From contig NW_026783008.1 of the NCBI RefSeq assembly GCF_031769215.1, positions 62,001 through 126,000 on the forward strand: a stretch of 64,000 bases of DNA, read 5' to 3'. A program made the translations under genes and the position numbers. This stretch comes from Ylistrum balloti (taxonomy: Eukaryota). Of this stretch, positions 1 through 64,000 are shown piece by piece. The notes under the pieces were generated by a model. That model was not told where the DNA came from. It worked only from the letters and a program-made list of their open reading frames with translations, and did not search any database. Position 1 is the first letter of the stretch. Each line of letters begins with the position of its first letter.

Positions 1-2666
1 AGTTGCTTTGGCATTTTAGTGCAACTTTTGTGTCTACAGTGATGTTGTGAACTCAAATATACAAGTCCTGGACTAGTGCTTTTCCTGTGGAACATGCTTG
101 AATTTTGAGAGCCCACCCTATCCCTTAGTAATTGGATTCATCAAAATTTTGAAAATGATGCTGTAGACTCCCTAAAAAAATCCCACAAAAATTACTGTGA
201 CAGAAATTACAAAATTCATCGAAAATATTAGGTATTTCCTTTGGGATTGTAGCTGAGTTTTGGTTGTTATGGACACCTGGCTGAATTCCTTAGTCCATCA
301 TACCCATATCACTACCACTACTGCCATTAGCCAAGATCTATGGGGGCTTACCTCTAATACCAGGGTTAGCTTTGATGTAAACAGGCGAAAGTACTACTGA
401 TTCCAGATGTAACGTTATAGTCTTAACACTGTAACCGGCCTTTCATCTGCCCTCCTGATCCTGTTTGAAGTGGTGTACATTCCTGAGTCCTATTCTAGTA
501 TTTAACACCACCATTGGCTGTACAGATAAAGCCCATTAAGTGTTTTCTGAATATTTGAAGAGGTTAGGAAATGAGCCCCGCAGGATATACTTCCTAAATC
601 ATCAAATGATTATGTAATGTAAACAACAAAAATAAGTAATTAAATCATTGTCATGCATCCTTTATCATCTCTCTGTTAAAATGGAGGTTTTATTGTAGAT
701 TTTACATAGTCATTCTTGGTTTTAATTCAGTTCACTTTAGTACTGAATTATAAGTACAAGATATAATTTGCTGACAAACACTACTTGTCGTTCATTGATA
801 GTACGGAACACTCACCCTGTCTTTGGCAAAATATAGCTAGTATTTCAGTTTTCGGAACATTCTCTTGAGGTTGGTGATGTCAACAGAGTAGAAGTCAGTG
901 ATAATACGCTCCATACCGGTCATTTGTCTGATAAAGGTAACATTGAAGTCATTGAAATGACACACTTAAATCTTCTACTGTCTGATAAAAAAACTTCTAT
1001 TCTGTAATATTCAGGTAATGATAAAAAATTCACTGCAAGTGGAACATAACTTTGTGAAATTATGAATGATTTTTGATGAATCTAGTTAAAACTTACATCA
1101 CACCAGCAAGGAAGTATAATATTTAATATAAGTATTGTATAGAAGTAACAGTGTAACTTTTACTTAACCTATGTAATACACTAAATATGTATTATTGAGT
1201 ATGATAAAAAGTTCTGTATGTTTTAGTATGAATTATATGTCATAATGTGAAAGCCATTATCAACACATCGATATAAATCTGCATTAAATGAAAATGTTTG
1301 TAAATGTTTGGACTTAAATAACAAAATTATCAACAAATCATTGTCAGCTAGTGTTATTAAGAATTAAGATATATATACATATTGATACCAGATACATATT
1401 CTTGATACCAAATTTTATTATCAAAGAAATGGAAAGGCATGACAGGTCAGGAAGAAAGGGAATGACTTAAGTGATAATGAATGATTTTTTTCTGTTTGTT
1501 CAGTGAACCATATCAATAACAATATATGTCTTTGTGGATATTATTTTCATGAAGCATGATAATTTGTTTGTAATATTTATGATCAGTCTACAGATACTAA
1601 ACGTGTGTTGACTTGTAATCACAAAGATAGGTGCACCTTTATCAATTAAGATAAACAGGTGTTGTTCACATCTGATCACATTACCTATATATATTTACCT
1701 GTACGACCACTGACCCAGTGGCGATCATGTGTACACATTACAGCCTACATTCATCTTTGAACCCTGTGAACCTTCTCCCACAATGCACTGCTTCATTGTT
1801 GATGTTTCGTGTCCGTGTATTTCCTGTTCTGGGGACAGTCTTAAAGTGTACTTTGGTTATGATTTATTTCAGTTTTGTGCATTGTCAGTGTTAAAGTCAA
1901 CTTGACGAGGATTTACCTTGTCTGTAACGGATCTCTACGTAGGTGTGAAGTTTAAATCTCCGGTAAAAGGTTAACGCGAAACGATTGATCGCTTGGAGAG
2001 AAATAGTGGGAAGGGTGTAACATGTTAGAGCTTGTAATATAGACACAGATATACAGACATGTAGGACGGACCCCAGGAGATGTGTCCCGACCCCTACACA
2101 GGTGGAATCAGGTCACTAACTTCATAGAGTCAGGTAGGCAATTCTGTCTGTAACACCGTGTGACAAGCTGTAATGGCCTTAGTCTAGACTTTGGTTTATG
2201 AATGGGTGTTATTGTGTAGGGCTCTATGGAGTCAGCTGAGCTATATCAACCTTGGACAAACTCATTCAGTATATTTGCTCTATTTTCTAACCTTGCTGTT
2301 TCTGCTTTCTTAGACAGTAATTTTATTTGAGATATATACAATAGTGTTGAATTTACCTGTAGACTCTATCTGTCATTAAACAGTGTGATATCATTATATT
2401 TCATTATTTAGTTCAGTCTGATCAGTACAAACCTGTTTGAACAATTATTTTGTGTAAGGCTAGCATGTATATCATAGCTTTGCTGACTTTTTCTGTAGCA
2501 TTACAGCAATTCTCAAGAAAACAGTAACGATGTTGGACTATGATACAGTGAGAATCGTGAAACTCCTGGAGACAGGGACTATTTACCAAATCTGTGGCTT
2601 CTTTTTGATCATTTGTACATAAGAATATGACTTATTTGGATTTCGATGTAGTATGTTACACACCAT

Positions 2667-2920
2667 GGGGGCCATGATGGCTTAATTGGTAGAGCCTAGG
2701 TATTCCCAGGTGGAGATCCAAGGTGTATGGTTTGATGCTCCAAACCTGTGGCATTTTGTTTGTTTCTCAAGAAGCTGAGAAACACACAGGTCGCTAATTG
2801 CTCTGGATGACATTACACAGGCTTCCTGTGTGTTGTTGTTCAGCGAGGTAGCCACCAACTGTCTTAATATGGTCCAGACTGTTTATAGGCTGATAAAAAC
2901 AGCATACAAACAAATAAACA
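2667..2920 (+). mobile_element. Decayed tRNA-derived SINE
   Basis: tRNA-like head GGGGCCATGA-TGGCTTAATTGGTAGAGC (A box 2678-2689), degenerate B box GGTTTGATGCTCC near 2729-2741, and an ACAAACAAATAAACAA-type tail. Family not assignable by eye. Confidence 0.55.
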
Positions 2921-3995
2921 AGCACAGTATACCTGTAACCAGTTTCCATCATCTACATTAATGTAGGTGAAGGTCGCAGGTTAAATAATCAGGGGTCAAG
3001 GTCTATGATTAAGTGAAATAATACGCTATTCTGTATCATGTCTCTATTATTAAATGTGGAGGTCGCTGATTAAATAATCAGAGGTCAAGGTCACTAATCA
3101 ATCAAAAACCTCTAGATAATCACATATTTAATGGCACCACGCCAGTTTGAAACATTGACCATGAATTAATTGTTTTCTATTAATGATGCTATTGCTCTGA
3201 GTTCAGAATTTTTATATTTATTTCACTAATATTGCGTAATATATGGAGTCAAAGACAAGGTCAGGTCACATGACATACTTTCCTAAGATCTTAGGAAGAT
3301 AAAATACCGATGTGTACAGATCTGTGTAAATGAGATCAGGAGTCACAGAGTTCATTGCAAAACCAATCCAGGTAACATCTTCTTCCTGAGGTGTTTGGTT
3401 GATTAGTCAGATGGATATTTTCATGCTTCCTTTCATCTGGTAATAGCTGGGGTTTAATTAAATTTAAATTAAATAGACAAAATTTAGTAGATTTCATGGA
3501 AGTTGAGAGTATGTTGTGTTTACAATCAGGATAAGATTGGGGGGTGGGGAAGTGATTTAAATTCTAAAAGTTTCAGTTGATGTAGAAATATGTTTTAATG
3601 TTTACTAGATACAAAAGTCTGTTTTATTTTGTTCATTTGACAGATAATCAGTTAGAAACAATAGAATGTGAAAGTCGGTATTTAGTGTGAGAAAATTCAG
3701 GAGAGATGATGAGAACTTTGTGATCTATTATTAAAGATGAATGACATGCATGAATAACTCAGGATCGTGGAGGTTGACACAGCTTAATGTTATCCTATCA
3801 TGTCAGCTCTAAGCTTTCATTCATAATTATGTAAATGAGGCAAGCAAAATATGTGTATTGGGGGCGGACACGCCATCTAAGGTATATAGGTGTGACAGTA
3901 TCAAGTGTATCCTTACCTGGCTCACTGCAAAGGCCTTAAAAAATATCTGTTACAAAGGTGACTGATTCATGTGATGTGGAAACTTTAACTGGCTC

Positions 3996-4463
3996 ACACT
4001 GTACACCTAGACGGATCCTGTGATGTACCTTTACTGGCCCTCAGTGTAGACCTAGACAGATCATGTGATGTACCTTTACTGGCCCATAGCGTAGACCTAG
4101 ACAGATCATGTGATGTACCTTTACTGGCCCTCAGCATAGACCTAGACAGATCATGTGATGTACCTTTACTGGTCCACAGCGTAGACCTAGACCGATCATG
4201 TGATGTACCTTTACTGGCCCACAGCGTAGACCTAGACAGATCATGTGATGTATCTTTACTTGCCCTCAGCATAGACCTAGACAGATCATGTGATGTACCT
4301 TTACTGGCCCTCAGCGTAGACCTAGACCGATCATGTGATGTACCTTTACTGGCCCACAGCATAGACCTAGACAGGTCATGTGATTTGGTACCTTTACTGG
4401 CCCTCAGCGTATACCTAGACAGATCATGTGATGTACCTTTACTGGCCCACAGCATAGACCTAA
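3996..4463. repeat. 45-bp minisatellite, about 10 copies
   Basis: Unit GTAGACCTAGACAGATCATGTGATGTACCTTTACTGGCCCTCAGC; explains the 15-aa periodic ORF 3994-4563. Confidence 0.95.
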
Positions 4464-6049
4464 ACAACAAAGAATACTGAAACAACTTTGAAGAATTGGG
4501 AAGGGAGAAATGTGTATCTATATATACCTTGTAACAGGAACTAGATATAATGGTATGATTCAAAACTTACACGAGTGATCTTGACCTGAGTGGCTGAGGT
4601 AAAGTTATACCCAGGTAATACACCTGAAACACCATACCAGTTAATACTTAAAACACCTGGATTTCCTTTCCTTCAACCTCCTAGCAGAGAGATGTAACAC
4701 TCAAAAGAAAAACGTATCAAAAACTTCTGTTTGACATGTAACCATACAGAATATTTTGAAAATTGCCAACAAGTTGAACCACTTTTTTCAATATTATTTT
4801 AATAAACAGCCTACAATGCAATTATTTAAAAGGTTCTGTCAGATAAAAATGTTCAGTCTTTTTTAAGTCATTGACATCAATTTGTATGAAAACTCGGGTA
4901 GTGATTTTCTCTGGTATATGGAGGGCCTGATGTGCTTGTATTACAAGAAGGATATGAAAAGGGACTGAAACTTGTGTCACATCAGCTCGCTGTTACAACA
5001 AGTTATTTCTGTTCCTTCTTATAAATAATAGATGTAATTATTACTGGCATATTATACAGATGTGATGGGAGATGCAACAGAAAATCTGCTTCGTTACCGT
5101 TCTGTGATTCAGTGTCCTGAGACTTTGTATAATTTCTGTAACTAATAAGTAAACTTGCGATAAAAATACACAAATTATGCAGATATAAAAGTTCTTTTGC
5201 CAGAGTCTAAACTCTGATGATAGGAAAACTCACTTTCATCATTATAGAAATATTTTCAAAATATCTAGAAGAAAAAAAACGATGTTTCAGGACTAAAGGA
5301 TATCTATTTGAATGAGATCACTCCAGGAATTTCACTCAGTACACAAAAACTAATACAATAGTTTATCTTTATATACATTAGTGGTTCATTCATTCCTGTG
5401 TACACTTCTACACAAACATCTTGCTTGTTTTACTATGTCCTATAGTGTATGGATTGATGCTAGGTTTTTTCTGTGGTTCTAAATATGGGTCCCATTCCTA
5501 ATTTGATTATTTTAAAATAAAATTTTCGAAATATATAGTTTACTTCCAAAATTTCCTTCTAAATTGATCAATTATTTTCCCAAAATGAGATTTAAAACTG
5601 CCCTGCCATTTCCTCAGTGATAATTCTTTTTCATTTTCTGCATCATAAGAGGTTAATTAAAATGCTTTATTTCTTCATTGACAAAACTAATATACATCAG
5701 TCACCATGTAAAGCTAGTAATGATCATTTAGGTTTAACTAAAGGGAGATTACTCATTGCTGTACACATGGAAAACTTTCTTGGATAAAGGGATATTGAGC
5801 ATGGTTTTAAACCTATGTCTGGCCAATCACTGGAAATATTTCAGGTGGAGGTCTTTTTCCTTCAATATTTTGGCAAGTTCATTATCATCTGTGATACAAA
5901 AAATGTTGTTTTATTTTGATGAATCTTTTAATTGGAACTGGACACTAAATGCTTTTTCATGCCAATATTACTGTTGTTTCACATTAAACAGGAAATGTAA
6001 TGTAAGGTTTTTGTGACCCAGAATTCAATGTATTTTAGACATCTCCTGA

Positions 6050-6379
<330 letters not shown>

Positions 6380-9134
6380 TGATATAATGTCTCTTATATA
6401 TAGTAACCTGTAGGAGTTTCCAGGTAATATGGAAACAAGTCTTTAAAAAAGGCTAAAATAAAAAAATTCATGATGAGTTTCATTAATTACACATTAAATA
6501 TAAAAATATTCAGATTTTTTTTATCACAATTGATTTTTCAACCAAGTATGGTTGAAAACAGACGTTTCTACGTCAGATTTGAAGTCCTATTTGCTCTATG
6601 TATCTATGGTCTCCATTGTTACCTTACAATGCTGTTTGTGATGGCATTTGATTATCTGAAATAACATCAAAATAAGCTATATTACACCTGTGTGGTACAT
6701 TCATTGAACAACATGGCAATCACGTGATAAAAACATTGCGTGCCTCAAAAGGATCAAACCTATAGACTTTTACACTGTTGCTGGACAAGTAACTAAAACA
6801 CAGGTACTCCCACACACAATCACACAAAACATCACTTATTTCATTCTTTAATGTTATTTTTTGCTGACGGATTTTAAGAAAATCAATCTTTCTTACAGTA
6901 AAAAAAAAAATCTCTTTGAATCTGTATAGTTTTTAGACCAGCAGGTGGATTTAGTGCTGCATATTTCATCATGAAAATAAAATATCAGTGCACGAAATAA
7001 GATACAAATATACATGTATGTAAGTACACATTATCCTCTTTAATTCCGCCTTTCTATACAGCACACGCCCACCAAACTACAAGGATTTCAAATCTAGACA
7101 TGTTTCACTTTCATTTCAGTTACACAATTTTGCAGATTATTTATGACAAAAAATTTTTCCAGTTTCTGATTTCATCACATCACACTCAGAGTGCAGAATA
7201 TTTTAAAGCTTTAGGCTAATTTTAGAAGGAGGGATGTATACATTAGCATATGAGTTTAGGCAAAGCTCGGGTTCTGTTACTAAGGCAGCCGTGTGTTGTC
7301 AACGATTCCAGCTAAAAATAGAATGCCCATGCCTAGGTGGTAATGAAGAGGAATATTGAGAAGGAAATGTGGCTATATTTAGCACAAGTGATGTTCAAGA
7401 TTTACGTGGTGAGATTTTTTACTCGGAGAAGATTTTTAATGGAAGATACAGATGGAACAGGAAATGCCACACAGTCGATAGATGAGAGTCGACTTCAATC
7501 TGACGAATGTAATCCAAATTATAATGAAATCTTGACAAACCAGACACCAGAGGGACCAGTCATTGTAGTCAAGGAACCTAGGTGAAACTCATATTGATAA
7601 AAATTTACATGGAATTCCAAACAATACAGTCTATTTGAAAGAGATATCAAAACCAGTCTTTTTTGTATCAGGTTTGAAAACATTTCACCCTAAAACCTTG
7701 AAAAACAACTTCCTTCTTCTTTTTTTTTTTTTTTAACATTGCCAATTTGGTTTGTTTATCCTGACTTAGGCAGCAAAATTTGAATATGTGAGGTTGTTAA
7801 TTTGTTTTGTATAATAAGTTCTAAATACATTCCTGATGTCAGGTAATCGTTATGTTACATCTCTGTAGCTAAATAAGCAAAAGTTAAGCTCTTAAATCAT
7901 TGATTTAAAATAAAGTTCTGAACTAAATTGTAAATCCATCCATGCATGTGAGAATAAAATTGTTTAGATTAAAATTTAAATATAACCTTGGCTATTAATA
8001 AATAATTCTACTTGATTAAATATTTAATTTAATTTTTTTCTGAGTAAACACAATACTGCAGGTAGAGCTTATGTTGCGTGTATACGTAACAGGAAACCTT
8101 TCTTGTCGATAGTCATCTTTAAAGATAGAAAAGGTCTTGACCTTGTGAGGTCACAGTCTGATCAGTCATCCTCTGAAAGTTTTTGTGGAAAGCAGGGTAT
8201 TTACCTGGACAAGGGTATTTCCTGTAAACAGTCCTGGCCATTTCCTGTGTGTGAATCACAGGTAAACAAAGATTCTTATCCTACCTTGTTACACACAGGA
8301 AGACCTCCTCTGTCACCAGTTCTCCAACTTTTACATAGATCTTATCCAACTGATCACAACAGAAAAGGAAAGAAACTTACACAGAATGACAATTCTTTTT
8401 TTTTACGTTAGTGAAATAGAAATAACATGTGCTTGATTTAAATGAAAGATAGTATAATTTTACAATTTTAAATATCATTATCTTGGAAATTTTTTTTTTG
8501 ATATAATGAAGAGTTATACATAGTGTTTTAAGTGGAATTTCCAAAATTGTCACATTGTTTAAGGATGTAAAAAGTAATCTGTGGAAAATACTTCTTTTGA
8601 TATGAAGAAATGAAATTTACTCAAATGTTAAAAGAATCTCAAGGCTTGAGAGAAAAATGAAAGTGTTGAAGACATATATATACACAAATGTTTTCAAGAT
8701 CAACATGAATAATAACTTATTTCAATTCATAATCCTGATTTAAATCTTAAAAAATCAAAGTAGCTTTCAGTTAAAAATGAATGAAGTGATGCAAAGTTTG
8801 AGTCCTATAAATCAAACTATGGACAATGTTAACAACTATGACAACCATATTGAGTGTGATGTATGTGTGACACAGAGAGACCCACTCGCCTGGGTTTTTT
8901 TAACTGCTTGACCAAAAATCAATATCTAATGCATGGTGCAGACCATGTACCTAGATCCATCATGCCTTAGTGCACTTGGGTTAGCCCTGAATGTTGTCTC
9001 CTTTGTGGGTTGATCATCCAGGAGAACACTATATTATGAAGCAGATGCAAATATAATTTTAATTAACTTCTTGATTTTTTTATGCTACACCACAATGTCT
9101 CAGTGCATTCACAAACTTGTCTTTACTCTATAAT

Positions 9135-9530
9135 GGTTGTCTACCCTGTATTTGGTGTCTCTACCCTGTATTTGGTGTCTCTATCCTATTTTTGGTGTCT
9201 CTACCCTGTATTTGGTGTCTCTACCCTATATTTGGTGTCTCAACCCTATATTTGGTGTCTCTACTCTGTATTTGGTACCTGTATCCCATATTTGGTGTCT
9301 CTATCCTATATTTGGTGTCTCTACCCTATATTTGGTGTCTCTATCCTGTATTTGGTGTCTCTATCCTGTATTTTGTGTCTTTATCCTATATTTGGTGTCT
9401 CTATCCTGTATTTGGTGTCTTTATCCTATATTTAGTGTGTCTACCCTGTATTTAGTGTCTCTATCCTGTATTTGGTGTCTCTACCCTATATTTGGTGTCT
9501 CTATCCTGTATTTGGTGTCTCTATCCTGTA
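9135..9530. repeat. 20-bp minisatellite, about 19 copies
   Basis: Unit TCTCTA(C/T)CCT(G/A)TATTTGGTG. Confidence 0.95.
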
Positions 9531-10811
9531 GTAGGTTTCGCCTTCCTGTAGGTATCTTGACATTGCTTCACCTCTGCCCGCTCTGCCAGTGCATCACCTC
9601 TGCACACATCTTACCACGCTTTAAAAAGATCAATAATGTCTGGGAGGGAATCGGGTTGTCCTGGTAACCAGTCTGCACAGACAGAATTTCTGAGAAATTA
9701 AGGAAAGTAGCAGAGAGTTGACGGTGCAGAGATTGTCCCGTGCCGACAGGGACCCTCCTGGCCAGACCAGCAAGCTACGGGTCAGACGATGTAGGTAGCT
9801 CAGCTAAACCTGAGGGCTGGCTTAACCAAACAAAAGCAATATTCTACCAGTGTCAAGCTTATCGTACTGGAGGTCAGACAGTCAGATGATTCCATCTTAG
9901 TACCATCTGCATTCATTTGTATAAACATATAAAGCTTGGAAATAGTGACAAGTAAAAAAAACTTGTGTAAATGAGAAAAATTACAGACATTCATGTTATT
10001 CATTTGAATTATTGCGGTAAGCAATATATCTAGGCAAGGACCGTATTCATCTATCACAAAAGTTATTGTCCTCAAAGACGGAGCTAATTGGTATGTTGAT
10101 AGACTGTAAATAGATTCAATCTCTTACTTATTTTCTACTGAATACTGATCTGATCGTTTACTGATAGTCGTAATGCACCTGGAGACCACTGATATTGTGG
10201 GACATTTTAGAAATTGTAGACAGATTTTACCTAGATAGACATCACTAATCCTTAACATACCTCATTGTATGTTACAGGCGGCATTTGATGTAAATTTTAA
10301 GTAGACATAGATGACATTGCAGGAACATTTTTTCCACATCTTCCAAAATGGGCTTTGAATTTGGAGAAAAGTGTGACAAAATCTCAAATGGGGTAAAAAC
10401 TAGTAAAACATTCAGATATTTAAATTTTATCATCTCTTGGTTTCTTTTTCTTCTGTGCTCAAAACTTTAGTGCAGTTTTACACATATTTTAATGCAAATC
10501 TTTCAGTGCAAAATACATTAAAATAAGATTATTGATATAAGATATTTACGTTGTAAGCATTCAAGATAAGATTTTTTCCTAGCTGTTCTGAGCATTTACA
10601 ACTTGAAATTAAAACATGGAGATATATTTTGATATGGTTTATGAAAAGACAAAATAAGAAGTGGTTTTGGTATCAATTTTACATCTCTAAGTTAGATCTT
10701 GATACTGTTATTATTGTGAAGGTTTATCAGGATTAATGTCACTGATTGGAGACGGTGCTGTTGACTAAGCTCCCTTTCTTTAGGCTGTACCATAATCCAA
10801 CACTTATTAGT

Positions 10812-11497
10812 TAAAGTCTTTGGTTTACAGGAAATCTTAGAGGTTATTCGGTAAAACCTAGAGTCTTTGGTTAACAAGAAATCTCAGTGAGATATTTGGT
10901 AAAACTGAAGTCTTTGGTTAACAAGAAATCTCAGTGAGATATTTGGTAAAACTGAAGTATTTGGTTAACAAGAAATCTCAGTGAGATATTTGGTAAAACT
11001 GAAGTATTTGGTTAACAAGAAATCTCAGTGAGATATTTGGTAAAACTGAAGTCTTTGGTTAACAAGAAATCTCAGTGAGATATTTGGTAAAACTGAAGTC
11101 TTTGGATAACAAGAAATCTCAGTGAGATATTTGGTAAAAACAAGAGTCTTTGGTTAACAAGAAATCTTAGCGAGATATTTGGTAAAACTAAAGTCTTTGG
11201 TTAACAAGAAATCTCAGTGAGATATTTGGTAAAAACAAGAGTCTTTGGTTAACAAGAAATCTTAGCGAGATATTTGGTAAAAACAAGAGTCTTTGGTTAA
11301 CAAGAAATCTCAGTGAGATATTTGGTAAAAACAAGAGTCTTTGGTTAACAAAAATCTTAGCGAGATATTTGGTAAAACTGAAGTCTTTGGTTAACAAGAA
11401 ATCTCAGTGAGATATTTGGTAAAAACAAGAGTCTTTGGTTAACAAGAAATCTTAGCGAGATATTTGGTAAAACTAAAGTCTTTGGTTAACAAGAAAT
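10812..11497. repeat. 47/48-bp minisatellite, about 14 copies
   Basis: Unit GTCTTTGGTTAACAAGAAATCTCAGTGAGATATTTGGTAAAACTGAA, with a 48-bp variant and an internal ATCTCA-G-TGAGAT palindrome. Confidence 0.95.
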
Positions 11498-11869
11498 GAA
11501 AGAATGGAAGTAGGTGAATAGTACAGAGTCTAAGAAAGGTATTAGATAAAGTGCAGAGGTGTACAGGTAGACCTGCAGGTGTGTAGGGAGTTGATAAATG
11601 AGGTATATATCACACAGGTGTGATGTTAATATATCAATAGGTAGGATAAGTGGGCCTGTTGTCTCTTCTGTAGCAAAGTATATTGGTTGATGTCAAATAT
11701 TAATGGATGGTAATTGTTTCTTTGTGTCTTCGTCTTGTACACATGGCCGTCATTTCGTAAGGCTAATAGTACAGTTGTCACTCTTCCCTGCTACAAAGTA
11801 TCGGTACATTCAGGTCTCAGGGAGTTACAATATCTCTACATCTCCAGGCTGCTAATATAGAAGTTTGAC

Positions 11870-12840
11870 AAGGATATGTCCAGGTCGCAGGGCCACTGTA
11901 ATATGAGTGATTAGATATGTCCTGGTCTCGGGGCCAGTGTAATACAAGTGTCCTGATATGTCCAGTTCTAAGGCCTTCTGTTACATGATAAGGATTTTAT
12001 GTCCAGGTCTTGAGGCCCTTGTCAAATGAGTGACAGGGATGTGTCTAGGTTTGAGGGCCCCAATGAACGACAGGGATATGTCTAGGTTTAAGGGTCCCAA
12101 TGAGTGACAGGGACGTGTCTAATTTCAGGGTCCCAATGAGTGACAGGGACGTGTCTAGGTTTGTCTGACAGGATGTGTCTAGGTTTCAGGGTCCCAATGA
12201 GTGACAGGGATGTGTCTAATTTCAGGGTCCCAATGAGTGACAGGGACGTGTCTAGGTGTCTGGATCCCAATGAGTGACAGGGATGTGTCTAGGTTTCAGG
12301 GTCCCAATGAGTGACAGGGACGTGTCTAGGTTTAAGGGTCCCAATGAGTGACAGTGACGTGTCTAGGTTTCAGGGTCCCAATGAGTGACAGGAACGTTTC
12401 TAGGTTTCAGGGTCCCAATGAGTGACAGGAATGTGTCTAGGTTTCAGGATCCCAATGAGTGACAGGGATGTGTCTAGGTTTCAGGGTCCCAATGAGTGAC
12501 AAGGACGTGTCTAGGTTTCAGGGTCCCAATGAGTGACAGGGACGTGTCTAGTTTCATGGTCCTAATGAGTGACAGGGACGTGTCTAGGTTTCAGGGTCCC
12601 AATGAGTGACAGGGACGTGTCTAGTTTCATGGTCCCAATGAGTGACAGGGACGTGTCTAGGTTTCAGGGTCCCAATGAGTGACAAGGACTTGTCAGGTGT
12701 CAGGGTCCCAAGGAGTGACAGGGATATGTCTAGGTTTCAGGGTCCCAATGATTTACAGGGACGTGTCTAGGTTTAAAGGCCTCTTGAGATATCAGGGAGT
12801 ATACAAGACCAGTGCCCAGGACATGTACAGGTTTCAGGAC
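11870..12840. repeat. 37-bp minisatellite, homogeneous core ~12030-12775 with degenerate flanks
   Basis: Unit CAGGGTCCCAATGAGTGACAGGGACGTGTCTAGGTTT. Confidence 0.93.
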
Positions 12841-15102
12841 ATGTATTCCACAGTTCTCTCTCCGCGTATTACAGCCAGAATCATGTCAAATAATAAATCA
12901 ATGATTACATTGTGTTGGTGCACGATGCACACACTGTTCCTGTTATCACTGGTACGAAGCTATCAAGGTTTGAGGATTCGCTGCAGTCGCATACACAATC
13001 CACAAACATGCATGTCACCGAGTGTGGAATGCAGAATATACATGCATGCCTTGTCAGTTAGGGGTGTGCAGTGCACATGCATACTTGAGCGATGTGTTTG
13101 ATAAGTATGGTGGGGTCGCGACCCTGTCTGAGTGTGGCTCTATCCATGCTGTCACAGACATATACACAGCCACTAAGTTGATTCCTTGGTGCTGCAGCAA
13201 AACCATTCTGCATACAGCCTTGTTGACTTCCACATTGATAGACTGGAGACTGGTAGATATGTGTAAATATCTTGTACTTTTCCAGTGAACAGTGCTTCCT
13301 GTTTAATTATGAAAGAAATACAAATAATTCTCAAAAGATTTATTTTCTTAATCATCTTTTGAAATCTTTTTGAGAATAATTGATTTTAAAAACTTTTTTC
13401 CTGACTTCACTATCCAGCTGTACGTCGATGTTGTCTGCTCCCTTTCTGCTAGACATGTCTAGCTTCATTTCTCTTCTCCTACTTCGAAACCTAGGAAACT
13501 AGAATCAGATATCTTAAATGTATAATGTAGTCTCATTTCTCTTTTTTTTTATGAATTCAAAATTCTAGAATCTTAAGCCTATATACTTGTATCTTTCAAA
13601 ACAGGTTTTACATTGTCCCAGCGCTCCATCTGTTTCTGTTTGAAAACAAAGTGAGAAAGTCGAGCATTGCAGCAGAGACATACTTGTGATGCACTACAGT
13701 TTTAATCTGTTAAATCTGACCAATTATCGCCCAGTTTAGAATATAAGTGATTGTGATAGCATGTGACTATCGCCAATTAGCACCCAACGTCATAAAATAC
13801 AAAGTTGTGTTTTAAAAGGGTTGCAAATATTTGCAGCTGGTCAATGAAGAAAGACACCCTCCACCGTACAGCACTATCTCTTTAAACGCCGACAGAGGAA
13901 TTTACATGCCATATAGAATGCATGTGATGCATGTTCCTTGCAGAAGAATGTTTGATGGGTGCGCACTCCATCTGGTCGAAGAATGTGTGACGGGTGCATG
14001 CACCGTCTGGTGTTAAGTACCCTCTTAATCCATTACACATGGTGCCACTTTGGAACGGCCACACTTCTTACGATGCCACAGAAACATCCAGCCTGGAAGG
14101 GGAAAAAAAGATATTAACTGGTATACGGTGTAATGCATTATGCATAATATTAAAATTAGGTATAAGACCTGTGTATGAACACTGATATATGATAAAAGTC
14201 TGCTGCTCATTACAGCGTTGTAGGTTGTTACTAATTTGGTGCCAGATGTTTGATATTATATAATTTATACAATAATGTTAACTTCATGGGGCTGTTATTT
14301 CTCATATTGTTTATAGCTGTAAGGCATCATCTACACATAAAATGAAGATTGTATTTGTCGTAAAATATTTAAATTATACTCTTTCTATCACTAGTTCTCT
14401 ACCTCAAGGATATGTAAGTGAAAAACCTTACAGTTACCAGTTACCATGGCAACCATAATTCCGAGGGGAGGGGGTTGGGGTTGGGAGAGGTTGCAGGCAC
14501 ATCTACTTATGGTCTTTTCTATTGATATGAAGTTTCTTTGGACAGTTTTTGTGGTTGACAGACAGACAGACAAGGTGATTGCTGTACACCTGTATTGTTG
14601 TTGGAGTGGAGACTGCTTATTTGATAGACTAGTGTGATATGTGATGTTGTGGTGTTCCTGACTGGTACTTCAATAAACATCACTAACATACCTCTACATT
14701 GACAGATCACTGCCAAACGGTCATGATTGATTCTGCCAATAAGAGGTGGTGTTAATAGAGCAATTTAGCCAGTGAGAGAGCAACATAATGAGAAGTATTA
14801 GGTTAATTTGATAAGTTGTGATGCCAGTGCTTTCCTATCATTACTGTTTAATACACATTTTGTGGGGATTGAGGTATAACAGAGTTACGACAGGATGGAG
14901 ATTGATGGGTACTCTTACCAAAAATTGAGGAAAGGGTAATACAAGCTACAGAACTGTGTTGGAGGAATATACATGTACTGTGTGTATCTATGGACAGAAA
15001 GATGTATAAAGCATACACTATAAGCATTTTACATTTAATCCATATATCTATGGTTTGACATTTCTCACAAAATTCTGGAAAACTACCCTCAGGGTAGGTA
15101 CC

Positions 15103-15592
15103 CATAATTCTTGGACTGGCTCTCTACATAATAAATGTGCATAATTCTTGGACTGGCCCTCCATAATAAAACATAATTCATGGCCCTCCATAATAAATGT
15201 GTGGACTGGCCCTCCATAATAAATGTGCATAATTCTTGGACTGGCCCTCCATAATAAATGTGCATAATTCTTGGACTGGCCCTCCATAATAAATGTGCAT
15301 AATTCTTGGACTGGCCCTCCATAATAAATGTGCATAATTCTTAATAAATGTGCATAATTCTTGGACTGGCATAATTCTGGCCCTCCATAATAAATGTGCA
15401 TAATTCTTGGACTGGCCCTCCATAATAAATGTGCATAATTCTTGGACTGGCCCTCCATAATAAATGTGCATAATTCTTGGACTGGCACTCCATAATAAAT
15501 GTGCATAATTCTTGGACTGGCCCTCCATAATAAATGTGCATAATTCTTGGACTGGCCCTCCATAATAAATGTGCATAATTCTTGGACTGGCA
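15103..15592. repeat. 35-bp minisatellite, about 13 copies with internal deletions
   Basis: Unit AATTCTTGGACTGGCCCTCCATAATAAATGTGCAT. Confidence 0.95.
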
Positions 15593-16002
15593 CGAAAACT
15601 TGCTTCATCCATGATGGACAGGCACTCTGGGAAAACTACCCAATAATAGTATGAACATTACAACATTCTCAGTTATAGATCAGTAACTTGTTTACACCCA
15701 CCTCTATATCTATGGAGAAACATCATTGTTTTGAGGATATGATAAATTAGGTGTCAGCTGTGTTTATCATGATGTACTCTGTCTTGGTGCTCCTGTACTC
15801 TAAGACATTCATTCCTGTCAGGTTTACACCTAGTTCGTTTCAGTTTTGAAGCATATCCCTTCTACCTATTACAGTGACATCAACATCTGTCTAAAAATGA
15901 ATTCCGGATTCCTTAGTCATCATCAGATTGTCCGTTTCTGTCTTGCAGATAGGAAACTTTTCCTCTATTCTTCAGTACTATGTCAACACATGTGTTTTTG
16001 GA

Positions 16003-16194
16003 AAGTTCCTTTTGAACCCCCCACCCAAAATGACTACCAGTAGGCTATAAGTATCTAAAAGGGTTTATTTTAAGGGGTACCAAGAAAAATTGGGGCATGG
16101 TCTTAAAATCAACCCTTTCAGACACTTGTATTATATTTACCAGGTATAATAACCCATTGGTAGCCACTTTGGGTGGGGGGTTCAAATGGAACTC
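16003..16194. mobile_element. ~190-bp foldback / MITE-like element
   Basis: Left arm GTTCCTTTTGAACCCCCCACCCAAAATGACTACC is the imperfect reverse complement of the right arm; inner arms (TAAGTATCTAAAAGGGTTTATTTTAAG / CTTAAAATCAACCCTTTCAGACACTTG) also pair. No clear target-site duplication. Confidence 0.65.
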
Positions 16195-19100
16195 TTACCA
16201 TTTTTTTTTTAATCTTAATACTTGATTTCTGAATAATTTTTTTTGCATCTATTTTGAAGTTCATTCGTTCATTGTATCTTAAATGAACATTATTTTACAT
16301 CTTTTGTTATGGTTGAAAGGTAACTTCAGTTTTTTCTTCAAAAAATACTTTCTCTGAATATTTCAAATTTTACAACAGAGGTATGGAGGTGTGAAGTTAG
16401 TTAACTAGGTAAGGAGACACATAGTAAACTGGGTATAGAGGCATGAGCTGCTGGCTTTAATGTGTGAAGTTAGTAAACAAGATAGGAATAAGATTCAAAT
16501 TTCCATCTATATGCTAGCTGCAATTTCTCAAACTTAAAATGAATGAAAACTACAGCTAAAAGAACCCTTTGAGAAAATAACCGTTCTAAATTTAGAATGA
16601 AAATAGAAAACGCAGTCATTGAATAAATGATGTATTGATTATCCTGGCTGTTCACCCGACAAAGGATAAGAAGGGCTTTAAAAAGTCTCAGATATCGTGT
16701 TGGTCTATAATATTGGTCGAGTAAAGAAAGATTACTCCAGTTTCCACACTTCGAAAAAAAGATTTAAAGATTTCACTGTAATAACACTGGTGTCTTTACA
16801 CATGAACAAACATGTCCTTAAGTAAAATCTATGTACTACTCCACGTGCTAGCCATGTGCTCTCGGGCTACAAGTACAGTGTACTGATAGTCTCAAGTGGT
16901 ACGAACAAGAGGACATGGGTCATCAATCACCAGTGGTCACATGACCAGTCAGAGTAGCCAATCAGAAACCTTGTCTCAAATGTAGAGGCAACTTTGAATG
17001 CTATGTAAAGGAGTGGAGTTTGTTGGTGTATAGAGATGGCCTGTGTCTCTCTACTGATCAGTTGTGATGGAAACAAGTAGTAGTGAGTGTATTTAGGTCA
17101 CAGAAGTGGAGTCTTAAGGGTGTCCCATTTAGGGCTTGTATATTTGGGTCATGAACGTCACTTGTGATTAGTTGAATTATTCACAAGGCCTTGAAGTACA
17201 TAGTAAGGCCGCTGATCCCCAAATTACATAAATATTTATTTGTGAGGCCTTCAACTCATTTCTCTGAGCTTTCATAGTAGATGTTGAAAGTGTCAACTGA
17301 GGTATGTGTATAGTTGTGGGCTGTTGATACAGTGATACCTGTAGTTGTAACTGTTGTGACACAAGATCCAGGCCGATGTGTGGGAGATTAGGTCTAATGA
17401 GACCGACAAGGCTATAATCGTGAATAGTTATATATGTGTAAACAGACATCGGTGATTTAGCCACAGTAGTACAACTCTACCAAGGAATTATTGCTATAGC
17501 GATCAGAGCACTGTCCTCGTTACAGTAAGGATTACCTGACAGCTGAAGTGAAAGGGAATCAGCAGAATTTATCAACTCAGCAAATTTTCTAAAAAATTTG
17601 TGATTTCTCTTCTGGATGGTAATATTTTCTTCAACAATTGTACCTTGGAAAACTTTTGAAGTCAGAACTTGTAGAGAAAACATTGGTTTTAAATAATAAA
17701 ACAATTTAGTTGAGAAAACGTGGCTGTTATGTACTGACTGACAGTTTTGTACTTTCTGTGTGCACCACATGGTTATAGCTCTGGTATAAAACAGGAAGTT
17801 TAGCACACAGTGAAAATAAACATGGAGACAACGAAAATGAACGGAAAGGGAAGGACCAGCATGAGAGAGGATAGTGGCCAATAAATACAAGGACAGCACC
17901 ATTAGTCTGGGTGAGACTTCAAACACAACCAGACCATGTTGGCTGTAACTTCTACTGTGTGTATAGACAACAGACTATTGTAACTAGTCAAAGCATACCG
18001 ACATTGAAGGGCTCTTCAACCTTGTGTCTATCTAATTTACAGATTGTGTGTGTTTCGGTGCTGTTAGAACTGTGGCTATATATTTGTCTGATTGAGGATA
18101 GTACAGATCTACTTTCTATGTTGACGAGAAACGGAGATGTATTCATGATGTGCATTGCTGAAAAACATTTGATGGTTCGGGAAAAATTTAATAAAAACTA
18201 TTAACAGTATTTTTATATCGATTGAAAGCTTTAATTTACAGCTTTAACATAACATGATTTGAATTTGTGCTGACTGTCAATTTAGAGAAACAGGTTATTG
18301 TACTCTTAGTAGTTACTTGAATCAGAATTCTTAAGACTAGTGGAATCATGGTTCTAAAGGATATAGATGTTAACACTTGCACACATTGCAACACACCTGA
18401 TGACTTACAGAAACCGCGGAAACGAAGACATGTGTCTGTACAGCTGGACTTCGGGGACCTAGATGACGTATGTACATACTCTGTCAGGTGATCCTGATAG
18501 CTCTTAGTCATTAGTACATTCCAGTACAATCTGTCACATCAAACATTATGTTTATTACACTTATAAACTTATCTAACCACACAATGCAAGAACACATACC
18601 ACTGTACAATCATCTATCTATCACATCTATTGTATAATTATTTAAATTCCATTGTTGGTGTCTTATATTAGAAATACAAGCCTTTTTCTGGGAGGGAGGG
18701 GGAAGGATTCTGTGGAGCCGAATATGGGCCACATCAATTTTGTATTTATTTCATGATATGGCTGTAAGTTCCCAAAATGTATAGTTCAGTTTTAAAACAT
18801 TCTTTCCCAGTTGATCAATTTCCTTCCCAAAATGAGATAAAAAGACTCATTTCAAATTGAGAAGAGGAAAAGGCTGTACTTTTCTGTTTTTGTCACTGTT
18901 TTAAGCCATTCATTTTTCTTATTTATTTATTGTAGATTATCTCCCTTGGAGAAATCTGATGTATTTTGTTATTTGCGTCATGCATAATTGTTTTTGTACA
19001 GTTTTTTGTAAACATATAAACACAAATATATAATAATTGTATTTTTTCTCAAACAGCATTTTCTTAGTGTCTACATCTAATACCAAGTGTCTTGCCCTGA

Positions 19101-19237
19101 GAATATGTGAGCATTGATTACGAGTGTTTACATCTCTTCAGAAGTGAAGAACTACAAGTTCATAATGTCTAGTGATCATTTATTCAAAGTGTTTTAAGAC
19201 CAAACTTTCAAAGAGATTTTAAGTTCTTACTTTGTAA

Positions 19238-19480
<243 letters not shown>

Positions 19481-22400
19481 TGAATTAAGAATGTTGAATT
19501 AAATGTATTGGTTACCTGTTGGATGGTGTTGAAAATTGTTTAAGTCATTTCGAAAATATTTTTGTATAAGTTTGTGAAAACTATTGTAATTACTTGTTTA
19601 TACTACAGTTCAAATGATTTCTACTCTAACAAAAACCTAGAACAATGACCTCAGATGAACAGTTCTCTAGCTATGTTTCCTTGTATGGGAAGATTGGGTT
19701 TTATGCTATACACAATGTTGCTGAGTACACTAGGAGGCTGACCTTGGTTCTATACAAGCTGCTTTCTAAGCCACTTACTATTTGATCATTACATAACCAG
19801 TAATTTACCATTCATCTGATTTATACCCCCGCAAGGCAGAAAACCACTTTTGCTAGATTTTCAATTTAAAAAATAAAATTTAACCACAATCCTTAAAAAA
19901 GTTATCAACATAAAATATGTCAATCTTGTTTATTTTCTGAAAGGATGTATGATAAAAGTTTAAATTATATAACATTTATCAGGGTTACAATTTAATCCTA
20001 AATTGGACTAAATTACTTAAGATAGTTTATTTCAGTTTGAAAGATGTTAGTCATTCCTCGCTGACAACGAACTACAAAAACAAGTGTGAAAAATTGAAAA
20101 TTGAAGGGGGAAAAAAAGAATGATATTAAGGAGAAAAACAACAAACAAAAGCCTTGTGATTATTTATGACAGGTAGACGTTGAATTTAAAATCAGACCTG
20201 CAGCTGTGTTCTTGTTGTTAGTATTGATAGTGTTTAACGGTTACATTTGAAGCAGAGACTTTTATGGTTGAATGCATAATATATTTAATGTCGCCAAAGT
20301 TTTCTTATCTACAGGTTAAAAATAATATCTAAGTGCTCTTGATTTGTGTGTAAATTTTTTATTGGATCAAATTTGTTTAAATTTCAAACTTTCAAACATC
20401 AATGCTTGAAAGAAAAAAAAAAACCAACAAAGTACATAATGCTAAAGAATTTCGAATGTCATTAAAAGGTTTGTATTGTATGATCAGCAGCTGGTGGCTT
20501 GTGCTGATAGACCATCATAAGTAAAAGATTTAGAACAGGCCATTAGAAGCCTTTAACAGTGATGGACCAGCGCTTAACAGATACCCACGTTTTTCTGTGT
20601 AAAAATGAATTTGATACAAAGAAGAGATCAATAGAGCTACTGTTAGCTTTTATCAGTGGTAATTGAGTCATCTGTACATATATATATTGGCTTACTTTTT
20701 TCTTGGTCATTAGTCAGTCCTTTTTATGTCTCTGGCAGGTGTTTGGTTCGGCATGTGTCATGTCACATACAGTCTCCTATGTCATAGGTTAACAGTCAGA
20801 CTTCGTTTTTTATGGATGATGAAGTTTGTTTATAAAACTCTGTTTTAATTTAAACCATTTATTGTTGGGGGCACCTGCCTTGAAAAAATGAGTAAGCGTA
20901 GAACTACTTTATTCTATTTCACAAATTCATTTTGCTATTTTGTGTCAGATTGTCAGAAGAGGGATTTATTTTTCAATGAATTCATGAAATTTGATTTTCA
21001 ACTCCATTGAATTTTTAAGAATATCATTACTGTTAAAAAGAAGAAAAAAATAAGGAAAAAAAAAACAACTTCTAATTCAGTAATTAAAAATTGTTAACCC
21101 CATGTATCTCTGATGCTTTTCCTGTTTTCTAGACTAGACAAAGTTATCTTTCCCTGCTGTTCAAATTCCTACACACAGGTTTTCCCACTGATTACAAAAG
21201 GGACCCCTTCCTTAGTGCCACCTGCCCAATCTACAGGTTCAACTTTTGAAAAGTTTTCAGTTTTGAATTCTTTCAAACTTTTGGTCACCCCTATCCAAAC
21301 TGACACCATCTGCCAGGGGTCCAGTACTTCTCTTAGAAGTCAGAAAACTTTTCAAAGAAGTTCTCAACACCTTTCTTAGTTACCCCTGCTCGCCATCTGC
21401 CTAGACTTCTCACGCGCAATCACTCGCAGACATCAGCCAACAGGCAGGTGTCTATGTCTATGTGTAGCTATTATGACTAGGGTGGACAAATTCCGACACA
21501 CTCTGGAGTCCTATGATGAGCAATAAGACATGGTCGGCTGGGCCTTCGACCTTTTGGTTGGTCTGTCTTCTTAGCACCTGGCCTGACTGCCGGCCATGTC
21601 CATCAACACATTTTCGTTTGTTGTTTAGAACACAAAAGACTGAATTTTCTAACGGCACCCGCGTCCGATTGTCATTTGTTGTGAAGGGGGATAACAATAA
21701 CGGGACAGCCATTATAACGGTACTCTGTACTCGTGTCCAAGTTAACTTTGTTTGGAGGCTACAACAATAGAGGAAAATTATAACGGTCCTCACCGCCAAA
21801 GTTTTGTTTGTTGTCAATAGTAGTCTGCTTGCCAAGTGTCATTTGTTTTCCAGAGACACAAAAGATTTAAAAGGCAATTATAACGTGTAGATCTAGGAAG
21901 TACCACTGACTGATCAAGTACTAGGATGATAGATTAGAAGAAAGTACTCACCTTATTGTTGATGTGCTGGAAATTTGAATAATTCTGAACAGTTACTTGA
22001 GAGAAATACACTTAAGCTTTAGAAGGGAAATCCAACAGAATTATTTGATAATGGAAGTCTTTATCATTCATTAAAATTCAGTGAGCTAGTTTATACATTA
22101 CTACTTGATAGGTAATCCAAAACTTTGTGTGATCCCAATAAGATAAGGTAAAATATTTAAGCTTATCAGGCCTTTATTGAGCTGTAATTTTAATAAGAAC
22201 AGCTGAAATTGATACAATTGACTGATCTTCCAATGAAAATTTGTAAAGTATCAAAATATTTTTTTTTTTCGAATTATATCTCTTCAATTGGTAATTGTGA
22301 ATTTGTTGAAGCTTGACTCCCCAGCAACAAGCTGACCTTTAACCCAACACCCTAGTCTTGTGCCCTCGGTACCCGACTGCCCTTACCTGCCAAATTAGCA

Positions 22401-23621
22401 TACAGGTGAGATGCATGTGTCGGCCGTGCACCTGTCCGTACCTGTAGAATACCTGTTGAATGCCTCCATGCGCCATCGAGTGCCTGCCTGGTACGTCCGC
22501 GGTCGAACAGATAATAATTCGCCAAGCAATTACATGTGTATAAAAAATGAATCGACCTTGATCTGGTCACAGTCTGGCGAGTCTTGAGTATGGACAATGC
22601 AGCTTGTTCACGCCCTACAGACACAGCGATGGAGGGTCTTTAGACAGGTGGAAATATTGACAAACTGTCAAAACTTAACGGTCCAATCTACGTACAGACG
22701 TGACACCTTAAAAAGTTAATGAATCTCACTATCTTTTAACAATATCTATACACTAATTCCACTGTAAAAATTACTCTACCAAAAAAAAAAAAAAAAAAAG
22801 ACAGGTGAAAAATATTGATCACCTGAGTGTCACAAATGTCAACAAAGAAAGCCATCATTTCCTCATTTGGAGATTTTGGCTAAGACTGGTTCATTTATAA
22901 AGGTTATGTTATTCATCTAAAATGTTTCCTTTTCTTAAAGAAACTTTTTAAGGAAAGTTTTATGATTGTTGATTAAGTAGGTGGATGAGAAATAATAGAA
23001 AGTTATAGAGGTGATTCAGGATCAGGTCCTTTACAGGTGTGACGTGCACAGGTGTTTTACCACAAATATGTCAAAATGGGGAAAAAATGGACTTCATTTT
23101 TTTTTTGTTTACACAGAAAATGGCATTTGTACTGGTAAATTTGACATGTGTAATAAGAAACTAATTAAGTATGGATGAATTATCTTTTCAAAATTAACAT
23201 ATTTTTTTTTTACCTGATTTAGAATTAAGTTTCTTCAGGTATCCTGTAAATATTGTGCTTATTGGCTTATACTGTTATTTTTCATATTTGTTTTATATTT
23301 ATTTTGTTTTAAATGTTTATCATTGTTCCAGATAAATCTGCATTCAATCAAAAAATTAGAATCCTGCACTTTGTATACTGTCTTAAATACATTTCCTGCC
23401 TTAAAACTAAAAAGTTAGGGTTATTCCAGTAAAACATCAATAAACCCAAAGACTCTAGGTTTTGTTTAGGGTTAATCCAGTAAAACATCTATCCCTCAGA
23501 GCACCAGGGTTGATGAAGTGTAACAACCGTAAATTTAAACAATAGTTTTCTTAGAAATAATATGCAGGAAAGCAAGGATAGAAATGATTCTTTTGGAGTC
23601 TTGTGGTCAGGAAGAAAGAAA

Positions 23622-24892
23622 ATGACACACATGTTACTGTAAGAGAATGACACATGTTACTGTAAGAGAATGACACATGTTACTGTAAGAAAATGACACA
23701 CATGTTACTGTAAGAGAATGACACACATGTTACTGTAAGAGAATGACACATGTTACTGTAAGAAAATGACACACATGTTACTGTAAGAGTGTTACTGTAA
23801 GAGAATGACACATGTTACTGTAAGAGAATGACACACATGTTACTGTAAGAGAATGACACACATGTTACTGAAAGAGAATGACACACATGTTACTGTAAGA
23901 GAATGACACATGTTACTGTAAGAGAATGACACATGTTACTGTAAGAGAATGACACACATGTTACTGTAAGAGAATGACACACATGTTACTGTAAGAGAAT
24001 GACACACATGTTACTGTAAGAGAATGACACATGTTACTGTAAGAGTGTTACTGTAAGAGAATGACACATGTTACTGTAAGAGTGTTACTGTAAGAGAATG
24101 ACACATGTTACTGTAAGAGAATGACACAGATGTTACTGTAAGAGAATGACACACATGTTACTGTAAGAGAATGACACATGTTACTGTAAGAGAATGACAC
24201 ACATGTTACTGTAAGAGAATGACACACATGTTACTGTAAGAGAATGACACATGTTACTGTAAGAGAATGACACATGTTACTGTAAGAGAATGACACACAT
24301 GTTACTGTAAGAGAATGACACACATGTTACTGTAAGAGAATGACACATGTTACTGTAAGAGAATGACACATGTTACTGTAAGAGAATGACACATGTTACT
24401 GTAAGAGAATGACACACATGTTACTGTAAGAGAATGACACATGTTACTGTAAGAGAATGACACATGTTACTGTAAGAGAATGACACACATGTTACTGTAA
24501 GAGAATGACACACATGTTACTGTAAGAGAATGACACATGTTACTGTAAGAGAATGACACATGTTACTGTAAGAGAATGACACACATGTTACTGTAAGAGA
24601 ATGACACAGATGTTACTGTAAGAGAATGACACAGATGTTACTGTAAGAGAATGACACATGTTACTGTAAGAGTAAGAGAATGACACATGTTACTGTAAGA
24701 AAATGACACACATGTTACTGTAAGAGAATGACACACATGTTACTGTAAGAGAATGACACATGTTACTGTAAGAGAATGACACATGTTACTGTAAGAGAAT
24801 GACACATGTTACTGTAAGAGAATGACACATGTTACTGTAAGAGAATGACACATGTTACTGTAAGAGAATGACACATGTTACTTTAAGAGAAT
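23622..24892. repeat. 23/25-bp minisatellite, about 50 copies
   Basis: Unit GTTACTGTAAGAGAATGACAC(AC)AT; ends about 38 nt before the 24930 acceptor. Confidence 0.97.
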
Positions 24893-24929
24893 GATGTATG
24901 AATATTGATTTCATTTTATTTCTTTTTAG

Positions 24930-25194
<265 letters not shown>

Positions 25195-25462
25195 ACACTT
25201 ATTGGAAATTACACTATAACAGAAAAAACTTGTTGGCAATACATTTTGGGGAAGATTAAAACATGATAAGAACATTTTAGAAAAGATATTTAAAAAAGTA
25301 TTGGTAATGTACTTGTGGGGAAGATAAAATTTATTGGAAATAGTAAGTCACCATATCAAAACATTGGTTTTCAAGATTTTCATTAAAAATTTCTTGGTCC
25401 TGCACTTGCATTGCCGTGTTTCGTTTATTAACAGTACAATCTGTTGTGTATGCTAATGTTAA

Positions 25463-25813
<351 letters not shown>

Positions 25814-26202
25814 TAGTGATTGCATTGTCAATGAGTGAGTTCTATCATCTACAACGGCATTTGTCTATGTAATGTACATATAACACCAGATACTTTGAAT
25901 GGTTTGTCTGGACAACCACGGCTCAAACACTGCTTTACTGATGTTCAAATTGGTTGTCATCGGAATAGCAGCTTGTGTAATTCCATCAGATGGAACAGCC
26001 TTACTGTAGTAAATGGTAAAATCAGCTGAATTGTTGCAAAAACTAAAGCTGAGATTTTGGTCTTAACGTTATTCCAAATTTGTTTTAAATTTGAAGCAAG
26101 GGTAATCAAATTGTCATTTTAGTTTAATTGAACATTGTGGTTTAAAAATTGAATCTACATCATGAAACAGCGATAAACTTAGAAATAGATCTAATGCAAA
26201 TG

Positions 26203-26548
26203 TAATGGACAGGCAGACAGACAGAACAAATGCTGTATGTTTGGTTCAAAAACTTTTAGCAAATGTGACGGACAGGCAGACAGACAGAACAAATGCTGTA
26301 TGTTTGGTCCAAAAACTCATAACAAATGTGATGGACGGGCAGACAGACAGAACAAATGCTGTATGTTTGGTCCAAAAACTTTTAACAAATGTGATGGACA
26401 GGCAGACAGACAGGAGAAATGCTGTATGTTTGGTCCAAAAACTCGTAACAAATGTGATGGACGGGCAGACAGACAGGACAAATGCTGTATGTTTAGTCCA
26501 AAAACTTGTAACAAATGTGACGAATGGACAGACAGACAGGACAAATGC
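26203..26548. repeat. 63-bp minisatellite, about 5.5 copies
   Basis: Unit ATGGACAGGCAGACAGACAGAACAAATGCTGTATGTTTGGTCCAAAAACTTTTAACAAATGTG; gives 21-aa periodic ORFs. Confidence 0.93.
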
Positions 26549-28121
26549 TTTATCTCCACAAAGGAAGTTTTTGATTGAAAACTTTAAGTTAGTGATAGAT
26601 ATTTGAGTCGCCTTAATCAAGGTTTCACAGAATTCTTTCTTGTAAGTAAAATTACCTCCGAACACTTAGGAATTCCAAATACTTCATTCCCCACAAAAAA
26701 ATAAAAAAAGGAAGATATCTCCAAGTAATCTTTTATTGAAAAATATACATATATAAAGAAAGTAAGTGACTGTTTTGGTCCATCATATCAAAGCCTTGGA
26801 ATTTAATGGCATAAAAACGCTGATGTTAAATCTAGAAGGGAGATAAAGATGTTGGTGAATATAGACTGATACTGTCATAGTGTAGGTGATGAGCCCGGTT
26901 TATCCCCTAGATTCTTAAATCACATTGCCATGTGGTGTCTATCACACTCTAATCTTAGTCTATATAATCAGTGTCTCAAATCCTACCACGCCATTGCACA
27001 CCTCGTCCAGAAATGGCTACCCAACCTATTAGATAACAGGGAAAAATTGGATTTAAAAGAGAAAAGGGAAAAAAAATCATGTCTTTTGGACAATGTTTCA
27101 GCGAGGTTGCAGACAATTTTAATGAAAGTATTAGCTGTAGCCAAGAAGTTATCTTTACAATCAGATGTAGCGATATGCTTGCTAGCTTCTATTGTATATG
27201 TAGGAAATAATTTCTTTTTATAGCTTATTATCTGCTCATGGTTTATCAACATCGAAGATGTCAGTTAAACATTTTCTGTATTCCCTTTTGCCTGGCTTGT
27301 ACCTAGAATTAAGTTTACTGCAAGATTTTCCAGATTTGTACCTCATACATGCAGTTTAAAGATTGGCAAACTAGATAGCATGTTTGAATTTTACACAACA
27401 GGGTGCGAGACGACACTTTAAAAAAAATAATCTTTTGATAATAAGGGGCTGCTTGAACATAAAATAATTATAGAAACACTGAAAAAAAAAAATTGGATTA
27501 GAAAGCAGATTAACAGATATTCAAACAGAGATAAACAGCTGACTAGGAGGTTTGATGTTGGTGAAGGAGGGAACAATACTTGGTTCTGTGTCTGGTTAGG
27601 TACGTGGAGGTCACAGCTTTCGAGCAGTACCTGTTGTCATGTTTGAGTAGCTCTCCTTCATTCATCACACATTCTCTGGATCGTTAGACAATGAGTCTTT
27701 AGGATATTCCAATTTCTCTAATAGATGTTTGAGTTTTTCTTTGGCATGGACTATGTATTATCGATTGTCAACTTAATTTGATATTTATAGGTTTGATCAT
27801 CTTCCACTCGCATCAGATTACATGAAATTTATGAAATTTTTGAGAGAAAAAAATATTGTAAAATTACTTTAGTGAAATAGTTTTTTGTATTCTGACACCA
27901 GTTTTAAAGTTTCCGAAAGAAATGACTGAATTTGATGAAGGTTATGGCAGACAGGTGTTACACATGGTGTTGAATTGGTGTTGTATCTGACTGGTCCCTT
28001 GAACTCAAACTTTGTGAATCATTCACTAAAAAATTAATCATCTCGGCTAGAGATGGTGAGTGGATGTATGTAAGTCAGACTCATGATTACTACCATCTAA
28101 TGAGAATCATCCAACCACTAG

Positions 28122-29076
28122 AGGGGGAGGGGGTTTGTAGGGAAGGAGGGGCTTTTACGGGGGTTTGTAGGGAAGGAGGGGGTTTTACGGGGAGTTGGTA
28201 GGGTAGGAGGGGGTTTTATGAGGAGTTGCTAGGGTAGGAGGGGGTTTTACAGGGAGTTGGTACGGGGGGTTTGTAGGGAAGGAGGGGCTTTTACGGGGGG
28301 TTTGTAGGGAAGGAGGGGCTTTTACGGGGGGTTTGTAGGGAAGGAGGGCCTTTTACGGGGGGTTTGTAGGGAAGGAGGGGCTTTTACGGGGGGTTTGTGG
28401 TAGGGTAGTAGGGTAGGAGGGGGGGGTTTTAGTTGAGGAGTTACGGGGAGTTGGTAGGATAGGAGGGGGTAGGGTAGGAAGGGGTTTTATCGTTTTATGG
28501 GGAGATGGGGAGTTGGTAGGAGATGGTAGGGTAGGAGGGCTTTTACGGGGAGATGGTAGGGTAGGAGGGGGTTTTACGGGGAGTTTATAGGGTAGGAGGG
28601 GGTTTTACGGGGAGTTGGTAGGATAGGAGAGGGTTTTACGGGGAGATGGTAGGGAAGGAGAGGGTTTTACGGGGAGATGGGAGGGTAGGAGAGGGTTTTA
28701 CGGGGAGATGGAAGGGTTTTACGGGGAGATGGAAGGGTAGGAGATGGAAGGGTAGGAGGGGGTTTTACGGGGAGTTGGTAGGGTAGAAAGGGGTTTTATG
28801 AGGAGTTGGTAGGGTAGGAAGGGGTTTTACGGGGAGTTGGTAGGATAGGAGGGGGTTTTACGGGGAGTTGGTAGGATAGGAGAGGGTTTTACGGGGAGAT
28901 GGTAGGGTAGGAGAGGGTTTTACGGGGAGATGGAAGGGTAGAAGGGGGTTTTACGGGGAGATGGTAGGGTAGGAGGGGGTTTTACGGGGAGATGGTAGGG
29001 TAGGAGGGGGTTTTACGGGGAGATGGTAGGGTAGGAGGGGGTTTTACGGGGAGATGGAAGGGTAGGAGGGGGTTTA
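28122..29076. repeat. G-rich ~30-bp minisatellite
   Basis: Variants of GGTAGGGTAGGAGGGGGTTTTACGGGGAG(T/A)T; almost no C on the + strand except in TTACGG. Confidence 0.93.
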
Positions 29077-31522
29077 GTTGATGAATTTCATAGACATTTG
29101 ATTTCTTGGAATAAATCAAATAATTTTAACAGTTATTAAACAAATGAATTGATAGATTGAAAATTTACACTAATGATTAAGAGTAACCAGGAAAGCTACA
29201 AAAATGATCTTCCAATTAAAACTAAGTGACCAAGATATATATAAATGATCGTGTTACATTCCATCTGGTTTCAGATTGTAACAAAATATATACATTACAG
29301 TGTGTCATATGTCCGTTAATGCTGTTGTATTGTGGAGCTTATCATATAAACACTCAAATCTCATTGACATTCTTATCTAGTATTATATACAAATCAACAA
29401 TAATTGAATATTTGATATGAATCTGTCTCAGTAGACCAGCATATTAATACGTTTATAGGTATGATCAAATGTGTAAAATTTTTGTGATTTCAAGAACATA
29501 AATTGTTAAGCATTTTATATAAAGTAGGTCATTTTGAAGTATCAATTACACACACAGCAGGTACTTGTTATAGATTTGTAGAATATTTTAGTATGTAGGT
29601 GACGATAATATCATGATGTATTAGATCGCACTTGAATAATACTTCATAAATTATACATATTTCATTTGTTCTGCACATATGTTATTCACTTCACAACTAT
29701 AGGTACAATAATAGGTTTAGATTGCCGATTCAGATGTCTGTGAAATGGATGAAATTGCCATCATTTCAGAAAATTGTTTGTCTCATGTTGGTCGGTTCAA
29801 ATGAAATATGCGTTGCTTGATTAAATACTAGGGGAAAAAAATAGATTTTGAAAAATGGGATTTAACCAAATCCATTTTACTTCTGTTCTGCATCTCTGAT
29901 GTGCATGTCACAAGCAATCAAGTTGTTAAAAGGTTATGAGGTGATAATTTGTCCACAGTATTGAATTCATTTATTTGAAAACTCTTCCTTCCTGCATTCA
30001 GAATCCAATGGAAATCCTTCATTTTACTCCTGAAGTCCATATGTTGAACTGTCATGGGAGTAAATTGTAGAATTCCTTGTTTCTTGGCTGTCAATTCAAA
30101 GTGAACAAATGGGAAATCTTCTTCAATGGAGATAAAAATGAATGATCCGTCTCTCTACCTTAACATATATAGGATTTGATTTAGCCTAGATGATATGACA
30201 GAAGCACACCTGATACCAACAATAAATCTGGGTTTTTTTAGTACAGCTGATATATAACTCCTGCACAGGTGTGGATACTCTAATAATATTTAACAACCTA
30301 TGCTTGTAGTCATTAAAAGTACATTAATAAACTGATGCTATGTTACTGTCTCAAGTTTCTTAGTTATGGTATTGGAAAGACTGACTTACCCTTTTCTTTG
30401 TCTGTTGAAATTGGCCAAAATAATGTGAAAGGATAGGAAAAAAAGGCCATTTTACGGATACGGAATGGTTTCTTAAATTTGCGTTATCAACAAATTTTTA
30501 TAAACTGTTGAAACTCTTTTATGAGTAATTAGGTGGTTGGGAGGAGGAGGTGTTATAGAAGAAATGGGCAAAACTTATGATGTCATTAGGTTTTGAGAGG
30601 GGAGTTTAAAAGTATAAAGTAAGAAGGATGTGAGGTGTAAAGTGGATGTATTAGCAGTGTCCATGACTCAAGTGTTGTGTCTGGTTGTATATATCCATCA
30701 CTATGTAGATCTGGTAAAACCCGAGCATTAGTCAGACTACTGATGTCTCTCACTGATTGCCCACCAGACCTCTACATGTCCATTTCTCATTGGGGCAAAA
30801 ATCTCAAAATCACTGCATAGTGATGAGAAGAAGAAAAAACAGAAAATGCACATGTATACTTCACAGATCTGAAAAGTGCCTGTAATTACGCTCAACCTAC
30901 AAAAAAGAGTTTTGAAGAAAAAAAATAAGTATGAAAGTAGGGAACATTTAATGACAATGTTTTGGATTTTTTTTTTTTCTTTTTTAAATTTCCTTAAAAT
31001 GTTCATAAAATGTCATAACATGAAAGGAAGTGCCAGCCATTTCCTTGACATCGGTGCCCAAAATTCCAGCTGTTTTTAAGAGTAGAAACAATTGTCCTTG
31101 ACCTTGGTGACCCAGAAATGCTGATGTATAGTATATTTCAGATAATCTGTCATTCTATACCATTACTGAGGAGCATTCAGTGGATTGTTTACATTATGCT
31201 AGTCTTGGACAAGTCCCAAGTCCTGTTGCCAATTGCTTGGTATACAAGCACCTGATAGAAATTCCAGAATAATGTTGAGGTATGATACACATTTTTCGGT
31301 GTGACGGCTGTAAAGAGGTGTTGTTACGGGGAAGACATACGTCTACATCACATTCAGACATGTATGTGGAGGTATTAGCAAGGTGGCACAGAACAAGTAG
31401 TTCATGGCTGATATAAGAAACTTGTGGAAAACTCTTTTATTGTGCTGTTCACAGACCATATGAATAGACTGCACAATATGTATTGCAAAACACCCGAGAC
31501 TTTGTGAGGACTTTTTCTAGCA

Positions 31523-33090
31523 TCACAACTCCAAACCTTGTAGAAGAATTTGGTAGAATTTTAGAGTGTATTCGAGCTAGATACAACACTATTCCAAACC
31601 TTGTAGAACAATTTGGTAGATATTTAGAGTGTATTCTAGCTAGATACAACACTACTCCAAACCTTGTAGAACAATTTGGTAGATATTTAGAGTGTTTTAT
31701 TCTAGCTAGATACAACACTACTCCAAACCTTGTAGAACAATTTGGTAGATATTTAGAGTGTGTTATTCTAGCTAGATACAACACTATTCCAAACCTTGGT
31801 GAACAACTTGGTAGATATTTAGAGTGTATTCTATCTAGATACACTAAACCGAACCTTGGTGAACAACATGGTAGATATTTAGAGTGTATTCTATCTAGAT
31901 ACACTAAACCGAACCTTGGTGAACAACTTGGTAGATATTTAGAGTGTATTCTATCTAGATACACTAAACCGAACCTTGGTGAACAACTTGGTAGATATTT
32001 AGAGTGTATTCTATCTAGATACACTAAACCGAACCTTGGTGAACAACTTGGTAGATATTTAGAGTGTATTCTAGCTAGATACAACACTATTCCAAACCTT
32101 GGTGAACAACTTGGTAGATATTTAGAGTGTATTCTATCTAGATACACTAAACCGAACCTTGGTGAACAATTTGGTAGATATTTAGAGTGTATTCTATCTA
32201 GATACACTAAACCGAACCTTGGTGAACAATTTGGTAGATATTTAGAGTGTATTCTATCTAGATACACTAAACCGAACCTTGGTGAACAATTTGGTAGATA
32301 TTTAGAGTGTATTCTATCTAGATACACTAAACCGAACCTTGGTGAACAACTTGGTAGATGTTTAGAGTGTATTCTATCTAGATACACTAAACCGAACCTT
32401 GGTGAACAATTTGGTAGATGTTTAGAGTGTATTCTATCTAGATACACTAAACCGAACCTTGGTGAACAACTTGGTAGATGTTTAGAGTGTATTCTATCTA
32501 GATACACTAAACCGAACCTTGGTGAACAACTTGGTAGATATTTAGAGTGTATTCTATCTAGATACACTAAACCGAACCTTGGTGAACAATTTTGTAGATA
32601 GATATTTAGAGTGTATTCTATCTAGATACACTAAACCGAACCTTGGTGAACAATTTGGTAGATATTTAGAGTGTATTCTATCTAGATACACTAAACCGAA
32701 CCTTGGTGAACAATTTGGTAGATATTTAGAGTGTATTCTATCTAGATACACTAAACCGAACCTTGGTGAACAATTTGGTAGATATTTAGAGTGTATTCTA
32801 TCTAGATACACTGAACCGAACCTTGGTGAACAACTTGGTAGATATTTAGAGTGTATTCTATCTAGATACACTGAACCGAACCTTGGTGAACAACTTGGTA
32901 GATATTTAGAGTGTATTCTATCTAGATACACTATTCCAAACCTTGGTGAACAACTTGGTAGATATTTAGAGTGTATTCTATCTAGATACACTAAACCGAA
33001 CCTTGGTGAACAACTTGGTAGATATTTAGAGTGTATTCTATCTAGATACACTAAACCGAACCTTGGTGAACAATTTGGTAGATATTTAGA
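31523..33090. repeat. 60-bp (older 63-bp) minisatellite, about 26 copies
   Basis: Unit GAACCTTGGTGAACAA(C/T)TTGGTAGATATTTAGAGTGTATTCTATCTAGATACACTAAACC; successive 60-nt lines are nearly identical. Confidence 0.97.
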
Positions 33091-34719
33091 GAGTGTTTAC
33101 ATATTTAGATTCAGTAAAACTTGTACCCTATTATAGATTCCATGTGCTTTAAGTATTAAAGTGTTCCTCCTGGTAGACTGTAGTCAGACTCAGCATTTAG
33201 TATTCTGAAGATTCAGGATACCAGACTTGTGTGGGGTGACAGGGTGCAGAGCTGTTTTCACTTAGAGCTTCAATAGTACCTTGTAGCCTCTGTTCTAAAT
33301 TATTTTCAAGCATAATTGAAGAAGCCTAGTCTGATACATGGGCATCCATAAATCCTGTTACACGATTGCAGTCAATGATTTCAAAAAAATTATTTCAAAG
33401 TTCATTTTGTCATGATCTTTTTAAAAGTTTGATCAATAGTGTATAGGTTATAGAAAAATGAAAGTATTTTAATTAAAACACGTTTCTACCAGGTAATGAT
33501 ATTACATGTTATTTTTATTAGTGTGATTTTACGGCACAACTATGAGAGGGGATAAAGTATGGATCATAGTTGTTTTGTTTTTGTTTTTTTAAGTGGGGGT
33601 GAAGGGGGGGGGTCTGAGGTTTTAATATACAAGCAAGTTCAAAATCATGTATTAAGGATTTTCAAGGAGGGCAGTGTATGTCAATATCTAACCAAGATAA
33701 AAAAAAAATGTTGAGCTGACAATGTTTGCTCAATTTTGTCTATGTTTACTTATGAATGTATTTGCGATAAGAATATGAAATTCATTGCTATGATATATTT
33801 TGTCAGTTTTGAAAAACAACAAATGTTATATTTTCAAAACTTATTTGTATCACTGTACAGTATGGCCACACACAGTGTATCATAGATTCGCATTAAACAG
33901 ACTTTGATATATGTTTGTCAAACACTGCAGCATTTGGAGTAATTCAGAACCATCTTTACTTACTATAGGATCTTACACAAGATAAGAAAAACCTCACAAG
34001 TATGATGAAACAACACAACATGTTTTGTTGCGGTGATAGAAAATCAATCAAGTGTAGGCTTTAGACTACACTAACCAGACATCGCTCATTTACATAGGCA
34101 CCAGTTTGTGGTGAGGATAAACTCATTAGCTGTACACATAAATCCAATCCTGCACAGCTCGTGTCTGACTGCCAGGGACCAATGTCTGGACGATTGGATT
34201 CTGTGCTGACCATCAAGACTGACCCGGTTGGTCTAGACTTGAGTCGTCACTGACCAATTCACACTTATGGTTGATGATTGTGCAGCATCTATAACAGCTT
34301 ACGGTCACTTACTAAGCATAATAAATGAAATCTATATCGCTGTCAGACTTGGACCAGCTCCCTATGGATTTCTGAGTGGTCATTCCATCACATACTGGAA
34401 CGTCTAGACCGTGCCCAAGATGTGTCACGACGCGTCTAGACGAGTGATGGTCTGCTCTAGCATATAAATGTGATTTTGTCTTTTTGTTGGAAGGCAGTGT
34501 CCAGATGATTTCTGACTGGTCAGTGGTTGTCCACTGAATAGCAAGGCTGGCCATGAATTTGACCTGATGTAGACATCACTTTTGGTCTATGATTAGACAG
34601 GTCGTCGTGTCAAAACCGAATACTTATTCTATCATAGCTCAATGTTACACATGATCTTATTTGTAGTTTCATTTTAATGTTTTGTCTCTTCAGACAATTC
34701 CTGAGCCTATTTTGCTGAC

Positions 34720-34975
34720 AGTCATTGTGACCTTGACCTTATAATAATTGATTGTGTCTACTGTTATTTTGTATGATGTTGTTGTAATAGTCGGATATTA
34801 AAAGCTGTTTGATCATGACCTTGCAATAATAGACCTTTTTTTCCTACATTGATGGTGACCTTGACCTTGCAGTAATAGACCTTTTTTTCTTACATTCATT
34901 GTGACCTTGACCTTGCAGTTGTTGACCTTTTTTCTGTCAGTCATTGTGACCTTGACCTTGCTGTAATTGACTGTT
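34720..34975. repeat. Degenerate repeat of a GTCATTGTGACCTTGACCTT module, 4 copies
   Basis: GTGACCTTGACCTT recurs near 34727, 34856, 34900 and 34946. Confidence 0.7.
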
Positions 34976-35232
34976 ATAATAATGTATGATGTCATCGTAA
35001 AAGGTTTGTGTTAAAAAGCACCAACAACTCTGTCACTAACAATTCAAAATAAAAAAATCATATTAATTTGTTCTTACAACAAAGTCCACCATATGATGAA
35101 AATATTGCAAGAGAGAAAGTTGTTTAAAACGACTTTAACTTAATTTAGAAACTTTGTTTTACTTTCATTCACTAGATGTAGTTAAATGACCTTGTTCAAA
35201 ATAGATAAGAAAGAACTTTGATTTTTGTATGA

Positions 35233-35541
<309 letters not shown>

Positions 35542-36334
35542 TGAAAGTAACAACTGTATTGTAATGTTTAGCATGCACGTTGACAATCTAAGGGAGACGA
35601 TTTTCTCAAAAGTTTATAATTGTAAATATTGGTAACTTTCATCTGGGAGAAAGTCACAAAAAGGAATTGAGACCCAGAAATTATCTTGTGTTAATTCTTC
35701 AGGGCTAGAAAAAACTATTTTCAGCTATTTGTTTGTCAAGCAAGTGAAACTTGAAATTCCCGAATCCAATATTCACTCACCCAAAGAAAAAAGGCAACAA
35801 AATATAATTTAAGGAACACAAATTTTATTATCAATTTCTATATCAAATGTTTGAACTCAACACATGCTTTTATTGTTTTACTCATATTTAATTCACTGTT
35901 AATGCGAGCGAGAACATCAACGTTTTGACAGTAACTACGTACACAAAACAACCTTGTTTACAACATTTGTGGTGACGTAATAGGTTTTAGCATAGTCTGG
36001 ATCAGCCGAAGTCTTGACACATTGTGTAAACAAGGATACTACATCGATGTATTTGATTGACTATCGGTGGATTTAAATTAGTTTTAAGAGTGTTGATAAA
36101 CGTCATTTATTATGGAATATTCAATAGTCAGAACTACAAATTTCACTTGCCCGCCGAACAAGTAGCTGAAACAAATCAGTCGCCCTCAGGTAGCTTTGGC
36201 TTGTCTAGACTAGCGGACTAGTGGATTTTTCTAACTCTGTTCTTAAATGTAGGGATATGACCTTGTTGTCATTGAAACATTGCACAAAATTTTCCAGCCA
36301 ATTGTCATACAAGAACGTACATTCTATAAAATAA

Positions 36335-36604
<270 letters not shown>

Positions 36605-36887
36605 TAAGTGTTCTGGCAACATGTTTTTGAAAGTGTCCTATATCAAGTTTACATAAGAATACAAAGCGTTTACTGTAGGTGTCATACCTAGAGAAATGGT
36701 TAATATCTCAAACATTTATTAGGTTCATATTTGTCATAAAGGAAATCTACAAAAATTGTTGAGATTTTGTAATGGTGGAATTAAAACTGTTGGCTAAGCC
36801 TATGATTTAGTACACTAGATGTCATTATGATGGAACATTTATCAAACATTTATAAGTTTCCAGATTGTTGATCATTGAGTGTCTTGA

Positions 36888-37229
<342 letters not shown>

Positions 37230-38204
37230 TGATTTTCAAGTCTCTTGTCTTAAGTGGGGTTGCAGGACAGATCACGGTTATAGTTCCTTTGTCGTTCTAG
37301 AGTTTAAATCCATGTGTGGTGACCATCATACTGTGTATGTTGCTTGAGAGTTCTGTATTTTTCTTGTCTTCTGTGCTGGCATAACTTAAAGGACTTACTT
37401 TGCATGAATGTCTCTGAGATCTTCTCACTTTTAACAATCCATATGTGCTCAGGTTTTTTAAAAAAAAATTGGAAACTTGAATAAATATTGGTACAAGAGT
37501 TGTTCTAAACCCTGCAAAACGATTTCCACATCTTATTATTTTACATTAGATAGCTTCATAACACTGCGCAAATTTAATTCACTCATTTTTGCCCTCCTGT
37601 AATTTCAGAAATAAAATGGATCTCATCACCTATAGCGTCTTAGAGGGGGGAGAAATACTACAACCGGTTTATGTAAATATCTCTTTTATTCTTCCTGGTT
37701 CATTTTAGTGTAGCTCAGTGTTTGCTTTTACATGTAGGTCTAAATTTTAGATGGTATTTTATTTAATGAAAGTTTTCAAACTTTTCATTTTGAAGTGAAT
37801 AAAGCAGACTTAGTAAAGCAACACTTCATCATAATTTCATTATTTTGAACAGACTAAAATTGAGAAATATTTTCATCACTTTTTTAATTTCTCATTTTTG
37901 AAATGAACAATTTTTCACCTCTCTGTCTCCAGTATTAACTCCTTTATCAGCTTCAATCATTCTTTGCATGTGTTTTCTGTGTGTATTTTTACACTCCCTT
38001 TATTCTGTAATTGGTACAGCAAGGGCTGCAATCCATTTCTTAAATTGCTATTAGTTGATAACCCTCTCTATAAACATTGGTTGAATTTTTGCTGTTATTT
38101 TCATAAACTTATAAAATGGATATAATCTGATATATTAAATATATATCTCTGTTATATTTTGTTTCAATAGTTGTTTACAAATTCTCGTTCTTGTGTTTCA
38201 GTAG

Positions 38205-38938
38205 GTTCGTCAACGAGTGGGAGAGCGCGGTCTGATCCAACACACCAACATCACTCCCAGCTTCACTCCCACTCCCACTCCGCCCATCAGGGTCAGGGAG
38301 TACAGTACCCTACAATGGAGTGTGAGAGTCCAGCATCAGGGCCTCCTCAGGTGGTTCCTACGTATCAACAGCCACCAGCCAATCAAAATTGGGCACCAGC
38401 GAGTGACAGTCGTCTCCAGGGTAACAGTTCTCATCGACATCACTCTCATCACCACTCGTCTCGGCAACACCAATCTCCTCCACAGTTGCCACCCAGCGGT
38501 ACAGCACCGCAGATGGTGGCACAGCATAACGCACCACAGCCACAGATGCAGCAGGCCATACTGCTTGGGTCAGTCGGATATCCTAGCAACTCTAGCAACT
38601 TCACATCATCACGGACTACGTACCCCGCCACGGCGGGGATGGCTGTTGACCTAACAACCAATCTGCAAGGTCATGGCCACCCGCAGGTCATACATAACGA
38701 CCCTGCACAGCTGTCTGCTGTGAACATGGTTGGTTATCCTACATCCCAGTATGGACCTCAGTACTCACAACAGACTTGGCCCACTGCCGGATTCAACTTC
38801 TCAATACAGACTAATGTAAATGCTAGTAATCCTGGCCATGACGTGAACAGCCAACACTCGCGTGCGGCTGCCGAACGTGGGGAGGACTCACCAATGCATG
38901 GGGTTGTTGTACAGCAAAGTCCTGTGGCTAGCCATTGA
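38205..38938 (+). CDS. DYRK1A: DYRK1A terminal coding exon (His/Gln/Pro-rich tail); alternative acceptor at 38202
   Basis: CAGTAG tandem acceptor, both in the phase required by the previous exon; GSSTSGRARSDPTH...EDSPMHGVVVQQSPVASH, stop TGA 38936-38938. Confidence 0.92.
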
Positions 38939-40985
38939 TGGTACGCTAAATCGTAGTGAATACTTTCTCATTTAAAGTCTTGCAGTGACTAGAAGATATA
39001 GTTGGATTGCAGCTATTGATGCAAAAACAGGAAAGAGAAATGTAGGTGTTGTGATGGACATACTGTGAGTAGGGATAATTGTTTTCTGTTCCAAGGAATA
39101 GAGATGTCTCCATTGGGAGATGTCTGTCACTGCAAGTGCAGCCAGTCAGCCGCCTAACAGCCTTAGTTGTTGTGTTCCGTAGCTAGCTGCTGTCGTCGTC
39201 ATGAGCGCTATTCGCCGCTGCTGGCAGAGCTATGCACATCCATAACAGCATCTACAGGAGATGCTAGTCAGTACGAGTTTGGTTTTCCGATGAACTGGAA
39301 ACCATGCTATCCACTCGAAAAAAGTCAGATATCTGTGCAATGCTAAGTTTAGAAACAGAGAAGCTTGAATAGCCCAGGAGTCTGCTTGTAATCCTAAGTG
39401 TCACTGTGGGATATTACTGTGATAGGAGTACGTCATCCCATACATTGTCATCTCGGGATACAACTGTGATAGGATTCCTGGACATAGTGGGAGACCCAGT
39501 TTGTGCTGGCCGTGGTCTACAATCACTGCATCCTTCAACTTCCTAGACCTAAAATCATGACAGAACGATACGATTCAATGCTTCATTGATAGGTCAGAGG
39601 TCACGGTTGAAGAAGCTATCTGTGGGATATGAATTCGAGAAAATGCTCATAAGAATGAAGTATTATATGCAGCGTTTTCAGTATCATGTTTAATGTGGTC
39701 CATAGTCACTATTGGTGTCAGTAGTGTATTATCATATAAACAAGGGCAAATAACTCTTATCTACCATTCCACAAACACTGAGAAACTGTGGCTTATTATC
39801 CACCGAACTCAGGTGTATACAATCATTTGCCAAACAGAAACCACCCATCCAACTCTTGAACTTCTCATTTTTTCTTCTTGTTTTAATTTACAGTAATTAC
39901 AAGTATTTAAAAAAAAAAAAAAGGGAAAAGAATGATATTTTGTATTATTTCAGAAGTGTGAAAGTCACGTTTTTAGGATTCATAGATTAAACTTTAAATG
40001 ATTTCATTAAATTTGTGTTGAAATTTAACAAAAACAAATGAATTCAGGGGAATATAAGTGTGGATTGTTTGGACAAATTTGTTAATAGTTGAATTGTAGT
40101 GAAATCGTCATGGGAAGCAGAGAACGTATTCATGCCTTCGTGGCCAGTGTTTAACACAAGGAAGAAAAGGACTTCTCTAAATGTTGTTGACCAAATATGG
40201 CAATATATATATATATATATTATATATATATAAACATACATTAAATCAAATATATATATAATGTGTTTGTATGAATGACGATTCTTTGGAAAGGAAAGCC
40301 ATGTTGTGTTGATGTATCGGAAATTGACAACCAGGAAAAAAAAAACATAAAACCATTTACAAATGTGATAAGGTGTGGATGTGTTTGACATATCTGCACA
40401 TGGTTTGACATTGTAATACCCCAAATGTAGGATATCAATTACAGACAAGAAATTTTGGTGTTATAACACCACTGTGTATAGTGACATTAATCTTCTGTGT
40501 ACAGTGGTCCGACAAGAGGGAATTATTCATGTGATGTAATAATATACAAAGTTTGTAAATGTTCGTTTAATCCTATTTATTGAGAAAATGGAAGAGAATT
40601 CTACAATTCTTTTTATCACCTGTTACAGACTGTGAGAGATGTTATGTGTGTCCATTATTACTGTTATGAGAGAAACTGAAAACATGTTTGTATACAACAG
40701 GAATTTATTGTTTTAATTAATCCATATATATATATTGTATAGTTCCAGTACCATGAATTTACTTATATAGTCGAGACGTCAGAATCACGCTGTTCGGGAG
40801 GGGGAAGAAATACACTGGTTTGTAGGAGAAATGAGTAATACAGCAATTTCAATTCTTAGCATTTGATTGTGCTCCTTGTGTTAGAAGAAGAGAGAACTCA
40901 AATCACATATTGTTCAGAGGAAGAAATACTTATATTTTTTTTTTTTCTCTTGAATGAATGAATAAATAAAAAATATATATATTCA
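38939..40985 (+). other. Probable ~2-kb 3' UTR of DYRK1A
   Basis: Follows the stop codon; overlapping AATAAATAAA at 40961-40970. The end point is inferred and other sites are possible. Confidence 0.45.
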
Positions 40986-42598
40986 ACAGGGGGACAGGAT
41001 AAACAACTGCAACAAAAAAAAAATTTAAGACAGAAAAATAAACAGATGATGAAGATGTAGTTGAAGTCATGTGATGAAAGAGAAAAATGAATACATTTGT
41101 CAGTAAGCCATTAATTGAGTAGGATGAGAACTTCTTGGTGTTTAAAAATGGTCTTTGGTCCCTTGCAATAAGGTCAGGTTGACGTATTATAAAAACCTCA
41201 GAAAGCTATTGGAGCAACAGACTTTTGATACTCTTATGATTTATCTTTATAACCGGAAATAATAACACTGCTGCAAACCTGTACTGACATACTGGGTAGA
41301 TCTTGTGTTCTTGGATGGTTTACTCAACTGTCAAAGGGAGATAATTTTTCTTATATTTTTTTTTTTTTTTTTTGATCTTTTAAAGAAAACATGATCAGTA
41401 AATTGACATAATTCTTAATAATATTTGGTCATATGCAAATGAATTATACAACTTGAACAATTTATCTTACATAAATAGCTGGCTTATTCCTACTCAAAGA
41501 CTTAAGGAAGAAATGGTCATAAGCAATGTTAATTTAAGATTTTTAGATAGTTGAAAACAGTTATCAATAATAAAAAGTGTTATGATACTAACCTCTGTAC
41601 CAACATTTAAGGTGCCAAATGTTTATTGCCAAATTCTTATGTCAGGTTTTTTTTTTTTTTTTTTGTCAATTTCTTTTTTGACAATAATGATATATGAAGA
41701 CATATTTGATGGTTGGCTGGCTTTGATTTCTGTAGAGTAACCAGTTTTTAATTAATTTAAAATAAGTATATCTGACAGGTAATTTTTCTGACATTTGAAA
41801 TCATGTCTAAATCATTTTTTATTAAAACTTACCTTTTTTTGGGGGGAAATATAATTTTCATGCTGGGGAATATAAAAAATAAAATGAGCAGGTGGAAAAA
41901 TAAATACAGGAAGGGAAAAAAATTCATCGTGATCATAATATTAAGAATTAAAATGTTTACAAATTATTAAGTGATGTAGGAAAAACATTAAAGCAGAACA
42001 CAATAACGTGTCTTGGGGGAGGGGGTGGGGGGGAATGTGGTCTGGTAACAGACTTACTAATATGTAATATATAGATTCCAGGAACAGGTGTCATCTTTTT
42101 AAATCTTTAGTTTTTAAGTGAAAATTCTACAATGTAAATGTTTCAACTAAGAAAAAGGAGACAACAGTGTTTAGCAGTTTGTTTTAAAAATCTCTATTTC
42201 TTTGTCTTATCATGCAACCAAAGCCGATCTTAACAAGAGAGCGTGTGTGTATGCGAGAAGTAAGAAAAGATGTGAAAATTTTATCATTTTAGCATATAGA
42301 TAAATCCTGAACTTTATAGTTCACCCTAGGTTCGCTTCTCACAGTTTCCTGTCTAGGGGGAGGTAACTCCGTGGTCACCTGGTGTCTCATTGGATGTTCA
42401 CCACCCTGAAATATCTCTCTCTACCAGTTTGAGTTTTAATGTGTGTTACCACGACATTCTAAAGGGGTGACCAGGTTCATTTATTTTGTATAAAGTTCAT
42501 TGTAAGTATCCAACCACTCGCCTCATTAAAGTGTCACCAAGATGATATTTGTGTTATGTTTTCTTTACTGCACCACTTCATCCTAAAAGTTATAAGTT

Positions 42599-43071
42599 AA
42601 AACATGGATGATGTATTGTTTGCTATCACTTAGATCAGAGGAGTTAAAACATGGATGATGTATTGTTTGCTATCACTTAGATCAGAGGAGTTCAAACATG
42701 GATGATGTATTGTTTGCTATCACTTAGATCAGAGGAGTTCAAACATGGATGATGTATTGTTTGCTATCACTTAGATCAGAGGAGTTCAAACATGGATGAT
42801 GTATTGTTTGCTATCACTTAGATCAGAGGAGTTCAAACATGGATGATGTATTGTTTGCTATCACTTAGATCAGAGGAGTTCAAACATGGATGATGTATTG
42901 TTTGCTATCACTTAGATCAGAGGAGTTCAAACATGGATGATGTATTGTTTGCTATCACTTAGATCAGAGGAGTTCAAACATGGATGATGTATTGTTTGCT
43001 ATCACTTAGATCAGAGGAGTTCAAACATGGATGATGTATTGTTTGCTATCACTTAGATCAGAGGAGTTCAA
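42599..43071. repeat. 47-bp minisatellite, 10 near-identical copies
   Basis: Unit AAACATGGATGATGTATTGTTTGCTATCACTTAGATCAGAGGAGTTC. Confidence 0.97.
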
Positions 43072-43617
43072 TAGTTAAGAGAATATGCTGTTGGATATGT
43101 CTATCAAACAAGGAAAAGGAAATAACGACGTTAAAAAATAATTTTTGAACAAGGGTTTTCTGGAACAGTCTGCATCTACTACACCTACTGTGTAAATTTT
43201 GGTCAAACAAATATGCTCAGCTCTTGGGTTTGTGACTAATGCAACAAAACTAGGTGTTCTGACTGCATCAAATCTCTAATATCAAACAAGGAAATGATAT
43301 GTTTTCCACTGATGGTTACAAGTTCACCATAATCAACCTATATCTCTCCAGTCCCTTTGTTATTATAACTTATCAGTCAGCTATCCACATCGTTAAGCTT
43401 AAGATTGTTTGTTGAAAATCAAAGAAAGTAGAACATGTCAATAGAATCATAATCCGGTCAAACTAAATAAATCTAGGACAAAATATGAACAAAACAGAGG
43501 ATTACAGTAGACTCGGAAAAATAACGAGGTCAGACTAGGATTTTGACAAGAAAAGATAAGGAAGCTTCCTCACGAGAGAATTGAATAGAACGTACGGCGA
43601 GACATTGAATTCAAACT

Positions 43618-43655
43618 GCATCACAAGAAGCCTCGTCCTTCTTGGACTCGAATGC
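43618..43655 (-). pseudogene. Decayed second hammerhead ribozyme
   Basis: Minus strand: GCAUU[ACUGA missing]CGAG UCC AAGAA GGAC GAGGC UUCUUG UGAUGC. Stem II and both stem I arms are recognisable; the core is broken. Confidence 0.5.
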
Positions 43656-43673
43656 TGAAGACTTTAATTGTTA

Positions 43674-43905
43674 GTACTCTTCGTTAATGCTATGGGCCCA
43701 AATTACTAGTACTTTCCAATGATGTTATTGGCCTAAATTAATAGGACTCTTCAGTAATGCTATGGGCCAAAATTTCTCAGACTCATCCGTGATGCTATTG
43801 GCCTAAATTGCTAGGACCCGTCAGTGATGCTATGGGCCTAAATGTTAAGACTCATCAATGATACCATTGGATTAGTTAACTAGGACTCTTCAATGATGCA
43901 AAGGG
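43674..43905. repeat. 35-bp degenerate minisatellite built from hammerhead 5' halves, 7 units
   Basis: Plus-strand GGACTCNTCAGT(A/G)ATGC-like motifs start near 43674, 43709, 43744, 43779, 43814, 43848 and 43883. Confidence 0.75.
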
Positions 43906-43995
43906 ACTAAAATAGTCTCCCTGATTATACTAGAATGTGCACAACTGGATAGTACCATTTTAATGTTAACGTATAGTTATATAATGAATAAAAGT

Positions 43996-44036
43996 GCACC
44001 ATACATATGTTTCTTCCAGGGACTCGTCAGTAATGC
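43996..44036 (-). ncRNA. Minimal type I hammerhead ribozyme, near-intact (one C11.1-to-A change)
   Basis: Minus strand: GCAUUA CUGACGA G UCCCUGGA A GAAA C AUAU GUA UGGUGC. Stem I GCAUUA/UGGUGC, core CUGANGA and GAAA, 1-bp stem III with palindromic AUAU loop, GUA cleavage triplet (cut between 44002 and 44001). Confidence 0.75.
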
Positions 44037-44299
44037 CAAGAGTCTATAATTGTAAAGCTAGGAGACGATTGAAAAAAATCCAAAGTGAGCGAATCAGGAC
44101 ACTTTTCTATACATTAGTTTAGTTAAATAGATGTTTTCTTGAAAATTTGTACGTTTTTTCCATGCACGTCTTTCGCGAATATCATGCAAGTAAAAAAACC
44201 AAAGAAAATACCGAAATGTCAACAGTCTTAATTCAAATCACATTCAATGAAGATTGGGTATTATTTGAACAAAAGAAATACACGGAGACTAAGACAAAG

Positions 44300-44850
44300 T
44301 ACAAGGTGAAAAGACCAGGTGTTCCGGAAGAGTAAGCGTCTTTATGTCAGATGGAGACTATTGAAAACTGAAAATGAGAATAAGACCAGGTGTTGCGGAA
44401 GGAATCTGCCATGTAAACCTTGGTCAATCAAAGTAAGAAATGGCACGTGCCCGAATAAGAACAAGGTAAACAACAAAAATATAATGCCCAATGTGATCAT
44501 TTTGATGACCATAATACTCCCCTATACAGTCCTCCCCAACTTGTATTCCTCGAAATCATGTGTTGAGAGATTATCTGTCACCTGTCGACATCTTGCTCAG
44601 GAATCGACATTTTGGGAACAAGCCCTTTAGAATAACTGGAATAAATAGAAAGATTGGAGAAGCTATCTAGAAATGGAAAATTCATACTATGTAATACAGT
44701 CAGGTGGAAAGCTATCCCTGTTGGTTTCGTTGTAGGAAAATGACGGCGGTAAGAGGCTGATGTTGTAGAGCCTGTAGTGTTTTCCAATTCTGGCAAGTAA
44801 AACGTCTGAAAATATTTAATAAAATGTCGTATGTAAATGACCGTTGTCAT
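44300..44850 (-). mobile_element. Highly decayed Penelope-like retroelement fragment (RT C-terminal part and 3' region)
   Basis: Minus-strand ORF 44578-44850 contains ENTTGSTTSASY and SMNFPFL, resembling remembered PLE RT motifs TTDT..SASYLDL and IVNFPFL. The adjacent AAGACCAGGTGTTCCGGAAGAGTAAG module recurs near 45113 and 53333. Confidence 0.6.
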
Positions 44851-45109
44851 ATAACTACTAAAATTCTATCAAAATATACAACAGTATTCATTTGTGTTTC
44901 TTTTGTACCTTCCTCCTAATTACTTCACCATATCGACCGTGAAACGTCTACATAATATTTATCAACATCTCTGAACCCTACTCTTGCAGCGTGATGGAAG
45001 TTGAAATATCAGAAAGCCATTGGGGAAAACTTATCTCCGATGTACAAAAACAGTCTTTAAAACAGTAAAGACACGTCAACATAATCACAACCCAAGCACA
45101 AATCAACAA

Positions 45110-45200
45110 AACTAAGACCAGATGTTCCGGAAGAGTAAGGGTCCTCTGCTTCATCGCCGACTACCGCCATGTTAATCTTGGTCGATCCAAGTAAGCGCTG
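45110..45200. repeat. Dispersed fragment of the same Penelope-like family
   Basis: TAAGACCAGATGTTCCGGAAGAGTAAGGGTCC...GCCATGTTAATCTTGGTCGATCCAAGTAAG aligns by eye with 44310-44440 and 53333-53415. Confidence 0.6.
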
Positions 45201-46389
45201 ACACATTCTCAAATGAGAACAAGATATACGATATCGAAACCAACAGACAAACTAACGACCATCAGACACGTCCAGCCTCATATCCCACAAAGAAATAGAA
45301 TATTATGAGATCACTATGGCGACAGTAAAATGAATTTTGTAAAAATTTGTCAAAATCCACCAACATTTGCTGGAGTTACGGGACTTCAAAATCCTTAAAA
45401 TAGAAATCTTCGTTTCGATCACATGACTTTTAACTTTCAGATTTGAATTAATTTAGCATAATGATTTATATAACCGAGATTTCAAATGAGTTCAGTATTG
45501 ATCAAGTCCATCAGTATCTCATATATTCTTTAATAAAAATATTTTCCTAATGACTTCACAATGAAAACCACTTTTGCTTATCTCCTTTTTTAATGTATTT
45601 CAAAACTATCTTTCAAATGAATGTCCTAGCCTTCAAAAATGACATGCGCGGAGATTTAGTGTTTCTTAATATATATTGTTCATGAAAAAGATAAGTGCGA
45701 CAGAAAAAAGTCAGCAGATATTTCAATATTGTACAAATTGCATGGCATTGATGTGCCTATAGCAGGTAAAAATTATATATTTTCGTTTAGATCGATTTTC
45801 GTGGTTTTTCAACAAAAAAAAACCCTTTTTTGATGACACTTAATTTCGTGGCAAGTTATAACTCAGTAAATCTATTTATACAACTAGTAATCCAAAGAGT
45901 TCGTAGAGATGTGGAGAGCACACGTGAAATAAACGAAAATAAATCCCCACGAAAAGTGATGAGTTAACAGTCACAACAATTGACACTGACTATTGAAAAT
46001 ATGTTTATAACACTAAGTACTGCAGAATATCTGTCTCCTAAATTTGTCTATATTTAAAACATAACCGCTTCCAGTTAAAGGTTGTGAATTTTGCTGAAGC
46101 TTATTTCTTTTAAATTACTGGGTTGGAAAAGATAATAACATACTTCGGGACTTCAGGTCGAGAGGACGAAAAAACGACACGCACCAAGGAAGATATAAAT
46201 AAAGAACCGACTACATAGGAAATGAAAAGAAATGACAACGCCTCTTGACGAACAAAGAGTAATCAAAGTAAACAAAAGCCAAGGGCCCCAAACAAAAGGG
46301 AAATCAAAATAAAAACAACAGGAAAAAGCAATAAAGGAAACACTCAAAATAACAGCAATCAGTAAAACAGACTATTCCAGGTACACAAG

Positions 46390-49300
46390 AACGGGAAAAC
46401 GACAGTAAGAACTGATATCAAATTAGAAACGGGAACGTGACAGGAGACACTGACATTACAGCAAAAAACGGGAAAACGACAGTAAGAACTGACATCAAAT
46501 TAGAAACGGGAACGTGACAGGAGACACTGACATTACAGCAAAAAACGGGAAAACGACAGTAAGAACTGACATCAAATTAGAAACGGGAACGTGACAGGAG
46601 ACACTGAAATTACAGCAAAAAACGGGAAAACGACAGTAAGAACTGACATCAAATTAGAAACGGGAACGTGACAGGAGACACTGACATTACAACAAACAAC
46701 GGGAAAACGACAGTAAGAACTGACATCAAATTAGAAACGGGAACGTGACAGGAGACACTGACATTACAGCAAAAAACGGGAAAACGACAGTAAGAACTGA
46801 TATCAAATTAGAAACGGGAACGTGACAGGAGGCACTGACATTACAGCAAAAAAAACGGGAAAACGACAGTAAGAACTGATATCAAATTAGAAACGGGAAC
46901 GTGACAGGAGACACTGACATTACAGCAAAAAACGGGAAAACGACAGTAAGAACTGACATCAAATTAGAAACGGGAACGTGACAGGAGACACTGACATTAC
47001 AGCAAAAAACGGGAAAACGACAGTAAGAACTGATATCAAATTAGAAACGGGAACGTGATAGGAGGCACTGACATTACAGCAAAAACGGGAAAGCGACAGT
47101 AAGAACTGATATCAAATTAGAAACGGGAACGTGACAGGAGACACTGACATTACAGCAAAAAACGGGAAAGAACTGACATCAAAACAGAAACTGGAAGGTG
47201 ATAGGAGAATTTGACATCAAAACAGAAACTTGAAAACGACTGTAAGAATTGACATCAAAACAGAAACTTGAAAACGACAGTAAGAATTGACATCAAAACA
47301 GAAATTTGAAAACGACAGTAAGAATTGACATCAAAACAGAAACAGGATAACGACAGTAAGAATTGACATCAAAACAGAAACAGGATAACGACAGTTAGAA
47401 TTGACATCAAAACAGAAACTTGAAAACGACAGTAAGAATTGACATCAAAACAGAAACTTTAAAACGACAGTAAGAATTGACATCAAAACAGAAACTTGAA
47501 AACGACAGTAAGAATTGATATCAAAACAGAAACTTGAAAACGACAGTAAGAATTGATATCAAAACAGAAACTTGAAAACGACAGTAAGAATTGACATCAA
47601 AACAGAAACTTGAAAACGACAGTAAGAATTGATATCAAAACAGAAACTTGAAAACGACAGTAAGAATTGACATCAAAACAGAAACCGGAAAGTGACAGGA
47701 GAATTTGACACCAAAACAGAAACTTGAAAACGACAGTAAGAATTGACATCAAAACAGAAACTGGAAGGTGATAGGAGAATTTGACATCAAAACAGAAACA
47801 GGATAACGACAGTTAGAATTGACATCAAAACAGAAACTTGAAAACGACAGTAAGAATTGACATCAAAACAGAATTGACATCAAAACAGAAACTTGAAAAC
47901 GACAGTAAGAATTGACATCAAAACAGAAACTTGAAAACGACAGTAAGAACTGACGTCAAAACAGAAACTTTAAAACGACAGTAAGAATTGACATCAAAAC
48001 AGAAACAGGATAACGACAGTTAGAATTGACATCAAAACAGAAACTTTAAAACGACAGCAAGAATTGACATCAAAACAGAAACAGGATAACGACTGTAAGA
48101 AATTATATCAAAACAGAAACAGTACAGTGACAGTAAGCATTGACATCATAACAAAAATGGGAAAACGACAGTTAGAATTGACATCAAAACAGAAACTGGA
48201 AAGTGACAGGAGGAATTGACATCAATACAGAAACTGGAAAATGACAGGAGGAATTGACATCAAAACAGAAACTGGAAAGTGACAGGAGGAATTGACATCA
48301 GAACAGAAACCGGAAAGTGACAGGAGAATTTGACACCAAAACAGAAACTGGAAAGTGACAGGAGAATTTGACATCAAAACAGAAACCGGAAAGTGACAGG
48401 AGAAATTGACATCAGAACAGAAACTGGAGAACAGAAACGGGAAAGTGACAGGAGGAATTGATATCAAAACAGAATAAGAATTGACATCAAAACAGAAACT
48501 GGAAAGTGACAGGAGGAATTGACATCAAAACAGAAACTGGAAAGTGACAGGAGGAATTGACATCAAAACAGAAACTGGAAAGTGACAGGAGGAATTGACA
48601 TCAGAACAGAAACTGGAAAGCGACAGGAGGAATTGACATCAAAACAGAAACTGGAAAGTGACAGGAGGAATTGACATCAAAACAGAAACTGGAAAGTGAC
48701 AGGAGGAATTGACATCAGAACAGAAACCGGAAAGTGACAGGAGAATTTGACATCAAAACAGAAACTGGAAAGTGACAAGAGAATTTGACATCAAAACAGA
48801 AACTGGAAAGTGACAGGAGAAATTGACACCAAAACAGAAACTGGAAAGTGACAGGAGAATTTGACACCAAAACAGAAACTGGAAAGTGACAGGAGAATTT
48901 GACATCAAAACAGAAACCGGAAAGTGACAGGAGAAATTGACATCAGAACAGAAACTGGAGAACAGAAACGGGAAAGTAACAGGAGGAATTGATATCAAAA
49001 CAGAAACTTGAAAACGACAGTGAGAATTGACATCAAAACAGAAACTGGAAAGTGACAGGAGGAATTGACATCAAAACAGAAACTGGAAAGTGACAGGAGG
49101 AATTGACATCAAAACAGAAACTGGAAAGCGACAGGATGAATTGACATCAGAACAGAAACTGGAAAGTGACAGGAGGAATTGACATCAAAACAGAAACTGG
49201 AAAGCGACAGGAGGAATGGACATCAGAACAGAAACTGGAAAATGACAGGAGGAATTGACATCAGAACAGAAACTGGAAAGTGACAGGAGGAATTGACATC

Positions 49301-51050
49301 AGAACAAAAACGGGAAAACCGCAGTTAGGATATATATCAAAACAGACACCGGAAAGCGACAACAAGAATTGATATCAGAACTGAAATAGGAAAACAAAAG
49401 TTAGAACTGACATTAAAACAGAAACTGGAAAGTGACAGGAGGAATTGACATCAAAACAGAAACTTGAAAGCGACAGGAGGAATGGACATCAGAACAGAAA
49501 CTGGAAAGTGACAGGAGGAATTGACACCAGAACAGAAACGGGAAAACCGCAGTTAGGATATATAACAAAACAGACACCGGAAAGCGACAACAAGAATTGA
49601 TATCAGAACTGAAATAGGAAAACAAAGGTTAGAACTGACATTAAACAAAAACTGGAAAGCGACAGGAGGAATTGACATCAAAACAGAAACTGGAAAGCGA
49701 CAGGAGGAATGGAAATCAGAACAGAAACTGGAAAATGACAGGAGGAATTGACATCAGAACAGAAACTGGAAAGTGACAGGAGGAATTGACATCAGAACAA
49801 AAACGGGAAAACCGCAATTCGGATATATATCAAAACAGATACCGGAAAGCGACAACAAGAATTGATATCAGAACTGATATAGGAAAACAAAGGTTAGAAC
49901 TGACATTAAAACAGAAACTGGAAGGTGATAGGAGGCACTGACATCAGAACAAAAACGGGGAAATGACAGTAAGAACTGACATCAAAACAGAAACTTGACA
50001 TCTGTAAAAAAACAGAAAAAAAACTTGAAAACGACAGTAAGAATTGACATCAAAACAGACATCAAAACAGAGACAGGAAAACGACAGTAAGAATTGACAT
50101 CAAAACAGAAACTTGAAAACGACAGTAAGAATTGACATCAAAACAGAAACAGGAAAGTGACAGGAGGCACCGACATCAGAACAAAAACGGGGAAATGACA
50201 GTAAGAACTGACATCAAAACAGAAACTTGAAAGTGACTGTAAAAATTGACATCAAGAAAAAAAACTTGAAAACGACAGTAAGAATTGACATCAAAACAGA
50301 AACTTGAAAACGACAGTAAGAATTGACATCAAAACAGAGACAGGAAAACGACAGTAAGAATTGACATCAAAACAGAAACTTGAAAATGACAGGAGGAATT
50401 GACATCAAAACAGAAACTGGAAAGTGACAGGAGGAATTGACATCAGAACAGAAACCGGAAAGTGACGGGAGGAATTGACATCAAAACAGAAACTGGAAAG
50501 TGACAGGAGGAATTGATATCAAAACAGAAACTTGAAAATGACAGGAGGAATTGACATCAAAACAGAAACTGGAAAGTGACAGGAGGAATTGACATCAGAA
50601 CAGAAACCGGAAAGTGACGGGAGGAATTGACATCAGAACAGAAACCGGAAAGTGACGGGAGGAATTGACATCAGAACAGAAACTGGAAAGTGACAGGAGG
50701 AATTGACATCAAAACAGAAACTGGAAAGTGACAGGAGGAATTGACATCAAAACAGAAACTGGAAAGCGACAGGAGGAATTGACATCAGAACAGAAACTGA
50801 CATCAAAACAGTGACAGGAGGAATTGACATCAAAACAGAAACTGGAAAGTGACAGGAGGAATTGACATCAAAACAGAAACTGGAAAGTGACAGGAGGAAT
50901 TGACATCAGAACAGAAACTGGAAAGCGACAGGAGGAATTGACATCAAAACAGAAACTGGAAAGTGACAGGAGGAATTGACATCAGAACAGAAACTGGAAA
51001 GTGACAGGAGGAATTGACATCAAAACAGAAACAGGAAAACAACAATTAGA
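46390..51050. repeat. 4.6-kb satellite of 38-bp monomers (about 120 units) with zonal variants and higher-order repeats
   Basis: 77-bp dimer at ~46390-47160; TTGAAAACGACAGTAAGAATTGACATCAAAACAGAAAC zone; CTGGAAAGTGACAGGAGGAATTGACATCAAAACAGAAA zone. Strongly A/purine-rich + strand. Confidence 0.96.
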
Positions 51051-53069
51051 ACTAACAGCCAAAAAAAACCACACAACACGATTGTTTTCCAAATAAAAGG
51101 TAAAACAGTTTCAGAAATAGGCATCAAAAGGGACTGGAAACACGGACGGCTCATCAATGACCGTGGTAAAATCAAAAGACATCACCATTAGGGAAACAGC
51201 AAAACAAAAGAAACAATAGTTTGGGAGGAAGGAAGGTGCATATATAAACATATATAATACAAAAAATATAAATATAACATATACGGTTGATTATCACTAA
51301 CGTTTTTACAACCATCGATATCGGGAAGCGAGATGATTTGGGAAACAGATGAATGGACAGGAGCTGTGAAGATAATAAAAGATAACAAAAAAATGTATGA
51401 AGAATCGAAACGACAAAGAAAACAACAGAAAACCACAACATTTTTATAACTTCATCCTAGATGATACGTGTAGGTCATTTAAAGCAATAACACGTTCTAA
51501 AACTGAGAACCAGGTCAATAAAAACGAAACTAATAGGCATTGACGCGCACACTCGTATTCAAAATATTTTCCTTCAACGTTAACATGTGATAATGAATTC
51601 GTGATTTGATGAAAAAATACAGAAATAATTTGAGGAGACGTAACTAAAGAAACAACAGTAATCCAAGCAGAGGAGAAAGTGGGTGAAGCGTTATGTTAAG
51701 CAGTTTCGTGCAATTAATGGCAACTGAAAAAAACATCAATTGTATAGTATGACGAAAGTAATAAAAAAACAAAAACAAAACCAAAAAATGAATAAAAACA
51801 AGCAAAAACCTCCTTTGCGATTCATTACGGATAAAAATCTAAATTGCAATATCTGAAAATTCTTAAATATCAAGCAAAAAGAATGGCATAACATTATCGT
51901 TAACTGAACGTTGCCATATTCCAAAAGTTTGTTAATACATTCTTTGTGTTTATCATAAAAAAAAAGAAGTTTAATCTTCGTCCGTCTCGCCTTTTATTGA
52001 TAAGGGCGATAATGAGTTACTAAACTTTTACGGGCAAATTTTGCATTGGCTGAAAATAAACAGTTCCAAAAAGAAACTCAGATTGTTAGCCCGTAGCAGT
52101 AGTCGTCACTGTACTCAACATTTATTCCATATGGAAAAACAATAACTGCAATGTTCAGTCGAAATACATAATCACTAATAATGAAGCAAAACAAACTTAA
52201 CCATTTTTATATCTTTATATCATTCATTACAAAGATTACATAAAGGACACACAAATATTTAATGCAAATTAAGAATTTAGTGCAGTAAACATCATTATAC
52301 AGCTCTTTCGTCTTTTAAGGGCTAAGTACGGAATTATATACATGTTGATGTCCATGGTCTAGGGGCCAAAGTACTGAACCCCATGAGTGACCGAGGGAAA
52401 ATCCAAAATCATTAAAAGAAATGTAAAAATCTAGATGGGGAGGTGCGAAATTTGTGTGCATGCCTAACACAGGTAAGTTAAACGTAATCATGCACAACCT
52501 AGTTTGGTAATATTTCGTTAATTTACCACCACCCCCCCCCCCCCCAAAAAAAAAAAAAAAAACAAAAACAAAACATTTTTATCCATTTAATCTAAATTGC
52601 CAGTTAACAATCGTATTTAAGACTTTCTAAAACTTAGATTTACACGATATATCACAACGTTCCATTTGGATTTAGACTGGCTACCATCCCTTTAGTTGTT
52701 TTTTTTTTTTTGTCAAAGAAACACACCGTACAATTTTTGTACTTTCGGGATTAAATGTTACCAAGAGATCAGAATTATAAGACTCAATTTTATCTAAAAC
52801 ATTCTAGAGAGTGGGACCTATCTAATTTGCTTTGCATTATTAAAATGGATTGTTTCCTTGGAAATCACATTTTAGTATAATGAAATCTCGCCTCAATATA
52901 CACATTAGAATAAATACGGACAGATCAGTTAGTAATAAGGAAGATTGATCCAGTAATGAAGGGGGTCCCAGGAAATTTAGGGGATCTTTCTGCTAACAGA
53001 GGCTGTTGACAAAAACATCAACAACAAAATGTTTGGGTTGGTAGTAACAGAAATGGCAACATAATCATA

Positions 53070-53420
53070 ATTCAAACTTAAATTCAATCAATTAGAACAA
53101 AATATGAACAAAAGAAACATTTACACGGAGGTTACTGAAAAAGTAAAAGGAGAATAAAGGTGAGGTCAAGGCAAATTTTTACCCGAGTTTTATTTCAAAT
53201 GAAGTGAAAAAATATCAAGAAAATACCACCATGGCAATATAATCCTAATTCAAACTCAAATTTCATAAAACCAGGTCAAAATATGAACAACAGAAATAGT
53301 TACATGAAGACTTCTACAAAAGTACTCAGAGAATAAGACCAGGTTTTACGGAAGAGTAAGCGTCTTCTTCTTTATCGACTACACCCGCCATGAAAACCTT
53401 GATCAATCCAAGTAATGTCA
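53070..53420. repeat. Dispersed fragments related to 43440-43540 and 44310-44440
   Basis: ATAATC...AAAC...AAAATATGAACAA module occurs twice here and once at ~43445, followed by the AAGACCAGG...GGAAGAGTAAGCGTC module. Confidence 0.55.
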
Positions 53421-55225
53421 TGTTTTCAAATGAAAGGAAAGGTAGGTATACAACAACGGAACCAACAGGCAAGTTATCGCGCATCAGGAACTAGAATATT
53501 TCTCAATAAGTTCACGACCATAAAACTTCCACATAATTTTCATCAACCTGCGTCTTTTGTACGAGTTACGTGTTCTTTATAAATAATTGATTTCCGCATC
53601 AATCATTATGAAATTATCACTATGATATTCAATAATTATAGTAATTCTTATTGATACTTGGAGTAGGCGAAAAAAAGTCAATTTGGTAAAATCATCACTG
53701 ATTTCACTATTTATTCATTTTTGAATGTCTCTACCTAATCCAGACGAAGAAAAAATATATCATAATGTTGTGTGCTCTTATGGCACAGTAAAAGGTTGAT
53801 TATGTGAAGAGAGAGATTATTGATAAAACACCCTGTTGTTTACAAAATGTTTTGGTACCCATGATTCCTAAAAAAATCAGTGTAGTTAAAACACTATCAG
53901 TCTACAAGCAAACGGAATTGAGAATGAATATCTTTTGGAATAAAATTACATAGACTTTTGAGGGGTCTTTTGGGGGTAGCTATATAAAATCATGCCAAAA
54001 TAATTGTTAAATTTTCAGGAAAGTTGCATCACGGGAATACGGTAACTTGGAAATGTTTTACAAGAAATCACTCCTGAAAACATTGGTATGGCACTATAAT
54101 ATAGGTGGTACGACATGTCTTATCTATATTGGCATGAAAATGTCTTTATTGTAATGAATTGTGCAACAGTGTGTTTTTCTTCTTCATTTTTCGTTTGTTG
54201 TTTTGTTTTTGAGAGAAAAGTTTTAAAAGATAAAATTGAGAACTCTATACAAATTCTGACAATGGTTTATATATATAAACCACTTGAAAGTTCATTAATA
54301 ATACTTCATACCAGACTTTAAAACAAAAGAAGTTTCGAAAAACTGATTATTATTGATGTTAAAATCAAACAGGCAGCTTCTTTTTGGAATGATATAAATA
54401 TGTCTAAGATAATGATGAAAATAGGGTAGACCTGGAGTACACTTCTTGGATTCTTCGACAGTGCACTTATATCAATAGCCAAACAGCTTCAGGGTTATCA
54501 TAATGCATTAATACAATGAGTGAAATATCACGGGGAAAATGATTTAATACAAGAGATAAGTATATCACATGTGCCAATGAAATAATATTCAAATTTGTCC
54601 AAATTTATTGACACGATCAAGTTTTAATCTTCATCAAGATTCGTGAAATAGCTAGGTCACGTCAATACGAGTGGGAGAGGCGGATCGTACACTTACTAAA
54701 TTAACGAAAACATTCTTATCGTAACGCTATGGCAGTTGAAAAGATACCTAAACTAATATTCTAAATAGTTCCAATACATATTCTAATGGTAATTTGCATA
54801 AAATGTATGATTTAAGTAAAATACATGTATCGTTATTATAGCGTCATCGTAGGTAACAATATGGCGCCTGTTCGATGTTTGTGCTTTTGTCCGCCGAGTG
54901 AATTCTTTTTTTACCAGAAATGTAGTATATATCTGTACATGTGTGGCATATCATACTAAAGGGAAATATTCATAGTTTATTTGTTGGTAACAATAAAAGC
55001 ATTGGAACAACAATTGATACGATAAATTTACATTTAAAGTGGAAATTTACTGGTGTCAAATCATAATATCGACAGAAATGCTTTAAAAACAGGAATTATT
55101 CTTATATATAGACATTCATACAAGAAATAAATGAAATTTACTAACAAAATTCTTGCGAACAGCATCGAAACTAAAAGTATTTCATTTGAAATCAAGGAAC
55201 TATAGCAGGTTAAAGTTAGGTCAGA

Positions 55226-55345
55226 AAACACACAATTCGTATATCGATAAATATAGTCAGCAGAAAGCGAGCGCTCGAGGTGGTGTCTTCGGCGACGTCC
55301 GAGCAAAATGTGTAAATAGGCGGTTTCGAGTAAAAATTGTCATTC
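55226..55345 (+). promoter_or_regulatory. H1 promoter, copy 1: H1/AC box, GTCCG H4-box-like element, TATA-like box, cap site
   Basis: AAACACA 55226-55232, GTCCG 55297-55301, TAAATA 55313-55318 and TCATTC 55340-55345. The cap A lies 29 nt from the TATA start. Confidence 0.7.
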
Positions 55346-55385
55346 TCGCTATTCTGTGTACAGGAAGCATACCCCACACGTCAAC

Positions 55386-55952
55386 ATGAGCGCCGCACCA
55401 GCAGTTCCAGCAAAGAAAGCCAAGAAGGCAAGCAAACCTAAGGTTCCCGCTGCCCACCCTCCATATGCCAATATGGTAGCTGCAGCTATCGGAGCCCTGA
55501 AGGAGAGGAAAGGCTCGTCAAAAGTCGCCATCGTCAAATATATTATGGCCAACTACAAAGTTGGTGATGACTCGAGCAAGGTTAGTTCCCGAGTGAAAGT
55601 TGCTCTGAAAAGCAGCGTTTCGAAGGGTTCTGTGAAGCAAGTGAAAGGCGTTGGAGCCTCCGGCTCATTCCGACTTGGAGAGAAACCAAAGGCCGAAAAG
55701 AAACCAAAAGCTAAGAAAGTGAAGAAGCCAAAGAAGGCCACGGCTACTAAACCAAAGAAGGCATCAGGCGAGAAGAAAGCAAAAAGCCCAAAGAAAGCAG
55801 CTAAGAAGCCAGCAGCTAAGAAACCTGCCTCCAAGCCAAAGAAGGCCAAGACTCCAAAGAAGCCTGCAGCCAAGAAACCTGCAGCCAAGAAACCAGCAGC
55901 AAAGAAGCCCGCAGCTAAGAAACCAGCAGCAAAGAAATCCGCCAAGAAGTAA
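55386..55952 (+). CDS. H1: Linker histone H1, copy 1 (188 aa, intronless)
   Basis: HPPY..MV..AI.ALKER.GSS..AI.KYI...Y winged-helix domain, [10 protein letters not shown], Lys/Ala/Pro-rich tail; ATG in TCAACATGA context. Confidence 0.97.
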
Positions 55953-55996
55953 ACACTTCACAGCTGACGGTCCTGACCGAGCCGCTAATCTTAAAA

Positions 55997-56091
55997 AGCC
56001 CTTTTCAGGGCTACCCATTTCCCTCGAAAAGTGTCGATGACACCTCGAATATACGCATTTTATTTCGGACAAGGCCGATGCAGGTAATAAA
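55997..56091 (+). terminator. Histone 3' stem-loop plus downstream poly(A) signal, copy 1
   Basis: AGCCCT-TTTC-AGGGCT 55997-56012 flanked by AAAA and ACCCA; AATAAA 56086-56091. Confidence 0.88.
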
Positions 56092-59000
56092 AACATGCTC
56101 GAGATCTGATAAAATATATGACAGTTGGTCCTCTTCAATGACACGGTTTTAGAAAACGAGAACCAAAAAACGACACGGAAAAATTGATCGATCAAATAAA
56201 TTGAGGTCATTTGATCATGACGTCTTTATTAAATATAACACTGAATAGAATACTTAGCGTATCAATAGATTTCAAAAAATGAAAACGGATGAAGAACATT
56301 TCTGAATGAAATTATCGTCTTCTCTTATTACATAAGACATGAGATTTATTAGATAGGACAAGTACACATCGGTTTCCGTACCTAAAAATTAATTGAGATT
56401 TGAAAAATTTTAACTAAATATACATTAACACGTTACATTAGATAGCCATTTAGTTGTTTTTGTCTTTAAATTAGGAGCTTACTTTTGACACTATCCAAGG
56501 ATATGAATGAAGGACACTATGATGTTGCTAAAAATAATTACCTATGAACCCTGTTGATGTCAATAATCTCTAATTGTTTTCGTATTTCACAAATTAATGA
56601 TGTTGTTATGTCATTACATGTTCCACAATTTCTTTTTGTGTTAAGTTATAAAATGAACCCGCGTATAAAACTGAAGCTTTAGAGAGAAAAAATCTGTTTC
56701 AGTAGTTTTAAATTAAAGTTTAATATTTCATAACCAGTTAATTATATCTGGCCTTAATTTTTCAAAATCTTGATTCATTGTACGCTGAGGAAACCGATGT
56801 GTACTTATCCTACCTAATAAATGTTATGTCGCATGTAACAGGAAAGACGATAATTTCATTCAGAAATCTTCTTCATTTCATTTTTCATTTTTAAAATCTA
56901 TTGACACGCTAAATATCTTATTTTGTGTTATATTAATAGACATGTTATGACCAAATAACCTCCAATTTATTTGATTTATTTTTTCAGTTTTATTATGTTT
57001 GTTCGCGTTCTATAAAACCGTGCCATTGAAGGGGAACAACTCTCATATATTTTATCTAATCTCGAGCAAGTTTTGTTTTCTTTTTGTTTTGGTTAGACCT
57101 AGAGTACACTTCTTGGATTCTTCAATTGATATCAATAGCCAAATAGCTTTGGGGTTATGATAATGCATTAAAACAATGATTGACATATCAAAGGAAAAAT
57201 GATTTAATACAAGAGAAAAGTATATCACATGTGCCAATGAAATTAGGTTCATAGGTAATTATTTTTAGCAACATCATAGTGTCCTTCATTCATATCCTTG
57301 GATAGTGTCAAATGTAAGCTCCTACTTTAAGGACAAAAACAACTAAATGACTATCTAATTTTGCTTGAAATGTTCTTATAGTATATTTCTAAACATTTTT
57401 ACCAAATTTCATATGGATTGGCGATTAAAAGTATACAGGAACTGTTTTCTCACCAATTAGATAGTGCATTTACTGGCGACAAGTAAACTTGAAATATTTG
57501 GGGAGGAGGTATCCTTGCTACAAATAAATACCTATGAACCTTGTTGATGTCAGTGATCTCTAATTGTTTTCGTATTTCACAAATTAATGATGTTGTTATG
57601 TCATTACATGTTCCACAATTTCTTTTTGTGTTTAGTTATAAAATGAGCCCGCGTATAAAACTGAAGCTTTTGAGAGAAAAAATCTATTTCAGTAGTTTTA
57701 AATTAAAGTTAAATATTTCATAACGAGTTAATTATATCTGGCCTTAATTTTTCAAAATCGTGTTTCATTGTACGCTGAGGAAACCGATGTGTACTTGTGC
57801 AAGAAAAATTGGTCCTACGTCGCAAGATGTAATACAAGACGATATTTCATTCAGAAATCTTCTTCATTTCATTTTTCATTTTTCAAATCTATTGATACGC
57901 TAAATATCCTATTCAGTGTTATATTAATAGACACGTTATGACCAAATAACCCCAATTTATTTGATCAATTTTTCCATGTTTTTTGGTTCGCGTTTTCTAA
58001 AACCGTGTCATTGAAGAGGACCAACTCTCATATATTTTATCTAATCTCGAGCTTGTTTTTGTTTTTGTTCACCAAGAGAAAATCCTCTCTTTATTTATGT
58101 ATACGTTTTAAGATAATTACATCTCCAATAATATACCATATTTCAATGCCTAAAGGTTTTGATTTTCAGGATTCTCATTTCATTTCCAATTAATGATTGA
58201 AGACTTCCTAAACCTTAGAAGATCTCGTTTAAACCGTAATTACATAATAACTTTACAATAAAAATAAAAAACAATGTCTCCCATACATGACAATTAACAT
58301 TCGCTTTTATGTGTGTGATTTTTAATAGGCGTTTGATCGAACAATGTTTTCATTTTTCATTTGTTGTTTTGTTTTTGAGAGAAAGGTTTTAAAAGATAAA
58401 ATTGAAAAGTCTATAAAAATCCTGATAATTGTGTATTTATATATAGACCACTTGGAAGTTCATTAATAACACTTCATACCAGACTTCAAAACAAAAGTAG
58501 TTTCGGAAAACTGATTATTATTGATGTTAAAATCAAACGGCAGCTTCTTTTTGGAATGATATAAATATGTCTAAGATAATGATGAAAATAGGGTAGACCT
58601 GGAGTACACTTCTTGGATTCTTCGACAGTGCACTTATATCAATAGCCAAACAGCTTCAGGGTTATCATAATGCATTAATACAATGAGTGAAATATCACGG
58701 GGAAAATGATTTAATACAAGAGATAAGTATATCACATGTGCCAATGAAATAATATTCAAATTTGTCCAAATTTATTGACACGATCAAGTTTTAATCTTCA
58801 TCAAGATTCGTGAAATAGCTAGGTCACGTCAATACGAGTGGGAGAGGCGGATCGTACACTTACTAAATTAACGAAAACATGTTCTTATGGCATCGCTATT
58901 GCAGTTGAAAAGATACCTAAACTAGTATTCTAAATGTTTCCAGTGTATATTTTAATAAAATTTTCATCAAATGTATGATTTAAGTAAAATACATGTATCG

Positions 59001-59393
59001 TTATTATAGCGTCATCGTAGGTAACAATATGGCGCCTGTTCGATGTTTGTGCTTTTGTCCGCCGAGTGAATTCTTTTTTTACCAGAAATGTAGTATATAT
59101 CTGTACATGTGTGGCATATCATACTAAAGGGAAATATTCATAGTTTATTTGTTGGTAACAATAAAAGCATTGGAACAACAATTGATACGATAAATTTACA
59201 TTTAAAGTGGAAATTTACTGGTGTCAAATCATAATATCGACAGAAATGCTTTAAAAACAGGAATTATTCTTATATATAGACATTCATACAAGAAATAAAT
59301 GAAATTTACTAACAAAATTCTTGCGAACAGCATCGAAACTAAAAGTATTTCATGTGAAATCAAGGAACTATAGCAGGTTAAAGTTAGGTCAGA

Positions 59394-59513
59394 AAACACA
59401 CAATTCGTATATCGATAAATATAGTCAGCAGAAAGCGAGCGCTCGAGGTGGTGTCTTCGGCGACGTCCGAGCAAAATGTGTAAATAGGCGGTTTCGAGAA
59501 AAATTTGTCATTC
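59394..59513 (+). promoter_or_regulatory. H1 promoter, copy 2
   Basis: AAACACA 59394-59400 and TAAATA 59481-59486; same layout as copy 1. Confidence 0.7.
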
Positions 59514-59553
59514 TCGCTATTCTGTGTACAGGAAGCATACCCCACTCGTCAAC

Positions 59554-60120
59554 ATGAGCGCCGCACCAGCATCTCCAGCAAAGAAAGTCAAGAAGGCAAG
59601 CAAGCCTAAGGTTCCCGCTGCCCACCCTCCATATGCCAATATGGTAGCTGCAGCTATCGGAGCCCTGAAGGAGAGGAAAGGCTCGTCAAAAGTCGCCATC
59701 GTCAAATATATTATGGCCAACTACAAAGTTGGTGATGACTCGAGCAAGGTTAGTTCCCGAGTGAAAGTTGCTCTGAAAAGCAGCGTTTCGAAGGGTTCTG
59801 TGAAGCAAGTGAAAGGCGTTGGAGCCTCCGGCTCATTCCGACTTGGAGAGAAACCAAAGGCCGAAAAGAAACCAAAAGCTAAGAAAGTGAAGAAGCCAAA
59901 GAAGGCCACAGCTACTAAACCAAAGAAGGCATCAGGCGAGAAGAAAGCAAAAAGCCCAAAGAAAGCCGCTAAGAAGCCAGCAGCTAAGAAACCTGCCTCC
60001 AAGCCGAAGAAGGCCAAGTCTCCAAAGAAGCCTGCAGCCAAGAAGCCTGCAGCCAAGAAACCAGCAGCAAAGAAGCCCGCAGCTAAGAAACCAGCAGCAA
60101 AGAAATCCGCCAAAAAGTAA
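59554..60120 (+). CDS. H1: Linker histone H1, copy 2 (188 aa)
   Basis: Same as copy 1 except V7S, A12V and T-to-S in KAKSPKK. Confidence 0.97.
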
Positions 60121-60168
60121 ACACTTCACAGCTGATGGTTGGTCCTGACCGACCCCCTCATCTTAAAA

Positions 60169-60260
60169 AGTCCTTATCAGGGCTACCCAAAATCCTCGAA
60201 AAGTGTCGATGACACCTCGAATATACGCATTTTATTTCAGACAAGGCCGATGCAAATAAA
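60169..60260 (+). terminator. Degenerate histone stem-loop plus poly(A) signal, copy 2
   Basis: AGTCCT-TATC-AGGGCT 60169-60184; AATAAA 60255-60260. Confidence 0.8.
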
Positions 60261-63200
60261 AACATGCGCGAGATCAGATAAAATATATGACAGTTGGTCC
60301 TCTTCAATGACACGGTTTTAGAAAACGAGAACCGAAAAACGACACGGAAAAATTGATCAAATAAATTTGAGGTCATTTGATCATAACGTCTTTATTAAAT
60401 ATAACACTGAATAGGATACTTAGCGTATCAATAGATTTCAAAAAATGAAAACGGATGAAGAACATTTCTGAATGAAATTATCGTCTTGTCTTATTACATG
60501 CGACATCAAATTTATAAGATAGGACAAGTACACATCGGTTTCCGTACCGTACAATGAATTGAGATTTGAAAAAATTAAACTAAATATACATTAACACGTT
60601 ACATTAGATAGCCATTTAGTTGTTTTTGTCTTTAAATTAGGAGCTTACTTTTGACACTATCCAAGGATATGAATGAAGGACACTATGATGTTGCTAAAAA
60701 TAATTACCTATGAACCCTGTTGATGTCAATAATCTCTAATTGTTTTCGTATTTCACAAATTAATGATGTTGTTATGTCATTACATGTTCCACAATTTCTT
60801 TTTGTGTTTAGTTATAAAATGAGCCCGCGTATAAAACTGAAGCTTTTGAGAAAAAATCTATTTCAGTAGTTTTAAATTAAAGTTTAATATTTCATAACCA
60901 GTTAATTATATCTGGCCTTAATTTTTCAAAATCGTGTTTCATTGTACGCTGAGGAAACCGATGTGTACTTATCCTACCTAATAAATGTTATGTCGCATGT
61001 AACAGGACAAGACGATAATTTCATTCAGAAATCTTCTTCATTTCATTTTTCATTTTTCAAATCTATTGACACGCTAAATATCTTATTTTGTGTTATATTA
61101 ATAGACATGTTATGACCAAATAACCTCCAGTTGATTTGATTTATTTTTCTTGCTCGCGTTCTATAAAACCGTGCCATTGAAGGGGAACAACTCTCATATA
61201 TTTTATCGAATCTCGAGCAGGTTTTGTTTTCTTTTTGTTTTGGTTAGACCTAGAGTACACTACTTGGATTCTTCAATTGATATCAATAGCCAAACAGCTT
61301 TGGGGTTATGATAATGCATTAAAACAATGAGTGACATATCAAAGGAAAAATGATTTAATACAAGAGAAAAGTATATCACATGTGCCAATGAAATAAGGTT
61401 CATAGGTAATTATTTTTAGCAACATCATAGTGTCCTTCATTCATATCCTTGGATAGTGTCAAATGTAAGCTCCTACTTTAAAGACAAAAACAACTAAATG
61501 GCTATCTTAATTTTGCTTGAAATATTCTTATAGTATATTTCTAAACATTTTTACCAAATTTCATATGGATTGGCGATTAAAAGTATACAAGAACTGTTTT
61601 CTCACCAATTAGATTGTGCATTTACTGGCGACAAGTAAACTTGAAATATTTGGGGAGGAGGTATCCTAGCTACAAATAAATACCTATGAACCTTGTTGAT
61701 GTCAGTGATCTCTAATTGTTTTCGTATTTCACAAATTAATGATGTTGTTATGTCATTACATGTTCCACAATTTCTTTTTGTGTTTAGTTATAAAATGAGC
61801 CCGCGTATAAAATTGAAGCTTTTGAGAGAAAAAATCTATTTCAGTAGTTTTAAATTAAAGTTAAATATTTCATAACGAGTTAATCATATCTGGCCTTAAT
61901 TTTTCAAAATCGTGTTTCATTGTACGCTGAGGAAACCGATGTGTACTTGTGCAAGAAAAATTGGTCCTACGTCGCAAGATGTAATACAAGACGATATTTC
62001 ATTCAGAAATCTTCTTCATTTCATTTTTCATATTTCAAATCTATTGATATGCTAAATATCCTATTCAGTGTTATATTAATAGACACGTTATGACCAAATA
62101 ACCACAATTTAATTGATCAATTCTTCCATGTCGTTTTTTGGTTCGCGTTTTCTAAAACCGTGTCATTGAAGGGGACCAACTCTCATATATTTTATCTAAT
62201 CTCGAGCTTGTTTTTGTTTTTGTTCACCAAGAGAAAATCGTCTCTTTATTTATGTATACGTTTTAAGATAATTACATCTCCAATAATATACCATATTTCA
62301 ATGCCTAAAGGTTTTGATTTTCAGGATTCTCATTTCATTTCCAATTAATGATTGAAGACTTCCTAAACCTTAGAAGATCTCGTTTAAACCGTAATTACAT
62401 AATAACTTTACAATAAAAATAAAAAACAATGTCTCACATACATGACAATTAACATTCGCTTTTATGTGTGTGATTTTTAATAGGCGTTTGATCGAACAAT
62501 GTTTTTTTCGTCTTCATTTTTCATTTGTTGTTTTGTTTTTGAGAGAAAAGTTTTAAAAGATAAAATTGAAAAGTCTATAAAAATCCTGATAATTGTTTAT
62601 TTATATATAGACCACTTGGAAGTTCATTAATAACACTTCATACCAGACTTCAAAACAAAAGTAGTTTCGGAAAACTGATTATTATTGATGTTAAAATCAA
62701 ACGGCAGCTTCTTTTTGGAATGATATAAATATGTCTAAGATAATGATGAAAATAGGGTAGACCTGGAGTACACTTCTTGGATTCTTCGACAGTGCACTTA
62801 TATCAATAGCCAAACAGCTTCAGGGTTATCATAATGCATTAATACAATGAGTGAAATATCACGGGGAAAAATGATTTAATACAAGAGATAAGTATATCAC
62901 ATGTACCAATGAAATAATATTCAAATTTGTCCAAATTTATTGACACGATCAAGTTTTAATCTTCATCAAGATTCGTGAAATAGCTAGGTCACGTCAATAC
63001 GAGTGGGAGAGGCGGATCGTACACTTACTAAATTAACGAAAACATGTTCTTATGGCATCGCTATTGCAGTTGAAAAGATACCTAAACTAGTATTCTAAAT
63101 GTTTCCAGTGTATATTTTAATAAAATTTTCATCAAATGTATGATTTAAGTAAAATACATGTATCGTTATTATAGCGTCATCGTAGGTAACAATATGGCGC

Positions 63201-63558
63201 CTGTTCGATGTTTGTGCTTTTGTCCGCCGAGTGAATTCTTTTTTTACCAGAAATGTAGTATATATCTGTACATGTGTGGCATATCATACTAAAGGGAAAT
63301 ATTCATAGTTTATTTGTTGGTAACAATAAAAGCATTGGAACAACAATTGATACGATAAATTTACATTTAAAGTGGAAATTTACTGGTGTCAAATCATAAT
63401 ATCGACAGAAATGCTTTAAAAACAGGAATTATTCTTATATATAGACATTCATACAAGAAATAAATGAAATTTACTAACAAAATTCTTGCGAACAGCATCG
63501 AAACTAAAAGTATTTCATGTGAAATCAAGGAACTATAGCAGGTTAAAGTTAGGTCAGA

Positions 63559-63678
63559 AAACACACAATTCGTATATCGATAAATATAGTCAGCAGAAAG
63601 CGAGCGCTCGAGGTGGTGTCTTCGGCGACGTCCGAGCAAAATGTGTAAATAGGCGGTTTCGAGAAAAATTTGTCATTC
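63559..63678 (+). promoter_or_regulatory. H1 promoter, copy 3
   Basis: AAACACA 63559-63565 and TAAATA 63646-63651. Confidence 0.7.
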
Positions 63679-63718
63679 TCGCTATTCTGTGTACAGGAAG
63701 CATACCCCACTCGTCAAC

Positions 63719-64000
63719 ATGAGCGCCGCACCAGCATCTCCAGCAAAGAAAGTCAAGAAGGCAAGCAAGCCTAAGGTTCCCGCTGCCCACCCTCCATATG
63801 CCAATATGGTAGCTGCAGCTATCGGAGCCCTGAAGGAGAGGAAAGGCTCGTCAAAAGTCGCCATCGTCAAATATATTATGGCCAACTACAAAGTTGGTGA
63901 TGACTCGAGCAAGGTTAGTTCCCGAGTGAAAGTTGCTCTGAAAAGCAGCGTTTCGAAGGGTTCTGTGAAGCAAGTGAAAGGCGTTGGAGCCTCCGGCTCA
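63719..64000 (+). CDS. H1: Linker histone H1, copy 3 (truncated by window end)
   Basis: Matches copy 2 over the visible N-terminal half. Confidence 0.95.
   Translation, partial: MSAAPASPAKKVKKASKPKVPAAHPPYANMVAAAIGALKERKGSSKVAIVKYIMANYKVGDDSSKVSSRVKVALKSSVSKGSVKQVKGVGASGS

What the first reader, a model, noticed from the sequence alone, without database searches (positions are those of the whole stretch)
43618..44036. Retrozyme-like module: two hammerhead ribozymes about 380 nt apart on the minus strand
A near-intact minimal type I hammerhead (44036-43996; GUA site; palindromic AUAU loop III, the dimer-active design known from Penelope-associated and satellite hammerheads) is followed ~380 nt downstream by a decayed second copy (43655-43618). 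Hammerhead-bounded monomers of a few hundred nt are the architecture of non-LTR retrozymes that yield circular RNAs. The module is transcribed convergently to DYRK1A, next to its 3' end. The single C11.1-to-A change probably weakens cleavage.
Basis: partly seen in the sequence, partly recalled or inferred. Interest (0 to 1): 0.78.

Follow-up and report, generated by a model that had tools for sequence, protein, structure and literature searches.

The report
Decayed hammerhead retroelement copies beside DYRK1A
The two hammerhead-ribozyme motifs are real, but they are worn-out remains of a very abundant short mobile repeat that carries such a ribozyme, so the locus is an ordinary genomic fossil and not a working circular-RNA factory.

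Summary
Both motifs are at the stated coordinates on the minus strand. They are there by descent, not by chance. A profile built from 29 genomic copies of a ~415-nt dispersed repeat matches 44092-43938 (E 1e-21) and 43671-43593 (E 2e-6).

This family is non-coding. It has a fixed 3' end, variable 5' truncation, head-to-tail more-than-unit copies and thousands of members. It carries a minimal type I hammerhead with a 2-bp helix III and a palindromic loop. It coexists with intact Penelope-like elements (RT plus GIY-YIG ORFs). That places it in the known non-LTR retrozyme / Penelope-dependent class.

The locus itself is not a retrozyme unit:
- The ~380 nt between the two cleavage sites consist of a 3' tail, a 35-nt minisatellite of half-ribozymes and a 5'-truncated second copy. 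Positions 1-270 of the family unit are missing.
- Hammerhead 1 scores 18.4 bits against a threshold of 34. It has lost 3 nt of stem-loop II and carries the C11.1-to-A change, so stem II cannot form.
- Hammerhead 2 has lost the CUGA box, the GAAA box and its cleavage triplet.
- Both copies are about 25% diverged from the family consensus.

Verdict: observation confirmed, interpretation partly supported, ordinary relic. Earlier notes of this scan report the same family on other DNA of this genome.

The parts
43921..44101 (-). Copy 1 of the ~415-nt hammerhead-bearing repeat. It is 5'-truncated (profile positions 230 to ~412), reaches the family's fixed 3' end (here ...gtataatc) and is 73% identical to the profile consensus.
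   Evidence: nhmmer with a profile of 29 genomic copies: aligned 44092-43938, envelope 44101-43921, E 1.2e-21. Own-genome BLAST gives more than 40 copies at 74-83% identity. Identity.
43996..44036 (-). Hammerhead 1. The core boxes CUGACGA and GAAA, the GUA site, a 6-bp stem I and the palindromic ACAUAUGU helix III are kept. Stem-loop II is shortened by 3 nt and C11.1 is changed to A.
   Evidence: RF00163 at 18.4 bits (gathering 34). Profile alignment shows the 3-nt gap. Fails the strict descriptor. The hammerhead fold has +1.4 kcal/mol.
43672..43913 (-). 35-nt minisatellite, about 7 units. Each unit equals profile positions 271-305: 13 nt upstream, the 5' strand of stem I, the CUGAnGA box and the first strand of stem II. 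These are half-ribozymes with no cleavage site.
   Evidence: TRF gives period 35 x 6.9 at 71% matches, and period 70 at 77%. nhmmer unit hits to model 264/272-306. Register listing.
43545..43671 (-). Copy 2, in register as the eighth unit of the array and running on to the family 3' end (...gtcaaaatc). It corresponds to profile positions 270 to ~412 and is 77% identical to the consensus where aligned.
   Evidence: nhmmer 43671-43593, envelope to 43573, E 1.9e-6. BLAST of the query's 3' part to family copies L023, L025, L026, L029. By-eye extension to the common 3' end.
43618..43655 (-). Hammerhead 2 relic. A 5-nt deletion removes the CUGA box, GAAA reads GAGG and the cleavage triplet GUA reads UG. 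Stem II (GUCC/GGAC) survives.
   Evidence: Profile alignment. Sequence. Its minimum-energy fold is an unrelated hairpin.

Best explanation
The locus is a compound fossil of a very abundant ~415-nt non-coding retroelement of this genome. The family belongs to the non-LTR retrozyme / Penelope-dependent class. Each unit carries one minimal type I hammerhead, about 85 nt before a fixed 3' end. Helix III of that hammerhead is only 2 bp with a palindromic loop, so it should cleave as a dimer of two ribozymes.

Family copies show the signs of target-primed reverse transcription by a Penelope-like RT/endonuclease. They have constant 3' ends and variable 5' truncation, and often a partial upstream unit joined head to tail.

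In the window, two 5'-truncated copies lie head to tail 9 nt apart. The first 35 nt of the downstream copy have been multiplied into a ~240-nt minisatellite of half-ribozymes. I infer, but have not shown, that this was most likely one Penelope-style partial-tandem insertion with template switching, or otherwise two nested insertions. It has since decayed neutrally to about 25% divergence.

Neither hammerhead should cleave now. The locus should not yield a circular RNA, and it has no evident function for the neighbouring DYRK1-type gene.
For: Family:
- Own-genome searches give more than 40 scored copies out of 281 to 5455 first-look candidates.
- Alignments show a common 3' end and staggered 5' starts from profile position 2 to 212.
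- The longest copies carry a piece of the 3' tail joined to position 1. At least 5 further loci span that junction.
- There is no tRNA-like head and no other Rfam family in a full-length copy, and no ORF.
- The family-type hammerhead scores 34.1 bits on RF00163. All of the genome's 20 best RF00163 hits, up to 41.6 bits, lie in this family.
- As a dimer it folds into a double hammerhead with an 8-bp helix III at -33.3 kcal/mol.
- Autonomous Penelope-like elements coexist: 51 GIY-YIG hits, 755-aa open frames, and an ORF with RVT_1 plus GIY-YIG.

Locus:
- Profile hits to copy 1, the array units and copy 2.
- Identity to the consensus is 73% and 77%. The two copies are 61% identical to each other with one shared derived site, which indicates independent decay.
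- Neither motif passes the strict descriptor.
- Only 11 of 50 dispersed copies elsewhere still pass it, so decay is the norm.

Literature:
- Animal retrozymes of 170-400 nt with type I hammerheads, including about 5000 in a mussel, and Penelope-like elements as their likely mobilisers (PMC7229834).
- Dimer-type minimal hammerheads and more-than-unit copies in Penelope-like elements (PMC4209133).
- Partial tandems and tails (PMC8557442).
- Dispersed monomer derivatives (bioRxiv 10.64898/2026.07.22.740005).
Against: - No autonomous Penelope-like element sharing the family's 3' tail or hammerhead was found in the twelve 3-kb GIY-YIG loci I could read, so the mobilising partner is inferred.
- No target-site duplication could be found around either copy or the composite, so one event versus two is unresolved.
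- Cleavage incompetence is predicted from sequence and folding only. A G10.1-A11.1 mismatch with a 2-bp stem II might keep trace activity in a dimer.
- Copy numbers are lower bounds or extrapolations, not a census.
- No expression data were available.
Confidence: 0.87

Rival explanations
1. It is a working retrozyme locus. The minus strand is transcribed, both hammerheads cleave (perhaps as a dimer), and the ~380-nt product is ligated into a circular RNA.
For: Two hammerhead-derived motifs lie in the same orientation about 380 nt apart, a spacing within the 170-400 nt reported for animal retrozymes (PMC7229834). Hammerhead 1 keeps both core boxes, the GUA site, stem I and a palindromic helix III, which still pairs as an 8-bp helix in a modelled dimer.
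Against: Hammerhead 2 lacks the CUGA box, the GAAA box and a cleavable triplet. Hammerhead 1 cannot form stem II and scores 18.4 against 34 bits. The intervening sequence is not the family unit. Both copies are about 25% diverged. The palindromes of the two sites differ, so they could not pair with each other as a dimer.
Confidence: 0.03
2. The hammerhead resemblance is a chance motif in AT-rich repetitive DNA.
For: The Rfam score is below threshold, with E 0.38 even in a 1.6-kb search. A loose core pattern is matched in 34 of 100 shuffles of the window.
Against: The motif lies inside a 155-nt match to a repeat-family profile at E 1e-21. The consensus of that family at the same positions is a threshold-level type I hammerhead.
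Confidence: 0.01
3. The relic has been co-opted as a regulatory element at the 3' end of the DYRK1-type gene, for example as an antisense transcript or as part of the 3' UTR.
For: It lies 4.6-5.1 kb downstream of the stop codon at 38938. Retrozyme copies that overlap exons are reported to favour 3' UTRs (bioRxiv 10.64898/2026.07.22.740005).
Against: The ribozyme strand is opposite to the gene, so it cannot cut the mRNA. The sequence is as diverged as a neutral relic. The surroundings are satellites: 47 nt x 10 at 42595-43071 and a 4.7-kb satellite at 46390-51051. There is no evidence that the 3' UTR reaches this far.
Confidence: 0.04
4. The two copies are solo pseudo-LTR ends of an autonomous Penelope-like element, not copies of a non-autonomous retrozyme-type family.
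For: In Penelope-like elements the hammerhead lies in the pseudo-LTR near the 3' end, and 5'-truncated insertions leave just such ends (PMC4209133, PMC8557442). Intact Penelope-like ORFs exist in this genome.
Against: In the longest family copies, the sequence upstream of unit position 1 is the family's own 3' tail and not an ORF. The unit therefore closes at about 415 nt. No family similarity was found next to the GIY-YIG ORFs sampled. There is no RT-like ORF near the module in the window.
Confidence: 0.05

Closest known systems
Animal non-LTR retrozymes (Cervera and de la Pena 2020, PMC7229834; Li, Clavereau and Pollet 2026, bioRxiv 10.64898/2026.07.22.740005)
   Same: A short non-coding unit of about 415 nt with one type I hammerhead. 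It has head-to-tail more-than-unit copies, thousands of copies with many dispersed decayed monomers, and coexists with autonomous Penelope-like elements. The size is close to the 350-390-bp mussel repeats.
   Different: The window locus is not a tandem of family units, and neither ribozyme is intact. Circular RNA was not tested. In the sample I could read, the family appears mostly as dispersed 5'-truncated copies with a fixed 3' end, not as long tandem arrays.
Minimal dimer-type hammerheads of Penelope-like element pseudo-LTRs (Cervera and de la Pena 2014, PMC4209133)
   Same: A type I hammerhead with a 2-bp helix III and a 4-nt palindromic loop, predicted to be active only as a dimer. It lies near the 3' end of a retroelement that inserts as partial tandems.
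   Different: No RT/endonuclease ORF belongs to the 415-nt unit. Helix I (6 bp) and helix II (4 bp) are of the classical kind, not the long helix II and short helix I described for many min-HHRs of Penelope-like elements.
Sm-alpha of Schistosoma and newt satellite 2 (hammerhead-bearing SINE-like or satellite repeats; from my own knowledge and as cited in PMC7229834)
   Same: Abundant repeats of a few hundred nt, each carrying one type I hammerhead that needs dimerisation.
   Different: There is no sequence relationship. No tRNA-like head was found here.

Membership tests
Hammerhead ribozyme type I (Rfam RF00163) | Score at or above the curated gathering threshold (34 bits) | tested here: not met
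   Window hammerhead 1 scores 18.4 bits and hammerhead 2 is not reported. Family-type copies score 34.1 bits, and array units up to 41.6 bits.
Hammerhead ribozyme type I (Rfam RF00163) | Conserved core: CUGANGA, GAAA and a cleavable UH triplet | tested here: met
   This holds for hammerhead 1 only (CUGACGA, GAAA, GUA). Hammerhead 2 has lost all three.
Hammerhead ribozyme type I (Rfam RF00163) | Stem II closed by the G10.1-C11.1 pair, with at least 3-4 bp | tested here: not met
   Hammerhead 1 has a G10.1-A11.1 mismatch and a 3-nt deletion, which leaves about 2 bp. The hammerhead fold has +1.4 kcal/mol.
Hammerhead ribozyme type I (Rfam RF00163) | Self-cleavage activity | not testable with these tools
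   This needs in vitro transcription of monomer and dimer constructs.
Animal non-LTR retrozyme | Short non-coding unit carrying a type I hammerhead | tested here: met
   Met at family level: a 415-position profile, no ORF, and the hammerhead at positions 284-331.
Animal non-LTR retrozyme | Head-to-tail tandem of complete units, so that two ribozymes bound one monomer | tested here: not met
   Not met at this locus. The interval between the sites lacks unit positions 1-270 and is mostly a 35-nt minisatellite. The family does have canonical unit junctions in at least 10 loci.
Animal non-LTR retrozyme | Coexistence with autonomous Penelope-like elements | tested here: met
   51 GIY-YIG hits, 755-aa open frames, and RVT_1 plus GIY-YIG in one ORF. 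No shared tail or hammerhead with the family was found.
Animal non-LTR retrozyme | Expression as linear and circular RNA of unit length | not testable with these tools
Penelope-like element pseudo-LTR | Continuity with an RT/GIY-YIG ORF in full-length copies | tested here: not met
   The longest family copies close on themselves at about 415 nt. There is no RT ORF near the module.

The most novel reading that the evidence does not exclude
The hammerhead of this family is a hot spot where minisatellites are born during reverse transcription. The 35-nt half-ribozyme array in the window, a similar one on contig C645, a 96-nt array (L029) and the 45-nt whole-ribozyme arrays of 5-27 units in at least 14 loci all overlap the ribozyme. 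On this reading they arise when the Penelope-type RT stalls and re-primes at the stable double-hammerhead helix, or copies very small ribozyme-bounded circles. The window composite would then be the product of a single such event, not of later slippage.
Probability: 0.12. Interest if true: 0.5.

Novelty: new member of a known kind. Interest (0 to 1): 0.14.

Why it matters
The locus itself matters little. It is one more decayed copy among thousands and shows no sign of function. Two things are useful. First, it shows that an apparent two-hammerhead retrozyme module can be an accident of truncated copies plus a minisatellite. Such calls should therefore be checked against the family's own unit before a circular RNA is proposed. 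Second, the family offers material for the open question of how animal retrozymes are copied. It has a fixed 3' end, more-than-unit copies and ribozyme-centred arrays.

Tried and rejected
- Rfam at gathering thresholds over the whole window gave nothing.
- A strict hammerhead descriptor (stem I at least 4 bp, stem II at least 3 bp, stem III at least 2 bp) gave nothing in the window or in twelve Penelope-like loci.
- Target-site duplications were sought around copy 1, copy 2 and the composite. None was better than shuffles.
- Shared derived mutations between copy 1 and copy 2, which would show a recent local duplication, amounted to one site. An apparent shared motif seen by eye was an alignment shift.
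- A link to an autonomous Penelope-like element was sought with the family profile and Rfam on the GIY-YIG loci L071-L082. No match appeared, apart from one weak stray copy in L071.
There is therefore no census and no full-length Penelope-like element.
- A tRNA- or other RNA-derived SINE head was not found.
- The bacterial-type promoter and terminator scan is uninformative for a eukaryote.
- The weak SNORD41, SNORD103 and PreQ1 hits nearby are far below threshold and taken as chance.
- The organism was not identified. Another agent's note calls it a scallop, which I did not test.
- The window is not human. It has an invertebrate-type DYRK1 C-terminus and Penelope-like elements, and no human sequence was handled.
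- A profile and a majority consensus of the non-coding 415-nt repeat were used inside scripts, only to give coordinates and divergence. No consensus of an autonomous element was made.

Full report
**Observation**

On the minus strand, 44036-43996 reads as a type I hammerhead. It has stem I (GCAUUA / UGGUGC, 6 bp with two G-U pairs), CUGACGA, a short stem-loop II, GAA, helix III (AC-AUAU-GU) and the site A, with cleavage between 44002 and 44001.

- Rfam Hammerhead_1 aligns to it end to end, but at 18.4 bits against a gathering score of 34, with E 0.38 even in a 1.6-kb search. Nothing in the 64-kb window reaches any Rfam gathering score.
- A loose core pattern finds only this site, yet a third of shuffles also give a hit. 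On the motif alone the case is weak.
- The second motif, 43655-43618, keeps a GUCC/GGAC stem II and the stem I strands but little else.
- Between the two lies a 35-nt tandem array, 43672-43911, of 6.9 copies at 71% matches.

**Homology settles it**

The window is G000:C1151:62001-126000 of a 648.5-Mb eukaryotic assembly. A search of that genome with 43560-44140 (minus) returned more than 40 dispersed matches at 74-83% identity. They cover the stretch around hammerhead 1.

Aligning these and a second harvest defines a repeat unit of about 415 nt.
- The 3' end is constant (...GTCTTTTGTACAATC).
- The 5' starts are staggered, from profile position 2 to 212 in the copies held.
- In the longest copies, a fragment of the family's own 3' tail is joined directly to position 1.
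- At least five further loci span this canonical junction. L036 and L048 are tandem dimers.
- First-look candidate counts were 4289-5455 for family queries.
- Extra copies turn up every 10-20 kb in the flanks of fetched loci and in the window itself. The family therefore has thousands, perhaps tens of thousands, of members. This is an extrapolation, not a census.
- The unit has no ORF, no tRNA-like head and no other Rfam family.

**The family ribozyme**

Positions 284-331 of the profile are a textbook minimal type I hammerhead.
- It has stem I of 6 bp, CUGACGA, stem II (GUCC-UAGAA-GGAC), GAA, helix III of 2 bp with the palindromic loop AGCU, and a GUA site.
- It scores 34.1 bits on RF00163 in a dispersed full-length copy.
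- All twenty of the genome's best RF00163 hits, up to 41.6 bits, lie inside copies of this family.
- Two copies cofold into the classical double hammerhead with an 8-bp helix III at -33.3 kcal/mol. This is the dimer-dependent design described for satellite and Penelope-associated hammerheads (PMC4209133, PMC7229834).
- Only 11 of 50 dispersed copies still pass a strict descriptor, so most copies are decaying.

**Class**

The genome holds autonomous Penelope-like elements. There are 51 GIY-YIG matches, several in 755-aa open frames, some in 5.36-kb tandem spacing, and one ORF with both RVT_1 and GIY-YIG.

The family's features are those of animal non-LTR retrozymes and of Penelope-type insertion (PMC7229834; PMC4209133; PMC8557442; bioRxiv 10.64898/2026.07.22.740005):
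- a short non-coding unit with a type I hammerhead;
- a fixed 3' end with 5' truncation;
- partial tandems;
- coexistence with Penelope-like elements.

I could not find the partner element.

**Anatomy of the window locus**

All coordinates are, with the register of the array.
- Copy 1 spans 44101-43921 (profile 230 to ~412) and contains hammerhead 1.
- Nine bases later the 35-nt array begins at 43913. Each unit equals profile positions 271-305. That is 13 nt upstream of the ribozyme, the 5' strand of stem I, the CUGAnGA box and the first strand of stem II. A unit is a half-ribozyme with no cleavage site.
- The eighth unit runs on into copy 2 (43671 to ~43545), which reaches the family's 3' end.
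- The roughly 380 nt between the two sites are therefore tail, minisatellite and the start of a truncated copy. Unit positions 1-270 are absent.
- The spacing resembles a retrozyme monomer only by accident.

**State of the ribozymes**

Relative to the family, hammerhead 1 has a 3-nt gap in stem-loop II and A instead of C11.1.
- The G10.1-C11.1 closing pair is lost and at most 2 bp of stem II remain.
- The hammerhead fold costs +1.4 kcal/mol, and in a modelled dimer helices I and III form but stem II does not.

Hammerhead 2 has a 5-nt deletion that removes the CUGA box. It reads GAGG for GAAA and UG for the GUA triplet. Neither passes the strict descriptor.

**Age and origin**

- Copy 1 is 73% and copy 2 is 77% identical to the profile consensus.
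- The two copies are 61% identical to each other with a single shared derived site. This is what independent decay from consensus-like sequences predicts, and it argues against a recent local duplication.
- The array units are as diverged from one another (71-77%) as the copies are from the family. The array is therefore old too.
- Typical family copies are 82-87% identical to one another, so this locus is older than the bulk of the family.
- No target-site duplication is detectable.
- My inference is a single Penelope-style partial-tandem insertion with template switching. Two abutting copies in the same orientation with similar divergence point that way, and the family often inserts as more than one unit. 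Two nested insertions are not excluded.

**Context**

- Exons with DYRK1 hallmarks lie on the plus strand. One exon matches DYRK1A chains at E 1.6e-47.
- The last coding ORF ends at 38938.
- The module lies 4.6-5.1 kb downstream on the opposite strand, so its ribozymes could not cut that mRNA.
- It sits between a 47-nt x 10 repeat (42595-43071) and a 4.7-kb satellite (46390-51051).
- Transcription of the module is not shown by anything I could run.

**Verdict**

The locus is an ordinary, old relic.

Earlier notes of this scan describe the same family elsewhere in this genome. They include a follow-up that counted more than 3,400 such motifs, and another locus with a half-ribozyme minisatellite. 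I did not verify those counts.

The one thing worth a further look belongs to the family, not to this locus: minisatellites of three different periods recur, and all are centred on the ribozyme.

Noticed in passing
L001-L020 and L063, for example L007:1004-1545 (G000:C348:~515500-516040); also C874:485750-485975 and C645:1052305-1052520: Many copies of the family carry the whole 45-nt hammerhead (profile 284-331) multiplied head to tail 5-27 times, between the element body and its 3' tail. Each array has its own loop II variant (TAACA, AAAAA, CACA, TAGAA), and up to three quarters of an array's units (typically a third to a half; none in two arrays) keep an intact core and stem II. Adjacent units could form the active double hammerhead, and cleavage would give 45-nt RNAs.
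   Followed up: partly
L022:1484-1830 (G000:C645:~140010-140350); L029:1653-1883: A second 35-nt half-ribozyme array covers the same segment (profile 272-306) in about 10 units, without family flanks. A 96-nt array elsewhere repeats the 3' half of the ribozyme plus the tail start (profile 293-359). Internal arrays of three different periods all overlap the hammerhead.
   Followed up: partly
window 52231-52466 (-): A third relic of the same family (profile 199-412, E 6e-18). It has a ~20-nt insertion inside the hammerhead and a 25-nt deletion in the tail.
   Followed up: yes
window 42595-43071: A 47-nt tandem repeat of 10.1 copies at 99% identity, so very young or homogenised. The weak SNORD103 hit inside it (18.4 bits against 45) looks like chance.
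   Followed up: no
window 46390-51051: A 4.7-kb satellite with nested periods of 38, 76/77 and 114 nt (about 100 copies of the 38-mer). The short minus-strand ORFs listed at 48.2-49.6 kb are artefacts of this repeat.
   Followed up: no
G000:C422:240415-261997 (L082 = C422:244273-247521): Five Penelope-like RT/GIY-YIG ORFs lie in tandem at 5.36-kb spacing, four of them with 755-aa open frames. This looks like a recently active autonomous Penelope-like element arranged head to tail. No canonical hammerhead was found in the 1.3 kb downstream of the ORF that I could read.
   Followed up: partly
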